Source of the DNA: a virus
Length of the DNA: 64,000 nt
Virus record (IMG/VR): IMGVR_UViG_3300045412_000547
Reading direction: 5' to 3' (one strand)
Part shown: one piece after another, positions 1 to 64,000 of the stretch
Position numbering within the stretch: the first letter of the stretch is position 1
How the letters are laid out: every line of letters starts with the position of its first letter
Position numbers and translations under genes: made by a program
Notes under the pieces: generated by a model
Told to the model about the DNA's origin: nothing
Seen by the model: the letters and a program-made list of their open reading frames with translations, nothing else
Database searches by the model: none

Positions 1-2282
1 GGTGTCATATATACATAATCATTGTAATATACGAATGATTGAACATTTGAAACTGTTATTGAAGGAAACTCACCTACAGGAGACCTTCTTTTAATAATAT
101 AATCAGGATCTGCAGTTACATCTTCAACATTCATATTTACTAAATCAGCTCTGTAAAATTTATTTACAAAAGAAGGTCCTGCAGGTACTTTACACAAGAA
201 AAACGCATCATTATAGTCATAATCGTAATTTATAACATATTTTATCTCACCATTTTCATCTATAACAGATTTTTCATGTGTATTCAAATTAGACATTCTA
301 ATAAATTTATTATTTTCTAGTAATACGTAGTAGTTTTCAAAGCCATCAAATCTCAAGACACCTAGTACTTTACTTGAAAATTCTATACTTTGTAAAAATT
401 TCATATCAGTGTTAAAAATTTCTATATTTTCTTTGTTATTAATAAAAATAGTTGGTGTGACTGTGTTATAATTGAAAATACCGAACCCATCTCCAGCAAA
501 ATTTCCTATTAATTGATAGCCTATTGGTTTTGACCAATCATCAGAATAACCAAAAAAGCACATAGTAAATTGATTAGTATTTTCTATGCTTGATAAATTT
601 ACTGTATATGAATATCTATTACCATCAAAAACAAACTCTGTTTGATTTTCAATAGAATTATCGTAAGCAGAAGAACCGTTAATAAATTTATAGTTTGCTA
701 AGTTTTTTTGAACTAAATTAGGTTCAAGTGTGCGTAAAAATCCTTTTACATACTGGGGACCAATATGTTGATACGCGTAATAGGTTCCCGGTTCAAAAAT
801 AAGATCTGAAGGTTTATCAAATACCTCTACTCCATTGAGAATAGCTCTAGCTTGATCAAATAAACACTCAAAAACAGAAACATAACGTATAGCTTGAAAT
901 TCACTACCGCTTAGCGCATCAAAAAACGATATTTTAGCAGGATCATAATATCTATCTACCCATATAGGCTTAACATCTGAATTAATACTACCGGATAGCC
1001 ATGAACATAAAAATGTAGAATCTGTTTCTTCTATAGTTTCTCCATAATGAGATGTATCTTTATAGTCCGCTTTCTTTTTAAACACTTTATCTGCTTTTAA
1101 AGGATGATCTCCAGCGATAGCACCAGCTTCTATTAACCCGGCATCATTAATATTAAGTTGTTTATATGGATAAAAGTTATACGGTATATGAAAATATGTT
1201 ACTTGATCTGGAAAAAATTGAATTAAATTGGTAAACGCATCGTAAGACATAGAAATATTATCGTTACCTAATATTTGATTTGATCCAGAAAATATTTTTT
1301 TATAGTCTCTAAATTCTACAGAAGGTTCAAAAATAAAAGGGTTGCTTCTTGATTGAAAATTTTCCGGGGTTGATGTATTTTTTAATGATAATAGATTAAG
1401 ATTAAGAGTGTTATTCGAAAGAGTATAATATTGATTATGTAATAAAATATTAGAATTTACGTTTTCAAAGCTTCTATTTTCATTAATATCTTGTGAATTG
1501 TTTTTAAAGTTTTTTTCATATGAAACCCACGAGTCGTAAATTTTAGTATCGTTAGATACTTCGGGTCGATACATAAATTTCCATAAACTAAGAGACGAAT
1601 AAGGAACAGAGCCAGCTGTAAGAGGATCTGACAATACTAATTTGTTTGTAGTATTGTTTAATTCTAAAAATTTTGGAACATCATTAAGATTTTTTAAAAA
1701 TACTATAGCATCTGTGTCTTTATCATAAATATAGCTAAAGATTTGCGGACTATATAATCCTAAACCATCGGCATTAGCATCTACAGCAAAAGTTAAATTA
1801 TTAGTTATATCTACAGTAAGATATCTTGAAATTCCTTTATCTTCATGACTAATTTTACATTTATTTTCATCTAAAAAGAGAATATCAAAAAAATATCTTT
1901 GATCCATTTCAGATAAAGATCCAGAAACAGCAACTGCTGCTACTGTTGAGCCAATATCTTTTTGCTGCACTACCCAAAATTTAGAAAAAGTAGTAATATC
2001 GGGTATAGCATTACCTGCTATATATGTTGAGAATCCCTCATCTTGTAAAGGGCTAAGCTGTTTTAAAGATAATACATCTGAAATAATTTGCTTTTTAGAT
2101 AAAAATAAATTTGAAAAATTATTAATTGAATTATCGTTTGCGTCTTTTAAAACTTCTGGTGCATTGAAGGATATATTTTCTTCTAGATTAAAAGGTTTAT
2201 TTTTAAAAATAACTGTATTATCCTCAGAATAAACTGCAGAAAGAGATCTAAAATTTAAGGAATTTAAAATGTTTATGTTCAT
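1..2282 (-). CDS. Large virion/baseplate-associated structural protein, 3'-truncated by the window edge, with a possible LamG-like domain
   Basis: Not in the ORF track. Reading the minus strand from ATG 2282 gives MNINILNSLNFRSLSAVYSEDN..., and spot-checked segments stay open (WLSG..PIWVDRYYDP, FDGNRY..FTMCFFGYSDDW). It continues the structural gene cluster. Confidence 0.6.
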   Translation of the reverse strand, partial: MNINILNSLNFRSLSAVYSEDNTVIFKNKPFNLEENISFNAPEVLKDANDNSINNFSNLFLSKKQIISDVLSLKQLSPLQDEGFSTYIAGNAIPDITTFSKFWVVQQKDIGSTVAAVAVSGSLSEMDQRYFFDILFLDENKCKISHEDKGISRYLTVDITNNLTFAVDANADGLGLYSPQIFSYIYDKDTDAIVFLKNLNDVPKFLELNNTTNKLVLSDPLTAGSVPYSSLSLWKFMYRPEVSNDTKIYDSWVSYEKNFKNNSQDINENRSFENVNSNILLHNQYYTLSNNTLNLNLLSLKNTSTPENFQSRSNPFIFEPSVEFRDYKKIFSGSNQILGNDNISMSYDAFTNLIQFFPDQVTYFHIPYNFYPYKQLNINDAGLIEAGAIAGDHPLKADKVFKKKADYKDTSHYGETIEETDSTFLCSWLSGSINSDVKPIWVDRYYDPAKISFFDALSGSEFQAIRYVSVFECLFDQARAILNGVEVFDKPSDLIFEPGTYYAYQHIGPQYVKGFLRTLEPNLVQKNLANYKFINGSSAYDNSIENQTEFVFDGNRYSYTVNLSSIENTNQFTMCFFGYSDDWSKPIGYQLIGNFAGDGFGIFNYNTVTPTIFINNKENIEIFNTDMKFLQSIEFSSKVLGVLRFDGFENYYVLLENNKFIRMSNLNTHEKSVIDENGEIKYVINYDYDYNDAFFLCKVPAGPSFVNKFYRADLVNMNVEDVTADPDYIIKRRSPVGEFPSITVSNVQSFVYYNDYVYMT

Positions 2283-3806
2283 TTATATATACTTATTAGA
2301 GTATGGTATATCAAATAAAGAGCTATTTCCTAGTGATTTAAACGTTGGTATAGAAGAAAGAATTGAAATATTTACTAATTGATTAGGGTCAACAAATTCT
2401 AATACTGTTGATGAATCTCTTAAATTATAATTTATATCATTAACTAAATGTAAATTATTAATATTATATATTGATTGTTTATATAAATTAAATGAAATAG
2501 TGTATATATTAACATCAAAATTACCTAAAATTGCAGTTACGGACGCTGTATAAGATGTAGGGTCTATATTAGAAGGCCTATATAAAAATTTTATTGCATA
2601 GCTTTTAGGGTCTGCAAAATCAGCTCCTATTCTTAAAATGTTTTCCCCTTCATATGTATATGTAGGTACTATATCTTTATTAATAACTAGAGTTTTATCT
2701 ATGCCGTCACTGTAAATTATTTTAAGTAATTTAAAATAATTATCATCAATGCTTGAAGGATTAATAGTGAGAGTAAAATCACCTTTAAAATCACCTAAAA
2801 AAGTATTATACGATCTTTTTTGAACTGGGTATCCCCAAGGAAAAAATAAACCCCCGTTTGCCGTTGCAGCGAAATTGTATGACGATGCTGTAAGTAAATA
2901 GTAGTACGTTTGTATATCATTATTGACCTGTTGCTGTGTAAATGCATAGTTAAAGATTTTAGTAACTGCAATATTTCCAGTAAAATGTTCGGAATGATTA
3001 CCATCGGTATTAAGATCTTCGGGGGCTCCGCCAATTTGAAAAGGGGATATTGAAGAACCGCTTGAATTAGCAGCTGCCCCAGATATATTTAAATCTATGC
3101 CACTAACATTTAATAAAAAGGTTAAAGGTAGATTTGCAGCGGGTCTTAAATATTGTTTTTCGCCATTAATATATAAATTTGCAATATTTGAAGATCTATT
3201 AAAAGTCACCGCTACATGATTAAAGCCAGTTGTCTTAAGGGGTGAACCACTTGTTTCAAAATATATACAGTTACATCCCGGGCCATAAACGTTGGTACTA
3301 CCTATACCGCTGTAAGCTTTACCAGATCTAGAAACTTGAAGAAGATATCCGGGAGAGAGAGCCCAGTGTCCGTGAGAAATAATTCTTCTAGGGTTAGGAG
3401 TCGGTTGTGTATTGTGTCCTGAAAAAATAGATATTAAAGTAAAACTATTATTATTAAAATCAAAATTATCACTGTCTATAAATCTAATATTACTTAATTT
3501 TGTAGCAGATAAATTAAAAAACTTTCCATTATTGCCTACAATACTTACTCTACCTATTTTTTGATAAGAAGAGATATCATTTACAGACAAATTACCGTAA
3601 TAACAGTAAGGATTAAATGATTCTATATATAAATTAGCTATTTGAGGGAAGCTGGCCAAGGAAACCGAATATATACCGTTATTCACAGTGCATAAATAAG
3701 AAAAAAACGTGCTATAAATAGGATCTACAAACAAGTAGCCGTTTATACAGTCAGGTTTTTGTATGGGTAATTGGTATGAAGACAGTGTTATTGAAAAATT
3801 CTTCAT
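2283..3806 (-). CDS. LamG/concanavalin-A-like domain virion protein
   Basis: LamG signature FNHVAVTFNR..NLYING..FQIG..HFTGNIAVTKIFNYAFTQQQV. Start moved to ATG 3806 (MKNFSITL) because a TAAATA box lies 5 nt upstream. Confidence 0.7.
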   Translation of the reverse strand: MKNFSITLSSYQLPIQKPDCINGYLFVDPIYSTFFSYLCTVNNGIYSVSLASFPQIANLYIESFNPYCYYGNLSVNDISSYQKIGRVSIVGNNGKFFNLSATKLSNIRFIDSDNFDFNNNSFTLISIFSGHNTQPTPNPRRIISHGHWALSPGYLLQVSRSGKAYSGIGSTNVYGPGCNCIYFETSGSPLKTTGFNHVAVTFNRSSNIANLYINGEKQYLRPAANLPLTFLLNVSGIDLNISGAAANSSGSSISPFQIGGAPEDLNTDGNHSEHFTGNIAVTKIFNYAFTQQQVNNDIQTYYYLLTASSYNFAATANGGLFFPWGYPVQKRSYNTFLGDFKGDFTLTINPSSIDDNYFKLLKIIYSDGIDKTLVINKDIVPTYTYEGENILRIGADFADPKSYAIKFLYRPSNIDPTSYTASVTAILGNFDVNIYTISFNLYKQSIYNINNLHLVNDINYNLRDSSTVLEFVDPNQLVNISILSSIPTFKSLGNSSLFDIPYSNKYI

Positions 3807-3814
3807 ATTATTAT

Positions 3815-6715
3815 TTAACAGGGTATTTGTATAGTAAACACGGGCCCTGAGCCGCTTACTCTTACCCATCCAGTAGTTGGAACCACATAAGGAACAGTGG
3901 ACGGGTTAGTAAATACCGCTCCAACTATAGAGCTAAGCGCGGGGTTAACTTCTAATAATCTCCAGTTAGGAGACGCCCAATTATCATGTGTAATAACGTA
4001 ATTATTAAATGTTGTTGTTCTATAGAAAGGGTCGCCTCCGGTAGGAGGATATGTTAAGACATAGCAATCGTTTATATTAGAAGGAGCACCACCTAATAGT
4101 CTAATTTGAGAAGGACCAGAAGTGGGTGTTAATGTAACTGTAGGCGTTATAGTTGGTGTCTGTGTAGGGGTCTGCGTAGATATATTCGTAGTTGTAACAG
4201 AGGGTGTGGGAGATGAGGTAACTGTCTGTGAAGGTGTAATAGAAGGTGTAATAGTTTCGGTAGGTGTAACTGTTTCTGTTGGTGTGTTAGATGGCGTTCT
4301 CGTCGGTGTAGGTGTAAACGAAGTTGGGGTGTTTGTCGGGGTAATAGAGGGAGTAGATGTAATAACAAAATCTTCGCTTTTGTTATTATTAATTACCCCG
4401 TTTATACCAAAATTTTTAATTTCAAAGTTGCTACCGCATAAACCGGAGCTATAACTTAAACCACAATAAACTGCATCTGGTAAAGGTTTAGCATAATAAT
4501 TTTCTGGTAATGTAAAAGTTGCATAATTAAAATAATTTTCATAATTATATTTTTTAAGATCTATTACTACTGTTTTACCGAAATCAGTGAATCTAACTCT
4601 TGCTTTGTGAAATTCAGGTGTGGCATCACCTGTAATTTGTTGATATAGATTAAAAGGAACAGAATATGCTGATCCGTTTAAAGATTGAGATGTATAAATT
4701 AATGGCCAATAATAACAGTAAGGGCCTCTTATTGTTATTGAATTAGGTATACCCACGTCTCTACCTGGTACTATACCAAAACTCGATAATGCAAAGTTAC
4801 CTTTTAAATCAAACCCTATACCTATCAAGCCACCAGATATACCGTCAGATGTCATTTTTGCTGGTATGTATCCGGCATCATTAATCCATGCTGAAATTCC
4901 AGAAACAGCAGTATAGCCAAGCCCCGGACCCGGTCCACCTCCGCTTATAGTTGGTACGAAATTATTTACTAAGAAAACACAGAATCCCTCATCGCCTATT
5001 GGGTTAGCACCATAACAAGCATATTCAAACGAAATAGTTAAATCTGCTTTAGTGCTAAATGATTGCTGTAAGATAAATGAACCGGCTTTTCCGTTTATAG
5101 GCATTTGATAAAAATCAAAAGAGAATGGTGACGGTGTGGGACGTGGTGTCTGAGTCGGTGTTTTTGTAGGTGTCGATGTATTTGTAGGAGTGGGCGTCTC
5201 CGTATATCCAATAGTTTTTGTTGGAGTAGGTGTGGGTGTATTACTTCTTGTATTTGTTGGAGTATGAGATGGAGAAATCGTAAGGGTGGGTGTTACGGAG
5301 GGTGTGGCGGTCGGTGTAAGACCTGGTGTTACAGTATTAGTCGGTGTGATCGTAGCTGTGGGTGTAGGTGTAAAATTAACTGTACGTGTTGGTGTTGTCG
5401 TTGGTGTACTTGTAGTAGTAGATGTAGGTGTTTGTCCAGGAGTCCTAGTGGGCGTCGGTGTGACTGTTCTTGTAGGTGTTAAAGATATTGTTGTTGTAGG
5501 GGTAAGGGTTACTGTAGGAGTAGGTGTAAAAGATGGAGTAATCGTTGGTGTAGGGGTAATTGAAGCTGTTGGAGTGGGGGTAGGAACTTCAATAAACGAG
5601 TTTAAGGATAAAGAAAATAAATCGCCTCCTTGAATTTCCTGGTTTGTTAAAATGATTGTGTCTGTGATGGTGTCTGGTACTATAGTGAAAGATTGATACG
5701 TAGAATTATTTTTAAACCCTAGCTGCCCAAAATCATTTCTACCACATCCAGCTATTATATCACCGCCTACCGAATTAGGTGTAGATGAAACACCAGCAGT
5801 ATAGCTGTACCCTCCAAAAACCCTACTTAACCTTACTGAATTTGATAATACAGTCCATGAATTCTTTGGTGTTGTGTTCCCTAAACCTAGCTGCCCGTAT
5901 GTGTTGTTACCTGTAACCCAAGCTCGACCATTTGAGGAAAGAGCTATACTATACTCGGCCCCGGCGTGTATACCTCTATATTTACCGTCAATTCTTCTAA
6001 AAGTATATTGTATAGAAGGCGATGCCCCTATGCCTAGTTGACCGCTAGAATTATCACCAACTACATACAAATCATATTCTTGTGTTGTAGGGCTATTAAT
6101 ATTACCAGACAGTAATAAAGCATGTGTTAATCCGCATTTTATATTTGACCATACACCCGTAGTAGGTGTCCAAGATGTAAATTGAGTACCTGTATTTCCT
6201 AAGCCTAGTTGACCTTGAAGATTACTTCCTGCTACATACAAAACACCGTTATTACGTATTGCATATGAGAATGCACTGCCTGCTGCTATAGAAGTATATG
6301 TAAACCCACCATCATTAGTAGTATTAAAAAGAGTTCTACTTATTTTATCACCGCTACCTAATTGACCGTGGTTATTTCTACCAGTTCCATAAATTCTACC
6401 ATTTGTTAAATTAATTGCTAAAGAGTGATCTACACCGGCTCCAATACTTGAATATAAACCGGAAATTAGTTTAAAAGTTACTCTTTTAAAATTAGTTCCG
6501 TCTCCTAACTGTCCAAAAGAATTATTACCTGCAGCAGATAATACTCCTGTATTGCTCAGTAATAATGAATGAGCGCTTCCAGCTGCAACTTTAGTAAGAG
6601 AATTTAATGGAAAATAAGAGTCTTGTGATGTAAGTGAAAATAGTAACGAAGAATCCTCTAGTCCTAATTGACCATGTTGATTACCACCGTAACGAGAGAA
6701 AATATTAAGAGCCAT
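3815..6715 (-). CDS. RCC1-repeat beta-propeller + Thr-Pro linker + L-type (legume) lectin-like domain; probable virion adhesin
   Basis: About 7 G-x-N-x-x-G-Q-L-G RCC1 repeats, long TPTPT linkers, and lectin-like motifs [12 protein letters not shown] and IGIGFD..GNF. Confidence 0.75.
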
Positions 6716-9700
6716 TAGTACACCCCAAATTCATAAGTTCCGTTTTTTATATTTAAATTACCAGGCCAGTTTAGCACGCTATGTGGTTTAAAATACGATG
6801 GTAAATTGTGTAATTCAAAATAAGAACTAGACAAACCAAAAGCAATATGAAGCATATTAGATGAAGGCATGTACATATTAGTAGATACATTATTTAAAAT
6901 TCCGTTTATATATCTATATTCATATTTAAAAATATAAGAAAAATCTGATGTATCTTTACCTATAAAAGTTAAAACAAAAGTATTATTATCTGTGTTAAAG
7001 GAAAATAGAGGTTTTTCAAAATAATTAATATTAATGTTGTGGTAATTTGAATTATTATTAATCCTTAGTGTTAAGTTACCGGAGGGTTCTGCAGAAACTA
7101 CACATAGATTGGTACTATCAGACATTAAGGTATAATTATTTTCAGGGAATATGTAATTAGTATATGCAGAGTTTGGATATTCATTAAATAATTTATTTTC
7201 TAAAAGACTATAAGAATAAATAGATGGTGTAACTGTTTTATAAATGGAGCCGCTTAAAACAGGATACAAATTAAAAGAAGCTACATAAAGTTTTTTTTCA
7301 TTTTCACTAAAAAACACTGTAGATGTATTTTCAAAATTTCTATTTCTACCTTTATATACTAAATTGCTAGTATTTGATACGTTACGCAATGTACCGCTAT
7401 TAAAATCAAAATTTATTTTTTCAAAAATTACATAATTTTCAGTTTCTAATAGCAATACATCATAATAAACGTCAAAATTTATTAATTTATTATTAATTTC
7501 ATTTACAACTTCATTATTATTTTTATCATTATAATATTTTATAAATAATGCACTCAGTGCTGATGATACTGGTTCAATAATTGTACTATTTGCGTTTCGA
7601 AAATAAAAATCGCCATAATTAATGAAGTTTGTTTGATATATACTTTGTTTTTGACTAATTGTTGTTATGTTTTGCAAATAAGTTGTTAGTCTTCCAGGTA
7701 CTCTGAGATTTATAAAATTGCTTCTTTCGGTATAGAGAGGCTCATTAAAAGATATGGGCCTACCACACGGAGATTCACCGTTTATTAATAAAAAAGACCC
7801 ATCCACGTTTGTTAAAGCAGATAATGGCGGTTTAAAAGTAAAATCTGCAGCAAAACCATACACTGGCCGGTAACCTGGCGCTGCTGGATTAGCCCCTCCA
7901 TCAATTAATTCACTGTAATAAACACTAGTTGCAGCAGGGTTAAAGCTAGGATTATCACTTGGATAATCTATTAATTTAGCAGATGAATTTGATACAAATG
8001 TATGTCCGTCCTTAAAATTACAATCAAATGTCTGTATTACAAATTCAGAACAAAATATTTCTGGTTGAAAAACATATGAAATTAAATTTTCAAACTCATT
8101 TTCTGGCAAATTATAAGAAGGTACCCCGTTATTATAGAAAAAAGTAGATAAAGGAGAATTTTCTGAGTAGTTACCAATATAATAATTAGTATAGCTATAT
8201 GGAACGTAATACCCTGTACCCGGCGGAATATTTGTAGTTGTTTTTAATGCAAATTCATATACAAAAGGATCAAATTGACCACCATTTACGATGGAACAAA
8301 ACCTTAATCCTTCTACATCTCTTGTACCGGCTGTTGTTGGTAAAGGCCGTAACGGTTCTGTAAATTTAAATAACCCGTAATTATTACCATATACATCCGA
8401 CTTAAATTGTACTAAATTCTTAAAAGTATTAATTAAAGTTTTTTGTCTTTGATAGATGGGAAATTTATCTGCCGGTACAAGTTTATAGATGTCTTCATTA
8501 GCCCATACATTTTTAAGGTGTGTTTTAAAAAAATCTTGAGGATCGGTTCGTCTATGAATACCGGAATCAGAATACTCTAGAGATTGATCTCGAGATTGGT
8601 AAGCACGAAATGTTTGAAGTTTATTATCTGTATATACATCACCAAATCTATACTGATTTGCGATATTAATCTTGTTAAAATAGTTATATTCTACAAATTT
8701 AAAGGGTGAATTAAACTCTTCAAACGTTGTACTTTCAACATTTCCATATTTTTCTGGATCAGGAAATATATAGACTGAATTAGAGGCTAAGTTATTTTTA
8801 TCAAAAAACGGTTTAAAATCAAAAGAAGTAAAAGTAGCTAAACCCAGCTTATCCGGCTTAAAAAATCCACCGATATGTTTAATTGAAGTATTACTTTCAT
8901 TAGCTACAGCTGCTACTGTAGGGTATCTTTTGTTTAGATAGTTGGCATAAGAATTTTTAGCTTTATATACAACACCAGAAAGAAAATTATTAATAGTTGA
9001 GCCTGTTGAAACATAATAAAAATCTGTACCAATATATTTTTCAATTTCTAATTCTTCATTATTTAGATTAAGATTTTCATAGGTTTCTGTGTTAAACGTA
9101 TTGATAAAATCTTTGTCTTTTAAATAATAAAATTGTTTAGAGGAAGAGACCGTAGGTGTTATTACGAAATTATTTGTTCCTAATTCCGTTAAGAAAAACG
9201 GATAGCTTGTCATAGCCTGAACTACACTTCTAGCAAAGTCTAATGTTATATAAGGGTCACTATTATAAACATTTAGATTGAAATATTCTTTTCTCTCACC
9301 AGACGGGTTATATGCTGTTAATGAAACATTCGGACTTATATCAAAATAAGAATTTGACGTATCATAAAGTTCTTCTACTTCTACAGAAATATTATTACGA
9401 ATATCAGACAGCGAAACATTTAAAGTCTTTATTATTTCGATTAAATCATCGGCTTCTAATGCTTTAGAAATTTCATTGTAAACTCCTTTTTTAATACCAA
9501 AATTTGATCCGCGTAAATTATTTTTAACTGAAGCAGTTTTAACGTCGTCCCTTAGAGAGCTATAGTAAATACAAATTTCTTTAATTTTTTTAGCGTAAAA
9601 AGGTATAACTGTTGCAATTTCTCTGGGATTATTAAAGTCTACATTTGAAATAAACCGTTTTTCGTCTGGAGTAATGTAGTTTAAGGTTATTTCATTTAAT

Positions 9701-9945
9701 AAATTTACATATAAATCCTTAAGAGAAACTTTATTAGCCTGATCTAAGTTATTTTTATATGTATACCATCTGGTTAAATAGTTTTTATATTTTCCAAGAA
9801 ATATTTCAGGTGTTGTAAAAACTTCATTACTATACGTTAACCATTGTTTAAAAGTAAAAGGATTGTCTTTATCCAAGCCGTTTTTATTGCCAGAAATTAC
9901 CGATACGTCTAGTGTATTATTCTGTAGCTCAAGCATGTTTGGCAT
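6715..9945 (-). CDS. Large virion structural protein (baseplate-associated), function unknown
   Basis: 1076-aa ORF rich in N, Y, F and S, with a late box 5 nt upstream, inside the tail/baseplate cluster. Confidence 0.5.
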
Positions 9946-9984
9946 TAAATTATTTATTACTAACTACTAAAATGAAAAGTACTA

Positions 9985-11253
9985 TTATACAGATCTGCCT
10001 ACTTGAAAGTACTTTCTTCCGGATAGCGTCAAAACAGGTGCTTTTGAAGTATATACCAAAATATTATTTTCGGATGATACTGTTGGCATCTTTAAATCCC
10101 AGGGCACTATATCTAAATCTCTTACAATACTTGTAATTCTACACCCTATAGAATATGAATCGTCTGGAGGGCCAGCAAAAAGCAAACCAATTGTTTTCCA
10201 TGCAGATGCAGAAGGTACATTCGAGCTTAGTAATGCAAACATCGCGGAACCCGAGTCACCGCCTCCACCGGGTGAAACATTACCCTGTACATAGAAACTG
10301 TCACTAAACCAGCTTCTATATCCACTATATAGTCCAACATTTGCATAGCCAAGTTGATATACAGATAATTTACAAAAATTACTAAACCCAGGAAAACCTA
10401 TAGGGCCTTTTGTTCTGCCTGATCTAAAAATAGGTGATCGGTAATTAAGAGATGTTGGATCTATTAGAGAATCAATTTCGTGATCTGATGCAAATTTATA
10501 AGGTGGCATCTCACTAAAATTTACCACCCTTCCACTGCTAAGAGGGTCTATTAAATTATAACTAGAAAGTTGTAAAATAGCTGCATCTACAGATGTGCCT
10601 TGGATATAACCATATGGGTCTAGAGAAGGAGAAATATTACCTATGAGTACTGGTCTCTTACATTTTCCTATATAATCAATACTTGAATCTGTATTTCCAT
10701 AACTATTACTGGAAGGTGAACCTGGTTGTCTACCACTTAATTCAAGCGTGTTAATTTTCCCTAAATTATTAGCTGTTGTAGAGCTCACTGCTGTAGATAC
10801 CTGAGATGCTGCATAAACATGGTTATTGCTTAAAGCTACAACCTGCCCGTCGGATTTATCTCTAACGATTAAACCAAGAGTAGCATCTGATGAGTTTATA
10901 TTTATACTACTTATGCCTCCCACAAGAGGTCTATATCTTATCCTATTACTTTTAACAGGTTCAACGTTTTCACTATTATTATGGCATGCAGTGGTTGCTA
11001 TTGTTTGGTGTAAAATTGTTTCCTGAACGTCCGTTAATACTATTTCTGTTTCAATTTCTAAATTCTGAGGAATAATCATATTTGAAGGTAATTGTGAAAG
11101 GGGTAACTTTTCTTTTACCAGTAAAATTAAACACATCTGTTCTGTAGATTGACCGTTTGTAATCTTAGGACCTACAAGAGCCCCTTGTACGTTATAGGGT
11201 AATTCTTTAAATTTACCTTCTCTGATCCATTGTAATGTTTTATATATATTCAT
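9985..11253 (-). CDS. Nal1-like trypsin-fold serine protease
   Basis: Catalytic triad motifs SNNHV (His), SVDAA (Asp) and GDSGS (Ser); also RYRPLVGGISS, ATLG, SGRT and a Nal1-type N-terminal region (NVQG..VG.KI.NG..LV.EKLP..IP..TDV). Confidence 0.85.
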   Translation of the reverse strand: MNIYKTLQWIREGKFKELPYNVQGALVGPKITNGQSTEQMCLILLVKEKLPLSQLPSNMIIPQNLEIETEIVLTDVQETILHQTIATTACHNNSENVEPVKSNRIRYRPLVGGISSININSSDATLGLIVRDKSDGQVVALSNNHVYAASQVSTAVSSTTANNLGKINTLELSGRQPGSPSSNSYGNTDSSIDYIGKCKRPVLIGNISPSLDPYGYIQGTSVDAAILQLSSYNLIDPLSSGRVVNFSEMPPYKFASDHEIDSLIDPTSLNYRSPIFRSGRTKGPIGFPGFSNFCKLSVYQLGYANVGLYSGYRSWFSDSFYVQGNVSPGGGGDSGSAMFALLSSNVPSASAWKTIGLLFAGPPDDSYSIGCRITSIVRDLDIVPWDLKMPTVSSENNILVYTSKAPVLTLSGRKYFQVGRSV

Positions 11254-14200
11254 TAGTAATTTAATATATTTATTGTGCCTATCATATTGCTATGCACTGT
11301 GCACTGATAAAAAATAACATTAGGTGTACCGCTTGTAGGAGTGAATAATACTCTACCACTTGTTTTACCATTAACAATATCGTTATTATAAGTACCGTTT
11401 ACAGGATTTGTTGTATCACCACTTGCGTTTCTCAGAGCAAACGGATGACCTCCTAGATTAAGTATAAAATCATAATTTGTTCCACGGTAACAAGTAAGTG
11501 TGGGATTATTAGTTCCAAATTGTGAAATGTTATAGTATTGTCCAGGAGCAGAAACAGTTAAAGGCACAAAACTCGCAATATAAGTACTATTCACAATAGG
11601 TAATGTAACCGTTGGCGTGGGTGTGGGTGTAACCGGTAAACCAGATGCTGTGGGTGTAGGTGTAATATTGATGCAGGCCGAGCTGGTGGCCGAAGTGGGC
11701 TTACCTCCAAGAGTGCCTGTAAACCCAGAGCTAGTCGGGCAGTAGTAAATCGTCAGGTTAACGTGGGTGCCAGAGAAAACATTATTCCCCACCGTGGGAG
11801 CATTGCCCTGCATGGTGATGCTGGTAAGGCTGGTGCAGCCTTGGAACGCAGCATACCCAATGCTGGTCACGCTGTTGGGGATGGTGATGCTGGCAAGGCT
11901 GGTGCAACTAGCGAACACATAACCCCCAATGCTGGTCACACCGCTACCGATGGTGACGCTGGTAAGGCTGGAGCAATTTTCGAACGTCTGAGACCCAATG
12001 CTTCTCACGCCGCTACCGATGGTGACGCTGGCGAGGCCGGTGCAACTTTGGAACGCATAATCCCCAATGCTGGTCACGCTGTCGGGGATGATGATGCTGG
12101 TAAGGCCGGTACAATGAAAGAACGCAAAAATCCCAATGCTGGTCACGCTGGTGGGGATGGTGATGCTGGAAAAGCTGCAACCAGCGAACGCATTATTCCC
12201 AATGCTTCTCACGCCGCTACCGATGGTGACGCTGGCAAGGCTATTGCAACTAGAGAACGCATAATCCCCTATGCTGGTCACGCTGTCGGGGATGGTGATG
12301 CTGGCAAGGCTGCGGCAATTATAGAACGCATAAGTCCCAATGCTGGTCACGCTGTTGGGAATGGTGATGCTGGCAAGGCTGATGCAATTATAGAACACCC
12401 AACCCCCAATGCTAGTCACGCTGTCGGGGATGGTGACACTGGCAAGGCTGAAGCAACCAGAGAACGCTTCATTCCCAATGCTGGTCACATATAAACCAAT
12501 TTTTACAGCGGTTAAAGTTTTGTTGACGTTCCAGCTAGACTTGTACAACACCGTATCACTGCTGGTGCTGGTGGTTCCATCACTGTAATAAAAAATAGTC
12601 ACAGATGATGTACGGGTGGGGGTTAATGTTGGTGTGCTAGTAGGAGTTGGCGTGGGTGTGGGTGTAACCGGTAAACCAGATGCTGTGGGTGTAGGTGTAA
12701 TATTGATGCAGGCCGAGCTGGTGGCCGAAGTGGGCTTACCTCCAAGAGTGCCTGTAAACCCAGAGCTAGTCGGGCAGTAGTAAATCGTCAGGTTAACGTG
12801 GGTGTTATAGAAAACATTATTCCCCACCGTGGGAGCATTGCCCTGCATGGTGATGCTGGTAAGGCTGGAGCAGCCTTGGAACGCACCATACCCAATGCTG
12901 GTCACGCTGTTGGGGATGGTGATGCTGGCAAGGCTGGTGCAACTAACGAACGCATAACCCCCAATGCTGGTCACGCCGCTACCGATGGTGACGCTGGTAA
13001 GGCTGGAGCAACCAGTGAACGCACTATTCCCAATGCTGGTCACGCCGCTACCGATGGTGACGCTGGTAAGGCTGGTGCAATTATTGAACGCAATATCCCC
13101 AATGCTGGTCACGCTGTCGGGGATGGTGATGCTGGTAAGGCTGGAGCAATATTCGAACGCATGATGCCCAATGCTGGTCACGCTGTTGGGGATGGTGATG
13201 CTGGAAAGGCTGGTGCAATAAGAGAACGCCTCCGACCCAATGCTAGTCACGCTGTTGGGGATGGTGATGCTGACAAGGCTGAAGCAACCAGAGAACGCTT
13301 CATTCCCAATGCTGGTCACATATAAACCAATTTTTACAGCGGTTAAAGTTTTGTTGACGTTCCAGCTAGACTTGTACAACACCGTATCACTGCTGGTGCT
13401 GGTGGTTCCATCACTGTAATAGAAAATAGTCACAGATGATGTACGGGTTGGTGTAGGTGTTATTGTAGGTGTAGGTGTTATGGTGGGTGTAGGTGTAATA
13501 TTGATGCAGGCTGAGTCGTCGGGCACGGTGGGCTTACCTCCAAGAGTGTCTGTAAACCCAGAGCTAGTCGGGCAGTAGTAAATCGTCAGGTTAACGTGGG
13601 TGCTTGAGAAAGCGCCATCCCCCACCGTGGGGGCATTCCCCTGCATGGTGATGCTAGTAAGGCTAGTGCAATTAAAGAACGCATAATCCCCAATGCTGGT
13701 CACGCTGTTGGGGATGGTGACGCTGGCAAGGCTGGTGCAATTAAAGAACGCAAAATTCCCAATGCTGGTCACGCTGTCGGGGATGGTGACGCTGGCAAGG
13801 CTGGTGCAACCATAGAACGCACTATACCCAATGCTGGTCACGCTGTTGGGGATGGTGATGCTGGTAAGGCTGGAGCAATTTCTGAACGCACCATACCCAA
13901 GGCTGGTCACATATAAACCAATTTCTACAGCGGTTAAAGTTTTGTTGATGTTCCTGCTGGAATCTAACAACACCGTATCACTGCTGGTGCTGGTGGTTCC
14001 ATCACTGTAATAGAAAATAGTCACAGATGATGTACGGGTGGGGGTTAATGTTGGTGTGCTAGTAGGAGTTGGCGTGGGTGTTGGTGTAGCAGGATTGCCC
14101 GATAATGTTGGCGTGGGTGTAGTAGGATTGCCCGATAATGTTGGCGTGGGTGTAGTAGGATTGCCCGATAATGTAACCGAAGGAGTTGGTGTGGGTGTAG

Positions 14201-14492
14201 TAGGATTGCCCGATAATGTAACCGAAGGAGTTGGTGTGGGTGAGGGCAATGGGTTATTTAGCGTTATATTATTTTTAGCCACAACTATATATCCTGAATT
14301 ACTAATAAAATGGGTAAATTGCGGGGCAATATCGAATGGTCTGTAGGTTCTTAGGACGTATTGAGATGGGGCTACTATTTGTACCGCACATAAAGAAGCG
14401 CTAATCGAGCTTAATGCTATAGGTACTTCAAAAGGATATTGAAATACGGAGTATTTACCAAAAGAATCGCCAGGCAAAATAATCTGATTCAT
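11253..14492 (-). CDS. BspA-type (LRR_5) leucine-rich repeat protein with three LRR modules, Thr-Pro linkers and a C-terminal cupredoxin-like domain; probable receptor-binding protein
   Basis: 21 repeats of VTSIGxxAFxxCxSLxS(I/V)TIP(N/D)S in blocks of 4, 7 and 10; C-terminal HPF..YQCTVHSNMIGTI. Confidence 0.9.
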   Translation of the reverse strand: MNQIILPGDSFGKYSVFQYPFEVPIALSSISASLCAVQIVAPSQYVLRTYRPFDIAPQFTHFISNSGYIVVAKNNITLNNPLPSPTPTPSVTLSGNPTTPTPTPSVTLSGNPTTPTPTLSGNPTTPTPTLSGNPATPTPTPTPTSTPTLTPTRTSSVTIFYYSDGTTSTSSDTVLLDSSRNINKTLTAVEIGLYVTSLGYGAFRNCSSLTSITIPNSVTSIGYSAFYGCTSLASVTIPDSVTSIGNFAFFNCTSLASVTIPNSVTSIGDYAFFNCTSLTSITMQGNAPTVGDGAFSSTHVNLTIYYCPTSSGFTDTLGGKPTVPDDSACINITPTPTITPTPTITPTPTRTSSVTIFYYSDGTTSTSSDTVLYKSSWNVNKTLTAVKIGLYVTSIGNEAFSGCFSLVSITIPNSVTSIGSEAFSYCTSLSSITIPNSVTSIGHHAFEYCSSLTSITIPDSVTSIGDIAFNNCTSLTSVTIGSGVTSIGNSAFTGCSSLTSVTIGSGVTSIGGYAFVSCTSLASITIPNSVTSIGYGAFQGCSSLTSITMQGNAPTVGNNVFYNTHVNLTIYYCPTSSGFTGTLGGKPTSATSSACINITPTPTASGLPVTPTPTPTPTSTPTLTPTRTSSVTIFYYSDGTTSTSSDTVLYKSSWNVNKTLTAVKIGLYVTSIGNEAFSGCFSLASVTIPDSVTSIGGWVFYNCISLASITIPNSVTSIGTYAFYNCRSLASITIPDSVTSIGDYAFSSCNSLASVTIGSGVRSIGNNAFAGCSFSSITIPTSVTSIGIFAFFHCTGLTSIIIPDSVTSIGDYAFQSCTGLASVTIGSGVRSIGSQTFENCSSLTSVTIGSGVTSIGGYVFASCTSLASITIPNSVTSIGYAAFQGCTSLTSITMQGNAPTVGNNVFSGTHVNLTIYYCPTSSGFTGTLGGKPTSATSSACINITPTPTASGLPVTPTPTPTVTLPIVNSTYIASFVPLTVSAPGQYYNISQFGTNNPTLTCYRGTNYDFILNLGGHPFALRNASGDTTNPVNGTYNNDIVNGKTSGRVLFTPTSGTPNVIFYQCTVHSNMIGTINILNY
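11660..14040. repeat. Triplicated LRR module (cap + 69-bp tandem repeats + cap)
   Basis: Near-identical DNA caps (SSVTIFYYSDGTTSTSSDTVL; THVNLTIYYCPTSSGFT) flank arrays at about 11660-12620, 12700-13450 and 13500-14040. Confidence 0.95.
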
Positions 14493-15104
14493 ATGTTATT
14501 ATTTATTTTTTTTAAGATAAATTTACAACTCCATTTACAAAAATACCTGTAAATTGATAATTATTTCCTGGAGTACTATTTAATTTATATCCAAAAGATG
14601 TACCTAATCTATCTGTTGTAAAATTAATAAAACTTCTAAAACTACCGCTTAAATTTACAGTCATAGTAACAAAATCAATCGAACTACCACCATTATTAAA
14701 ATAAACAGTATCAGCATAGTTGTAGGGTGAAACGGAATTAATTTCTATCTTTTGACCCGGGCTAACATTTTCTGGACCTACTAAAGAAAATAGAAAGTTA
14801 GTACTAGAAGTTAATGACGGTGTCACACTGGGCGTTGCTGTTGTTGTAGGAGTAACCGGTAAACCAGATGCTGTGGGTGTAGTGCCCGGAATTCTTGTAG
14901 GTGTAAGCGTTTGGGTAGGGGTAGGGGTAGGTGTTGGTGTTGTTGTAGGAGTAACCGGTAAACCAGATGCTGTGGGTGTTGGTGTAGCAGGATTGCCCGA
15001 TAATGTAACCGAAGGAGTTGGCGTGGGTGTAGCAGGATTGCCCGATAATGTAACCGAAGGAGTTGGCGTGGGTGTAGCAGGATTGCCCGATAATGTTGGC
15101 GTGG
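14083..15104. repeat. 33/45-bp TPTP(SV)TLSGNP linker repeats shared between two adjacent genes
   Basis: ggattgcccgataatgt-containing units occur 4 times at about 14083-14240 and 3 times at about 14981-15104. Confidence 0.9.
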
Positions 15105-16086
15105 TGGGAGGGGTAGGAGTAGGGGTAGTCGGTAAACTAGATGCTGTTGATGTCGCTGTAGGTGTAATGCCCGGAATTCTTGTAGGTGTAAGTGTCTGAG
15201 TAGGTGTTTGTGTAGGGGTGGGTGTTGCTCCGGTATTAAAATATACGTTTCCTGCTATAAATGTACTGAAAAATTGTGGGTATGATTTATTAAACCCTTG
15301 TAGGCTATAACCAAACGGCTGACTAATTCTTGTTGATTCAAAGTCAACCTGAATTCTAGCTCTACCATCTACCCATATACGCATGGGGGGAATAGCAGGC
15401 AACCCTCCAGTGCTTACCCCATTAAAACAAAAACTATCTAAATAGTTTTCAGCTGAAAATAAAGAAATATCTTCAACAGTATTATTACCTTCAACACAAT
15501 ATGAAAATGGGTTCGGTGTTGTCGAAGGAGTAATTGAAGGAGTAATTGATGGAGTGCTTGTTTGAGATGAGGTTGGAGTATTGGTAGGTGAAGGAGTTAG
15601 TGTAGAAGTAGCGATAGGAGTAGGTGAATTTGAAGGTGTAGGTGTTTGTGTTGGTGTTTCTGATCGTGTTTCTGATGGTGTTTCTGATGGTGTGACTCCT
15701 ATAGTTAGTGTAGGGGTGCAGGTATTCGTGATTGTAGGTGTATTTGTAGGAGTTTCTGTTTGTGTTGGCGTTGCTGTTAAAGTATTGGAAGGCGTAGGTG
15801 ATTTGGTAACTGAAGGTGTAGGTGATTTGGTAACTGAAGGTGTAGGTGTATTTGTAGCTGTTTGAGAAGGCGTTACTGATGCGGTTGGTGTGTTCGAGGG
15901 AGTTATAGAAGGAGTAGGTGAATTCGTTGGGGTTGATGTTACAGGTATACCTAGATCCGCAGCGATGCCCACAAATCCTTCTTGCATAATTTTTTCAAAA
16001 CTCGTGCGACTTAATCGCTCTCTACGTAGACGATCGTTTGTACTTAAGTTGTCTAAAACCCGCGGATCTTTTTTACGCACAGCCAT
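14512..16086 (-). CDS. Mucin-like Thr/Pro/Ser-rich virion protein with two copies of a small beta-rich domain
   Basis: TPTP repeats plus two related domains (VDFESTRISQPFGYSL..FIAGNVYF and INFTTDRLGTSFGYKL..FVNGVVNL); late box upstream. Confidence 0.6.
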   Translation of the reverse strand: MAVRKKDPRVLDNLSTNDRLRRERLSRTSFEKIMQEGFVGIAADLGIPVTSTPTNSPTPSITPSNTPTASVTPSQTATNTPTPSVTKSPTPSVTKSPTPSNTLTATPTQTETPTNTPTITNTCTPTLTIGVTPSETPSETRSETPTQTPTPSNSPTPIATSTLTPSPTNTPTSSQTSTPSITPSITPSTTPNPFSYCVEGNNTVEDISLFSAENYLDSFCFNGVSTGGLPAIPPMRIWVDGRARIQVDFESTRISQPFGYSLQGFNKSYPQFFSTFIAGNVYFNTGATPTPTQTPTQTLTPTRIPGITPTATSTASSLPTTPTPTPPTTPTLSGNPATPTPTPSVTLSGNPATPTPTPSVTLSGNPATPTPTASGLPVTPTTTPTPTPTPTQTLTPTRIPGTTPTASGLPVTPTTTATPSVTPSLTSSTNFLFSLVGPENVSPGQKIEINSVSPYNYADTVYFNNGGSSIDFVTMTVNLSGSFRSFINFTTDRLGTSFGYKLNSTPGNNYQFTGIFVNGVVNLS

Positions 16087-16223
16087 TTATATTATTTAAG
16101 CACTACAAAAGCATTCTTCTAAAATTAATTTCCTGTCTTAAAATCATCACCTTTTTTTATAGCATAACTAATAAATTGTCAAAATCTTTAGTTCTTTTTA
16201 TATATCCCAATTAATTATTAATT

Positions 16224-17333
16224 TTATGTTATAACGAAATTACCACCTATATCATCGTATCCAACGCCCTGTTGCGTGCCTGGTGTTTGAGTAACAGATG
16301 GTGTTATAGAGGGCGTTATAGTATTTGAAGGGGTAATAGAGGGCGTTATAGTATTTGAAGGGGTAATAGAGGGCGTTATAGTATTTGAAGGGGTAATAGA
16401 GGGCGTTATAGTTCTTGTAACTGAAGGTGTAACTGTGCTTGTAGAAGTACGGGTTACTGTATTTGTCGGTGTTGCTAAAGGTGTCTTGGTAGCTGTAGGT
16501 GTTGGTGATAAGCCAGGGGTTGCAGTATTTGTAGGAGCAGGAGTATTAGTCGGCGTTGTTTGAGGTGTAGGTGTATTAGAAGGGGTTGCTAAAGGCGTTG
16601 ATTGAGGCGTCGTTGTTGGTGTTGCTGTAGGAGTTCTTGTAGGTGCTAAAGTTGGAACAGGAGTATTTGTTGGTGTAGGTGATAAGTTCGGTATAAGCGT
16701 GGTTGTAGGTGTAGATGTGGCCGTCGACGTGGCTGTAGGTGTAGATGTGGCCGTCGACGTGGCTGTAGGTGTAGATGTGGCTGTAGGTGTAGATGTGGCT
16801 GTCGACGTGGCTGTAGGTGTAGATGTGTTTATTGGTGTGGCTGTAGGTGTAGGTGTGTTTGTTGGAGTTGCAGTCGACGTGGCTGTAGGTGTTAAATCTG
16901 GTGTAGAAGTTGCTTGAGGTGTACCTGTATTTGTTGGTGTTTTAGTTATAGTTGGTGTAACAGAGCTTGTTATATTAGGAGATACGTATGGTGTACCTGT
17001 TTGAGTAGGAGTAAGAGTAGGAGTAGCTAATGACGTTTTAGTGGGCGTTTGTATAGCGGTTCCAGTTGGCGTATTAGTTATTGTAAGGGTAAGGGTTGGA
17101 GTTGGTGTCAATAACGCAGTTGGGGTTAGTGAAGGACCAGAGGAAGGCGTTGCTGTAGGAGTCGGCGTGGATGTTATTGAAGCAGTTGGTGTTTGTTTGG
17201 GTTCTATTGCTTGATCTCGAGCTACAGGGTCTTTACCTAATACAGACTTATATAAAGGAGAAAGTCTATCTAATTTATTTTTTCTTTTAAAGTTATTATT
17301 ATTAATAACTTCTTCAATAGGTAATATGGCCAT
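16224..17333 (-). CDS. Almost entirely mucin-like Thr-Pro protein
   Basis: About 300 of 369 aa are T/P/S/A repeats; short basic N-terminus and C-terminal [14 protein letters not shown]. Confidence 0.65.
16306..16412. repeat. Perfect 30-bp tandem repeat ([10 protein letters not shown]), about 3.5 copies
   Basis: atagagggcgttatagtatttgaaggggta repeated in tandem. Confidence 0.95.
16705..16826. repeat. 18/30-bp tandem repeats ([10 protein letters not shown])
   Basis: gtaggtgtagatgtggc(c/t)gtcgacgtggct units. Confidence 0.9.
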
Positions 17334-17336
17334 ACA

Positions 17337-20300
17337 TTACTCCAATACATTTAATCCTTTTGAAAGATAAAAAGAAAACAGATTTTCAACTATTCCCTTA
17401 TCTGATATCCAGTTTGTATATGAACTATTAAATGGAGATAAAGTAGTAAGACCGTCTTTCCAATTTATTATGTTATTGTAAAAAGTATTTTCCGGCTTAT
17501 CTATAAATTCAAAAAATTTATAGTAGTTTCCTATATAAGATCCAGATATTGTATCAGATGCTACTAATCCCCATCCCCAATCATTAGAATAAGATGAAAG
17601 AGGTACTGTGCTTAAAAGTGTAAATCTAGATTCATTTACTAGATTGTATGTGTCGGAAAATATTTCATATGCAATAATAGGTACCCCTATTGAAATTTTA
17701 CTAGTAAGAACAGATAATTCAGTACCGCGATTTACAGCATAATAAGAATTATTTACAGATCCTTTATCATAAAAATTTAAATTAAATTTATTTTGATCGC
17801 CCCATAAAATATTATGTTTTAATGAAAGTAAATTAACTAATCTTTTTAGGTTAGGAGGAAACGGATAGTTATAATCTTCAAATTGAATCCCTAATTCGTA
17901 GCAAAACGATATTAGCGAATCAACATTACATTTGTCAATATCACCATTATTATCAATAAAATTAGCTATTTTTTCATAAACAGTCTTACCTAGTGTATAC
18001 GGCATAGAACTTACATTACCTACTATTGTTCCTAAAAACGTATCTAAAAAATTGTTATAGCTAAGCATAAAATCTTGAAAAGTAATCTGCTTATAGTATT
18101 CCGTCATATCAAAATTTTCATTTTCTTTTGTAAGTTCATACTTACCATTGGAAGAATATATATTAAAGACTGCAGAAGTACCTGTAATGGTTCTAACTAA
18201 GGATTCAGAATACATGTATTTGTTAATCCATCTAAATCCGTTCCAATCGCCGTATGCTTGATATCTTTTTTCCTCCCATGCAGAAATAGGATAAGATGTA
18301 TCATCCAGCATACCCGGTAATAATGAAGCACTGTTTATCGGGTATGGCGGGTAAAACGCATCCACATAATAAATTCTTCCATCAATGTTATTAATAGCCC
18401 ATATATACTGAGATGTATCACATATAATACCGTCAATGCTTTGAATATGACTTGTGTTATTAGCAGACCCTACCTTAACATCTGTACGTTGGGCTGTATA
18501 TGCATCAATACGTGAAATAGTATCCCGATCATGTGAAACCCATGCATTCTGTCCACCATCTACACAAATATTACCAATTAATCTAAAGCCGGACAACGGA
18601 TATTGAGGAATTAAATTGCCGTTAAAATCATATTTAAATAAATAATCGTTCCTAGATGATAAACTAAATGCACTTATTGTAGAATTGTTTAAGCAGGTTA
18701 CCCAAACCATTTTATTTCTATCTACGCAAACTTCTACCGGTGAGTATAATGGTACGAACGGAATTACTTTTATTGTACTGCCGTATGTATTGTATTTTAT
18801 TAGTAGAGAGCTTATCGGGTGCGTATAAGCAACCCAAAGATTATTATCAAAATCAGTATCTACAGAAGAAGGTAGAAGAGTATTTTCACCAGCAAAACCG
18901 CTAAGCTGAGGTAAATTATAATCAGAACTTAAATGATAAACTAAATTTTGATAATGCGGGTATGCTATATTTGTTATGACACCCGACAGCGCATGTACTT
19001 TAACTGTTGAAATACTGTCAAACAAGGATACCCATATATCTGAATTTTTATCTAACGCAATACTATTAGGAGCAGCGCTACTTAATACCGGTGATCTATA
19101 ATTCAAATAAGCTACATTACCACTTGAATCTATAATAGTCTTAAAAGAAGTAAAGTCGAAAGAAGATAAAATTTCACCGGTGTTAGCATTTAATTTAAGA
19201 AGAGTATCTGCTACACCGTCTGCTACCCATGGGCGGTAGTCTTCTTCTACACCAGCTCCGGAAATTGCACATGCAATAGCGTATTGATTTCTGTTTTCAT
19301 CAACAAATATATTTGTTTTTTGTGATGAGAGAAATATACCTACGGTACCTAAGCAAGAACTTATAATTTGCTGTCTAAAAAACCTTCCAATATATCTAGA
19401 TTGTGGCTGTGCGATCCAAGAGATAAGAGTATCTTTAGGAAAATTAACGGGGTCTTCTACTAATACGGAACCCGTAAGCACTACATTTTCTACTGAGTAA
19501 GGGCTTACTAGATATCCTTTGAAAAAGCCTCCAATAGTGTGCGGTGTCTCTTCATTAAAATCTTCATAAAAAGATATGCCTGTTAAAGGTGTATATGTTT
19601 CATTACTAAAAACCTTAGAATATTTGCATAAACCAAATTTTAAATCGTAGTAACCAGTAGCCGTTCTTGTATCCGTTAAAGATGATGATAGTGGTGGGTA
19701 TGTTTTTGTTGTATAGTTTTCGTTATCTTTAAATTTTATAACGAAAGGTATTTCTGAATTTTGCCAGCTATGGTATGGTATGTCGAACGAAGTTGCTGAT
19801 AAATGACCTTCGCCGTCAATACCGTTAGTAGTAATAGAAAGACGTTGAGCAGGGTTATGTCTAACCTTAATAATAGGCATAGTAGTATAATTAATATTTT
19901 GAAACCCGCCCGGTGGGTAAAGAACAAAATCAAAAATATTACTGTATGTTGAATAAAAATCTTTAAACTTACTATTATCAATGGACGCAAAAATAATTAT
20001 TGGGTTTTCTCTTGATGTGTAATTTTTTACTTTATCATCAACGTAGTGTGCTTCGCATTGTCCAGTTGTACCACAAAAGAAGGACCCAGGATCATTTTTG
20101 TTACACAAAACTAATTGCTTATTATCATTTATTCTTGCATAAATTAAAACATTAGTAGTGCTTAACTTATCAACAACAACATACTGTTCAGTGTCGCCTA
20201 TTTTAAATTTACCGTAAAATCTTGAAAGAAGTCTAAGATGTGACCATTTATCGCTGTAATACCTACTAACATTAAGATAATCACCAGAAGCACCAGAAGC

Positions 20301-20771
20301 ATAAAAATTTATTGTATAGCCTTCTGCACTTAATGCAGGCCAAGATTGCCAGCTAGAATACCGGCGCACTACTAATGGTTCAATTAGTTTACTAGCCGGT
20401 ACGTCATAAATTAACCTTTTAAAAACTTCAAATCTTATTTCATCATGAACAAAATCTCTTATAGTGATAATCGGCTGATAAGTATTATCAAAAGCGTTAC
20501 CCGCAGCATCGAAAACTGTTAAATTCGGTTTATATTTACCAGGCCATTTGTAAATGTGAATAGCTGTTAAATCTGAACTGTAAGTACCGTCACCAAAATC
20601 CCATCTAATTTTTTTATTGGAAATATTGTTTTCTGTAGAAAGTAGCGGAGATGTAGTAAAGTCCGGTACAAAAGTTAACGGTGTTATATCAATAGTATAA
20701 GAAGATAAGCTACTACGACCGGAATAATCTCTTACATCGTAAAAGAGATATGTAAAGTTTGTAGTTGCCAT
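17337..20771 (-). CDS. PKD domain + NHL/Vgb-like beta-propeller + C-terminal baseplate-wedge (gp7/P2-gpI-like) region
   Basis: WDFGDG..H.Y..PG.Y (PKD); repeated D..N.(L/I)WV blades; C-terminal DIDKCNVDSL..CYELG; immediately downstream of gp6. Confidence 0.6.
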   Translation of the reverse strand: MATTNFTYLFYDVRDYSGRSSLSSYTIDITPLTFVPDFTTSPLLSTENNISNKKIRWDFGDGTYSSDLTAIHIYKWPGKYKPNLTVFDAAGNAFDNTYQPIITIRDFVHDEIRFEVFKRLIYDVPASKLIEPLVVRRYSSWQSWPALSAEGYTINFYASGASGDYLNVSRYYSDKWSHLRLLSRFYGKFKIGDTEQYVVVDKLSTTNVLIYARINDNKQLVLCNKNDPGSFFCGTTGQCEAHYVDDKVKNYTSRENPIIIFASIDNSKFKDFYSTYSNIFDFVLYPPGGFQNINYTTMPIIKVRHNPAQRLSITTNGIDGEGHLSATSFDIPYHSWQNSEIPFVIKFKDNENYTTKTYPPLSSSLTDTRTATGYYDLKFGLCKYSKVFSNETYTPLTGISFYEDFNEETPHTIGGFFKGYLVSPYSVENVVLTGSVLVEDPVNFPKDTLISWIAQPQSRYIGRFFRQQIISSCLGTVGIFLSSQKTNIFVDENRNQYAIACAISGAGVEEDYRPWVADGVADTLLKLNANTGEILSSFDFTSFKTIIDSSGNVAYLNYRSPVLSSAAPNSIALDKNSDIWVSLFDSISTVKVHALSGVITNIAYPHYQNLVYHLSSDYNLPQLSGFAGENTLLPSSVDTDFDNNLWVAYTHPISSLLIKYNTYGSTIKVIPFVPLYSPVEVCVDRNKMVWVTCLNNSTISAFSLSSRNDYLFKYDFNGNLIPQYPLSGFRLIGNICVDGGQNAWVSHDRDTISRIDAYTAQRTDVKVGSANNTSHIQSIDGIICDTSQYIWAINNIDGRIYYVDAFYPPYPINSASLLPGMLDDTSYPISAWEEKRYQAYGDWNGFRWINKYMYSESLVRTITGTSAVFNIYSSNGKYELTKENENFDMTEYYKQITFQDFMLSYNNFLDTFLGTIVGNVSSMPYTLGKTVYEKIANFIDNNGDIDKCNVDSLISFCYELGIQFEDYNYPFPPNLKRLVNLLSLKHNILWGDQNKFNLNFYDKGSVNNSYYAVNRGTELSVLTSKISIGVPIIAYEIFSDTYNLVNESRFTLLSTVPLSSYSNDWGWGLVASDTISGSYIGNYYKFFEFIDKPENTFYNNIINWKDGLTTLSPFNSSYTNWISDKGIVENLFSFYLSKGLNVLE

Positions 20772-22624
20772 CAGTACTCCCTTACAAGAGACTGTATAGA
20801 AGGTGTAACAACAACAATTTTATTTACAAAATCTATAACATTGTTTATGTAAGGGAATTTATAATAGGGAAGCTGGGTATCCTGTGAAATAATATCTATA
20901 TCATCATATGGATACACGGGATTATATATCACCATACTTACACCAGGAACTTGATATGTGTTTCCATTATAAAGTGTCTTTGTTTTAATATCATCAACAC
21001 CTTCTAAAGCTAATATTTCATTCGTTATGTCTGTAAAAGAAATTAGTTTTCCTAAATTATCTGAAGTAGTTGAAAAGTAATTTTTAAAAATATCGTAAAT
21101 TTGAAGTTTTAGTTCTTCAGGGTTTCTTTTGGCTGTTATGCTTCTGGTAATTTGCAAAGTAGCGTTGGTTGTTACATCGGGACTTAAAACAACATTAGGT
21201 ATATTAACTGCAAAATCTAAACCTACATAAATAGGATCTATAATTACGGGCTCGCAGGTAGTAATTTTTATATCTAAAAGATCATTGAGAATGATCTGTT
21301 TTTGAGCTGAATTAAGATAATTTACCCTCGTAGTAAGAGATGTTAATTTGTTGAGTCTCGGTACAGCGTAAATATATACATTATTAAAATTACAAGAATC
21401 AGAAAATTTTACTTGATTAAAGAGCACACGAGAATTTAAATTAGGTTTATCTACTCCCAAATCAAAATAATATTTTAAATGCCCGGAAGTATAATCCCAA
21501 TTATTAACAACTTTAGAAGAACAAATTATATTACCGTAATTTTTATCTATAAACGTTTTAAAGTCATTACTAGTTATTAATCTATACTGCGATTTAAATG
21601 TATTGAGAGCATTATTTTTAATGTTTTGAACGCTTTCACGTAAAACATACTGTGTAGAAGGATTGCTGTTCGTAAAAGTAATAAAAGTAGAATTATTATT
21701 ATCAATAAGATTTATACCGGAGGGAATAATATTAGATTTTATTTGATCAAACCTTAGTGTTGAGTAGAAAAACAATCTGCTATTATTAAGTTGATTTGAA
21801 CCTATCTCTCCTTTAGAGCCATTAGTTCTCAAATAATATATAGCAACTTCATCGTTTTCGTTAAGCTTTTTACCGGTAACATTATTACCAAATTTAATTT
21901 CGTATCTTTCATTTTCATTCATTCTTATTTCATATGTATTACTATTGCTTTTTTCAAGAAAAAGTGACTGTGTAGGGGACCATTGCTTCCAAGTAGGGTT
22001 ATTAGAATTATTTTCCTTTACATAAACATGAATATTAAAGTGATCTATTTCGATATTATTGCCATTTGAATCTACTATAGTAATCGTTAATTGTTCGAAA
22101 GGTTCACCTGTTGCAATATATGAAGGATATTCAGTCCATGTACCTTGATACAGTAAATTATTTTCCTCTAAATCAGTTAATCTTTCAAGTTCATTAGTTA
22201 ATTTTGTAAAGGTAATATCTTTATTAAAAGTATAGTTTATACCATTAACAGTGAAATAAGAATATCTAGCTATAGTATATGTACCCTGTTGAAGTGAAGT
22301 TGAACCTGTTGCTTCAAACGAAAGAATAGGTGTTTGATACCCTATGGGGTTGTAATTTAAAATTTTTACTATTTTATTAATATTGTCATATATTTCAGAA
22401 GTTGAAAAGTTACTTTCTGATGCAGTCCTATTTAAATAAAATAAAAGTACGTGATATGCGTAAGAAACTATATCGATAATTGAGTTTAAGTTACTTCCTT
22501 CATACCTTTGATCTGAAAATACATTAGATGTATTCAGTCGTTGAATAATAAGATTTTTAAGGCTAGTAGCATCGAATGCTACATAGCCGTCTGTAGGTAA
22601 TGAGTAATCACTAAATTCTGACAT
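20771..22624 (-). CDS. gp6: Baseplate wedge protein (T4 gp6-like)
   Basis: FD..SLK..F.D..YEGSNL..IIDI.SY; LNY.P; YEIKFG..V.GKKL; Y.RTNG..G; ES...IK; Q.RLIT..DF. Confidence 0.9.
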   Translation of the reverse strand: MSEFSDYSLPTDGYVAFDATSLKNLIIQRLNTSNVFSDQRYEGSNLNSIIDIVSYAYHVLLFYLNRTASESNFSTSEIYDNINKIVKILNYNPIGYQTPILSFEATGSTSLQQGTYTIARYSYFTVNGINYTFNKDITFTKLTNELERLTDLEENNLLYQGTWTEYPSYIATGEPFEQLTITIVDSNGNNIEIDHFNIHVYVKENNSNNPTWKQWSPTQSLFLEKSNSNTYEIRMNENERYEIKFGNNVTGKKLNENDEVAIYYLRTNGSKGEIGSNQLNNSRLFFYSTLRFDQIKSNIIPSGINLIDNNNSTFITFTNSNPSTQYVLRESVQNIKNNALNTFKSQYRLITSNDFKTFIDKNYGNIICSSKVVNNWDYTSGHLKYYFDLGVDKPNLNSRVLFNQVKFSDSCNFNNVYIYAVPRLNKLTSLTTRVNYLNSAQKQIILNDLLDIKITTCEPVIIDPIYVGLDFAVNIPNVVLSPDVTTNATLQITRSITAKRNPEELKLQIYDIFKNYFSTTSDNLGKLISFTDITNEILALEGVDDIKTKTLYNGNTYQVPGVSMVIYNPVYPYDDIDIISQDTQLPYYKFPYINNVIDFVNKIVVVTPSIQSLVREY

Positions 22625-22626
22625 AA

Positions 22627-23103
22627 TTAGTTAAATATAAACCCCGAATTACTTAATGTGCCTGGTATAGTAATGCCTGCTATTTTCATACGTGGAGCTG
22701 TAATAGTAAGCAAAATATAATACTGTTGATTTTCTTCATCAGGAATAACCTTGAGTGATTCTATTGAAACTCTATCTATTTCATATATTCCAATACCCCT
22801 TCGTATTTCCTGACCTATACTCTCAGCTACATTCATTGATATGGGTTCAAACAAGTAACGCGATAGACCTATCCCAAAATCTGGATTTAAGAGCTTTTGA
22901 CCTGGAAATGTATTAAAAAGATTAAAAAGTGACGATTTTATGGCACCTAAATCATATAATGCTTTTAAATCTTTAATTTCATCCTTTTTTAATAATTGAT
23001 TGTTTTTTGTAAATTGATATTCTAAATCTAGCTTTATATCGCTGTAAGTAAAGTTCTTAAATGTTTTTGTCGGTGCTTTAACAGATAGTATCTTGATAGC
23101 CAT
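22627..23103 (-). CDS. gp25: Baseplate wedge subunit (T4 gp25-like)
   Basis: AIKSSLFNLFNT.PG.KLLNPDFG.GL..YLFEP. Confidence 0.9.
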   Translation of the reverse strand: MAIKILSVKAPTKTFKNFTYSDIKLDLEYQFTKNNQLLKKDEIKDLKALYDLGAIKSSLFNLFNTFPGQKLLNPDFGIGLSRYLFEPISMNVAESIGQEIRRGIGIYEIDRVSIESLKVIPDEENQQYYILLTITAPRMKIAGITIPGTLSNSGFIFN

Positions 23104-23108
23104 TAAAA

Positions 23109-23116
23109 TATTTATA
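23109..23116 (-). promoter_or_regulatory. T4-type late promoter TATAAATA (gp25-gp6 operon)
   Basis: Perfect T4 late box 5 nt before ATG 23103. Confidence 0.8.
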
Positions 23117-23161
23117 AAAATAACTATTTTTAAAATGGGTAGGAGAAGAATAAATAATTAT

Positions 23162-23785
23162 GTGAATAAAAAATTTGTCAAGTTGTTTGAAGCGACCATA
23201 TCTAGGTTTAATCGAGGTGGGTTTTTAGCTAGTGACAGAGTTTCGTTTGTTGACAATGTTTTACGTAATGATTATTTTAAAAAACAGCCAGAAGAATTAG
23301 CTAATGCAGTTAAAGAGTTAATAAATTGTGGTCTTAACTTGAGAGTAAAAAATATTAAGTCCACTTTTCCTGCTGTCGGGGGAGCAGGGAATCCAGATAA
23401 TTTTGGATATAGTTTCGCTGTTGAAGTTGCACCAGAAATAGCTCCAGGTAGATTGGATACTAATAAAACTGTTACCGTTCCTGCTGAACTTTTAGTACGC
23501 CAGGACGATGGTATAAATTTACCTCCCGTACCAGATTCGTTGGTAAGAAAAGATAGTTCATATATTAAACCTAAAAAAACATCAGATATTAAACAAGAAG
23601 AAATTCCCTTTTATCGCCCACATAATCAAACACATTTATCTAATGTAAATGGTAAAAATGTTGAGGGCGATAGAGAGCTTAAAAATATTAATGTTACAAT
23701 TCCGTCTTCGCCTGCTGTTGGTGTAAAAGACCCTGCCATATCAGGTTTTCCAGACAGTTATACGATAGCTTATTTACCTAAGTAA
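23162..23785 (+). CDS. Hypothetical late protein, possibly an internal head protein
   Basis: Start reassigned to GTG 23162, 5 nt after ATAAATA; N-terminus KKFVKLFE. Confidence 0.5.
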   Translation: MNKKFVKLFEATISRFNRGGFLASDRVSFVDNVLRNDYFKKQPEELANAVKELINCGLNLRVKNIKSTFPAVGGAGNPDNFGYSFAVEVAPEIAPGRLDTNKTVTVPAELLVRQDDGINLPPVPDSLVRKDSSYIKPKKTSDIKQEEIPFYRPHNQTHLSNVNGKNVEGDRELKNINVTIPSSPAVGVKDPAISGFPDSYTIAYLPK

Positions 23786-24722
23786 TATCGGATAGCTGTA
23801 TAAAACAGCTATAGCAATTTATTTCTTGGTCTACAACAAATGCGCTTCTGTATAAATGCTCTGCAATTATTAGAAGGTATTTTTTTTTAAGCTCTAAATT
23901 TAATTCAGTTTCATTATAGAATTTTTCATCTATAAAATTAAATAAACCTCTTAGTAAATTTACATAATCTGAATTAAATTTTTGCTCATTTTCAATTAAC
24001 GACTTTCTTAATGAAAGTATATTTTTAGATTGAATATTAGTAAGAATAAGTTTCAATACATCGTTAGTTTTGTTTTCAACTATAGATAACTTGCCTGAAG
24101 AAGATGCTTTATGTAGTTCGTTTATACATTTACGGAGATCGGGGTAAAAAGTTTTTACTATGTGTGCAACTTTTATTTTATCTTGTTCAGATATAGATAT
24201 ATTTTCATTCTTTAAAATATATAAACATCTTTTTGCAACAAAAGTAAGTGGAGGTACTAAATCTAGACTCTGGCATCTGCTTTGAAGAGCAATAATGATT
24301 CTGTGTTTATAGTTAGCAGTAAGAATAAAACGAGTAATTTTAGAGTGCTCTTCCATAGTGTTGCGAAGAGCTCGTTGTCCATCAAGAGAAAGACCGTCCG
24401 TTTCATCTAAAATTATAACTTTTATTTTGCCATCTATACTTTTAGTTTGAGCGAAGTTAGTAACTTTAGTTCGAATAGTATCAATACCGTTTTCATCACT
24501 TGCATTTATATATAAATACTGACACTTTAAAATATCATTAACAATAATTTTAGCTAATGATGTTTTTCCTATACCGGGCGTTCCTGTAAATAATAAATTA
24601 GGTATTTCATTTTTTTCAGTAAATGAATTAATAACAATTTTATTTTCTTCTGAGATAACAAAATCATCCAACGTTTTAGGTCTGTATTTTTCGACCCATA
24701 TATTATTAAAATCTAAACTCAT
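23778..24722 (-). CDS. gp44: Clamp loader AAA+ subunit (T4 gp44 / RFC small subunit-like)
   Basis: WVEKYRPKTLDD, GTPGIGKT, INASDENG, ILDETD, SRC. Confidence 0.95.
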   Translation of the reverse strand: MSLDFNNIWVEKYRPKTLDDFVISEENKIVINSFTEKNEIPNLLFTGTPGIGKTSLAKIIVNDILKCQYLYINASDENGIDTIRTKVTNFAQTKSIDGKIKVIILDETDGLSLDGQRALRNTMEEHSKITRFILTANYKHRIIIALQSRCQSLDLVPPLTFVAKRCLYILKNENISISEQDKIKVAHIVKTFYPDLRKCINELHKASSSGKLSIVENKTNDVLKLILTNIQSKNILSLRKSLIENEQKFNSDYVNLLRGLFNFIDEKFYNETELNLELKKKYLLIIAEHLYRSAFVVDQEINCYSCFIQLSDIT

Positions 24723-25174
24723 TTACCAGAGGATCCAAAACCTTTATCATTTCTATCTGTTAACTCTGCTGTACCCCAATCTATAGCCATAGGTATATTT
24801 AAATATAATACAAACTGAGCAATGCGTTCCCCAGCTTTAATTTCATAGTCTTTGTCTCCTAAATTATAAAGTTTAATACCCGCGTCACCTCTATATCCAT
24901 TATCAATTATACCTGGATGAGCGAGTATACTGTGTTTAAAACCTAATCCGCTTCTACTTTCGACTTTAATCCAATATCCGTCTGGTATACTTGCAAATTT
25001 TAACCCGACGTTAACTATGTTATTACCTTTAGAGGGTATAATTTTATCTTCGATAGAATATACATCAAAACCAGTATCAGATTCATGATTTTTTGTAGGA
25101 AGTTTGGCATTGTCATGGGTCTTTTCAAATTTTAAAACAGGCATATATAATAAATTAGGATCGCTGTAATACAT
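24719..25174 (-). CDS. dut: Trimeric dUTPase
   Basis: GFDV, SRSGL, GIID.GYRG, ERIAQ, R..KGFGSSG. Confidence 0.95.
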   Translation of the reverse strand: MYYSDPNLLYMPVLKFEKTHDNAKLPTKNHESDTGFDVYSIEDKIIPSKGNNIVNVGLKFASIPDGYWIKVESRSGLGFKHSILAHPGIIDNGYRGDAGIKLYNLGDKDYEIKAGERIAQFVLYLNIPMAIDWGTAELTDRNDKGFGSSGK

Positions 25175-25180
25175 AATAAC

Positions 25181-25208
25181 ATTTTATAATGCAAACCACA
25201 AAATTCAA
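25181..25208 (-). promoter_or_regulatory. Early/middle sigma70-like promoter (dut-gp44)
   Basis: TTGAAT-N16-TAAAAT-N6-ATG. Confidence 0.7.
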
Positions 25209-25222
25209 CATAAGTAATTTAG

Positions 25223-25681
25223 ATGAGTGATGAACTTAACGAAATGGTTGGTGATTTACTAAATCAGCTTCAAACCGCAGAAAAAAAAGCTAAAGATGTT
25301 GAAAAAGAGAAAGACCCTTTAAAAAAGGAGAACTTAGAAAAATTTGTAATTGAGAATGCAGGCAGATTAGTTGAAGAAAGTTTAGGTATGATAAAAAATG
25401 TTAAGGACTACATAATTTCAGCTCCTGAACATAAAGATGTTACAGCGTTAGCAGATTTAGTTGCAGCTACCTCATCAGCTATTGAAACGTTGAACAAAAT
25501 AATTGTTACGGACAAAAGAAATGAAGCTATTATTAAGGTCAAAGAAATGGATATTAAAAATAGACAAGAAAAATACGAAGGAGAAATCCAGCCTAAGAAA
25601 TTATTATCCAGAGAGGAGGTGTTTAAGATGTTAATTGATGATAGAATAACGGATGCAAAAATTATTAAAGATAAAAATTAA
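25223..25681 (+). CDS. Putative terminase small subunit (T4 gp16-like)
   Basis: Helical pattern AP..KDVTALADLVAATSSAIETLNK and C-terminal LLSREEVFKML resemble the gp16 core; late-like TAAGTA box upstream. Confidence 0.45.
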   Translation: MSDELNEMVGDLLNQLQTAEKKAKDVEKEKDPLKKENLEKFVIENAGRLVEESLGMIKNVKDYIISAPEHKDVTALADLVAATSSAIETLNKIIVTDKRNEAIIKVKEMDIKNRQEKYEGEIQPKKLLSREEVFKMLIDDRITDAKIIKDKN

Positions 25682-27378
25682 CATTTAAAAAACTTATCAA
25701 AGAAATTCTTAAACACATTGTTAAAGTTAAATTTAATTTTTTCTGCTAACTTACTAAAGTCAAAGAAGTTAATAAAATTATTAATAAGAGCTTGAATCTT
25801 TGATTCGAAATCGGCAAAAGGATTAGATAAAGTAAAGTCATATAGACCGGACGTATCTACTGTAGGAGGAACAAAGTTACATACAACATCCTTTAAAGAT
25901 TGAACGAGCTGAAGTGCGCCGGCAGGATTAGCAATCATAGCTGGATTCATAACTATTGAAGGTCCTAGTTCTGCTAAAGTTTGTAGAGAGCCAAAATTAA
26001 CTTTAGGAATAATATTGGGTATTCCAAAATTACCTAATAAATTGGTTATTTGACTTATTGAACCTGTTATACCTGTGTTATCTAAATTAGGAATAAAATT
26101 ACCGGGTAAAAATGTAGAGAAATCTACTGACGGTAAACCTAAAGGTACTCCTAAGCTTGAAATTTCAGAAACATATTGAAATGCAGTATTTTGAGATAAA
26201 ATTTGAGTTAATTGGTTATCGAGTTTAGTTATCGGGTTAGTAAATCTTTGATTAAGTTCTCCTATAAACTCATTAACTCTAGGAGTAAAATTAGTAAAGC
26301 TATTTATATTTAAATTTTCTGTGGTTGTATAAAATCTATTACGATTAAAATCTTCTGCAGTATTAAAATACTGTGTATCTATAGCCGATGAAGTAGTTTC
26401 AGATGCAGATGCATTGTAAGATAATGTTGATTTTAATGATGCTAAAGATCTCTGTATTGTTGTAGGTGTGATAACAGGTTGAGCCTTTTTGTTTAGTAAA
26501 TCTAATTTTTGAGAAAGACCTTCAACCTTTACATCTATAAGATATCTATAGATTTTTTGAAGATTGGAATAAATTTCATTTTCTGAAAAGTTTCTAGGGT
26601 TATAAGCAACACTATCATTTAAATTACTGTAATATGAAATATAATTAAACGTTCTATAAAATTCTTTTTGTAAAAGCTTAACAAAAGAACTCATGTTCTT
26701 TACATTTTCATTGAAATAGTTTAGATCGGTAATAAGATTTACCGAATGTGCAACAGTGGGATCTAGTTTATCTATCATTACACCGCGCTTACAGTACTGA
26801 ATATTAACAAGGTTTGTTCTTAATAATGTAGTTGTTCTTCTGCTTAATTCTTCTGATATTTCTTTGGCATTATCGCTAAGCTTGTTATTTATAGATACCG
26901 GCCAGGTTACAGGTTGCGAATACTGAAATAAATGCGTATCAAAATAAGGAATAACTGCATCGTCTAGCTTAACTTTTGAATTTACTAATGATCCTATACT
27001 ATCACTAACATCGTCGTAATAGCTTTGTAATTTATTTTCGTTTTCTAGCTTACTTTTAGTCAAATCCTTAATAGTTTTTACTGTATTATTATATTTTTTA
27101 ACCCAATAAACTACAAATTCATTATTAAATTTATCTAAGTAAGTATTATCTAAAGAGGAATAAAAATCACTTAAAGCAGAAACTTGGTCGGATGCTTGAA
27201 TAGTAGCACGATAGTTAATTGCAGTGCTAAGTTCTGTTACGTAAGTTCCGACATAATCTATAAAATTGGTGTAATTTTTTATTGAATCTAGTGTTGAAGC
27301 GAGTTCTGTGTCTAAAAACTCAGGATAAAGTGTTTTATTAAATGTTTTATTATTTTGACTAGAAGAAGGAATAATCAT
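25678..27378 (-). CDS. Hypothetical baseplate/hub-associated protein
   Basis: 566-aa ORF overlapping the gp27-like gene; no motif recognised. Confidence 0.4.
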   Translation of the reverse strand: MIIPSSSQNNKTFNKTLYPEFLDTELASTLDSIKNYTNFIDYVGTYVTELSTAINYRATIQASDQVSALSDFYSSLDNTYLDKFNNEFVVYWVKKYNNTVKTIKDLTKSKLENENKLQSYYDDVSDSIGSLVNSKVKLDDAVIPYFDTHLFQYSQPVTWPVSINNKLSDNAKEISEELSRRTTTLLRTNLVNIQYCKRGVMIDKLDPTVAHSVNLITDLNYFNENVKNMSSFVKLLQKEFYRTFNYISYYSNLNDSVAYNPRNFSENEIYSNLQKIYRYLIDVKVEGLSQKLDLLNKKAQPVITPTTIQRSLASLKSTLSYNASASETTSSAIDTQYFNTAEDFNRNRFYTTTENLNINSFTNFTPRVNEFIGELNQRFTNPITKLDNQLTQILSQNTAFQYVSEISSLGVPLGLPSVDFSTFLPGNFIPNLDNTGITGSISQITNLLGNFGIPNIIPKVNFGSLQTLAELGPSIVMNPAMIANPAGALQLVQSLKDVVCNFVPPTVDTSGLYDFTLSNPFADFESKIQALINNFINFFDFSKLAEKIKFNFNNVFKNFFDKFFKC

Positions 27379-28898
27379 AGTGCATTATTATTTAAAAATA
27401 AATTAGAACTAGCATAGGTTTTTACACATTTAATTTCGTTAGAATAATCCCCGTCCTTAAAAATATGTCTTACATTAACTATAAAATAAATACCTAGAAC
27501 TTTAGAGTCAAAATCATTTACTTGAATAGCACCCTGTCTATCTAGACCAATAAATCTACCTGCTTGTCTATGAGTAGATCCCACTGTAGTAAACGTGAGC
27601 ATTTGATTTAAAAATACACCAGCTCTTAAAAATTTATTTCTGCCTGCAGATAACCTTTGATCCGAATCAGTACTGTTTACAGAATATACGTTTTTAATAT
27701 TTTTATTTTTTTGCTTTAAGATACCGGGCAAATAGTTATTTGATGGGCTTCTGCTACCTCTTAATGTAGATACATAATTCTTATTATAAATATCCATTGA
27801 TGTTTCTATAGAATTTCTTTCAATATCAATGTTAAATGCTTTATCCCCGGTATTATAACTATGTACTAATCTAGCAACAAGAGCGTCTTGAGAATAAAGA
27901 CCGGGCATAAAGTCCGTAGTATAATGTGTTAAATTGTTCCATAAATTAAAATAAGCACCTATTTTTGGTGTAAATCTTATTTCTTGGACCGGTATAGTAT
28001 TTGTACTGTCGTTATACTCTCCGATAATATATGTTTCTAAGTAGTATTGATCACCGGTATCTCCATTACCGTTATAAGCCCTATCAAAAAAACTTTTTAA
28101 ACTAGCTAACTTAAAAGACCTGTTATGTCTTTCTATTTCTAAGAAGCACTGATCAAAATTATTACCTGCAGTACTTACATGGCGGCTAAGAAGATAGTTT
28201 AGACTGTCAATTGCTTTGTATTGTGCAGGAGCTGAAAAAAATATACCTGTGGCTCCTTGATCCCATTCTTCACTTATAGTTATACCTGGACCTTCTGTGG
28301 AATCAAATGTTTTTTCAAGCAATGCTCGTATTGCATCACCCGTATAAAGTTGACGCTGGATATCACTTAACTGAGTAGTATCACCTTGAAGTAATAAAGA
28401 TGTAGAAAAATCTACATTTTTTTCCTTTAAAATTTCATAGTAGTTATCCCAAAAATATAAAATTTTATGCTTTCTTCCCGGAGAATTATCATTTACTTCT
28501 TCGTTATTATAAATAGCAAAAATAAAATTCATTTTAAATATACTATCAATAATTACCGATTCTGAATCGCTAGTAGAATTTATTTCAATTTTTGGTTTTA
28601 TTTCAACAATTAGAAAATCTCTACTATCGCCTCTAAATAAAAACCCACGATTAGATGAATTAGCTAAATCGTTTGCAGCTTGTGGATCATTGCGTTCAAG
28701 GTAATCAAATGTGTTATCTAATATAATGTAACCTTGATGATAAAAAATTTCAAAACTATCTTCTATAACTAATTCTTTTACAGCTGCAGGCTTTATTTGT
28801 CTAGCTCTACCGTCAGCAGATTGTAAAAATACTTTAAATGTATAATAGTCATTTCCTATCTGACTACTTACTATATTAGATAAAGCAGGGTCGTTCAT
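27375..28898 (-). CDS. Baseplate hub protein (gp27 / late control D-like)
   Basis: L.IEDS....HQGYII.DN; C-terminal G..HRQAGRFI..LGIYFIVNVRH.F..Y.N...CVK; follows gp53. Confidence 0.65.
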   Translation of the reverse strand: MNDPALSNIVSSQIGNDYYTFKVFLQSADGRARQIKPAAVKELVIEDSFEIFYHQGYIILDNTFDYLERNDPQAANDLANSSNRGFLFRGDSRDFLIVEIKPKIEINSTSDSESVIIDSIFKMNFIFAIYNNEEVNDNSPGRKHKILYFWDNYYEILKEKNVDFSTSLLLQGDTTQLSDIQRQLYTGDAIRALLEKTFDSTEGPGITISEEWDQGATGIFFSAPAQYKAIDSLNYLLSRHVSTAGNNFDQCFLEIERHNRSFKLASLKSFFDRAYNGNGDTGDQYYLETYIIGEYNDSTNTIPVQEIRFTPKIGAYFNLWNNLTHYTTDFMPGLYSQDALVARLVHSYNTGDKAFNIDIERNSIETSMDIYNKNYVSTLRGSRSPSNNYLPGILKQKNKNIKNVYSVNSTDSDQRLSAGRNKFLRAGVFLNQMLTFTTVGSTHRQAGRFIGLDRQGAIQVNDFDSKVLGIYFIVNVRHIFKDGDYSNEIKCVKTYASSNLFLNNNAL

Positions 28899-29257
28899 GT
28901 TAGATACGTCTGTAATTCATCTATAACCTGTCGTACAAATGTAGGTTTTAATATTTTTAATGTAGTTCCAATATTAGGTATAATAATTGGGTTATAGATG
29001 TTATTTACTAGACATATTAACCACCAAAGATCAATCGTTTTGTAGGCGTTATAACTAATCATCGTCCAAGGAAGCCTCTGGCGTACGGTAATATAATCTA
29101 TCATAGTTTCATTAATAAGCTTAGGAAAATAAACAGTGTTAATAATATTATAGAAATATTGATTATTTTCTGTTTTAAAAAGTTTAAATATATTTTCATA
29201 CTTTGTATCACTTAAAGTAGGAAGCTGTAAAACTTTATTTTGATATATACCATTCAT
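28895..29257 (-). CDS. gp53: Baseplate wedge protein (T4 gp53-like, LysM-related)
   Basis: ISYNAYKTIDLWWLICLVNNIYNP. Confidence 0.85.
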   Translation of the reverse strand: MNGIYQNKVLQLPTLSDTKYENIFKLFKTENNQYFYNIINTVYFPKLINETMIDYITVRQRLPWTMISYNAYKTIDLWWLICLVNNIYNPIIIPNIGTTLKILKPTFVRQVIDELQTYLT

Positions 29258-30651
29258 GCAGTTCTAAATATAGTTTGATTAAGTTGGTTGATTATACCAC
29301 CAAATTGATCTGTTGTATTTAATCCTAATAAATTTCGTTCTTCATTTGAAAGACTAGCAATATCGGCTGCAGCTTGTTGAGTATTTGTATTGACTGTATG
29401 AAAAAGTAAGTTTTTAGATTCCGAAAACATACTTTTTAAAGCGATAGTTATTTTATAAGCATCGGGAATTATAGCTTTAATATTTCTGGTAACTGTTCTT
29501 TGAGATACTGGTGTAGATTGATTAGATGTTGTAAGAGGCCTATTAAAACTACCTCCGGCGCCTCTACTAATTTCATTATTTAAATCATTACTATTTGTAT
29601 TTGCTGTGCTATTGTTTGTTTGGGGGGTGAACTGACGAGTTTCAACTGGTATAGTCAAATCTAATTCTCTTCTAGATCCTTGAAATTCAATTTGCATTCC
29701 TGTTACATAACAAAAAGGTAAAAATTTTACTCCAGGTATTCTAACTTCATATACAGGGGGCGGTTCAACAATAGATTTTGATTGACGCGCAGGTTTATTA
29801 TTGTAAAGAAGTAAGAATACAAGCTGCCAGTTACGCACAACATCATCATAAGTTAAAGAACCAGTATTAATTAAAGGAAAAGAGAACGTAATATCTTCAC
29901 CTTCTGTTGGATAATTAAAAAATTTAGCCCTTTCTTGAAAAGTATAATTGAGCGGGGCTTCTAATGTTTGTAATGCTTCCTGAGCATTAACAATACCTTC
30001 GACCCCGCCTTTTAATAGGCCTAAGAACGGGTTTGTTATATCGCCAGAAAAGCTATTACCGCTGTACCCTTGATAATTTTCAAAATATGGCAATACAAAT
30101 TCCCACCCAGTGTCTTTTGTAATGTATAAATTTCTGTAAGGCTCAAGCCAAGGTGACTGATCATACACATTATTCTCATCTCTAACATCAGAAGCAATTC
30201 TTCTTGTGATATCAGACAAACGAGTACTAATTACGGGTGTTGCTGTAGCACTGATCTGTTCCACTTGTTGTGCTGTAGTCTGGACATTACCTAAAGCACT
30301 ATTAATCATATTATTCATTTCATTAGCAGCTCCCTCTCCAAATATATTTCTAATTATCCCTTGAGCTGAATCTACTGATGCGCCAAAAGAATAAATTAAC
30401 TGAGATACAAGAGCATTAACTTTAAGTCGTTTTTCCTTCAGTATAATTGTCGGTACTTCTTTTCTAGCTTCAGAACCCGGTTTAGAATATGTCCAATAAT
30501 AGTCATTAGCCACATTTAAGCGACCACCCCTTTGACTGCTCCCCGGTGCTACTAGATAGGGTGGATTATAAGTAGAAAAAGGCCCTTGATTAAAAGTACT
30601 ATCTGCAGCAGTCTTATCTTTATAAGCAAAATTCCATATTAACCCCGCCAT
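29254..30651 (-). CDS. Tail tube/baseplate junction protein (gp48-like)
   Basis: ITFSFPLIN..PPPVYEV.IPG..CYVT.M.IEF.G tube-initiator fold; sits between the tape measure gene and gp53. Confidence 0.55.
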   Translation of the reverse strand: MAGLIWNFAYKDKTAADSTFNQGPFSTYNPPYLVAPGSSQRGGRLNVANDYYWTYSKPGSEARKEVPTIILKEKRLKVNALVSQLIYSFGASVDSAQGIIRNIFGEGAANEMNNMINSALGNVQTTAQQVEQISATATPVISTRLSDITRRIASDVRDENNVYDQSPWLEPYRNLYITKDTGWEFVLPYFENYQGYSGNSFSGDITNPFLGLLKGGVEGIVNAQEALQTLEAPLNYTFQERAKFFNYPTEGEDITFSFPLINTGSLTYDDVVRNWQLVFLLLYNNKPARQSKSIVEPPPVYEVRIPGVKFLPFCYVTGMQIEFQGSRRELDLTIPVETRQFTPQTNNSTANTNSNDLNNEISRGAGGSFNRPLTTSNQSTPVSQRTVTRNIKAIIPDAYKITIALKSMFSESKNLLFHTVNTNTQQAAADIASLSNEERNLLGLNTTDQFGGIINQLNQTIFRTA

Positions 30652-30666
30652 AAAATTATTTATTCA

Positions 30667-32811
30667 TTAAACAACAGAACGGGCTATGTTAGATCTATAT
30701 CTTAAAGCTGACGTTTCTGAATTATTAACAACAATATTATTTGGTCTATTATTCATTAAAATATTAGATGAAAAATCCTTATTTCTTATATCCTTGAGAA
30801 ATGGTATATGAGAGTCTACAGCTTTAAGCTGCTTGGCTTGAAGTAAAAGACTTTCTTTATAAAAATTTTCTAAACTAGAGAATTTTTTGTTTAAATCCTT
30901 AACCTCTTTTAAAAGTTTTTCGTTAGATTCTTTTGTTTTTATTGAAAAAGATTCAACAATATTATCTATAGGACCGCCTTTACGCACTGCAAAAAATTGA
31001 TCGTTCTTACTAAAGCGAAATGCCTGTTGACCGGAAAATAAAACTTTATCTTTTGTACTAATAAGGTCGCCCGCTTTTTTAACAGGCAATTCTGTCTTTT
31101 TACGTGTTCCATCAATGTCTTCTAACATATCTTCAATATATTTTGCGTCAGCGAAATCCTGTTCTAATGTTCTTTTAGACTTACCGGTAATTTTGTTCCA
31201 TGCATCTTTCCAAAAAGCAGCAGTAAAGATTTTTGAAAAGAAATCTCGTATTTGAATACCCGTATGAACAACACCCTCTCCAATCCAGTGACCTATTTTC
31301 TGTAGTTCTGTACCTAAAGAAAAGTTTGTGAAAAAATCTTCTAGCTCTTGACTAAAAAACTTAAAGAATGTCAAGTATGGTCCTTCTTTTTTATCTCCGA
31401 ATAAACTATCCCATGCCTTACCTATCCAGTAAGGCAGATCGGCTATCAAAAACTTCATAAACATACCAATCCCTTTATATAGCACCTCAGGAATAGCGGA
31501 AAAAATGAGCCCAAGCTTATTAAGCGTATCTTGTTCTTCAAAAATTTTTCTTATAATTGGTTCTATTTGTTTTAATGTTAAGAACGCAAGAGGAAATAAA
31601 AAACCACTAAACCAACCTACAACATTTAAACCTATAGTAGTAGCAGCAGCAGTTAAAGCAGCGTCATCGATTTTTTCACCTTTTATTTTTCTTTCAACTA
31701 ACTGAAAAATTGTATCTAATGTAGAAATAACAGAACCAATATAAGGTATTTTTCTAATTACTGTGCCAACACCAGGAATTTTTTCTAGCGCTTTAACTGC
31801 ATCTCCTAATTTACCGGCTAAAGACGCAAGAATATTTTTAGCACCATTAATAAACCCATTAAATGCTTTACCAAAACCTTGTAACGCTTTTTGAAAAAGA
31901 GGTTTAGGTTTATCAAGTTGTTTAGTAGTTGTTTCTAGTTCATCTATTAATTTCTCTATTGAATATCCTTCTTGTCGAAATTTCAATAATTCATCTAACA
32001 TTTGTAATTTTTGTTTATTTTGAGCTAAAGCAGGCCCGCCTCCGTAATTAACCCCGAAAGCATATTTTTTTTCTTTTAAATATTCAGTAAGTTCATCTAC
32101 ATTTAAATTACGTATGTAACCTGGTAATTCTTTTAGTTGTTTTGTAAAAGTTTTTATTTCTTTTAGAGCTTTAAGAAAATTTTCGGTTTGCCAGAACCTA
32201 GGAATTTTTAATTCTCTCATAAACTTTCCAAACTTGGATTCCCGCAAAGATTTAGCTATATCATCAAAAATCTGACCTAACTTTGAATTTTTAAACCCTT
32301 TCCATAATTTATCTCTTATAGATTTAAAAACGTTGCCTAGATCTTCACCAAGCTTTAACCCTTTCCACCATGCTTCGAGTCCTTTAAGTTTATCTTTTAA
32401 AAATGCTATAAGCCCAGCTATGAGCCCTACTATAAGAGCTGCTATCATACCCCATAGTCCGGTTTTTTTATCTTCTAGTTCTTTTTTATCTATATTAAAT
32501 GTTAGTAAATTTTTTAAAGCTTTACGAATTCCTTTTTGACCATCAGGAGTAATACTATCAATAGTAATTGGAACGGCTTGAAATATTCTTCTTTTTTGAT
32601 TAAATCTTCTAAGAAGCGTTTTTTCTTTCTTTTCATCTGAAAACAACTTATCTCTTAATCTCTCCATTTCCTGTTCTTTAAACCCAGCAGGAAGTTTAGT
32701 TTGTTCTTCTTGATTGCTTAGAAACAACAGTAGCTGCGATACTTTTTGATCTATAACACCTAAATTATCATTTAATACATTTAGATTGCTGTCTATAGCT
32801 GTATCGTCCAT
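30667..32811 (-). CDS. Probable tape measure protein
   Basis: Long alpha-helical K-rich protein with hydrophobic segments and KIPGVG/KIPYIG motifs, placed after the hub chaperone genes. Confidence 0.55.
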   Translation of the reverse strand: MDDTAIDSNLNVLNDNLGVIDQKVSQLLLFLSNQEEQTKLPAGFKEQEMERLRDKLFSDEKKEKTLLRRFNQKRRIFQAVPITIDSITPDGQKGIRKALKNLLTFNIDKKELEDKKTGLWGMIAALIVGLIAGLIAFLKDKLKGLEAWWKGLKLGEDLGNVFKSIRDKLWKGFKNSKLGQIFDDIAKSLRESKFGKFMRELKIPRFWQTENFLKALKEIKTFTKQLKELPGYIRNLNVDELTEYLKEKKYAFGVNYGGGPALAQNKQKLQMLDELLKFRQEGYSIEKLIDELETTTKQLDKPKPLFQKALQGFGKAFNGFINGAKNILASLAGKLGDAVKALEKIPGVGTVIRKIPYIGSVISTLDTIFQLVERKIKGEKIDDAALTAAATTIGLNVVGWFSGFLFPLAFLTLKQIEPIIRKIFEEQDTLNKLGLIFSAIPEVLYKGIGMFMKFLIADLPYWIGKAWDSLFGDKKEGPYLTFFKFFSQELEDFFTNFSLGTELQKIGHWIGEGVVHTGIQIRDFFSKIFTAAFWKDAWNKITGKSKRTLEQDFADAKYIEDMLEDIDGTRKKTELPVKKAGDLISTKDKVLFSGQQAFRFSKNDQFFAVRKGGPIDNIVESFSIKTKESNEKLLKEVKDLNKKFSSLENFYKESLLLQAKQLKAVDSHIPFLKDIRNKDFSSNILMNNRPNNIVVNNSETSALRYRSNIARSVV

Positions 32812-32838
32812 ATGAATATTTAACGAAAAATACTAAAA

Positions 32839-33591
32839 TTAGACGGTAAAAAACGAAGCATCTATAGAAAACTCAACTAAATTGCCATCTAATGTAAAAA
32901 ACTTTTGTTCAAATTGTTTTGTTTCATTTATATAAGACAAAATAAGGGTATTAGATGTAAGAGGTAGCTTTTCTACTAATTGTTTCTTTTGATTAAAGGT
33001 AATTTCATTAAAATTAATATCTACAGTATTGCTACCGTTATTAAACTCAATTCTATTAATATATTTTATAAGTTCATTAACGTACATTTCACCAATTGTT
33101 TCTTTTGTCAGTTCCTCTTTATTTTCTAAGGAAGTAACAAGCTTTTTAGATTCTTCATTGATTTCTACTTCGGTTTTAAAATTTGGAATAGCTAGATGTA
33201 TTTTTAATGCGCCGTCCTCTACTGTTTTTAACTTTAAATCTGTAGGAAGTGAAATGTGATTGTAAAGAACAAAAGAAATATCTTTTTTTTCATTAGAAAC
33301 CGTGACAATTGGACTTAATGAAACAGCTCTTAATGATGATATGATGTAAGATCTGTCTGTAATTAAAAAATTAATTCCCTTTTCAAGACTACAATCGTTA
33401 ACTATATCACAAAGTAGGTTTACAAATGAAATCCCTGCTACATTTTTATCTAAAGCGCTTTTTACAACGTCTTTTTGCTGTTTTGTTGTTAGGCCTTTAA
33501 ATTTTAACTGCCTGTTAAGAGAAGGTACAAAAATATTATGCTCTTTATTAAGAGCCGACAAAACATCTAGCGTTTTATCAAAGTTTTCCAT
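32839..33591 (-). CDS. Baseplate hub assembly chaperone (gp26-like)
   Basis: IFVPSLNRQLKFKGLTTKQQK..D..YII..LR..S. Confidence 0.65.
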   Translation of the reverse strand: MENFDKTLDVLSALNKEHNIFVPSLNRQLKFKGLTTKQQKDVVKSALDKNVAGISFVNLLCDIVNDCSLEKGINFLITDRSYIISSLRAVSLSPIVTVSNEKKDISFVLYNHISLPTDLKLKTVEDGALKIHLAIPNFKTEVEINEESKKLVTSLENKEELTKETIGEMYVNELIKYINRIEFNNGSNTVDINFNEITFNQKKQLVEKLPLTSNTLILSYINETKQFEQKFFTLDGNLVEFSIDASFFTV

Positions 33592-33595
33592 ATAA

Positions 33596-34444
33596 TTATT
33601 TACCTAAGGGTATAGATTTTTCAACATTGCTGTTTTTTGAATTCTCCATCTTTTCATATTCTTTTTCTAAAAGATTTTGAAGTATAAGATTTTCAGCTAA
33701 AGTGTTTTTATCGATGTATTCAGCAGAAAATTGTGTTTTGCTAACTAAAATATATTGTAATTCGTATAGATTTGTAAGATTTGAATTATATAGAGCCTTA
33801 AGTAGTTCCAGCATAGAAGCATCATATGGTCTTAACGGTATAACCGGGCCAATTTTCATATCCAAATTTAAATTTTTAAAATCATTACTTAAAACTGTAA
33901 AATATTCCTGTAAATACTTTGTAGTACAAATAGGTATGCTTTGAAAAAGTCTGTTTTTTTCTTCTATTGAAAGTTTATTAACTAATATTTCTTCTTTTTC
34001 TGTTTTAACTACATGAAGCAAATCATAAAACACATCAAACATATCGTTAAATGTAAAGCTATATGGAAGACCAAGTAAAAAAGAAATATTATCTATATTT
34101 ATTTCGTTTGAAAACTCTGTTTTAATGTCAAGACACTGTTGAAGAAAGGGTATAAGAGGGAATTTGTAGTTACCGCCCTCTTTTTTGTACTCAACATTAG
34201 GAGAAACAGATATACATCTAAGCATTAGTAATGAACAAAATTTGTCATAGCTAGTTAACTGCGATAAGACATCTTTTTCTACTATATTTTCTTGTAAAAT
34301 TTTTGTAAAATAATCAGAAATATGCGTATCGTTGTTGTTAGTAATAAACTTGTTAAGAGTTTTGTATTGAGCAAACGAAAGTTCTTTTAACTTAATGTCC
34401 TTTTGTAGGGTAGGAGCATAGCCATTAAAGAAAAAATCACCCAT
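33596..34444 (-). CDS. Second gp26-like chaperone with a gp51-like C-terminus
   Basis: PTLQKDIKLKEL..QYK..LTSYDKF..LLMLR..S; C-terminal L.NLYELQY.L....FS..YID..T..E. Confidence 0.5.
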   Translation of the reverse strand: MGDFFFNGYAPTLQKDIKLKELSFAQYKTLNKFITNNNDTHISDYFTKILQENIVEKDVLSQLTSYDKFCSLLMLRCISVSPNVEYKKEGGNYKFPLIPFLQQCLDIKTEFSNEINIDNISFLLGLPYSFTFNDMFDVFYDLLHVVKTEKEEILVNKLSIEEKNRLFQSIPICTTKYLQEYFTVLSNDFKNLNLDMKIGPVIPLRPYDASMLELLKALYNSNLTNLYELQYILVSKTQFSAEYIDKNTLAENLILQNLLEKEYEKMENSKNSNVEKSIPLGK

Positions 34445-34462
34445 GTAATAATTTATTAGGGT

Positions 34463-35356
34463 TTAGATAAATCCTATGGGATTAATACTACCAATACCAT
34501 TTTGAAATGTTGTAACGCGCGGTATAGCACCCTGCTGAATACGGTTAATAATGTCTGCTAAGGCTAAATAATTGTTATTTTCTACAGTATAATTTGAAAA
34601 TGTCCATCTAGTACTAAAGATATCTAATTTATCGGTATCATAATCAAATGTTTCCTCACCAATATTGTAGGGAATACAGTTATAAAACGTCCATATCTTA
34701 CGAGGAATCATAGAAATAGCTCTCAATGTGCGTGTATATTGAAAAATTTGAATATTACATTTAATATTTTTATCATCTTTGCGCTGCCCATTATCGCCCG
34801 GGCGAGCCACCATTCCGTAATGTGAAGCTAAAATTGTCCAAGGACGTATGACAAAGTCTATAAACGATGTATTGGTTTCTCTAAAATCAATTGTTAAAGT
34901 TTTAGGGGTATTCGTTCTAGGGCCTCCTAATATACCAGGTAAATAACCACGGTTATTAGAAACTGAAACGGATTCGGGATCAAATTCTTCTGATGGTAGT
35001 GTTATAGAACTAGCAAATAAGCACCCAATTATCTTTTGATAAAATAAACTATTCAAAAGAGTTGTTGCCGGGTTTATATCAAACCCTCGACGCCCGCCAT
35101 CTATACGTTCTAAGCCTTGTATAATACTTGTGCGTAATGCTTTAGGGTAATTATCTACTACCATTACCCATTGTGTTGATGTTGGTATAGAAGAAAACCA
35201 AGATTCCATTTGTACTAAAAAATAATCTCGTACGCTTATAATAGGTACAGCAGGGAGATTAAAACCAAATAAACTAGCGAACTGAGGTGCAAAAGTAAAC
35301 TGATTAAGATTTTGTGAAATTCCTCCTAGAAAGGAACTATTCGGGTCCGATATCAC
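34463..35356 (-). CDS. Tail-tube-fold baseplate protein (gp54-like)
   Basis: SITLP..LTIDFRET..W..I.I.QY..WTFYNCIP..IG; directly after the tail tube gene. Confidence 0.6.
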   Translation of the reverse strand: MISDPNSSFLGGISQNLNQFTFAPQFASLFGFNLPAVPIISVRDYFLVQMESWFSSIPTSTQWVMVVDNYPKALRTSIIQGLERIDGGRRGFDINPATTLLNSLFYQKIIGCLFASSITLPSEEFDPESVSVSNNRGYLPGILGGPRTNTPKTLTIDFRETNTSFIDFVIRPWTILASHYGMVARPGDNGQRKDDKNIKCNIQIFQYTRTLRAISMIPRKIWTFYNCIPYNIGEETFDYDTDKLDIFSTRWTFSNYTVENNNYLALADIINRIQQGAIPRVTTFQNGIGSINPIGFI

Positions 35357-35381
35357 CTAATTATTTATTAGGGAAACCTAA

Positions 35382-35930
35382 TTAGCTCACAATTCTATAG
35401 TAATGATAGGCTAATGTACCTGTAAATTCTATTGTATCGCCTGTACCGGTAGCAATATTATATGTAAGTGCACCTACTTGACGAGGGGAAACACCAACTA
35501 ACTGATACTGCTGTACACGGTTCAACTGATTGTCAAGCTGTACCAAGTCAATAACAGATGTTTGGTTTGGTGTAAAATAATTTCCCGTGCTGGTGGCATC
35601 ATCAAACGTGTCTCTTGTCCATTGTTCAAACTTTTGACGAATTTGGGAATTTGCATCTGCATAGAACGTTACGTCCCATGCATCGCTCCCCGGGTATGTT
35701 GCAGTACCTGGTATATTAAAATTGAGACCCATGTAAGGAACCGTAATATTTGTAATTGAACGCGCTGGTAATGAAGTTGATTTAATATAGACTAAATCGT
35801 TGTTATCGAATGTTACGCCACTGGCACCACCGGCGTTAATGTTTAATACACGAAAATTAAAGTCGCGTGCAAATTCTCTTGATGTTGCTACTCTGTAAAA
35901 GTCGGTTATAAGTTGATTTACATCGGCCAT
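35382..35930 (-). CDS. gp19: Tail tube protein
   Basis: IKSTSLP......VPY.G....PG...Y...W.VTFY.D....IR..FEQW..LVQLD. Confidence 0.9.
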   Translation of the reverse strand: MADVNQLITDFYRVATSREFARDFNFRVLNINAGGASGVTFDNNDLVYIKSTSLPARSITNITVPYMGLNFNIPGTATYPGSDAWDVTFYADANSQIRQKFEQWTRDTFDDATSTGNYFTPNQTSVIDLVQLDNQLNRVQQYQLVGVSPRQVGALTYNIATGTGDTIEFTGTLAYHYYRIVS

Positions 35931-35945
35931 AAAATTATTTATCCC

Positions 35946-38231
35946 TTACGTTACGATCTCCTGGAAGTTTGTACCAGTTCTCGTAGCATAGAAGTTACAT
36001 AATATAAATTCTGCTGTACGTACCGGCTTCACATAAATATCAATTACAAGTACCCCGTCATCAATAATTTCTGGTGTGTTGTTACGTTCGTCACAGATAA
36101 TTAAGTAATCAAATATACCCTGTGTATTCTTTGCATTATCAAATATCGGTGTGATTGTATTAACCACATTAGTACGTGTAAACAGTGTATTCGGTTCGAA
36201 CACAAAAAACTTGACGGTCTCACGTGTTCTGTTCTCTAAGCTTAAGAATAACCTACGGACGTTAATGCGATCAAATACGCTGGGCTTTTGCTGCAGGGTC
36301 TTTTGACCAAAGATTACGAATCCTTCGGCAGGGAAGAACGCAATCGGATTAATACCGATCTTATACAACTGATCGCGCTGTTTTTGTTTTGGATAAAACG
36401 CTAAATCATTAAGGCCTGTTACAATACCGCGTGTAAATCCTGCAGGTGCATACCAAGGCTGATATGTTGAGTCTGTATTTGCAAAGTTAGCAGCAGCAAA
36501 TCCAGAGAACGGTACCCAGATTTGTTGATTTGTAATAACATCTACCGTCCGACCACAATTTGCAAAGGTACAAGCATAGTTTGTATTAATGGCATTAAAT
36601 TGATTACGTAAAGGCCAGTAGATATTTGTTGAAAAGCTCTTTGTAGGATCATCTAGCGTCTTAACATTAAGTCCCTGTACAAAAATATTTGTAATAGGAT
36701 CTGCAATATAAATATGATCTTTACGCTTGTTAGAAGCAAAGTTAATAAATTCATTTGCAACACCTAAATAATTTTGTATGACAGAAGGAATTACTCGAAG
36801 ATCGGATGCACTTAACGCGTTGATCGCACCGTATACAATAGAATCATCGAAGTAACCGTCTGTTAATGGGTTAAACGAATTGATATAAACGGTACCTAAG
36901 CCGGCTTCAACCGTTATGTTAATCGGATATACATCTGCATTTTCAAGTTTATCAAAGGCTGCTACTAATTTAGCAGGAACATTACCAATAACCTTAGTAG
37001 TAAGATCTGTGCTCTCGTAGTCGCCTAGTGAAAACAATGCGTTTGTTGTACCGTATGTATTAATAAAAGCTTGTAAAGATGCGGAAGGAGCGCCAAGACG
37101 GGTTTCATATTCATCTGCACTTTCATCAACTTTCGGAGTTGCTATGGGTTCACTCAAGAACCTTACCATTTTTGAAGGTATACCAGAGAGATCTAACCAT
37201 GTTGTTGTAGCTTTATTAGAAATATAGGGATTAACAAGCGTCGTTATATTTAAAGACGTATCATCAAGATTTTCTAAAAAGAAGCTGGTGGGTGGTCCGC
37301 CATTTACGTTATTGATCTGCCTAAAATTATCAAATGAACCAATAAAGCCTTCTTCTAGAACATAATCAAGAGCGATTGTATCTGGTGAAAAGATAGATTG
37401 ACGTAGTTTGAATAAGCCTACAATAGCGGTATCATTAAATTGTGGATTATAAATATTAAATGTAGGGATATTTTCAAGTACTTCTGATATACTCCCGGCT
37501 ACACCAGCGGGAGCAGCACTGAGAGGGAAGTTTAATCTAACGCTAGGTATATCAATATAGTTATTGATAAATAGGTTGCTATTATTAATTGTTTTAATAG
37601 CATTTATATCGTTAAAAGGAGTAGCCGGATCAAGATTAGTATTATCAACGATACCTACATAATAACCTTCGTAACGAGAATTAATAGATGACTGCGATTT
37701 GTTGAGAATAATTAAACCAGCAGCACTTAAAGAAGGTACAGTTTCAAATGTTGCAACACCACCCGTATCAGCGCTCCAATTAAAAGCGTTACCTCTTAAA
37801 ATATCTAGATATTCTACTTCAGATAATCTTACATGTGTCGGTTTACCAAAATAATAATGAGAATTTGCAGTTGTAAGTGATGTGCTTGAAGCACTGTTAA
37901 CATATGAAACCACTGGATATACTAATGCACTAAAATTTTGACTTGTACCTACTCCGGCGCCACCACCATAAGGTAGGCGATACACAAGAACATCAGCAGG
38001 GCTCTGAAAAACTGCTTTTACAGTATGATAAAAATATCTCTCAGCAGCATTTGTGGGTTGGCCAAAGATTTGTTCAAATTGTGAAATACTTGCAATTTTA
38101 AAAGGCTCGGCAACAGGACCTCTTGAAGCAAAACCAGGTACAAAAACTGTGGTTGCAGCTTGTCCTATAGCTGCTAATGAAAGGTCTACTTCTTTAATTT
38201 CAACACCGGGGCTTTGGATCGTACGTGCCAT
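35946..38231 (-). CDS. gp18: Contractile tail sheath protein
   Basis: SPGVEIKEVDLS, PWYAPAGFTRG, QRDQLY..GINP, GQKTL, DRINVRRL, CDERNNT. Confidence 0.97.
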   Translation of the reverse strand: MARTIQSPGVEIKEVDLSLAAIGQAATTVFVPGFASRGPVAEPFKIASISQFEQIFGQPTNAAERYFYHTVKAVFQSPADVLVYRLPYGGGAGVGTSQNFSALVYPVVSYVNSASSTSLTTANSHYYFGKPTHVRLSEVEYLDILRGNAFNWSADTGGVATFETVPSLSAAGLIILNKSQSSINSRYEGYYVGIVDNTNLDPATPFNDINAIKTINNSNLFINNYIDIPSVRLNFPLSAAPAGVAGSISEVLENIPTFNIYNPQFNDTAIVGLFKLRQSIFSPDTIALDYVLEEGFIGSFDNFRQINNVNGGPPTSFFLENLDDTSLNITTLVNPYISNKATTTWLDLSGIPSKMVRFLSEPIATPKVDESADEYETRLGAPSASLQAFINTYGTTNALFSLGDYESTDLTTKVIGNVPAKLVAAFDKLENADVYPINITVEAGLGTVYINSFNPLTDGYFDDSIVYGAINALSASDLRVIPSVIQNYLGVANEFINFASNKRKDHIYIADPITNIFVQGLNVKTLDDPTKSFSTNIYWPLRNQFNAINTNYACTFANCGRTVDVITNQQIWVPFSGFAAANFANTDSTYQPWYAPAGFTRGIVTGLNDLAFYPKQKQRDQLYKIGINPIAFFPAEGFVIFGQKTLQQKPSVFDRINVRRLFLSLENRTRETVKFFVFEPNTLFTRTNVVNTITPIFDNAKNTQGIFDYLIICDERNNTPEIIDDGVLVIDIYVKPVRTAEFILCNFYATRTGTNFQEIVT

Positions 38232-38237
38232 ATAAAT

Positions 38238-38244
38238 TATTTAT
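38238..38244 (-). promoter_or_regulatory. Late promoter ATAAATA (tail sheath)
   Basis: 6 nt before ATG. Equivalent boxes at 3812, 9951, 14500, 16093, 30657, 32817, 33597, 35362, 35936, 44461, 46201 (minus) and 23150, 40640, 40923, 41548, 44474, 54862 (plus). Confidence 0.8.
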
Positions 38245-38276
38245 GTTTTTTTGGATAAAGTTTTTTACTTTTTTCT

Positions 38277-38924
38277 TTACATATCTACATCTTTTACTAA
38301 GGAGACATAAAACTGGGAGTAACTAAACGCAAAGCTTGTTTCTATTTCAGTACCATCCCGGTAGTTAAAATTTATGCCACCTAGGAATGTAGGGAATGAC
38401 TGAATATATTTAAACTGTACGGTTTTTTTGTTATATTCATCTAAAGCATATATAGAAATATCGGCTCTATAGTTTAAGTTGACTTCTCTAACTAAGTTTA
38501 TATCTTCAGGTTTAGAGATACCGAATTCTTTAAGAGCTTTAGGAGTTTTAGTCAAATTATCTATATCGAATGTTCCTTGTTTTTCGTCATTAAATAAGTT
38601 TAACCATGTATAAATGACCCAATAATTATTAAATCTATTATCAACCGTAAAGTTTACAACCATGGGAGGATAAGGATTTCTATTATAACTGCTAGTTGTC
38701 AATGTTTGACCCCCATATCTAACTACTGAGGCACTTATTTCAATGTCTGGAACAATAATACCAAATACTGAAAACTGAAGAGTATCCGGTATAATAATAT
38801 TGTTATCTCTTACATCTTTTGTAGAAATTTGTTTAAGAGCGGGCGGTACATTAAACGACATTAAAAATTTATCGCGGCGTGATTTATTAAAAGGGCTCTG
38901 CTGTAAAGGAGTAAGAATACTCAT
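38277..38924 (-). CDS. Tail tube terminator / completion protein (gp3-like)
   Basis: VP.I....Y.P..VNFTVDN...NYWVIYTWL..QF.YIQSFPT.LGGINF..F.YS.F. Confidence 0.7.
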   Translation of the reverse strand: MSILTPLQQSPFNKSRRDKFLMSFNVPPALKQISTKDVRDNNIIIPDTLQFSVFGIIVPDIEISASVVRYGGQTLTTSSYNRNPYPPMVVNFTVDNRFNNYWVIYTWLNLFNDEKQGTFDIDNLTKTPKALKEFGISKPEDINLVREVNLNYRADISIYALDEYNKKTVQFKYIQSFPTFLGGINFNYRDGTEIETSFAFSYSQFYVSLVKDVDM

Positions 38925-38927
38925 ATA

Positions 38928-40634
38928 TTAATTTAATCTCTTCCAGCCTTGGGATTCTAATTCTTGCATATCAGAAATAGCATCAGATTCAGAAGCTGGA
39001 ATAATAATCGGTAAAGGTTTGAAACCAGTACCGTCTTTTTCATTACTGTAAATTGATCCCGGATTAACGAAATATTTTATACCGTAATCTAGAGATCGTA
39101 TTCTTAAAGGTTTTTTATTTGAATCTAACTCTAATATTTCAAAATATTTTTCTGCTAATTCGTTTTCTAAAATTATTAAAGCCCATATTAAACCCATAAC
39201 CCGGTCATCATGCAAATCTGCCCCGGGTTTAGCTGCCCACGTGCCATTGGGATAGCGCACAAAATCTCTTAACTCTTGTAATGTTTTTAGATCACGAATT
39301 TTTACAGAATTTAATTCATTAATCCAATAACGCATATTCATGACACCTTTGTATTTTGTATTTGTGTGAGCACTAATACCTACTTTCTTGAATTCAGATG
39401 TACCTGCTTTCGTTCCGTACGATACAATATTTTCATATCCTAATGTGAACTTAAGTTGATCTACTACTTGTGCTCCACAATTATTTCTTTCGATCATGGC
39501 CAAAGGTGATCCCCAGTGTTTTAATACTTCATGAAGTTTAGAGGTAAAATTATAAGGTGAAGTATGCTTATCGTAATATACAGCTACCTGTTCTATGTTT
39601 TTTAAGTCTGTTATATCGAAAATTTGTACTACGCTGGCAGCCTCTCCTACACCCTCACTAACATCAACTCCTGCTACATATATTAAATCCTGTTTAGGTT
39701 CTGACCATAGAAAATATTTACCTTCGTCGTAAACAAATTTTGGTTCTACACAATCAGTTTTTAGCTTATCGAATACAATATCATTAATTGAACTTTCACC
39801 TGATTGAAAAAACACGTTACCATACTCTTGATCGAATGCCTCTTTACTGCCTATAGATCTTATAGTAAGCTCTTTCCATGATTCATCTCTGCCGGGAACT
39901 TCCCACCAGTCTACTCGTTCAGGCTTCCAGCCGTTTTTCCCCTCCAAGGCTCCTGTATATATTTCGTGAAAAAGGTTTCCAGTACCGTTAGGCGTGCTTG
40001 CAATAAAAATTTTTGATTTTTTAGAACTAGAAATTATAGGGTAAACTGATTTCCAGAATTCTTCTACTAAGTGATTATCAATAAAAGCTAGCTCATCAAG
40101 AATAACACAATTTACGGATTCACCTCTACCAGCGTCGCTACTTGTAGTAGAAATACCAATGCTACTACCGTTGCCTAAAGTCATTGAAGTTTTACCATAC
40201 TCAACTGTTCCAGGTTTTAAATAATTGGGAAGCTGTTCATATGCTATTCTAACTCTTTTAAAAATATTAATAGCTGTCTGTTCTTTATTTGCTACGATAA
40301 GCACTCTTTGATCTTCGTGAAAACAAGCCAACCAAAGAGCATATATGGTCATTAAAGTTGTTTTACCAATTTGACGAGATGCAAGTAAAATACAAAAACG
40401 GTTATCTCTTAAAGATCTAAGTACTCTTTTTTGACATGGAAATAGTTCTATCTTTATTTTACCTTGATCGAGATTTACTATATAAAAAAAGTTCTCTGCA
40501 AAATAAAGTATATTCTTTGTACATTTTCGTATATCCTTGATCCACTGAGGATTAGATGCATAATCAAACGTTGCGTCTGGTCGTGGTAAATTTGAATTTC
40601 CTAGATAAAATTGTTTTTCATTTTTTTGAAGCAT
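38928..40634 (-). CDS. gp17: Terminase large subunit
   Basis: ASRQIGKTT Walker A, ILDELAF Walker B, STPNG, GVDVSEG, ERNN.G, HDDRVM. Confidence 0.97.
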   Translation of the reverse strand: MLQKNEKQFYLGNSNLPRPDATFDYASNPQWIKDIRKCTKNILYFAENFFYIVNLDQGKIKIELFPCQKRVLRSLRDNRFCILLASRQIGKTTLMTIYALWLACFHEDQRVLIVANKEQTAINIFKRVRIAYEQLPNYLKPGTVEYGKTSMTLGNGSSIGISTTSSDAGRGESVNCVILDELAFIDNHLVEEFWKSVYPIISSSKKSKIFIASTPNGTGNLFHEIYTGALEGKNGWKPERVDWWEVPGRDESWKELTIRSIGSKEAFDQEYGNVFFQSGESSINDIVFDKLKTDCVEPKFVYDEGKYFLWSEPKQDLIYVAGVDVSEGVGEAASVVQIFDITDLKNIEQVAVYYDKHTSPYNFTSKLHEVLKHWGSPLAMIERNNCGAQVVDQLKFTLGYENIVSYGTKAGTSEFKKVGISAHTNTKYKGVMNMRYWINELNSVKIRDLKTLQELRDFVRYPNGTWAAKPGADLHDDRVMGLIWALIILENELAEKYFEILELDSNKKPLRIRSLDYGIKYFVNPGSIYSNEKDGTGFKPLPIIIPASESDAISDMQELESQGWKRLN

Positions 40635-40639
40635 ATAGA

Positions 40640-40647
40640 TATAAATA
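40640..40647 (+). promoter_or_regulatory. Late promoter TATAAATA
   Basis: 5 nt before GTG 40653. Confidence 0.8.
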
Positions 40648-40652
40648 TTTAA

Positions 40653-41492
40653 GTGAATAACGCAAAGACACTAGTAGATATAGGGTTATTGTATGAAAAA
40701 ACAGTATCTAAAAATAAGCTGTCTACATTTAAAAAGGCAGAAGATAAGAAATTAACCGATGCAAAAGCTGATCCTAAGGCTTTTATAAAAAATACGGGTC
40801 CGGAGAGTTCGCAGAATTTTGACAAAAATGCATTAGTAGACCCTGAGCATGATACTAAAGAAGATAATCACTTCGAGCCTAAAAAATATTCACAAAATTT
40901 AGAAAAAACAGAAGTAAAAAGAATAAATAATTTTATGAATAATAAGTCTATTTTTGATAAGCTTTACGAGGAAGTTCTCGGCGGTGAGCCGACAGTTAAA
41001 GACGATATGGCTGATGCGGAGGCATTAGATATAGATATTAATAAAGACGAAGAAGGCGGTGAAGTAAGCTTCACATTACCTCGCGATGTTGCTCAGCAAC
41101 TTTGTGATGTTCTTCATTCTGCTTTAGGTAGCGGAGAAGAAGATCATGGTGGTGAAGAAGATTTAGGCGGTGAATCAGAAGATCTCGGTGGTCTTAAGCC
41201 CAGCGAAGCAAATGAAGAAGCCGACGACGAGAAAGAAGAATGTGCTCATAAAGAAGCTACTGAAATGACAGAGCTTAAGCCTTCTGCTGGTGAATCGTTA
41301 ACTAAGAAAGATAATAAAGTACATGGTACAGTTACTAACTTGGTTGCTAAAGGTCATGGTGATGGTAAGGTTACTGACAAAGTAGGTAATGACGGTAACT
41401 TGGCGGATAGCAAAGGAAAATCGCTTACTGGTAAGAGCAATAAAGTTGCTGGTAAAGCATCCAATGTCGGGGCTTATATATATCAAAAGTAA
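40653..41492 (+). CDS. Acidic late protein, possibly a prohead core/internal protein, with a probable nested in-frame start at 40935
   Basis: TATAAATA-N5-GTG start; E/D-rich middle; followed by a terminator. Confidence 0.5.
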   Translation: MNNAKTLVDIGLLYEKTVSKNKLSTFKKAEDKKLTDAKADPKAFIKNTGPESSQNFDKNALVDPEHDTKEDNHFEPKKYSQNLEKTEVKRINNFMNNKSIFDKLYEEVLGGEPTVKDDMADAEALDIDINKDEEGGEVSFTLPRDVAQQLCDVLHSALGSGEEDHGGEEDLGGESEDLGGLKPSEANEEADDEKEECAHKEATEMTELKPSAGESLTKKDNKVHGTVTNLVAKGHGDGKVTDKVGNDGNLADSKGKSLTGKSNKVAGKASNVGAYIYQK

Positions 41493-41512
41493 TATAATAT
41501 AGATTATAAATG

Positions 41513-41544
41513 AAAGAGCCTGACGTAAGTTAGGCTCTTTTTTT
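41513..41544 (+). terminator. Rho-independent terminator
   Basis: AAAGAGCCTGAC-GTAA-GTTAGGCTCTTT hairpin followed by a T-run. Confidence 0.85.
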
Positions 41545-41558
41545 GCTTAAATATATTT

Positions 41559-41948
41559 GTGATGACTTTTCTTGAATTTATTAAAACTGGAGTAGAACAT
41601 CGCCATATGAAGGATGTTGTACCGGATCCTTCTTCTCATTCTCAATCTCCTGGAAAAACTGTTCCAGATTATGTTAGATCTAAAAAAACAAATTCTAAAT
41701 TAGAAGCTATTAAAAACATGGAAGTAGGCAGATCTGTTTATCTTACACCTTTAGATGTTAAAGAGATTGAAGGTTTGTTTCCTACAAAAGCAGATTTTGG
41801 AAAAGAATATTTTAGTAGTAATTTTAAATCAGAGATTAAAGATATAGGCAAGCCAAGTGAAAAAGACGGTACACGAATTATTCTTAGTTTCGATCAAACA
41901 TCTAAAAGATATAAATTAACAAAAATAAGGGGTGTTAAAAATGTCTAA
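41559..41948 (+). CDS. Hypothetical late protein
   Basis: TAAATA-N5-GTG; N-terminus MTFLEFI. Confidence 0.55.
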   Translation: MMTFLEFIKTGVEHRHMKDVVPDPSSHSQSPGKTVPDYVRSKKTNSKLEAIKNMEVGRSVYLTPLDVKEIEGLFPTKADFGKEYFSSNFKSEIKDIGKPSEKDGTRIILSFDQTSKRYKLTKIRGVKNV

Positions 41949-42660
41949 CGATTTTTATACAGGTATGAACGGTATACAGGTATACCCTGGTATAGATCCA
42001 GTTAATCAATGTTTTAGTTTTACGGATAAAACACAAAACGAATGTGAAAGATTAATATATTCAAATTATTGGCAAGAGCAAATAAATTTATATGGGCAAA
42101 AAGTACTGTATTATGTTAATAGTTTTAATTTATCTGCTTCTGATAATTTATATGGAGAGCACCCTACACAAAAATACCAAGAACCTAAGTTTTTAAAAAT
42201 AGCAGTTAATTTAAATGAAAATGCTTTAATGCTTAGTAAATATGGCCTATTGTCAGAGGATGAAGTAACAGCATTTGTCCATATAACCTCTTTTTACACT
42301 GTGTTTGGCCGTTATTCAGAACCTAAATCAGGTGATTTATTCCAACTCTATGAATATGGATTAGATCGTCCAGGTGGTAGAAATGGGCGGTTTTATGAAA
42401 TAACAGAGAGATTAGATCAAGATATTGCTCAAATTAATCCTCTTGCAGGTCACTATGTATGGTTGATAAAAGCTAAGAGATTTGAATATTCATTCGAACC
42501 AGGTCTATCAGGAGGCGAGACAGTCAACGATCAGATTTTTGATGATACGAAAAATAATACGGTTTCAGGTGCTAATAAACCTTATGAATATAGTGATGAT
42601 TCGCAAAATATATTTGATTATTCAACAAAAAATTACGATAACGTTTACGGTGGGTACTAA
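41941..42660 (+). CDS. gp14: Neck/head completion protein (T4 gp14-like)
   Basis: EQINLYG..V.Y..DNLYGE.P...Y..LSKYGL...DE...F..PKSGDL; ATG 41941 preferred over the track start. Confidence 0.8.
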   Translation: MSNDFYTGMNGIQVYPGIDPVNQCFSFTDKTQNECERLIYSNYWQEQINLYGQKVLYYVNSFNLSASDNLYGEHPTQKYQEPKFLKIAVNLNENALMLSKYGLLSEDEVTAFVHITSFYTVFGRYSEPKSGDLFQLYEYGLDRPGGRNGRFYEITERLDQDIAQINPLAGHYVWLIKAKRFEYSFEPGLSGGETVNDQIFDDTKNNTVSGANKPYEYSDDSQNIFDYSTKNYDNVYGGY

Positions 42661-42920
42661 GCTTGTATTAGTTCATTTCTAAAAGAAGCGATTAAAATAT
42701 CTGCCTCTCGTGCACTGTTAAAGGACAGTTCTAATATTTTACCAGTATTTTCTCTTAACTTATAAACAAGTTTATCTTCTTCTTTTCTGATATTTATAAT
42801 AACATAATTACACCCTGCATTAAGTTGTCTTTCATAACGCGTACTAGAAGCGTTATTGCTGTCTAAAACAATATTTTTTTTTCTGCCTACTGTAAAATTG
42901 GTTCCGACAATGTAGTGCAT
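42657..42920 (-). CDS. Hypothetical protein
   Basis: ORF in a tightly packed operon. Confidence 0.5.
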   Translation of the reverse strand: MHYIVGTNFTVGRKKNIVLDSNNASSTRYERQLNAGCNYVIINIRKEEDKLVYKLRENTGKILELSFNSAREADILIASFRNELIQA

Positions 42921-43213
42921 ATGTTATTACTTATTTCAACTGTAGGAAATGTCGCGGTATAAGTATTTTTTTCAAGATTCGATATCTCTTCAATCATAGT
43001 ATCGAATCTTTCATCTATGTATTTTTGAAATGAAAGGGGTTTAATCCATTCACTAGTTTTTTCCATATCTTGTTTAAGTTGCTTAGCTTTCACTGTAATA
43101 TGATCTAAAGCCTCTATAAGACATAACCATCGACTATACTCGTGTAAGGTTAAATTATATTCTTTATCGCTAGATTTAATTTGAATATATTTTTTTGAAT
43201 GTTCCTGTTGCAT
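42887..43213 (-). CDS. Hypothetical protein
   Basis: ORF in a tightly packed operon. Confidence 0.5.
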   Translation of the reverse strand: MQQEHSKKYIQIKSSDKEYNLTLHEYSRWLCLIEALDHITVKAKQLKQDMEKTSEWIKPLSFQKYIDERFDTMIEEISNLEKNTYTATFPTVEISNNICTTLSEPILQ

Positions 43214-43643
43214 ATCCTAATATTATAATAATAATTTCCTTAGGTTCAAGTATTACTTGTTTTTTTCCTAAAAAATCTAATAAATCACAAAAAACTTCTG
43301 ATTGAGAAGAAAAAATTCTAAAATAATTCCTACAAAAATCGAGAATATCGTGTTTTTTTTCCTCTTCAATCGATGAATTTTTTACCTTATCTAAAATATA
43401 ATCTAGTAAAAGGGATAAGGTATTTTTTATTAGATCTTTTGAATTTAAAATATCGCACTTGTAATAATAATAACTATTTTCTAAAAGCTTGTTAAGAACA
43501 TTATCATTTAAATTTAGTCTTAAAAAATCGTAAATTTCTTTTGGATCTCTTTTTATTATTTCTGTAACCGGTACGAACGGGTCAGCTAATTTAGCGTCAA
43601 TTAGAGAATTTATTGAATTAGGCACGATCGCTTTCCGGAACAT
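43176..43643 (-). CDS. Hypothetical protein
   Basis: ORF in a tightly packed operon. Confidence 0.5.
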   Translation of the reverse strand: MFRKAIVPNSINSLIDAKLADPFVPVTEIIKRDPKEIYDFLRLNLNDNVLNKLLENSYYYYKCDILNSKDLIKNTLSLLLDYILDKVKNSSIEEEKKHDILDFCRNYFRIFSSQSEVFCDLLDFLGKKQVILEPKEIIIIILGYATGTFKKIYSN

Positions 43644-44055
43644 AACTATCTACTATAGTTTTTAATGCCTCTTTAGTATTATCTATAGGTTGTGTTGTAA
43701 TAGCTGTAGACACATCTATGTAAACAGCTATTTCTTTTTTACACTCTTGACATAAGTATAAATTATCTGTGTTAAGACGAATGGGAACGAATGATTTAAT
43801 TTTTTTATAACAAGGGCATGTTACTTCTGAACCTTGATAAGAAAATTCCTTTATTCTTTCATTTTCTAGCTTTTTATTTTTAAGATTTACATAGATGGTC
43901 AGGATGTTGCTGTAGATATTAAAAATTAAAAACTGTAATGCTAGTCCCAAAAATAACCCTACCCAAAAATTAATACCAAGTTCATCACAAACAAATCCTG
44001 CTAGAACAGAAACAAAAATTAAAATAGTAGTCTGAATAAAAGGTCTCAAGTTCAC
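43618..44055 (-). CDS. Membrane protein with two N-terminal TM helices and a CPC..CxxC zinc ribbon
   Basis: Hydrophobic residues 6-55; VTCPC and YLCQECKK; early-type promoter upstream. Confidence 0.6.
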   Translation of the reverse strand: MNLRPFIQTTILIFVSVLAGFVCDELGINFWVGLFLGLALQFLIFNIYSNILTIYVNLKNKKLENERIKEFSYQGSEVTCPCYKKIKSFVPIRLNTDNLYLCQECKKEIAVYIDVSTAITTQPIDNTKEALKTIVDSYVPESDRA

Positions 44056-44059
44056 AATT

Positions 44060-44087
44060 ATTTTATAAGAACAAAGAAACTAATCAA
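44060..44087 (-). promoter_or_regulatory. Early/middle sigma70-like promoter
   Basis: TTGATT-N16-TAAAAT-N4-GTG. Confidence 0.6.
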
Positions 44088-44454
44088 TAATTTTATCTAA
44101 GCCATTACCAATATACTTAACTGTGTCTACTATAGCTCTCAGTTTTTGAATAGCATCTTGTACTTCATGCTTTGCTTTAGTATTTTCTGATACAAGAGGG
44201 AAATTTAATGCAGTTTCAAAGAGCTGTAAAGCATTTGATGCATCTACATAAATTTGTCCTAAAGAATCTGTAACTGTTGTTAGTGGAAAAGGTAAATTCT
44301 TTCTTAATTTAATTTGATTAGGAAATTGAGACATGGATTTGTTAAACAGGTCTTTAAGTGTAACTTGTTGTGCAGCAATTTCTCTTGCAGCCATACCTGT
44401 TGTCCATTTATTATAATATTCAATAGCATCCTCGAACATTAACTTTTTCTTCAC
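44080..44454 (-). CDS. Hypothetical late protein
   Basis: ATAAATA-N6-GTG; helical. Confidence 0.55.
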   Translation of the reverse strand: MKKKLMFEDAIEYYNKWTTGMAAREIAAQQVTLKDLFNKSMSQFPNQIKLRKNLPFPLTTVTDSLGQIYVDASNALQLFETALNFPLVSENTKAKHEVQDAIQKLRAIVDTVKYIGNGLDKIID

Positions 44455-44487
44455 TAAATATATTTATTCGAGGATAAATAATAATGT

Positions 44488-44907
44488 ATGAGTAATATTT
44501 TTGAAAAACGCTTTTTTAATATTCTAGAAGCAGACACTACAGTAATTCCTACTGATGTCGACAAAACACCAGAATCCGATAGAGAGGCTATGGCACAGAC
44601 TTTAAAATCAACAACTCCTGAGGATTTTGACGTAGAGGTACCACATGGTGGCGGTGAATTAGAAAGAGAAAAAGTACACCAAAAAGCTGAATTAACATCT
44701 TGGATAAGTGAAATAGATAAATTTATAGGTTATTTAAATGGTACAGATAATGGATCGGTTCAATCTAAACTACACGCTGCTAGATGTGATTCTGTATTTG
44801 AAGATGTAGCAAGAAGTGAAAAGAAAAAGATAGCTAGAATCGCTGCAGAGCTTAGTTCATTAAGCGAAGCATTTAAAGGTTATCTAATATCGATGACGTC
44901 TACTTAA
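44488..44907 (+). CDS. Hypothetical late protein, possibly an internal head protein
   Basis: ATAAATA-N7-ATG; N-terminus IFEKRFFNILEAD. Confidence 0.55.
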   Translation: MSNIFEKRFFNILEADTTVIPTDVDKTPESDREAMAQTLKSTTPEDFDVEVPHGGGELEREKVHQKAELTSWISEIDKFIGYLNGTDNGSVQSKLHAARCDSVFEDVARSEKKKIARIAAELSSLSEAFKGYLISMTST

Positions 44908-45925
44908 TTTTAGTTAAAAGCAGCTTTGCTCTAATACCGCTCGCAATATTATCTAAAATAAATGGTGTATCTATTTCGTTTTTACCTAAATCAATACATA
45001 GTTCATTAATATCTTTATAGTTTTTACCGTAATTTTCAGGCCATAAAAAAACCGTCTCATCATTTGAGATAAGCTTTTCAGTTTTCTTCCTACTAGCTTT
45101 ATCAATCCATTGACTATCTAAGACCCAAATTTTTTTCAACAAGTTAAACTCAAATAACTGTCTTTCTTGAAATAGTGAAAGGCTGGTTGACGAATCTTCT
45201 TGAATGCCAGCTACACCCACACCGTTTCTTATAAAAAAAGAATCAATAGGTCCTTCAAAAATAAATATATAATTTAAATCAACATCAATTTGATTTATAT
45301 TAAACAATGATTTTTCTCCCCTAACTTTACTCAAATATCTAGGTTTAAATTTTAAATCACTATCAAAAATAGCTCTAGACTGATAAAAAATTATATTGTT
45401 ATTTTTATCATAAAACGGAAGTATGATTCTATTTTTATGTACTTTATCGTTAAGAGAAATATAGAGTGCACCAGGACGGTTGATTGCTGTATCTAATCTA
45501 CGATTCTTAATAATATCTAATGCTTTTCTAACTACTTTATTATCTTTAAAAAAGGAAATCTGCGACTTATCAAATAAGTTAATGCTGTCTGTAGGTAGAG
45601 ATTCAACTTGCTTAATTGAAGGTTGTAATTCGTCTTTAATTTCAACAGGTATAATATCATAAGAAGAGGCCTCTTTTAAAATTTCTCCAATAGTTAAACC
45701 AGAAACTTCTTGTATCCATTTTACAGGAGAGCCATACCAACCACAATTATGACAACATATAATGTTTTTATTTAAAATATAATAGCAGCGACGTTTCTTT
45801 CCCCAAGAATTACCTTCTCTGCACACAGGGCAACCAGCCTCATATGTTTGTAATAACTTTTTAAACCGCGGGTAACCAGCATACTGATAGTATTTTTGTA
45901 CTATGTACTCTTGAGGTATTTCCAC
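44900..45925 (-). CDS. gp61: DNA primase
   Basis: CPVC..CHNCG zinc finger, RIILPFY, FEGPIDS TOPRIM, KDINE. Confidence 0.93.
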   Translation of the reverse strand: MEIPQEYIVQKYYQYAGYPRFKKLLQTYEAGCPVCREGNSWGKKRRCYYILNKNIICCHNCGWYGSPVKWIQEVSGLTIGEILKEASSYDIIPVEIKDELQPSIKQVESLPTDSINLFDKSQISFFKDNKVVRKALDIIKNRRLDTAINRPGALYISLNDKVHKNRIILPFYDKNNNIIFYQSRAIFDSDLKFKPRYLSKVRGEKSLFNINQIDVDLNYIFIFEGPIDSFFIRNGVGVAGIQEDSSTSLSLFQERQLFEFNLLKKIWVLDSQWIDKASRKKTEKLISNDETVFLWPENYGKNYKDINELCIDLGKNEIDTPFILDNIASGIRAKLLLTKIK

Positions 45926-45928
45926 AAT

Positions 45929-46195
45929 TTAAGGTTTTGGAATAGGTAAGGGTTCAGGTTCAGAAGAACCTGGCTTAGGGTCTGTGTCCGGTGTATGTAT
46001 GTAGGGTTGATTATTAGTAGACTGTTTTATATCTTTTACAGACACTATACCTTTTCGAATAAAAGTACCGCTTGCAGGATCAATATACTCAGCTTCTACA
46101 ACTTCTTTTCCGTTGCGAATATATGTTTTTAAACGAGGGGTAACCGGTTGACCTGATATGGGTGATGTAATTTTTCTAGGTTGTATAAAGTCCAT
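45929..46195 (-). CDS. Hypothetical late protein
   Basis: Perfect TATAAATA-N5-ATG. Confidence 0.55.
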   Translation of the reverse strand: MDFIQPRKITSPISGQPVTPRLKTYIRNGKEVVEAEYIDPASGTFIRKGIVSVKDIKQSTNNQPYIHTPDTDPKPGSSEPEPLPIPKP

Positions 46196-46221
46196 AAAAA
46201 TATTTATAAATAAACTTTAAA

Positions 46222-46518
46222 TTACAATCCATTCTTTTTATATTGACGGAGGCAAATATCATATACTGATCTAGGCAATTTTTGTACAACATCAACTATA
46301 CCGTTTTCGACACCAAAATAAAACTTTTCTTTAGGTATGTGTCTATTAATCATTTTTGGCATTGATAAAAACCCTGCGCTTTCTTTTAAATCTTTGCAAT
46401 AAACCAGCAACTCTCCAAGATAAGTTCCTTTAATTACCGCATAAATGTATCTTGGTCTTGGGTGTATCTTAGAAAAGCTGCTCTTTAAGCGCTGTAATAC
46501 ATTTTTCAGATGAGTCAT
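46222..46518 (-). CDS. Hypothetical protein
   Basis: ORF track only. Confidence 0.45.
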   Translation of the reverse strand: MTHLKNVLQRLKSSFSKIHPRPRYIYAVIKGTYLGELLVYCKDLKESAGFLSMPKMINRHIPKEKFYFGVENGIVDVVQKLPRSVYDICLRQYKKNGL

Positions 46519-47344
46519 AAATGTCTGGTAACTCTAGTCCTATTTTAGATATTTTATCTGTTGATAGCAAGCAATTTGATCGATTTACCTTAAAATTTAA
46601 TTCACTGTAATCTTTAAACTGCCATTTCAAATTTTGCATGCTATTTCTTTTTAAAATATCTACAACCGTTGACGCTTTGATACCACCCTTATTGGTGACA
46701 TTGTAGATACCAGGCCTTATATATTGATAATTCAAAGATATAAATTTATAAATAAAAACACAAAGGTCCTCGACGCATGTACAGCTATTAGGCATGTCAA
46801 TGAGTGTATCGTAATTTAAGATTTTTATAAAATAATTTTTTCTGTTTATCTCACTCGTGAAGGGTATGCGAATTCGTAAAATGCTTGTGTTTACAAAGTT
46901 TGTTATTAATTCAGCTGCATGTTTTGTTTTAGAATAAAAACTACTCTCAGTATCAAACAATCCAAAATTAGGTGTATCTGTCTCGCTATATTCTTTAAGA
47001 TATCCGGTATATATGCAACCGCTAGAAATGGTGATTAATGCAAAGTTGTGTTGAATACAAAAATAATTTAGCAGAGATTGTAGTTTAACGTTATATTCGA
47101 AACATATCTCTTTATTATCCTCACAGCTCTCTACGTTTGGATTACCGGTATAACCTGAGCAATTAATAATAGTAACGTGATTATTTTTTACTGTTGTATT
47201 GATGTATTCTTCTAATTTTTCTAAATTAAAATAGTCACATTCTTTCCTGGAAATATGGTAAACATCTAAATTTTCGTTGTGCAAAAACGAAAAAAGCTTG
47301 TTACCAATAAATCCTTTACCTAGGATTATAATAGAGTCGCGCAC
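46469..47344 (-). CDS. NDP-4-keto-6-deoxyglucose epimerase/reductase (RmlD-like, NRS/ER-type SDR)
   Basis: G.GFIG Rossmann motif, GYTG.PNV..CE, SSGCIY, SFYSKTK (YxxxK), LRIRIP. Confidence 0.85.
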   Translation of the reverse strand: MRDSIIILGKGFIGNKLFSFLHNENLDVYHISRKECDYFNLEKLEEYINTTVKNNHVTIINCSGYTGNPNVESCEDNKEICFEYNVKLQSLLNYFCIQHNFALITISSGCIYTGYLKEYSETDTPNFGLFDTESSFYSKTKHAAELITNFVNTSILRIRIPFTSEINRKNYFIKILNYDTLIDMPNSCTCVEDLCVFIYKFISLNYQYIRPGIYNVTNKGGIKASTVVDILKRNSMQNLKWQFKDYSELNFKVNRSNCLLSTDKISKIGLELPDIYDSSEKCITALKEQLF

Positions 47345-47361
47345 AATAAAACTTATTAAAA

Positions 47362-47688
47362 TTATTCTATATCTCCAGGACCGCCCCGGACATTTTTCAT
47401 GAAAAATTTATTAAGTAATGTAGCAAGAGAATCTGCTTCTTGTTGATTGTGAGCAAATATAAAATTAACGGGCTCGCCATCCATTGTGTAACCTAAGATT
47501 ATAAAAGAATTTAAAAATTCTTGAACTGTATTAACTAACGCTTCGGTGTTTTTCCGGGCAGAGTTGTCTTCTTTTAGCTGATTTTGAATAAAAGCAGCAA
47601 AGGCTTTTCTAGCTAAATCTTTAGTTTCGCTATTATTTGGGTCAAAGTCGTTATTATCCTTTGACTCGTTCTGGTTTGCCTTCTTCAT
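47362..47688 (-). CDS. Hypothetical protein
   Basis: ATAAATA-N6-ATG (second Met). Confidence 0.55.
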   Translation of the reverse strand: MKKANQNESKDNNDFDPNNSETKDLARKAFAAFIQNQLKEDNSARKNTEALVNTVQEFLNSFIILGYTMDGEPVNFIFAHNQQEADSLATLLNKFFMKNVRGGPGDIE

Positions 47689-48040
47689 CATTATTATTTA
47701 TTCTCTTTGATACAAATCTACAGCGACCAGGATAATCCTTGTTACATGACGCACCGTATTTTAACAAATAATCAACTACGGTTTCAATGCTTTCTGTTTT
47801 AAGTGTTAAATTTCTAGGAAATCTATTACCACCATCATTAAATTCAAAGCAAGTAGCGTTATTGTCGCTGCCATCGTTAAAGCATGTGATATAAACAGAC
47901 ACCTCACTTGGGTTTACAAGAACAGTCCATCTTCTAGGATCAGCTTTATTGTAAATAGAAAAAACTTTAAGAACAATAAAGCCGTTATCTTTAAGACGCT
48001 TTATAAAGTAACCCGGTGTTCTAATTTTATTTTTGCTCAT
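47654..48040 (-). CDS. Hypothetical protein
   Basis: Directly abuts gp45. Confidence 0.55.
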   Translation of the reverse strand: MSKNKIRTPGYFIKRLKDNGFIVLKVFSIYNKADPRRWTVLVNPSEVSVYITCFNDGSDNNATCFEFNDGGNRFPRNLTLKTESIETVVDYLLKYGASCNKDYPGRCRFVSKRINNNDEEGKPERVKG

Positions 48041-48775
48041 TTAATTTGCCAGGGCAGATATTACAATTTTATGAGTAGCAAAATTATCAGATATTTCAAG
48101 TAAGACTATACTCATTTTAGAGTGAATTTTAACATTAAAGGTCTTAGCCCTTATGGAAGAGATTATTCTAAAAATTTCAAAATTCAAGGGCATACTATTT
48201 ATTACTGGTGAACCTACATAATCTTCCGTGAGTTTTAAATCAAAAGAGTCAATATTTGGCTTACTTTTATCTGTTAATTCACCGAATACACTATTATTTT
48301 TAAAAGTTAGATAAAGCTTACTAGAATCTATGTTAATAGAACTGGCCTTAATTAAATTAATCAATATAGGTTGAGATATAGAAAAACTACCATCAAATTT
48401 TAAATCATTTAATTTATCTATGTTTAATTTAGGTGTTGAAATAATACCGTCATCAAACAAATGATATTTAAAACGAATATCGTCAGAGCTATAACTTATA
48501 TTATTTGTATTAATTGTAATCTCAAAATCTTTAGATCCGATACATGAAAATAATCTATGTAATTTTTTTAAATCGGGAATATTTAGAGTATGGCTACCTT
48601 TAATTTTATCATCAGAATAAAGAGAATGTACAATTACAGTACTATCACTAGTAGAAAGCAAGGAAGATATATTTTTATCTGCTACAGTTAGAACGGCATT
48701 CTCAGAAACTTTACTAATAAAACCTAAGAAGCTGTCTAAAAAACAATCTTTATTAGAAATCGTAACCGTCATCAA
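48041..48775 (-). CDS. gp45: DNA polymerase sliding clamp (gp45-like)
   Basis: About 244-aa PCNA-like beta-alpha pattern with LNIPDLKKL; lies downstream of gp32. Confidence 0.7.
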   Translation of the reverse strand: MMTVTISNKDCFLDSFLGFISKVSENAVLTVADKNISSLLSTSDSTVIVHSLYSDDKIKGSHTLNIPDLKKLHRLFSCIGSKDFEITINTNNISYSSDDIRFKYHLFDDGIISTPKLNIDKLNDLKFDGSFSISQPILINLIKASSINIDSSKLYLTFKNNSVFGELTDKSKPNIDSFDLKLTEDYVGSPVINSMPLNFEIFRIISSIRAKTFNVKIHSKMSIVLLEISDNFATHKIVISALAN

Positions 48776-49159
48776 TTAATTAGGCTCTTTTTTAAGATAA
48801 AAAAGGGCGTCTTTTAAAAGTTGTTCAATTTTTTCCAACGTCGCGGCTATTTTATATAAACTATCAACTATTTTACCAGAATCATCAGAACCAACTCTAG
48901 GAGCTACCATAATTTGAGGTTGAGTTCGTATATTTGGTGCAGACGCACCAACAGAATTATGCTGAGGTATTCCTCGACTTTGACCTTGAGGCAAATTACG
49001 AATAATTTCTTCCGCTTTTAAATTGAGTCCCTGAAGAGTGGGGTTTTTATTAACAATGTGGCTATCTAATTGTTTTAAATCGCCTAAATTTTGCCCCATA
49101 AACTGAAGCGTAGCCAAACGTATCTCTTCTGGTGTAGATTCTCTAAAAGCGTCGCTCAT
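48776..49159 (-). CDS. Hypothetical protein
   Basis: Translationally coupled between gp32 and gp45. Confidence 0.55.
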   Translation of the reverse strand: MSDAFRESTPEEIRLATLQFMGQNLGDLKQLDSHIVNKNPTLQGLNLKAEEIIRNLPQGQSRGIPQHNSVGASAPNIRTQPQIMVAPRVGSDDSGKIVDSLYKIAATLEKIEQLLKDALFYLKKEPN

Positions 49160-50031
49160 TACTCATCGAGTTCTTTAAGAAGATTATTAATAGAATCATC
49201 TGTCAAGTCATCTTCTTGCTGCTTTTTAGAAGCCTTGGGTTCTGGTGCAGAAGACCTTTTAACAGATTTGACTTCTGTAACAATTTGAGGAACCTCAACG
49301 GCAGCAGTTACTTCTTCTATCGCATCTTCTTTACAATAGTAATGTTGGTTAAATAAAGTCTTAAGCTCGTCGTATGTTTTAGCACTCACGTAAGACTCTA
49401 AATCAAATACTCCTTTATAAATTTTATCATAATCAGCTTCATCCAGTCCTTCAATTTCCTTAGGAGATTGAAACTTAGAAGAAACATAAGTAGGATAGTC
49501 TCCTTGCTTTTCTACTTTAATTTTTAAGCTGCAACCTTTAGAAGACAAGTCAAAAATGCGCGGGCCAAATTCTTCTGCATCTTCTCCCTCTATAGCATCC
49601 ATGATAATTTTATGGAGTTGTTTACCAAACCGAATTAACTTAGTTTTACCGTTGTTATCAGAGTTAACAGGGTCGTTAATAACATAAGTATTAACTAACC
49701 AGTTTTCTCTTCTCAAAATAACGGACATCTTTTTCTTTTCCTCATCACTACCATTGCGCAAAACACGGTAGCGCTCTTCACCAATCGGATCACGTTGACC
49801 CCAGGTAGAAGGGCTTACAAATGTTACTAACTGGCCGGTGCTATAGCTATTCCATCCATAAGAATAATAGTGAAAAAACGTCTTTGAGGGGTCCTTTATA
49901 TTAGGCAATAAACGAACTGTGTATATATTGCCCACCTCTGTCCTTAGGAAGTCTCTAGTACGAGAAGCTGTTGTTTCTTTAGTTAAAGCAGACTTAATGC
50001 TTTCAAACATTGAATTGGTAAATGTACTCAT
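49159..50031 (-). CDS. gp32: Single-stranded DNA-binding protein
   Basis: VRLLP, DPIGE, N.YVINDP...DNNGK, FGK, FDL..G..KIKV, Y.SSKF, acidic tail. Confidence 0.9.
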   Translation of the reverse strand: MSTFTNSMFESIKSALTKETTASRTRDFLRTEVGNIYTVRLLPNIKDPSKTFFHYYSYGWNSYSTGQLVTFVSPSTWGQRDPIGEERYRVLRNGSDEEKKKMSVILRRENWLVNTYVINDPVNSDNNGKTKLIRFGKQLHKIIMDAIEGEDAEEFGPRIFDLSSKGCSLKIKVEKQGDYPTYVSSKFQSPKEIEGLDEADYDKIYKGVFDLESYVSAKTYDELKTLFNQHYYCKEDAIEEVTAAVEVPQIVTEVKSVKRSSAPEPKASKKQQEDDLTDDSINNLLKELDE

Positions 50032-50037
50032 ATTAAA

Positions 50038-50065
50038 ATTTTATAATGAGCAACACCTAATTCAA
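50038..50065 (-). promoter_or_regulatory. Early/middle sigma70-like promoter (gp32)
   Basis: TTGAAT-N16-TAAAAT-N6-ATG. Confidence 0.75.
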
Positions 50066-50712
50066 GCGTTATTTTTAATTTTTTTATAGGCATAAGAACA
50101 GAGTAATTTGGCTTTTCTCGAGACAATATATTTTGTTCTAAAAATTTCTATTTTTGAATAAAAATCTTTACCTAGCATAAACTCTAAAACCTCGGGCCCC
50201 ACCAATCTTATGTTGCGAATTGTGTCTTTGAATTCTAATAAAGAATAAAAATTGATTTTATGCTCTTGTAAATGAAGTAAAAAAGAAAACATGTTGTTTG
50301 TTCTATGGTTTACATAGCTGTCTACATTAATATTTTGCTCGCTGCAAAACTGTTTAATAAACTTAAATGATTTTAAAATATTTTTAAGTTGTTGTTTTTC
50401 GTCTGGATCCAAGAGCTCGTTTTTCTTCAAAAGTGTAGTATAGGCGTTAATCGCTTTAAGACTGATATAATAATCCAATCCAAAATAATTTTCATCTTGG
50501 TAAAGTTCATAAGGTGCTTTAAAAAAGCTTTGAACGTCAATGTGTTTAAAACGATTGAAAAAATTTGACAGTTTTTTTAAATAAACATATTCTTTTTTAT
50601 CTAATAACTCCGCAAAATTTTTTCTATTTTTGTAAGGTTTGCCGTTACGAGAGACCCTTAAAAAAGTATTGTAAATATACTTTTCAAAATCAGAAAATTC
50701 TAGTACCGCCAT
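50062..50712 (-). CDS. Putative helicase loader (gp59-like)
   Basis: Basic 216-aa protein immediately upstream of gp32, as in T4; F....EYVYLKKLS.FF. Confidence 0.5.
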   Translation of the reverse strand: MAVLEFSDFEKYIYNTFLRVSRNGKPYKNRKNFAELLDKKEYVYLKKLSNFFNRFKHIDVQSFFKAPYELYQDENYFGLDYYISLKAINAYTTLLKKNELLDPDEKQQLKNILKSFKFIKQFCSEQNINVDSYVNHRTNNMFSFLLHLQEHKINFYSLLEFKDTIRNIRLVGPEVLEFMLGKDFYSKIEIFRTKYIVSRKAKLLCSYAYKKIKNNA

Positions 50713-50903
50713 TTGTAACGAGCGAATTCTTTTTTGACACGCTTTTTAACACTTGGCTTGTATCCATATTTAAAAAACCGAATTGTTTCTAATACTAAAG
50801 ACTTTTGAACCTCACGAGCAAACTTGTTGTATTTTCTTGCAAAATAATCCTTATCTAGGGATTTCTTTCTATCTAGCGTTATTTCTGCGTTTACGTTAAT
50901 CAT
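50700..50903 (-). CDS. rpsU: Phage-encoded 30S ribosomal protein bS21 (divergent)
   Basis: 67 aa and very basic; F.RKY.KF.REVQKS.VLE.IR..KY.YKPSVKKR.KK..AR matches the bS21 pattern. Confidence 0.8.
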   Translation of the reverse strand: MINVNAEITLDRKKSLDKDYFARKYNKFAREVQKSLVLETIRFFKYGYKPSVKKRVKKEFARYKWRY

Positions 50904-51181
50904 AGTAGTGCTTTTTTGTTTGCGTTAAGATATTTCATTATATATTTACTCTTATATAATCCAGTATCAAATTGTAAAAAGCTTTTTACGGCAAGATAAT
51001 CATTTTCAAAATCACAATATTCTTTAAACAAAATTCTTACGTTTGAATTCTGTAAAAGAAGTAAAAATATGTTTGCTAGATTCATTTTTTTAGTTTGTAG
51101 TAAACTTATTAAAGTACAAAAAGAGTAAAACAAATGATTAAACTCATATGCTGTGATTGAATAGGAGGGGTCTACTTTCAT
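50900..51181 (-). CDS. Hypothetical protein
   Basis: 4-nt overlaps with both neighbours. Confidence 0.55.
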   Translation of the reverse strand: MKVDPSYSITAYEFNHLFYSFCTLISLLQTKKMNLANIFLLLLQNSNVRILFKEYCDFENDYLAVKSFLQFDTGLYKSKYIMKYLNANKKALL

Positions 51182-52092
51182 TTACAGGCCTCCAGCTTTT
51201 TACTAAAAGTTAAAAATTCTTCATTGATAAATCCACCGCCTATATTTTTAGTTCCACCGCCTTTGAAATTCGTTTTTGTAAAGTTACCAATATGAAGATT
51301 ATCGTTTTTGTTTTTATCTTTTCTTAAGCTTATATATTTTGTATTTAAATTTACTACAATAGCTATATCGCCATTGTGTTTTTCTAAAATATAGTGGGCA
51401 ACTTCACTGGGAGCCGTATTCGTAAATGTACTAACTACTTTGTAGTTTAAATTTTTATATTCAGTATTTGTTTTGAATACTGTTAAACCTTCTAATACTT
51501 TATTTAAATTTTCTTTGTAAAACTTAATTAAATTTTTATGCTGCTGGGTAAACACTGTAAAGCCATTTTTAAAATCATTGTAAAATTTTTCTATTCTATC
51601 ACCCTGATAGCTCCAAAATAAAAAATTAAGATCTTTTGACAGGGGATGTTTTAAATTGTAGCTGTCGTAGTCGTTAACAAGAGATATTAAAAGTTTTTGT
51701 TGTTCGGTAAGAATGTCTCCGTATTTATCTTTTAATCTTTTATAAAGCATTAAAGCACAGCTTGAGCTATTTTCGGTTATAATTTTAGCATTTTTAAATT
51801 TTTTTATATCATCAGGGTCATCTTCACCGTGGTTAATGTATGTTAAATTAGGAAGATCGGCAATATCTTCATTTTTATTTAAAATAGATAAATCAAAAAT
51901 ATAAATTTTTTTAAAACTTTCCGCTTTATTATTTTTTAAAAAATTTTCAAAATCTTTTCTAAATGTTTTTTCCGTACAAGATTTATATGGGCATATAAGC
52001 TTTGTATACCATCTAAATACAGAGTAGCAGCATGCACCGTCGAGATCTGCATCTGTAAAAATAAAGATATTGTCAATAGGCTTTTCTGCCAT
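51178..52092 (-). CDS. DHH/DHHA1-family phosphoesterase with degenerate motifs
   Basis: DADLDG, IFDL, INHG in place of DHH, NDYD, SLR, GGGT in place of GGGH. Confidence 0.75.
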   Translation of the reverse strand: MAEKPIDNIFIFTDADLDGACCYSVFRWYTKLICPYKSCTEKTFRKDFENFLKNNKAESFKKIYIFDLSILNKNEDIADLPNLTYINHGEDDPDDIKKFKNAKIITENSSSCALMLYKRLKDKYGDILTEQQKLLISLVNDYDSYNLKHPLSKDLNFLFWSYQGDRIEKFYNDFKNGFTVFTQQHKNLIKFYKENLNKVLEGLTVFKTNTEYKNLNYKVVSTFTNTAPSEVAHYILEKHNGDIAIVVNLNTKYISLRKDKNKNDNLHIGNFTKTNFKGGGTKNIGGGFINEEFLTFSKKLEACK

Positions 52093-52097
52093 AAATT

Positions 52098-52125
52098 TAT
52101 TTAGTTTTTAACTTATAAAAATCAA
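52098..52125 (-). promoter_or_regulatory. Hybrid promoter for the DHH-hyp-bS21-gp59 operon
   Basis: TTGATT-N16-TAAATA-N5-ATG (early-type -35 combined with a late-type box). Confidence 0.6.
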
Positions 52126-52127
52126 TT

Positions 52128-53453
52128 CTAATTATTTGAAAGTGAAGCAAGTGTATTGATAGTTGATGCACTTGCTTCCGTATCATTAACATGTTCATCT
52201 TCTGAAATAGTTAAAGTACTGTAATCTATACGCATAATACAATGACCGAAATTTGCTCCAAATCTATTCTTCATTATGCCGAGTTTTATAACACCTAGCT
52301 CTCTGTCTGTATCTTCTTGCCAAATACTCATTATAACATCAGCTGTAGCTGCTAGACCCATGCTTTCGGAAATTGTATTAAGACCGGGATCTGTAGTATT
52401 ATAACCTTCACGGTTTAATTGAGTGGCGCTAACTATAGGGCAATTAAAGACGTAGCTTAATGCTCTTAGTTGCTCTGTACAGTATTTTATACGTTCATAG
52501 GTATTGTTACCGAGCGTAGTATGTAAAAGATTAATGTAATCGAGTATAATTGCATCAATTTTCAATCCTTTGCTTGTAAGTTTTTTAATAAATGCTTTAA
52601 GATGATTTGTGGTAACTGTAGATGGTGGAAACTCTTTTATAAGAATTTTTGCGCCTGGTTTTTCTACTGTATAGCCTTCAATAGTATTTTTTAAAGTTAT
52701 ACATTCTGGTTTTAAGTGATTGAAGGGTATTTTAGTAATATTTGTAAAGAGACGTTTTGCATATACCATTTCAGGCATTTCAAGAGTTATGAGTAATACT
52801 GTTTTATTTTGACTTGCAATATTCACCGCAGCGTTACCAAGAAAAATACTTTTACCGATATTTGTTTCACCTGCAAATACATAGATCGATCTGCCAGATT
52901 CTAAAAAACCTCCACCGAGCCTGTCATCAAGCCATTTCCATTTACTAGAAATATAATTGTCCTCCTTATTAAGATCATCAATAACCTTATCAACATCAGG
53001 AAAGAGATCTAATCCGGTATCTGTTGCAAGGCTTATATTACATGCTTTTTCAAACTTACTTAGAACGGCTGATGTATCCACACTGTTTTTTCCAATATCA
53101 TCCACCACATCCATCATTGTATGATAAACTGCTTTTTCTTTTAAAAATGTTTCGGTGTTACTGTATAGTTCATCAACATTAAATTTTTTGTCTAAATCTA
53201 AAAAACTATTAGCAACGTTTTTAAAAGATTTTTTTAAATTATCGGTATCTAGATAAGTTTTTATTTCTGTTAATGTCGGTTTTGTTCCGCGCTTCGTATA
53301 AAAATCTTTTATAATAGAATAGATGTTTTTATTATCTGTATTTTTAAGGTACTTTAAATTAATATAATCAATAACAGAAGAAAGATATAATTCATCCGTT
53401 AAGCATTTATAAACAATAACCGTTTCAAAAAAATCTAGGTCTAGTTTTGCCAT
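52128..53453 (-). CDS. gp41: Replicative DnaB-like helicase
   Basis: AGETNIGKS, LITLEM, IKEFP, ILDYINL, SATQLNR, ISESMG, KNRFG. Confidence 0.95.
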   Translation of the reverse strand: MAKLDLDFFETVIVYKCLTDELYLSSVIDYINLKYLKNTDNKNIYSIIKDFYTKRGTKPTLTEIKTYLDTDNLKKSFKNVANSFLDLDKKFNVDELYSNTETFLKEKAVYHTMMDVVDDIGKNSVDTSAVLSKFEKACNISLATDTGLDLFPDVDKVIDDLNKEDNYISSKWKWLDDRLGGGFLESGRSIYVFAGETNIGKSIFLGNAAVNIASQNKTVLLITLEMPEMVYAKRLFTNITKIPFNHLKPECITLKNTIEGYTVEKPGAKILIKEFPPSTVTTNHLKAFIKKLTSKGLKIDAIILDYINLLHTTLGNNTYERIKYCTEQLRALSYVFNCPIVSATQLNREGYNTTDPGLNTISESMGLAATADVIMSIWQEDTDRELGVIKLGIMKNRFGANFGHCIMRIDYSTLTISEDEHVNDTEASASTINTLASLSNN

Positions 53454-53470
53454 GTTACGTAAATAGTTAT

Positions 53471-54157
53471 TCAAGAGTATTCTTGAATAAACTTTTCCTG
53501 GCTCTGCAAAAATGAACTGTCGCCCGGATTTAAAAGACCGGGTGAACTATGTACCGCCCAAATAGGTGTTACACCGAGTTTTAATTTTTTGTTATTTGCA
53601 TCTATGCTACTTGCTATATCATAATGATGAAATTTATAGTTTTCGTTGAATTTCCAGTTTGTTTCAATAACTCGCTTACAATTTATACTTAAAAATAGGC
53701 CGTCTAAAATAGTAACGCGAGCGGGAGTTGGTCCAAAGCATGTCATAAGAATTTGATTATCTTGATGCAGTAAAGATGCTGGGTGGGCAACTGCTCCTCT
53801 TAAATTCCCACTACCAAAACCACCGCACATTAGATGCCATAAAGCTGGTTTTGCAACAACTGGATTAATACCACCGGCGAGTCCAACGATATCGTAATCT
53901 TTGTGGGCTTGTATTAGTTTTTCACAAATGTTTGCATCATCAACTATCAAGTCATCATGTAAGAAAATAATATAATCAAATTCGTTTTTGTAATTTTTTA
54001 GAATTTGATTATAGTTTTCGCTTAACCCTTTTTCATTATTAAAATCATAAAAAAGCTTAAATTTAAAAAGAGCTTTTTTAAAAATCTTATTTAAAGATTG
54101 ATAGGTTAAAGTATCTTCAGCTTTTTTACGAGTACAAAAATAGAAAGCAAATTTCAT
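53471..54157 (-). CDS. GT-A fold (family-2-like) glycosyltransferase
   Basis: GLS..YN..L, IIFLHDDL (DxD-like), DIVGLAG, LDGLFL, F.E...FHHYD. Confidence 0.8.
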   Translation of the reverse strand: MKFAFYFCTRKKAEDTLTYQSLNKIFKKALFKFKLFYDFNNEKGLSENYNQILKNYKNEFDYIIFLHDDLIVDDANICEKLIQAHKDYDIVGLAGGINPVVAKPALWHLMCGGFGSGNLRGAVAHPASLLHQDNQILMTCFGPTPARVTILDGLFLSINCKRVIETNWKFNENYKFHHYDIASSIDANNKKLKLGVTPIWAVHSSPGLLNPGDSSFLQSQEKFIQEYS

Positions 54158-54840
54158 GTATAGAAAGGCGAGTTTGATTTAAACTCACCGACTTCAGTAA
54201 TACCTTCCGGTGTTAACAAATATAAAACACCTTCTTCAATAGCTTTAAAGCCTTTTTCAGATAATGAAGAAAAGCTATTATTTAAAAAATCTGCATAAAG
54301 AGTAGCACCCGAGCGTGCAATATAAACGTTTTGAGATCTAGAGTTATATATCCAAAGACCGAAATTACCTTGTAGTAGCCCTAAAATAGATGAAATAAGG
54401 CTAGCTTCATCTTTTTTAGGAAATTTTTTGCGCTGTAAATGTAGCAGAGCAGGTATAATGGAAGAGTCAACTTCGTTAAACAATTTTTTATTTTTAATAT
54501 TTTTCTTTAATTCAAGATGGTTTGTTAGTACACCATTATGGGCAATAACCCAATCCTCTACATTAAAGGGATGTGATGTTTTATGATCATATTTTCTAAT
54601 AGATGATGTCGGAGCTTGAGTATGACCGAGAAAATACTCAAAATCGTCTATTTTCCTTTTAAATTTTGAATATTTAATAACTAGATTTTTTGATAAGGTT
54701 ATTTTACCTGGCGACCTGAGGGTTGCGTAAATATTTGCAGTAACAAAGATACCGCCAAACGCAAAAGTACCGCGTTTTTTGTTTTTATTGTAAAGACTTG
54801 TATATGTTTTAAAGTTTTTAGAACCAAAGATTCCACACAT
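54154..54840 (-). CDS. Class II (Ntn) glutamine amidotransferase
   Basis: N-terminal MCGIFG, RG, GHTQAPT, HPF, AHNGVLTN, VDS. Confidence 0.88.
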   Translation of the reverse strand: MCGIFGSKNFKTYTSLYNKNKKRGTFAFGGIFVTANIYATLRSPGKITLSKNLVIKYSKFKRKIDDFEYFLGHTQAPTSSIRKYDHKTSHPFNVEDWVIAHNGVLTNHLELKKNIKNKKLFNEVDSSIIPALLHLQRKKFPKKDEASLISSILGLLQGNFGLWIYNSRSQNVYIARSGATLYADFLNNSFSSLSEKGFKAIEEGVLYLLTPEGITEVGEFKSNSPFYT

Positions 54841-54846
54841 AAAATT

Positions 54847-54874
54847 ATTTTAATTGAGAGAATAAATATTTCAA
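54847..54874 (-). promoter_or_regulatory. Early/middle promoter (GATase-GT-helicase)
   Basis: TTGAAA-N16-TAAAAT-N6-ATG. Confidence 0.7.
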
Positions 54875-54875
54875 G

Positions 54876-55748
54876 ATGAATAGAGATATACATTTAATAT
54901 ATGAGAATTATGTTAGATCTCGTAATCCAAACCTGTTAAATGAGTTGTCTCCAGTAGAAATGGAGGGCGGTATTGATGTAGGCCCTGTTGTAAACAAGAC
55001 TTTGCCGGGGCAAGGAAAGCAATATGGCGCAGGGGCAATAAAGAAAGTAGCTGAAATACAGGGTAAATCAGAGAATGAAGTTGCTGAAGACATGGCTAAA
55101 ACTATTATAGCAAAAACTGGCGATAAAAAAGAAGTTAATGGCAAAATGGTGCATTATTTTTCTGGAGAACCGGATGCATTTATCAATAGCTTAGTACCAG
55201 AATTTAAACAAAAATATGGTATAAGCCCTACTATGGCAAAATATACAATTAATTATATTTTAATATATATTCTTCATGCTAAAAAAACTTTGGGAGGGTT
55301 AGTCAAACTAAATACTAAAAATATATCGAACCCTGAAACATTACCAGACCAGCCTGTTGTGGTCGATAAAAAATTTCCTACTGAAGAAGAAGGATACGAA
55401 AGCGGATTTATTTATTACAAAAATAATGAAGCTGTTCTAGAAGGAAAATTAAATGAAATTTTTAAGGGAATGAGCGATGAAATAGACGGCGATGATATGT
55501 CTACTTCTATTAAGAAAAACATGATTATAGCTGGAGTAGATAGACGCCAGTTTTGGGATGTTGTTACAGGTTTATTAAAAAATAAGGCTTTTTTTGAAAG
55601 AAAAAAAGATACTAGAATGCTTGATGATGTGGACGGGTTAGCTATCGGTCCAATACCTACATCTGATAGAGATATAGAGGATGCAATTAGGGAGCTACCT
55701 TCATATAAAGAAATGCTAAGACAGAAGTCAAGAGAAGCTATATATTAA
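54876..55748 (+). CDS. Hypothetical late protein inserted in reverse orientation between QueC and the GATase
   Basis: ATAAATA-N7-ATG; N-terminus MNRDIHLIYENY. Confidence 0.6.
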   Translation: MNRDIHLIYENYVRSRNPNLLNELSPVEMEGGIDVGPVVNKTLPGQGKQYGAGAIKKVAEIQGKSENEVAEDMAKTIIAKTGDKKEVNGKMVHYFSGEPDAFINSLVPEFKQKYGISPTMAKYTINYILIYILHAKKTLGGLVKLNTKNISNPETLPDQPVVVDKKFPTEEEGYESGFIYYKNNEAVLEGKLNEIFKGMSDEIDGDDMSTSIKKNMIIAGVDRRQFWDVVTGLLKNKAFFERKKDTRMLDDVDGLAIGPIPTSDRDIEDAIRELPSYKEMLRQKSREAIY

Positions 55749-56475
55749 TTTTTTTACAGTTATTTTTCTCCCAAGGTATTTCAATTTTATATGGTAAAGG
55801 ATCAATATATCCAGCATCTAGAAATCCCTTTATCCTAAGCGAACAAGCCGTACATTTACCGCATGCAATATTTTTACCTTCATAGCATGTCCAGGTTTTA
55901 CTAAAATCGACACCTAAGCTAATACCCGTTTTAACAATATCTGCTTTTGATTTAGTTAGAAGAGGTGCAATAACTTCTATTTTAGTCCGTCGATTTAAAG
56001 AGGATAATTCGTTTATTTTGTCTAAAAATTCCGGGCTTCCATCCCAGTATCCAGCGACACTATCAGCTTGCGCCGCTCCATGAATAATTTTTGCAGCATT
56101 ATTACTCTCTGCATATGCAAGACAAATACTTAAAAGCATTATGTTTCTAAACGGTACATAATTAACTGTTTGAGGATCACCCATAACATTCTTAGCATAG
56201 GCTACTTTAATTTTTTTATTCGTTAAAGCACTAGTGCGGGCTATATCCTTAAAAAATGAAATTGGAACAATAGTATGATTTGTTTTTTTAGTACCATATT
56301 TTTCCCTAACAGAATCAATTTGAAGTTTTGCACACTTCAACTCTTTTTTATGTTTTTGATCATAATTAAATGATATAGCATCTGTATGACTATAGATTTT
56401 GACTGCGTAATGCAGCAATACAGAACTATCCATTCCTCCGCTGACAGGAACTACAACTCTACTCAACCGGCTCAT
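55738..56475 (-). CDS. queC: QueC-family (7-cyano-7-deazaguanine synthase-like) PP-loop ATPase
   Basis: SGGMDS, FNY.QKH..EL, VPFRN, K.KADIV, TWTCY..CGKCTACSLR..GF..AG..DP. Confidence 0.92.
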   Translation of the reverse strand: MSRLSRVVVPVSGGMDSSVLLHYAVKIYSHTDAISFNYDQKHKKELKCAKLQIDSVREKYGTKKTNHTIVPISFFKDIARTSALTNKKIKVAYAKNVMGDPQTVNYVPFRNIMLLSICLAYAESNNAAKIIHGAAQADSVAGYWDGSPEFLDKINELSSLNRRTKIEVIAPLLTKSKADIVKTGISLGVDFSKTWTCYEGKNIACGKCTACSLRIKGFLDAGYIDPLPYKIEIPWEKNNCKKINI

Positions 56476-57565
56476 CTACAGATGTATTAGAATGGTATGA
56501 GTATTCGTTTTGAAGTATCTTGTCAAGCTCAGGAATAATAAACCCGTCATAAAAAGCTGCATCTTTAGCAAAGTTTTTTGCATAACCAAGTTTATCACCT
56601 TTTTTATATTTACCACAATCAATACCAACAGTAAAAGTAGGCCCGCTCTGAACAACAATATTACGAGCTGATGCCATAGCGAGCAAACCGCTGTACTTGT
56701 TAAGACCTGTTTTAAAAGATAAGTACATTTCAGCTTCTAGAAATGGCGGTAAAAACCTATTTTTAACTGTAAGAGCTCGAATAGTAGTACCGGTATATTT
56801 GTTCGCTTCTGCTAACTTAACATCATCCAGTAAACTATCTCCTTCGCCTTCTTTTTCGTTTCGTTTGGCTAGTTGAACTAAAATACTAGACATGTAGAGA
56901 GGACCGGATCCGCCGGCTTGGTTTTTAACTAAGCTTGGATACATTGAAGCTGGGTCGTCATATGTATGGTTGGTAAATAAAATTGTAACTCCTGCTTTAG
57001 CAGCCTTAAAAGTTAGTACTCGAAACATACTTTTAAGAGACTTAGCTCTCAGACCCATATCTGCTGCAGATTTATCTTTCACTACATCATCAAGTTCTTT
57101 TTGAGATGCAAGATTACCTAAACTATCAATACTAATAATAAATTTACCTTTAGCATTATTTTCTATAACACTATCTAAAAAAGTAGAAATTTGATTACGA
57201 CATTGATCAATAGTATCTACCGGGACATACTTTGTGCCTTCCGCATTAAGACCGACACCTTTCGTACTATTTTCATCAATAGCAATTTCAGTATCAAAAA
57301 TAACAGGGTACAAGCCTTGTTTTTGTGCATTTGCTAAAATTTTATTTACTATAAACGTTTTACCTGTTTGACTTGGACCAGAAAAACCAACTATACGGCC
57401 TTTAGGTACTCCGCCCTTAATACAACTGCCACCCAAAATTGCATTTAGAGCATAGCAACCAGTATCATACCAAGTATCAACTTTGCTTAAAGCATTTTCA
57501 TTTAAAAACGAAGCCTCACTATTGAGACTGTCCAAAGACGCGAATATCTTATTAAGATCTTTCAT
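56459..57565 (-). CDS. uvsX: RecA-like recombinase UvsX
   Basis: DTG.YALNA, GPSQTGKT, FDTE, IDSLGNLAS, DMG.RAK.LKS.FR, FTNHTY. Confidence 0.95.
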   Translation of the reverse strand: MKDLNKIFASLDSLNSEASFLNENALSKVDTWYDTGCYALNAILGGSCIKGGVPKGRIVGFSGPSQTGKTFIVNKILANAQKQGLYPVIFDTEIAIDENSTKGVGLNAEGTKYVPVDTIDQCRNQISTFLDSVIENNAKGKFIISIDSLGNLASQKELDDVVKDKSAADMGLRAKSLKSMFRVLTFKAAKAGVTILFTNHTYDDPASMYPSLVKNQAGGSGPLYMSSILVQLAKRNEKEGEGDSLLDDVKLAEANKYTGTTIRALTVKNRFLPPFLEAEMYLSFKTGLNKYSGLLAMASARNIVVQSGPTFTVGIDCGKYKKGDKLGYAKNFAKDAAFYDGFIIPELDKILQNEYSYHSNTSVDEPVE

Positions 57566-57571
57566 TATTCT

Positions 57572-57598
57572 ATTTTAATATATTTTTTAAAAAATCAA
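57572..57598 (-). promoter_or_regulatory. Early/middle promoter (uvsX-queC)
   Basis: TTGATT-N15-TAAAAT-N6-ATG. Confidence 0.6.
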
Positions 57599-57634
57599 TA
57601 AAAACGCCCTACATATTTTATTATGTAGGGCGTT
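57599..57634 (-). terminator. Probable intrinsic terminator (13-bp stem)
   Basis: AACGCCCTACATA / TATGTAGGGCGTT inverted repeat with a short T-run on the minus strand, after gene 57649..58026. Confidence 0.7.
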
Positions 57635-57648
57635 AATACAAGCTTAAC

Positions 57649-58026
57649 TTATTCGTCAAATAACTTTATAACACGCTCGTCTTTTTGTTCGGCTTGTTTT
57701 GGAGCTTCTCCAGGAGCATTTGAAAAAAGCCTCTCATACTGAGTAATAAGCCTTTCATCATTTCGTACATCGGTTCCCATTACTACGCTGGCATAGTTAA
57801 ACTTCCATACGGTACCAGCTTCACGAGATTTCTCACCTAAAAACTCTCTAAAGTACATAGGAATAGTTTGTACATTCAGCTGACCTGTTTGGGTCGGCTG
57901 AACGTGAATAATGGCAGGGTTTCTAACTAAAAAAGCAGCTCCCTTATCAATGTCCCCTTCAGAAGTACCGATAATAGTTCTGCCAATATGATCTACGAAT
58001 GTGACAATATTATTTGTTTTGCTCAT
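57649..58026 (-). CDS. Conserved phage protein with a possible Sm-like fold
   Basis: G.TIIG..V.NPA.I..Q....L....IP..L...Y.R.FS; has its own promoter and terminator. Confidence 0.55.
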   Translation of the reverse strand: MSKTNNIVTFVDHIGRTIIGTSEGDIDKGAAFLVRNPAIIHVQPTQTGQLNVQTIPMYFREFLGEKSREAGTVWKFNYASVVMGTDVRNDERLITQYERLFSNAPGEAPKQAEQKDERVIKLFDE

Positions 58027-58033
58027 ATATCTT

Positions 58034-58061
58034 ATGTTATGAGATAGGTTTTAAAAATCAA
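58034..58061 (-). promoter_or_regulatory. Early/middle promoter
   Basis: TTGATT-N16-TAACAT-N7-ATG. Confidence 0.6.
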
Positions 58062-58066
58062 CGCTT

Positions 58067-60649
58067 TTATTTTAGTAATTCAAATAAATCTGTCTTAACT
58101 TGATTACCGGGAGATTTCAGCTTCCAATTCACAGCAGAATAAAAACGGTCAATTACACTGTAAATAATTTTCTGAAACATAAGCTCATGATCAGGCTTAA
58201 AATTATCCTTGAATTCTTTTGGATAGTAATATTTGTATCCTAACACAGAAATCCCAAATTTATTTGGTTGTTGGGTGTAAAAAAACCTTACTTTATCTCC
58301 GGATGCAAGTTTTTCGTATTTTTTATCTATTCCAAATTTTTCTAAAAGTTTGTTATGATAATATGCAGATTTAACATGGATAGGCATGTGCTTAGCTGTT
58401 TTAAAGCCGTCACATTGAGATCCATATTTTTCAAAGCCTTTTATTCCCATGGTAAAAGCTATATCTTCAACTGGCAGCTGTTTAAATATTTCATAAGTTT
58501 CATTAAAAATTTTATTCGTTTCATGTAAATCTTTTGTTAAAAGCATGGTTTCAATAATCTTTTTTACTTTAGGTTTAATTGGAGTAGGCATTGTTGTACG
58601 TACAACTTCAACACCTGTATACTTAAACTTATTACATGGTATACCTTCTTCATCTAAAATATGAATAACATATCTTTTCTTTTGTAAAAACAGCCCAACA
58701 TCGGCAATAGCTTCTCGTTTAAAATTTAATCTACAATCTGTTGATCGTAGTGCTGCTATTCCCCATTTTTTTATTTCTACATTTAAAAAATCCTCAATTT
58801 CTTGAACTAATTTATAATATTCCGGTGTTATCCTACCCTTAGAATCTAACATCTTAATGTCAAGTTTTTCTACTAATAGTTTTATAGAGATATAAGAACT
58901 ATCTGTATCGTTATAAATGATCGGTGTATTTTCATTTACATCTTTTTCTGTTAGATTGGCTTTAGCTTTTATATATTCAGAAAGTAATTTATTTGATTGT
59001 TTAATTACAGATTGTCCTGTTAACGTGATTGATTCTGCAAGTTGATCATCACCAAGAGGGCTATGTTTATTACCAAAATACCCATAAATGGTATTAATTA
59101 AAATTTTAATAGTGTGTTGCTTAATATTTACATTAAAAATTTCCTGTTGAGTGCTTTTATATTCAGAAGAGCCCTTTTCTAAAGTAATTAATTTACGCTT
59201 TAAATGTTTTAATTGTTTTTTAAGCTCTACTCTTTTTTCGTAGTAATAATCTACTGTTATAGGTATAATTCCTTTTTCTTTTTGAGAAAATAAAACTTTA
59301 GCTTTTGATATAGCTATTTTTTCTTTAGATATAAAATTTACAAAATTTTCATGGGAAAGCTTGAATGTCTGTCCGTTTACGTGATCAATTGTAATTTCTT
59401 TATCTGTCTTTTCTGTAATAACCCCTACTTTTGTTTCGGGAGATAAATTAAGAGTAATCATCACATTTGGGTAGAGACTATTTGCATCAAAAGATACAAT
59501 ATACTCCTGAAAACCTTGTTTAGGTTCACTTACATATGCACCCTCATTTTTTCCGTCTTCTTCAACACCCTTATTAAAAGTTGGTATTCTTTGGTTGCGT
59601 TGACGAGCTTTAATAGCACATAAGCCTGTAATAACAGAAAGGGAACCTAATGCACCTTCAAATGTAGTTAGCCCTGCATAAGCTATCATTCGCAATAATG
59701 ACAAATATTGAAGCTTTTCTTCCAATCGTACTAACAAATTAACGTCTTGAACGTTATATTCAACAAACATATCCCAATTTGTATCTGCAAGTCCCGATAA
59801 ATTAGTATCTCCATAATCTACTTTACTTTCACCTAATTCTGTACTTCCAATATTATCCAACTTATATGATTCTCTTAGTGTCGGACAAAATCTCTTATAT
59901 ATATCTAAATAATCAACACAGGATATTCCTTCTATATGCCACTTTATCTGTTCCTTGCCAAACTTACCAACAAAAGTCCGAGCACGAATTGTGTTAATAG
60001 GGGAAAGTCTTTTTGCTTCATCTTCACCGAGAATTTTTACAATACGATTTACTATGTAAGGTATATCAAAAAATTCGCTATTCCACCCGGATAATATATC
60101 TGGATAATCAGACTGTAAAAAATTTAAAAACCTTGTAAAAAGTTCTTTTTCAGTCTTACAGTGTATATAGGTAAAATTATCTTTCTTTTTAGAATATGAT
60201 TTGAGCCCCCAAGTATAGAAATGTTTTCTTAACGAATCGTAAATCGTAATAATATTAACTGGATGTTGTGGGCTTTCAGGTACAGGAAATTCATCTGGGC
60301 TGTAAGTTTCAATATCTATAAAATAAACTTTCAATTCGTGTTTAGTAAATTCATCTGTTTCGTTTTTCTGCCAGAAAGTATCGATAAGAAACTGCTGTTG
60401 AACGTTAAAATTTTCAAACAACCGTTCTACTTTATTATCTTTTAAATATTTGTATCTTTCAGCCTGATTGCGGAATGTTTTCTTTTTTAATTTAGTATTA
60501 AAAATGCTTGTACAATCAGAATGATTATTCGTTTCTAGATATATGTAAGGATTGTAGCTAGTGTCATATTGAGTACGTTTTCCTTCACTATCCCAGGAAA
60601 ACAATCGCATGACCTGCTGATTTGGAATATAAGCACAGTTTCTATACAC
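58067..60649 (-). CDS. gp43: Family B DNA polymerase
   Basis: DIET, GWNSEFFDIPY, SFDANSLYP, KILINTIYGYFG, YNDTDS, KKRY. Confidence 0.98.
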   Translation of the reverse strand: MYRNCAYIPNQQVMRLFSWDSEGKRTQYDTSYNPYIYLETNNHSDCTSIFNTKLKKKTFRNQAERYKYLKDNKVERLFENFNVQQQFLIDTFWQKNETDEFTKHELKVYFIDIETYSPDEFPVPESPQHPVNIITIYDSLRKHFYTWGLKSYSKKKDNFTYIHCKTEKELFTRFLNFLQSDYPDILSGWNSEFFDIPYIVNRIVKILGEDEAKRLSPINTIRARTFVGKFGKEQIKWHIEGISCVDYLDIYKRFCPTLRESYKLDNIGSTELGESKVDYGDTNLSGLADTNWDMFVEYNVQDVNLLVRLEEKLQYLSLLRMIAYAGLTTFEGALGSLSVITGLCAIKARQRNQRIPTFNKGVEEDGKNEGAYVSEPKQGFQEYIVSFDANSLYPNVMITLNLSPETKVGVITEKTDKEITIDHVNGQTFKLSHENFVNFISKEKIAISKAKVLFSQKEKGIIPITVDYYYEKRVELKKQLKHLKRKLITLEKGSSEYKSTQQEIFNVNIKQHTIKILINTIYGYFGNKHSPLGDDQLAESITLTGQSVIKQSNKLLSEYIKAKANLTEKDVNENTPIIYNDTDSSYISIKLLVEKLDIKMLDSKGRITPEYYKLVQEIEDFLNVEIKKWGIAALRSTDCRLNFKREAIADVGLFLQKKRYVIHILDEEGIPCNKFKYTGVEVVRTTMPTPIKPKVKKIIETMLLTKDLHETNKIFNETYEIFKQLPVEDIAFTMGIKGFEKYGSQCDGFKTAKHMPIHVKSAYYHNKLLEKFGIDKKYEKLASGDKVRFFYTQQPNKFGISVLGYKYYYPKEFKDNFKPDHELMFQKIIYSVIDRFYSAVNWKLKSPGNQVKTDLFELLK

Positions 60650-60655
60650 AATTAA

Positions 60656-60683
60656 ATTTTAAGAGATACAACATTTTAATCAA
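60656..60683 (-). promoter_or_regulatory. Early/middle promoter (DNA polymerase)
   Basis: TTGATT-N16-TAAAAT-N6-GTG. Confidence 0.75.
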
Positions 60684-61897
60684 GAAAGACCATTACAGGC
60701 ATTTAAGAGGCGTCTTTCCGGGTGACCATAAGGTAAGGTATAAAGCTCTAAATATTTGTTAATATTATCTTCGTTTTCTAGCCAGCGATCCCCGGCGACT
60801 TTACGAGCTTTAGCACACATATTCATGTATTTGCCTTTCTTTTCTAAGGTTTGATCTATAGCCTCAATCATATCATCACCGGTTTTAAACTTAATAGGAG
60901 CATCAGCATATGTACACAAATCTTGACATGCAATTGGCAAACCAAAGCAACTGGACTCTATGTATTTTAAATCACTTTTAGCTTTATTAAAAGTGTTGTC
61001 TTGTAAAGGTGCTACAAGCATATTAACACGGAGACTAAAGATTTTTTCAGGATAATTATATAGTGATTCCCAGGTGTGAAATTCAAATTGTTTAGCTTGA
61101 ACTAAAGGATGAAACCTCATCGGATAAGCCCCGAGAAATACCCATTGATATTTGTGCATAGTACCTAAAATTGCTTCTAAGACATGTTCAAAATCATCTT
61201 TTTGACCTACTCGATTATCTACATCAAAATGAGCTCCCGAACCAGCATATAGAATACGCGGTCGCTCTTTATACAAGTCATAATTTTCTGAAATACGTTT
61301 CTCATCATAATAATGGCCCATCCACCATTTAGGGGGATAATTTGGTATTTTAGTTACATTTTTATTATTTGTTTTAGATTTATAATATTCTCTCATGAAA
61401 TCGCATGTAACGGTTATTTCATCACAAAGTTCCATAATTTGTTGAGAGGTACTTCTAATTTCATCAGCTATAAAAGCGGGTTTAAATTTATTGTATTCAG
61501 GTATATCTTCACGGAACACCAAATCATCAATTTCATATATAATTCTAAAGCTTATTTGTTTTTGAACTTCTTTTAAAAACTGAACAAACTTTAATTGAGC
61601 TGGTGTAGCCTGTCTTTGAATCCGAACAGCTTTGGCACCTATAAAATAACGGGGATCAAAGCACATGACCGTGCTACCATGTACGGTCATTTTTTGATGT
61701 GCGTTGAGTAAGTGCTCTGGCCATATTAACCGCCAAAAACCACAACCGCTGTAATCTGCATAATAATTTAATGCGCGGGGTAAATGGATCTCTGGAGGCA
61801 CCGGATTCGTTTCTGGTGGTGGACCAGCCATAAAAGGATGCGGAGCAACAAATGGAGAAGATCCAAACGGTGAGGCAAAAGGCGATGGGCCGAACAT
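60680..61897 (-). CDS. GT-B (GT4-like) glycosyltransferase
   Basis: SGCGFWRL.WP, IYEIDDL, CD.ITVT, IPNY, APL.DN.FN.AKS.LKYIE. Confidence 0.85.
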   Translation of the reverse strand: MFGPSPFASPFGSSPFVAPHPFMAGPPPETNPVPPEIHLPRALNYYADYSGCGFWRLIWPEHLLNAHQKMTVHGSTVMCFDPRYFIGAKAVRIQRQATPAQLKFVQFLKEVQKQISFRIIYEIDDLVFREDIPEYNKFKPAFIADEIRSTSQQIMELCDEITVTCDFMREYYKSKTNNKNVTKIPNYPPKWWMGHYYDEKRISENYDLYKERPRILYAGSGAHFDVDNRVGQKDDFEHVLEAILGTMHKYQWVFLGAYPMRFHPLVQAKQFEFHTWESLYNYPEKIFSLRVNMLVAPLQDNTFNKAKSDLKYIESSCFGLPIACQDLCTYADAPIKFKTGDDMIEAIDQTLEKKGKYMNMCAKARKVAGDRWLENEDNINKYLELYTLPYGHPERRLLNACNGLS

Positions 61898-61911
61898 CTT
61901 AGTAATTATTG

Positions 61912-63717
61912 TTAGTTAGGTAGATAATCAACTTTTCTTGTGATTCCATTACGTTTTTCTAAAAATATGATATCACCGGAAGCAGACTTAACACTTTCTT
62001 TTCTATGACTTATAATCATGACCGATTCATTAAAATTTTGTACACGTTCTCTTAATATATTAATAACTAAATCAACACCTTTCTCGTCAAGACTCGAATC
62101 AAACAATTCATCATATATACTAAAATTATATGTCACGTCACCCTGTAATCTACGTATATCCATAAAAGCAAACAAACATGCTAAGTCTATATTCTTTCTT
62201 TCTGCACCACTAAAATTGAAATAAGAACATAGCTTGCCTTTATCATCTATTATCTCTTCTTCAAAATATTCATTAAATGTACAGTGACAATTAGCATCCA
62301 TCTTTTTTAAATAAAAAATGAGTTTCGAATTAAACAATTGTAAAATCTTTTTAACAATATATGCTTTTACACCTTCTTCTGAAACAACGAATTTAGCAGT
62401 TTCTTGAAGCTTGATAGCTTTTTTTAGTTCATCTATTTTTTTATTAATCACTTTTAGTTTTTTATTTTGATCATCAATAAGACTATCATAATTTTTTACA
62501 TTATTTTTTATATCTTTTAAATCTTGATCTAATTCAATCTGCCAGGCTTCCAGTTGTTTTTTTCTACTTAATGTATTGTCATAATCCTTTTTTTCTAAGT
62601 TAAAATTATTAATTTTAGTTTGAAATGTTTTAATTTTTTCATCTAATTTCTTTTCTAAAGATAGCAATGTTTCTACATCCTTTTCATTTTTTTCTATTTC
62701 TTCATCATACTCGTCAATTTGCTTGTTAATTTTTTCTTTTTCTTTTTCTATATGCTTTTTATCAATATCTACTATATTTCGTAAGCACATCGGGCATTTT
62801 CCTTTTAATGTGTCTATAGTAGAGAATTGCTTATTGAGCTGCTTAATAAAAGTTTGTTTTTCAGAAATGTTATGGCGAATTTTTATAAGTTTAGAGTCTA
62901 CTTTTTCAATATTATTTCTTTGTTCATCAATCTGCTTTTCAATTTCTGAAACATCATGCTTTACAAAAGCTTTAAGCTTTTTCTCTATAGAAATTAACTC
63001 ATCTGCATTATTCTTTTTTCTATTTTCGTATTTTGCTTTGCGCGCTTTTTGTTCAGCCTCTGTGCTTACTTTTTGTTTTTCTAAGACTGTAATATTTCGC
63101 TCTATTTCATCAAATTTAGTAGATTCAATATCAAATTCACGTTTAGTATCAATTATATCTTCTTTTAATCTAGAAAGCATATCACTAAACACGCTTAAAT
63201 TAAAAATATCTTCAATAAATTTTCTTTTATCTTGTTTCTTCTTTGCCATAAACGGAATAGTATTATTCACTGTCATAATAACACAGTTTTGAAACACATC
63301 TTCGGTACAATTTAGAAGCTGTAAAATATACTCGTTGGTATTAGTGATACTATCTCGGGTAACGTCTTTGCCATTTATTTTTAAATAACACCGAGACGGT
63401 TCTAATGATCTCGTAATTTGTATATCATCTTTTTTGCCTAAATTTTCTATTTCAATATCCAAAACAACTTCACAATTTGTTTTATTAATATTATTAACTA
63501 TAAGTTCTTTTTTAAGATCACGTAGCGTGTTACCAAACACCCCGAAATGTATAGCATCTGCAACAGTAGATTTACCTACACCGTTTCTGCGGTCCTCTTT
63601 ATCGCGATTAACACCGGTTATAATATGAAGACCGGATTTAAACTCTACTTCTACAGGTTCTTTTCCTACGGATAAAAAGTTTTTAAGAGATACTTTTTTA
63701 AATGCAATATTTTTCAT
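61912..63717 (-). CDS. gp46: Rad50/SbcC-like recombination ATPase
   Basis: KNFLSVG, NGVGKST, CPMC zinc hook, FSGAE, YDELFDSSLD, ISH. Confidence 0.95.
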   Translation of the reverse strand: MKNIAFKKVSLKNFLSVGKEPVEVEFKSGLHIITGVNRDKEDRRNGVGKSTVADAIHFGVFGNTLRDLKKELIVNNINKTNCEVVLDIEIENLGKKDDIQITRSLEPSRCYLKINGKDVTRDSITNTNEYILQLLNCTEDVFQNCVIMTVNNTIPFMAKKKQDKRKFIEDIFNLSVFSDMLSRLKEDIIDTKREFDIESTKFDEIERNITVLEKQKVSTEAEQKARKAKYENRKKNNADELISIEKKLKAFVKHDVSEIEKQIDEQRNNIEKVDSKLIKIRHNISEKQTFIKQLNKQFSTIDTLKGKCPMCLRNIVDIDKKHIEKEKEKINKQIDEYDEEIEKNEKDVETLLSLEKKLDEKIKTFQTKINNFNLEKKDYDNTLSRKKQLEAWQIELDQDLKDIKNNVKNYDSLIDDQNKKLKVINKKIDELKKAIKLQETAKFVVSEEGVKAYIVKKILQLFNSKLIFYLKKMDANCHCTFNEYFEEEIIDDKGKLCSYFNFSGAERKNIDLACLFAFMDIRRLQGDVTYNFSIYDELFDSSLDEKGVDLVINILRERVQNFNESVMIISHRKESVKSASGDIIFLEKRNGITRKVDYLPN

Positions 63718-64000
63718 TTACATTTTTGGTATAAATCAATACAATACTTAGCTACTTCATCCTTATCTTCGATTTCAAGCAGGTTTACAAATTCATTAAT
63801 AGCCTGAGTAATATCCACACCGCCCAAGTCATATCTATTTTCTTCAGGTACGCTTAACCGGTCCACAGCAAGAGAATAATCTACAGAAAGAGACTGTGGT
63901 TTATGAAGAGATACCTTTTTTAATAAACTATCAATATTTTCGCTAGATATTTTTTTATCAATAACAAATTTTACTATGTTCTTTGAAAACATAGCTTCAA
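63714..64000 (-). CDS. gp47: C-terminal part of a probable Mre11/SbcD-like nuclease (gp47), 5'-truncated
   Basis: The frame stays open to the window edge; overlaps the gp46 start as in T4; NIVKFVID...EFV..LY C-terminal pattern. Confidence 0.65.
   Translation of the reverse strand, partial: EAMFSKNIVKFVIDKKISSENIDSLLKKVSLHKPQSLSVDYSLAVDRLSVPEENRYDLGGVDITQAINEFVNLLEIEDKDEVAKYCIDLYQKCK

Follow-up and report, generated by a model that had tools for sequence, protein, structure and literature searches.

Three copies of a foreign BspA-type leucine-rich repeat cassette with T-ending hypervariable codons in a probable receptor-binding protein of a T4-like lake phage

Results

Organization of the LRR gene and its neighbourhood

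[quoted passage not shown] The gene is set in a baseplate/tail-fibre block, in which neighbouring genes encode a baseplate wedge subunit, the tail sheath and the tape measure, as judged from PHROGs, together with RCC1 and PKD proteins identified by Pfam. Its parts, all on the minus strand, are as follows.

11253..14492, minus: whole gene for a BspA-type LRR protein of 1079 aa (open reading frame and translation; Pfam LRR_5, PF13306, E = 4.4e-170)
14253..14492, minus: N-terminal domain, aa 1-80, with phage-type codon usage (GC3 0.25-0.30, as in the rest of the window)
14037..14252, minus: Pro/Thr-rich stalk 1, its DNA partly common with the neighbouring gene at 14512-16086 (tandem repeats and blastn)
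13497..14036, minus: LRR module 1, with N-cap 13911-14036, 4 units 13635-13910 and C-cap 13497-13634 (unit map, cap alignment)
12699..13445, minus: LRR module 2, with N-cap 13320-13445, 7 units 12837-13319 and C-cap 12699-12836 (unit map, cap alignment)
11664..12614, minus: LRR module 3, with N-cap 12489-12614, 10 units 11802-12488 (one of 22 aa) and C-cap 11664-11801 (unit map, cap alignment)
11256..11612, minus: C-terminal domain, aa 961-1079 (GC3 0.15-0.23), a module shared with other proteins by sequence identity
11802..13910, minus: 84 hypervariable codons, being unit codons 6, 7, 10 and 11 in the motif S-I-G-x-x-A-F-x-x-C (codon table and statistics)

Tandem repeats are found in stalk 1 (14068-14242) and in the neighbouring gene (14981-15096), and blastn matches of 31-36 nt at 97-100% identity connect the two. 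The C-terminal domain is 40-62% identical to the C-termini of the metagenomic proteins P0122-P0135 and P0137-P0154, in which the middle domains are unrelated to the LRR region and include RCC1, PA14 and lactonase. The LRR_5 profile matches the protein in five stretches with 557 bits, against a curated cut-off of 27.7. A phmmer search of the PDB returned 4GT6 (2e-60), 4FS7 (3e-58) and TpLRR 6MLX (1e-31), which indicates a related solenoid fold. Consistent with this, an AlphaFold2 model of module 2 (mean pLDDT 78, repeat core > 90) displays a regular 23-residue strand pattern, in which the hypervariable codons map to the non-strand stretch between the strands at unit positions 3-4 and 17-20.

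Searches with the whole protein gave no orthologues; the matches were long cellular LRR proteins of 33-48% identity, which saturated the list. No direct relative of P0001 or of the 422-aa neighbour was present among viral_contigs, an exact 30-mer from the C-domain junction had no match in metagenome_contigs, and an exact-protein lookup returned no record for the upstream neighbours of the LRR gene or for the fibre protein P0156 described below.

Repeat units and their hypervariable codons

The array comprises 21 units of 23 residues (69 bp; one unit is of 22 residues) at window positions 11802-13910, grouped as 4 + 7 + 10. The count of units given in the earlier note was exactly reproduced, as was its count of 70 T-ending codons among the 84 hypervariable ones, which divides over unit codons 6, 7, 10 and 11 as 20, 16, 15 and 19 of the 21 units. 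The 14 exceptions are GAA (four), GAG, CAA (three), CAG, TGG, AGA, TCG and GGC (two), and 10 of them encode E, Q or W, in agreement with the same note. AAT is the second commonest hypervariable codon (14/84), and the AAT AAT pair that the note had reported at both sites is present at codons 6-7 of the unit at aa 761 and at codons 10-11 of the unit at aa 461.

In the framework the third base is mostly C or G and hardly varies even at synonymous sites, as had been noted: two units differ on average by 0.12 per site at framework third positions and by 0.65 at hypervariable positions 1-2. Differences between units in the scaffold and in the hypervariable codons are uncorrelated (rho = 0.003), and some adjacent units have a single scaffold difference yet five or six hypervariable ones, a combination that requires very strong selection or homogenization of the scaffold. 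Re-use of di-codons (for example GAT TAT, three times) was considered as a sign of intragenic exchange; with approximately 1.1 occurrences expected by a hand estimate, it is not significant.

Third-base T is not explained by codon usage

The T-ending fraction of the hypervariable codons, 70/84, compares with 57/398 for the framework codons (Fisher p = 9e-35). When codons of the same prefix, and hence the same amino acid, are compared, the Mantel-Haenszel odds ratio is 60 (chi2 109). The ratio AAT:AAC is 14:0 in hypervariable and 4:7 in framework codons, AGT:AGC is 6:0 and 1:78, and TTT:TTC is 5:0 and 1:23. Codon usage was therefore rejected as the cause, because the same amino acids take T-ending codons at hypervariable sites but C-ending codons in the scaffold. 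Amelioration, in which the codons of the cassette drift towards phage usage, was rejected on the box counts: in four-fold boxes the hypervariable codons have 21 T and no A, whereas phage genes use T and A about equally (p = 7e-6), and in two-fold boxes the hypervariable codons count 45:0, where the phage background has 76% T (p = 1e-5). Relaxed constraint alone (of the type described by Akashi) is doubtful, since the semi-variable unit codons 13, 16 and 22 remain C-ending and variability by itself therefore does not give a T-ending codon. Moreover, the near-total use of T exceeds what relaxed codon selection combined with AT-biased mutation would predict.

The modules are foreign and recently duplicated

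The LRR modules have a GC3 of 0.65-0.80 (0.65-0.75 in module 1), whereas end domains, stalks and phage genes range from 0.15 to 0.33. The LRR gene is absent from all 80 of 80 related phage loci, in which the baseplate wedge protein is 39-84% identical, and the scaffold DNA is 51/57 identical to a gene of Opitutales. The cassette is thus a foreign, GC-rich, BspA-type (LRR_5) element made of an N-cap, LRR units and a C-cap. The same cassette, with both caps, is carried in another fibre frame by P0156, a relative of which (in L136) has a different middle domain.

The three modules are recent duplicates. Their N-caps are nearly identical in the alignment, and modules 2 and 3 have caps and end units in common but differ in their interior units and unit number. 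In the unit pairs at aa 392/669, 507/852 and 530/875, the hypervariable codons differ by 0, 1 and 1 bases. Small differences of this kind are single steps, for example GTT/GCT and GGT/GCT, and GAT/GGT/GTT among the Opitutales alleles.

Other BspA-type arrays follow the same codon rule

In 31 of 32 other BspA-type arrays, which include those of Opitutales, Alistipes and Clostridia genomes, the T-ending fraction is higher among hypervariable than among framework codons. Mantel-Haenszel odds ratios are 1.9-2.2 (chi2 26-30). In five cellular arrays, T:C in two-fold boxes is 100:2 against a local background near 50:50. Across six lineages T makes up 98% of the pyrimidine endings at hypervariable codons, a uniformity that founder effects inflate, as units inside one array are not independent samples. 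In the four-fold boxes of these lineages T accounts for 56/59, although A-ending codons are common nearby, and T is retained in lineages even after turnover of the synonymous sites in their scaffolds. GC-rich arrays use NNC in place of NNT, so the third base follows genome composition.

The T-ending design is a habit of the LRR_5 family, cellular or viral, in genomes of ≤ 50% GC, and not evidence of an AAT template. The earlier note had named an NNT pattern in ordinary cellular BspA genes from genomes lacking a diversity-generating retroelement (DGR) as evidence against its own reading. Such a pattern is what was found: four of the five cellular genomes that carry it have no RVT_1 match. As ordinary bacterial BspA genes display NNT too, it is not a DGR footprint. 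Our literature search found no description of a T- or pyrimidine-ending rule at four surface codons, nor of a DGR that targets LRRs.

Turnover of the array

A second assembly of the same phage, L108, shows 0 differences from the window over 9871-11700 (1.8 kb) and 94 differences over 11800-12267 (approximately 470 bases) inside the array, where module 3 is the part that differs. This is one comparison, and the L108 contig ends inside the array. Its seven units comprise one that matches the module 2 unit at aa 438 exactly, a near-identical one and five new ones. The C-cap is in part module-2-like and in part module-3-like, and an assembler jump between modules could have taken place here, although the units of L108 are distinct from both window modules. 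In Opitutales, alleles of 545, 568 and 591 aa display whole-unit differences and also swapped units.

In contigs from lake-water metagenomes (Logan), the flanks resolve into two strains approximately 0.5% apart. The unitigs over the array itself are 100-170 bp long, and the majority can be placed at two positions; their depths add up to 3-30 times the flank depth, and array variants could not be assigned to a unit or an organism.

An array that differs between identical flanks indicates that gain, loss and exchange of repeats act here, and it is concluded that they act together with selection on the first and second codon positions. The alternative of repeat-level conversion in a variable LRR receptor, which the earlier note had also offered, is supported by the unit numbers of 4, 7 and 10, the near-identical caps, the differing L108 array and the bacterial unit swaps.

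Discussion

The analysis points to a protein of modular build that would serve an uncultured T4-like lake phage in host recognition or adhesion. It carries three foreign BspA cassettes and probably owes its diversity to substitution and unit exchange, with no retroelement; its binding function, its place in the virion and its host are what we infer. In the proposed explanation, phage-native end domains and Pro/Thr stalks carry the three copies of the cassette, and the four codons of each unit would line one exposed ridge of the solenoid, a putative ligand-binding surface. Point substitutions at codon positions 1 and 2 would be retained by diversifying selection, while whole units would be gained, lost and exchanged by homologous recombination between near-identical 69-bp repeats, which recombination-dependent replication of the T4 type would make frequent. 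The third base is proposed to stay put because changes there are mostly silent and hence unselected, and the favoured residues Y, N, D, H, S, G and F would need or allow a third-position pyrimidine. No retroelement would be required.

The earlier note had instead read the repeats as diversified from an AAT-AAT template. For this, a DGR elsewhere in the phage genome, consisting of a reverse transcriptase (RT) and a template repeat, would rewrite the four codons by adenine mutagenesis. NNT is indeed the product expected of AAT under A-to-N mutagenesis, AAT is as frequent as described above and paired at both sites, the array differs between strains, and the window represents 64 kb of a genome of at least 136 kb. 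Against this, no RT was detected within the 64 kb by Pfam on 17 ORFs (no RVT_1), by PHROGs on 10 more (no RT family) or by tblastn and phmmer with BPP-1 Brt on the six-frame window (best E = 0.11). Nor was a template copy found in the gene-masked window, where nhmmer with a 20-unit profile gave a best E of 5.3 and blastn-short returned only Pro/Thr-linker matches. The nearest virus record (G001), a fragment of 24.5 kb with neither an RT nor an LRR gene, is uninformative on this point. The adenine-focused change that had been noted in the framework stands in part: by consensus base, A deviates most often overall (16% of cells; C 11%, G 5.5%, T 1%), but A, C and G deviate equally often at the first codon position (A 32/230, 13.9%; C 6/42, 14.3%; G 12/84, 14.3%), and no adenine bias is left once codon position is controlled. 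Moreover, the 14 hypervariable codons that are not NNT (17%) are unreachable from AAT, the third base is involved in 5 of the 17 codon differences between L108 and the window, and paralogous units of modules 2 and 3 have retained their hypervariable codons. Five of the 12 scaffold adenine sites per unit never vary, and 17% of scaffold-A cells are changed compared with 58% at hypervariable positions 1-2. The fold is that of an LRR and neither a C-type lectin nor Ig, and the variable codons are scattered through the central 2.1 kb of the gene; we know of no DGR variable region that resembles 21 dispersed 12-nt targets. Taken together with the NNT pattern in cellular genomes that have no RVT_1 match, the DGR interpretation is not supported, and we regard it as highly improbable. 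The resemblance to the BPP-1 Mtd/TR/Brt system lies in localized hypervariability of a phage receptor-binding protein (here putative) and in variable codons that stay stop-free under mutation of the first two bases, as with AAY. The window differs from that system in having no RT or template, no adenine specificity, no C-type lectin or Ig fold, and 21 dispersed sites as opposed to one C-terminal region.

A targeted process that needs no RT could act on the four codons through short-patch templated exchange, or through damage in heteroduplex bubbles during repeat recombination, with NNY or NNT as a second-order adaptation that avoids stops; AAY in DGR templates and AGY in antibody CDRs keep mutation stop-free. 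It would fit a third base that is frozen at T in six lineages with differing scaffold synonymous sites, the predominance of T in four-fold boxes, the C-ending semi-variable codons and the absence of correlation between scaffold and hypervariable differences. Neither a candidate enzyme nor a donor cassette was seen in the window, however; the NNC of GC-rich arrays matches genome composition, recent changes are single steps or whole-unit events, as from ordinary mutation and recombination, and non-independence of units inflates the uniformity. We consider this process unlikely. It is rather improbable that an RT-free diversification process tied to repeat recombination, or strong second-order selection for a stop-free mutational neighbourhood, lies behind the pyrimidine codon design (T at approximately ≤ 50% GC) that BspA-type arrays from several bacterial phyla and from phages have in common at exactly four surface positions of each repeat, with turnover of the first two bases. 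If one of them does, the arrays would amount to a binder library, natural and genetically encoded, from which phages take swappable cassettes for receptor binding. The remaining explanation is standing variation, in which the array was already diverse when the phage acquired it and was then copied, with no diversification in the phage. The foreign composition of the modules, the NNT pattern that pre-exists in cellular relatives and the stability of paralogous units agree with it, but modules 2 and 3 combine common caps and end units with different interior units and unit numbers, and L108 has, between identical flanks, five units that the window lacks. Units thus went on turning over within the phage population, and standing variation by itself would be a rather improbable account.

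Substitution and unit exchange within a foreign cassette, the preferred reading, can be compared with known LRR systems. Solved examples of the BspA-type or TpLRR family include 4GT6, 4FS7, 4H09, Treponema pallidum TpLRR (6MLX) and pneumococcal PcpA (4CP6). The phage protein shares with this family the 23-residue unit, the motif I-P-x-S-V-x-S-I-G-x-x-A-F-x-x-C-x-x-L and a solenoid in which each unit is predicted to form two short strands. The members known to date are surface proteins of bacterial and protist cells, whereas here three capped modules stand on Pro/Thr stalks between phage-type ends in a T4-like baseplate/fibre block. In lamprey and hagfish, cytidine deaminases take part in the somatic assembly of VLRs from silent donor cassettes that flank an incomplete gene. 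Like the phage protein, VLRs are LRR solenoids in which caps and end units are constant, whereas the interior units are diverse and vary in number; here the variation is between phage genomes, not within one, the gene is intact, and no LRR-unit-like DNA that could serve as silent donor cassettes was found outside it in the window.

The hypervariable cell-surface LRR loci of Flavobacterium psychrophilum comprise near-identical units of approximately 22-23 residues, which depart from one another at a small number of hypervariable positions situated on one face (Altae-Tran et al., 2020; PMC10392669; see also Duchaud et al., 2007, as cited there). Unit number and sequence vary between strains while the flanks are conserved, with signatures of recombination and without mobile-element genes, and up to 19 genes, with gene fragments interspersed, lie in tandem and have T9SS signals (PMC10392669). 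That paper makes no mention of codons concerning the LRR repeats. The phage array likewise has near-identical units with few hypervariable positions (framework third-base identity 0.88, against a difference of 0.65 per site at hypervariable positions 1-2), and a variable unit number and sequence between conserved flanks, in the one comparison of L108 with the window. It differs in being a single gene with three internal modules, and no other LRR unit, gene fragment or silent cassette is present in the window.

For screens of DGR targets, hypervariable LRR codons confined to NNT are a tempting false positive and not a DGR signature. For phage biology, the locus provides an example of a BspA-type LRR cassette that was imported, triplicated and probably put to use in receptor binding, with turnover in a second assembly limited to the array. 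The presence of this cassette in a second fibre frame suggests that LRR modules can be exchanged between freshwater phage fibres as units of specificity. The T- or pyrimidine-ending rule at four surface codons, which recurs in unrelated bacteria, may bear on how repeat binders evolve in general.

Gene layout and genomic setting

Among the products encoded in the window, which is that of a T4-like myovirus, are baseplate wedge, tail sheath, tape measure, large terminase, family-B DNA polymerase, DnaB-like helicase and SbcC-like nuclease, together with gp32, RecA/UvsX-like, clamp-loader and T4 baseplate proteins. The tail sheath shares only ~40% identity with its counterparts in pelagiphage HTVC008M and in cyanophages, and matching DNA came from lake-water metagenomes. 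A single ORF contains the whole array, and its product is assigned by Pfam to LRR_5 (BspA type; 557 bits, E = 4.4e-170).

Layout of the LRR gene and protein
Window 11253-14492, minus strand: LRR gene, product of 1079 aa
aa 1-80: N-terminal domain
Pro/Thr stalks: a further layer of the protein
Three modules, each with N-cap, LRR units and C-cap: 4, 7 and 10 units, 21 in total, one of them 22 aa long
aa 961-1079 (window 11256-11612): C-terminal domain

The gene lies directly downstream of baseplate genes, amid large RCC1 and PKD proteins, and from this placement the natural inference is that the LRR protein is a fibre or appendage component. The Pro/Thr-linker DNA of the LRR gene (window 14068-14242) has an almost exact counterpart at 14852-15096, within the gene upstream of it (14512-16086); the repeats have periods of 33 and 45. 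Open frames antisense to the LRR gene on the plus strand (11763-12494, 243 aa; 12798-13325, 175 aa; 14038-14346, 102 aa) are most probably not genes but a side effect of a codon set that is repetitive and poor in stops. Metagenome runs X3 and X4 contain, over window 9985-16086, a second strain that is ~0.5% diverged in the flanks, with deletions of 3 nt at 11640 and 12 nt at 15654.

Codon pattern and predicted structure of the units

T is the last base of 70 of the 84 hypervariable codons (unit codons 6, 7, 10 and 11, four per unit), exactly as the earlier note had counted by hand. Its further observations also hold: E, Q or W account for 10 of the 14 exceptions, AAT AAT is present at both hypervariable sites, and the scaffold is almost invariant even at synonymous sites, with a mean pairwise difference per site of 0.12 at third positions. 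At positions 1-2 this value is 0.15 in the scaffold and 0.65 in the hypervariable codons. When codons sharing the same prefix are compared, hypervariable codons end in T and scaffold codons in C (Mantel-Haenszel odds ratio 60, chi2 = 109). The hypervariable-codon observation is thus real and statistically strong.

Same-prefix codon counts in the 21 units (hypervariable; scaffold)
AAT:AAC, 14:0; 4:7
AGT:AGC, 6:0; 1:78
TTT:TTC, 5:0; 1:23
GAT:GAC, 4:0; 0:5

The same-prefix comparison rules out an amino-acid effect as the source of this contrast. Plain uptake of phage codon usage was also rejected, since T and A are about equally frequent in the four-fold boxes of the phage, whereas those of the hypervariable codons hold T 21, A 0, C 2 and G 1.

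An AlphaFold2 model of module 2, made from the single sequence (mean pLDDT 78, repeat core >90), places strands at unit positions 3-4 and 17-20, with the four variable residues in the non-strand stretch between them. Given solenoid geometry and the modelling in PMC10392669, these residues would stack as one exposed ridge.

Origin and modularity of the cassette

The LRR modules are compositionally foreign. Their GC3 is 0.65-0.80 and A-ending codons are almost absent; the end domains, the stalks and the remaining phage genes have a GC3 of 0.15-0.33. No part of the LRR protein was found in 80 related phage loci (L001-L080, sharing the baseplate wedge gene at 39-84% identity) up to 10 kb downstream of that gene, so the appendage block is lineage-specific. 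The phage scaffold consensus is identical to that of Opitutales at 51 of 57 positions.

The C-terminal domain, which has no Pfam match, also forms the C-terminus (40-62% identity) of >30 metagenomic proteins with other middles, among them RCC1, PA14 and lactonase. It carries a motif, H-P-F ... Y-Q-C-T-V-H-S-N-M, with an apparent resemblance to a cupredoxin copper site. P0156, a JGI protein from the fibre of another aquatic phage, has the same LRR cassette and both caps between different N- and C-terminal domains, and a close relative of P0156 (L136:1105-2370) has a non-LRR middle, which shows the cassette to be swappable. In the window phage the cassette was imported and has recently been triplicated.

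Tests for a diversity-generating retroelement

According to the earlier note, the array had been diversified from an AAT-AAT template by a DGR-like process or by repeat-level conversion. A DGR reverse transcriptase and a template copy of the repeat were sought in the window and neither was found. Pfam on 17 ORFs and PHROGs on 10 more gave no reverse transcriptase, and the known DGR enzyme BPP-1 Brt, taken from its annotated record, gave nothing by tblastn against the window or by phmmer against all its six-frame segments of at least 50 aa (best E = 0.11). A profile of the 69-bp unit recovers 21/21 units in the gene, its best E elsewhere in the window being 5.3, and blastn-short returned only Pro/Thr-linker matches.

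The focus of framework changes on adenine did not bear out: at codon position 1, A, C and G each deviate in ~14% of cells, and by consensus base the scaffold deviates at A in 16%, C in 11%, G in 5.5% and T in 1%. Moreover, 5 of the 12 scaffold adenines per unit never vary, and 17% of scaffold A cells are changed vs 58% at hypervariable positions 1-2. A DGR that mutated all template adenines alike would ruin most products, so the constancy of the scaffold adenines is a mechanistic misfit. Modules 2 and 3, whose N-caps are nearly identical, arose by recent duplication, and in their hypervariable codons the paired first and last two units show 0 (aa 392/669), 1 (aa 507/852) and 1 (aa 530/875) base differences. 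The hypervariable codons have therefore been stably inherited through the recent duplication, with no re-randomisation since. With neither enzyme nor template in the 64-kb window, no adenine bias at codon position 1, stable inheritance and cellular genes of the same kind (below), the DGR interpretation is not supported.

Third-base usage in other BspA-type arrays

A DNA pattern that fixed scaffold codons alone gave 26 viral stretches, and a stricter scaffold pattern yielded five metagenome contigs. Three of these (L110, L112 and L113) carry alleles of one signal-peptide-bearing LRR protein, 96% identical to an Opitutales MAG protein. A protein-based scan of reference genomes, in which no DNA feature guided the choice, added 20 cellular loci. 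The T fraction is higher in hypervariable than in scaffold codons in 31/32 arrays with at least five units; founder effects within arrays leave fewer independent data points, but all 31 point the same way. Odds ratios computed within strata of locus and codon prefix are 2.2 (chi2 26) for the viral set, pattern codons excluded, and 1.9 (chi2 30) for the cellular set. The effect is extreme in homogenised-scaffold arrays from genomes of at most 50% GC: Opitutales, Alistipes, two Clostridia and Acutalibacteraceae. Pooled over five cellular arrays, T:C is 100:2 in two-fold boxes, where the local background is near 50:50, and T fills 56/59 four-fold codons. GC-rich arrays end in C at hypervariable positions (L096: 92%). 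At L116, L117, L120, L123 and 27 further loci the hypervariable third base is T, or C if GC-rich, far above scaffold. Local background codon usage does not account for the excess.

The pattern that the earlier note had linked to DGRs is therefore found in ordinary cellular BspA genes, an outcome which that note had named as counting against a DGR; as to whether their genomes are free of DGRs, four of the five, which are incomplete MAGs, give no RVT_1 match, and the fifth has one on another contig. The third-base rule is family-wide and independent of RT genes.

The uniformity of T is greater than relaxed codon selection and AT-biased mutation should give, and in three respects: T and not A in four-fold boxes, more than ~75% T in two-fold boxes, and T in lineages whose synonymous scaffold codons differ, these being lineage-specific. 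It is this excess that speaks for second-order selection, or for a targeted process of an undescribed kind, behind the near-total T, an explanation that we consider improbable.

Turnover of the array and proposed mechanism

L108, a JGI contig that encodes an identical 422-aa neighbour, represents the same phage in a second assembly. Comparison of L108:1-1020 with window 11253-12267 places 94 differences in ~470 nt of the array (11800-12267); there are none over the 1.8-kb flank (9871-11700). Divergence between the two assemblies is thus confined to the array. The terminal module of L108 has seven units and is collinear in scaffold type with window module 2. One unit is identical to that at aa 438 and one nearly identical to that at aa 461; the hypervariable sets of the other five, in which GTG, CTA and CCG codons occur, have no counterpart in the window. 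The C-cap resembles that of module 2 at its 5' end and that of module 3 at its 3' end. As read from this contig, which ends inside the array, the arrangement indicates probable inter-module exchange or deletion and a wider repertoire of units across the population.

Alleles of the Opitutales LRR gene from different metagenomes (L110, L112, L113 and L115; 545, 568 and 591 aa) differ from one another by entire units of 23 aa; two units have traded places, and one codon occurs in the single-step variants GAT/GGT/GTT. Together with L108, these alleles support the other process that the earlier note had proposed, an exchange of repeats within a variable LRR receptor.

At the DNA level the scaffold is conserved, while four codons in each unit vary strongly. 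In the mechanism that we favour, the four variable residues would form a binding face, and first- and second-base changes would be fixed there by diversifying selection. The third base would be carried along because silent changes at it escape selection, and the favoured residues would require a pyrimidine at this position. Homologous recombination between the 69-bp repeats would add, remove and exchange units and keep the scaffold uniform, and may be aided by the T4-type recombination functions encoded in the window.

Among published systems, the LRR locus of Flavobacterium psychrophilum, which varies between strains and is shaped by recombination, comes closest (PMC10392669). BspA-type LRR arrays with hypervariable codons are a known class, of which the window carries a phage-borne variant, and the codon regularity across the family is worth a systematic survey.

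Follow-up and report, generated by a model that had tools for sequence, protein, structure and literature searches.

Can a phage-encoded copy of the ribosomal protein bS21 turn the ribosomes of its host towards phage messages that carry no Shine-Dalgarno (SD) sequence? The question is raised by a viral genome fragment (IMG/VR record IMGVR_UViG_3300045412_000547), of which we analyzed a stretch of 64,000 nucleotides, hereafter the window. A gene in this window appears to code for a divergent bS21, and the genes around it appear to be laid out for translation without SD sequences. Phage bS21 is common in aquatic viruses, and an effect on translation has never been shown.

Phage-encoded bS21 was described as widespread by Mizuno et al. 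(2019), who also found that E. coli 70S ribosomes take up the protein encoded by pelagiphage HTVC008M. Phage bS21 proteins that bear Tyr54 were subsequently proposed to substitute into Bacteroidetes ribosomes, favouring phage transcripts (Chen et al. 2022, ISME Commun 2:31, PMC9723584). Ribosome takeover by phage bS21 in favour of phage mRNA is an already published idea (Mizuno et al. 2019; Chen et al. 2022). Within the ribosome, bS21 makes its contacts chiefly with rRNA. It supports and positions the anti-SD, and in E. coli ribosomes without uS2 and bS21 the anti-SD is repositioned and the leaderless lambda cI mRNA is handled better (preprint PMC10491246). Thus, bS21 and leaderless initiation are mechanistically connected, although in a sense opposite to that of simply adding bS21. 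In addition, bS21 paralogues in Francisella are reported to alter the translation of specific genes (PMC9578407, PMC13374519). Our literature search found no paper linking phage bS21 to leaderless phage transcripts.

A divergent bS21 gene in a T4-like phage

The window derives from a distant T4-like myovirus with a GC content of ~30-33%. Its recognized genes code for the gp41 helicase, gp32, gp43 polymerase, UvsX, primase, a gp46-like SbcC, the large terminase, sheath, tube and baseplate hub, and its core proteins are at most 31% identical to their homologues in cyanophages, pelagiphages or Caulobacter phage. No tRNAs were found in the window. The features of the bS21 region, in order of coordinates, are as follows.

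49159..50031, minus strand: gp32 single-stranded DNA-binding protein, with its own promoter, TTGAAT-N14/16-TATAAAAT, which ends 6 nt before the ATG
50062..50712, minus strand: ORF216, a conserved protein encoded directly after bS21 and before gp32; the start of the gene and the end of bS21 share 13 nt
50700..50903, minus strand: divergent phage bS21 gene, with KPS at residues 49-51, Y63 at the Tyr54-equivalent site and a clade-invariant K64-W65
50900..51181, minus strand: ORF93, a helical protein conserved in relatives; its stop overlaps the bS21 start (ATGA)
51178..52092, minus strand: first operon gene (304 aa), whose N-terminus weakly resembles DHH proteins (PF01368, E=0.0012, below the cut-off) and whose stop codon shares an ATGA with the start of ORF93
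52098..52125, minus strand: predicted operon promoter, with TTGATT (52125-52120), a 16-nt spacer, TAAATA (52103-52098) and 5 nt before the ATG at 52092
52128..53474, minus strand: DnaB-like replicative helicase of the gp41 type, adjoining the operon on its upstream side

The ORF at 50700-50903 codes for a protein of 67 aa with the C-terminus ...KPSVKKRVKKEFARYKWRY. As a single sequence it scores below the cut-offs of the two bS21 family models, with 13.6 bits against Pfam PF01165 (E=0.056; cut-off 27) and 11.8 bits against TIGR00030 (E=0.16; cut-off 28.95), and searched alone against the PDB it gave five weak matches, four of which were to bS21. Its clade relatives are more readily recognized. 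Five of them, 31-65% identical to the window protein, lie above the PF01165 cut-off (P0003, 35.3 bits; P0004, 32.3; P0005, 32.8; P0007, 34.0; P0008, 31.4), and a profile built from the eight clade members matched bS21, bS21c or bS21m in all 36 PDB matches at E<=1, the best of them at E=5e-7. The ESM Atlas language-model features of the window protein led to bS21 clusters, and its AlphaFold2 model (mean pLDDT 75) has helices at residues 18-35, 37-45 and 50-66. The traits of the family are present as well: a (K/N)PS motif and a small, basic, helical protein whose 67 aa fall within the family range of ~55-75 aa. In the alignment of the eight clade members P50 and S51 are invariant and K49 is kept in seven. 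Compared with the L003 copy, the window gene shows a pN of 0.12 and a pS of 0.80.

Structure searches were uninformative for this small helical protein. Foldseek found no match for the model, and the top row obtained with VIA (chlororibosome chain u, Z 4.8, rmsd 3.8 over 60 residues) was tied with unrelated helical proteins and not above noise. Nonetheless, the Pfam scores of the relatives, the PDB matches of the clade profile, the Atlas clusters, the AlphaFold2 model and the pN and pS values together indicate a real bS21 homologue under purifying selection. The identification made in the preliminary description of this DNA therefore holds: the ORF is, on these comparisons, a true though very divergent bS21 homologue.

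We searched for further members of the clade in several collections. With the window protein as query, tblastn gave no match in 50,697 phage records; with P0010 as query it matched a single Vibrio phage. A word-indexed search of 5.8 billion proteins returned three relatives of the window protein, and an exhaustive profile search of 1.84 billion representatives yielded only 10 matches at E<=0.001, with no close cellular relative found among those representatives. Seven of the matches were at clade level; six of these seven could be placed on contigs, all six in T4-like phage gene contexts. An IMG/VR fragment carries a bS21 identical to the window copy. As far as these searches reach, the bS21 clade is so far known only from phage-type gene contexts.

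An early-type promoter for the bS21 operon

The four genes of the operon overlap in series, by ATGA, ATGA and 13 nt. The gene order common to five of the six located clade members is GATase, glycosyltransferase, gp41, the DHH-like gene (in most), ORF93, bS21, ORF216/225 and gp32, and bS21 lies in the replication module in six of the seven lineages examined (window, L004, L007, L010, L011 and L015). The exception is L013/L014, where bS21 adjoins a gp15-like tail gene and has its own TATAAT-N5-ATG. ORF93 is directly upstream of bS21 in five syntenic relatives, overlapping its start by 4-11 nt, and the DHH-like gene is missing in L010 and replaced in L015. No family match was found for ORF93 or ORF216 in Pfam, PHROGs or PDB profiles; the AlphaFold2 model of ORF93 (pLDDT 81.5) had no Foldseek or Atlas match, and an hhalign comparison of ORF216 with gp59 of HTVC008M was not significant. 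We also considered these two proteins as divergent bS18 or bS6 partners, for which the Pfam, PHROGs and PDB profile searches gave no support, and profile searches of the conserved ORFs neighbouring bS21 found no bS18- or bS6-like gene.

The preliminary description had assigned the operon a late-type box. This assignment had to be revised, as the TAAATA in question has the features of a -10 element, with a TTGATT -35 element 16 nt upstream. A TTGATT-like hexamer (TTGATT, TTGACT or TTGCTT) was found upstream of the operon in all five relatives examined, at 14-16 nt from the -10 element in four of them and at an ambiguous spacing in L010. Because of this conserved -35 element upstream of TAAATA we call the promoter early-type: it resembles the early sigma70-type promoters that serve the replication genes, and not a pure late promoter. 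Most structural genes are preceded by (A/T)TAAATA(A/T), a TATAAATA-like box without an upstream TTGA, as in T4-type late promoters; no gp55 or gp33 was recognized among the small ORFs scanned in the 64-kb window. The operon transcript is predicted to start at the start codon or 1-2 nt from it.

One SD-like sequence stands out in the operon. A perfect GGAGG lies 7 nt before the ATG of ORF93 and has the strongest anti-SD pairing in the window (dG -9.3). The rpsU gene of F. johnsoniae carries a strong SD for autoregulation, and we considered the same role for this GGAGG in ORF93-bS21, as in the rpsU SD of Flavobacteriia. However, the GGAGG is conserved in none of the relatives, and we therefore rejected this possibility and treat the motif as incidental coding sequence.

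A gene set without SD sequences

The promoters of the window stand very close to the genes they serve. In 21 of the 58 genes the end of a TAAAT[AT] lies 3-8 nt ahead of the start, and in 13 of these the distance is exactly 5 nt, where ~0.17 would be expected per position. A further eight of the 58 carry TTGAWT-N14-18-TAWWWT with its end 4-7 nt ahead of the start. The 21 were classed as late-type cases and the eight as early-type. Among the 29 genes left over, 24 overlap the upstream gene or are separated from it by no more than 3 nt. The promoter-adjacent starts comprise 23 ATG, 6 GTG and no TTG codons. The three TTG starts in the window are not promoter-adjacent; two belong to abutting or overlapping genes and one has no upstream gene on the same strand in the list. 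The restriction of promoter-adjacent starts to ATG and GTG points to transcription that starts on the purine of the start codon.

SD-like cores were found for 4 of the 58 genes, which is the background level of 6.9%, and the anti-SD duplex energy at window starts equals that at random positions. The SD-core fraction in related loci is 3%. In sigma70 promoters ~6-7 nt separate the end of the -10 element from +1, and the T4 TATAAATA box reaches from approximately -13 to -6. Given this established geometry, the observed spacings between box and start predict 5' UTRs of 0-2 nt. Nearly all genes in the window are thus predicted to be leaderless or coupled, in the early and late classes alike. Box spacings, gene overlaps and background SD use bear out, at the sequence level, the earlier claim that the gene set is leaderless or coupled and free of SD.

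Leaderless transcription units are known in phages, as for lambda cI transcribed from pRM and for the middle and late genes of Thermus phage P23-45. The window resembles them in having a -10 element right before the start codon and a predicted 5'-terminal AUG or GUG. It differs from them in that the predicted pattern spans both the early (sigma70-type) and the late (TAAATA) class, with no SD at all.

This layout has consequences for the host. Since the early genes, including the bS21 operon, are just as leaderless as the others, host ribosomes must already translate leaderless mRNA unaided, and phage bS21 would not be needed to enable leaderless translation because translation of these early genes precedes the appearance of the protein. 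The complete absence of SD, together with early leaderless messages that are read before any phage protein is made, suggests that the ribosomes of the host initiate without SD. In a host that never uses SD, phage bS21 would have nothing to discriminate against. A scan of GTDB genomes with a gp32 profile gave no match. When the GC-rich LRR module was used as query, the matches were BspA-like LRR proteins of at most 54% identity from Bacillota, Bacteroidales and two Verrucomicrobiota MAGs, which is host-unspecific. The Bacteroidetes promoter consensus is TTTG / TAnnTTTG, and the canonical -35/-10 elements of the early promoters in the window argue against a Bacteroidota host.

The tyrosine and the C-terminal tail

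The preliminary description had placed, by eye, a tyrosine of the phage protein at the same offset from KPS as the signature tyrosine of Bacteroidota bS21, and had proposed that the phage protein occludes the anti-SD of host ribosomes with it. In F. johnsoniae bS21 the KPS serine is S42 and the signature tyrosine Y54 (+12), which stacks on A1534, where the 16S tail diverts (Jha et al. 2021). The offset was confirmed. S51+12 is Y63 in the window protein, and an ungapped match of the clade profile to 7jil_z (chain 10-52 to profile 19-61) leads to the same equivalence between Y63 and Tyr54. The two proteins have in common the fold family, the KPS motif and a tyrosine at S+12, and differ in that the F. 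johnsoniae protein has a far less basic tail and works with a special bS18 and bS6 (PDB 7JIL; Jha et al. 2021; McNutt et al. 2023).

The tyrosine is not a conserved feature of the phage clade. Over the eight members, position 63 is occupied by Y, Y, L, L, N, F, Q and K, with an aromatic residue in the window protein (Y), P0002 (Y) and P0006 (F) and L, L, N, Q and K in the other five. The neighbouring K64 and W65 do not vary, and Y67/Y68 occur commonly. The stretch of 16 residues that follows S51 includes eight K/R and one E and resembles the Lactococcus tail. The C-terminal tail of Bacteroidia bS21 is markedly less basic than in other phyla (Jha et al. 2021), and the window protein lacks this signature of low basicity. 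Among the PDB matches of the clade profile 7jil_z ranks 20th (E=4e-5), after Lactococcus, E. coli, Staphylococcus and others, so the nearest relatives are not those of Bacteroidota. Furthermore, the anti-SD pocket of Bacteroidia needs Phe50, Asn56 and Lys37 of bS18 as well as Trp100 and Arg103 of bS6, and its interactions are impossible in E. coli or Thermus ribosomes (Jha et al. 2021). As the bS18 and bS6 pocket residues are missing there, it is unlikely that one phage protein alone could make a Bacteroidia-type anti-SD pocket in an SD-using host. With a variable position 63, a basic tail and a further requirement for special bS18 and bS6, occlusion of the anti-SD through the tyrosine was not borne out.

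Two other features are specific to the clade, an N-terminal region longer by ~9 residues and an invariant Lys-Trp followed by Tyr at the extreme C-terminus. The N-terminal extension and the C-terminal Lys-Trp/Tyr, and not Y63, are the likely determinants of any altered behaviour of the protein.

bS21 and SD use across T4-like phages

We compared 11 phages by counting each TAAATA that stands at distance d from a downstream ATG or GTG, provided that this codon begins an ORF of 60 codons or more. The presence or absence of bS21 in the compared phages was checked with PF01165. For each phage the count at d=5 and the fraction of genes with an SD core are given.

Window (64 kb): bS21 present; count 14; SD-core fraction 0.06
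HTVC008M: bS21 present; count 12; SD-core fraction 0.42
Mosig: bS21 present; count 6; SD-core fraction 0.44
Melnitz: bS21 present; count 4; SD-core fraction 0.46
S-SM2: bS21 absent; count 2; SD-core fraction 0.21
Syn9: bS21 absent; count 1; SD-core fraction 0.22
P-SSM2: bS21 absent; count 2; SD-core fraction 0.25
Cr30: bS21 absent; count 0; SD-core fraction 0.32
C48C1: bS21 absent; count 2; SD-core fraction 0.35
T4: bS21 absent; count 4; SD-core fraction 0.54
RM378: bS21 absent; count 1; SD-core fraction 0.15

The TAAATA-N5-start arrangement occurs 14, 12, 6 and 4 times in the four phages with bS21 and 0-4 times in the seven without it, with an overlap at 4 and with approximately two independent bS21 lineages among the four. 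The co-occurrence of bS21 and leaderless promoter spacing, put forward in the preliminary description as a check, is thus seen in part. The trend in spacing fits, for four versus seven genomes and about two lineages, but the pelagimyophages keep SD on 42-46% of their genes. Carriage of bS21 is therefore not tied to SD-free coding.

The pelagimyophages HTVC008M and Mosig and the OM43 phage Melnitz are T4-like marine phages that, like the window, have bS21 and a subset of genes with TAAATA-N5-start (12, 6 and 4 genes). They differ in that their SD cores form a clear positional peak, whereas their TAAATA-N5 peak is weaker than that of the window. The pelagiphage bS21 also differs from the window protein: it is host-derived (54% identity), has K at +12 and is preceded by an SD-like AAGGG. 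The pelagimyophage gene is a recent host copy without the tyrosine.

The lake phages of Chen et al. (2022, PMC9723584) share with the window a phage bS21, the tyrosine that the window protein has at the Tyr54-equivalent site and the same substitution hypothesis, but their bS21 genes sit in a late-gene context, among structural genes. The lake-phage proteins are closest to those of Flavobacteriia and always aromatic at position 54. In contrast, the window bS21 lies among the replication genes under an early-type promoter, lacks any close cellular relative and belongs to a clade in which the aromatic residue is not conserved. The early promoters of the window, with their canonical -35/-10 elements, are not of the Bacteroidetes type.

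Proposed role of the phage bS21

Our combined findings lead us to lean, by a modest degree, towards a bS21 homologue that is kept by selection, made early, enters the 30S subunit and shifts initiation to SD-less phage messages; its incorporation, timing and selectivity are what we infer. The operon would be read from the early sigma70-type promoter, whose -10 element ends 5 nt before the first start codon, and bS21 would be translated by coupling through the ATGA overlaps, such that the host's unmodified RNA polymerase and ribosomes could produce the protein early. On the 30S platform the protein would then take the bS21 site, next to the 16S rRNA 3' tail, in place of or in addition to the host protein, and initiation would be shifted to the SD-less messages of the phage, whether leaderless or coupled. 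A more specific version, which we regard as doubtful, holds that the extended N-terminus, together with the invariant Lys-Trp-x-Tyr cluster at the C-terminus, diverts either the 3' tail of 16S rRNA or the exit path of the mRNA. Ribosomes of infected cells would then prefer 5'-terminal starts and would be specialized from early infection on.

The phage layout may instead mirror that of an SD-independent host, with bS21 completing late-assembling 30S subunits and thereby raising ribosome output, or countering the withholding of bS21, and with no selectivity for phage mRNA. This fits early genes, the bS21 operon among them, that are leaderless and depend on unmodified host ribosomes for their translation. 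SD use at background (0.06; 0.03 in relatives), under that of the cyanophages (0.21-0.25) and RM378 (0.15), suggests a host-wide trait. bS21 is also late-assembling and dispensable, and its level regulates translation in Flavobacterium. However, a plain supplement would be expected to be host-like, as is the HTVC008M copy with its 54% identity to that of the host, whereas the clade is far from any cellular bS21, and its conserved N-terminal extension, like its KW-Y(Y) C-terminus, hints at a function that has changed. We consider this account possible, though unlikely. It is quite improbable, in our judgement, that Y63 acts in the Bacteroidia manner, sequestering the anti-SD by a stack on A1534 and turning off SD-led host mRNAs while leaderless phage mRNAs are read. 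The position of Y63, the SD-free and promoter-adjacent gene set and the influence of anti-SD position on leaderless mRNA in E. coli (PMC10491246) would suit such a mechanism. Against it stand the variability of position 63, which is aromatic in all 61 phage bS21 proteins of Chen et al. (PMC9723584), the strongly basic tail, which runs counter to the Bacteroidia signature, and the low rank of 7jil_z. The bS18 and bS6 pocket residues are moreover missing in ordinary hosts, with no homologue of either protein among the neighbouring genes, and the bS21-encoding pelagimyophages depend on SD for a large part of their genes.

A role outside the ribosome, as a small basic nucleic-acid-binding factor of the replication module, seems highly improbable to us. 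In most clade members the gene does lie between those for the helicase and gp32, coupled to two proteins without a family match, the protein is very divergent, and a bS21 has been reported in a non-ribosomal RNP (PMC12054373). Yet the KPS core and the helix pattern of bS21 are kept, and the L013/L014 copy, beside a tail gene and with its own promoter, indicates that the gene is not bound to replication genes. An early-made bS21 that enters the 30S subunit and favours SD-less phage messages is the reading that we carry forward.

Significance

The clade offers an unusually clean contrast, combining a phage-only, far-drifted bS21 with an SD-free genome in which promoters abut the starts in both classes. 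If the protein does shift ribosomes towards leaderless initiation, it would be a natural, virus-made specialized ribosome that is at work here, and it would provide a tool for learning how the choice of initiation mode is controlled by bS21 and the 16S 3' tail. Otherwise, this would still be a T4-like lineage with a transcriptome predicted to be fully leaderless or coupled, and the Tyr54 signature of Bacteroidia would still not be transferable to every phage bS21. What gives the finding its interest is above all the unusual gene architecture of the lineage, free of SD and with promoters that abut the starts.

Genomic context of the phage bS21 gene

Gene content around the divergent phage bS21 gene was compared across related loci. 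ORF93, which lies directly upstream of bS21, bS21 itself and the downstream ORF216 (ORF225 in relatives) are kept together in every syntenic locus. The DHH-like gene that opens the operon is absent from one relative, L010 (2276-2771), and a 104-aa ORF stands in its place in another, L015 (4410-5246). A more distant member of the bS21 clade was found in another setting:

L013 and L014, positions 2729-2935: bS21 clade member with C-terminus KW-KYY

Here, bS21 is placed outside the replication module, adjoins a gp15-like tail gene and has its own TATAAT, 5 nt ahead of the ATG.

The window has an overlap at 50700-50712, where the ORF216 ATG falls within the codons for the invariant Lys-Trp of bS21 (AAATGG). 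Since the downstream gene in relatives begins at the bS21 stop, unlike in the window, the overlap is not the explanation for Lys-Trp invariance.

Translation start sites

Upstream of ORF93 we found a perfect Shine-Dalgarno (SD)-like motif:

51182-51200, minus strand: region with GGAGG, 7 nt ahead of the ORF93 ATG (ORF93 start 51181)

Of the anti-SD matches at the 58 genes, this one is the top (dG -9.3); the window is free of SD elsewhere, and the GGAGG is not kept in the five related loci compared. Three of the 58 gene starts are TTG (23093, 48775 and 53474); none of these has a promoter box directly ahead of it, and two belong to genes that abut or overlap a neighbor. GTG is the start codon of six promoter-adjacent genes in the window, including the DNA polymerase gene.

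A GC-rich (52%) module was found in the tail region:

11820-13910, minus strand: BspA-like LRR module within a 1079-aa tail-region protein

The closest matches to this module in genomes are at most 54% identical and scattered among several groups (Bacillota, Bacteroidales, and Verrucomicrobiota, the last with two MAGs, Luteolibacter and Akkermansiaceae), and gave no clear donor or host signal.

TAAATA-associated starts in other phages

The spacing of TAAATA from ORF starts was determined in phage T4 (L079-L087) and in the whole genome of Pelagibacter phage HTVC008M (L016 plus L023-L027). In T4, four ORFs start exactly 5 nt after TAAATA and none at 4, 6 or 7 nt. In HTVC008M, TAAATA lies exactly 5 nt ahead of 12 ORF starts, with the full TATAAATA preceding five such starts in the first 50 kb. 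Some late genes of pelagimyophages may therefore be leaderless, despite the presence of SD cores on 42% of HTVC008M genes.
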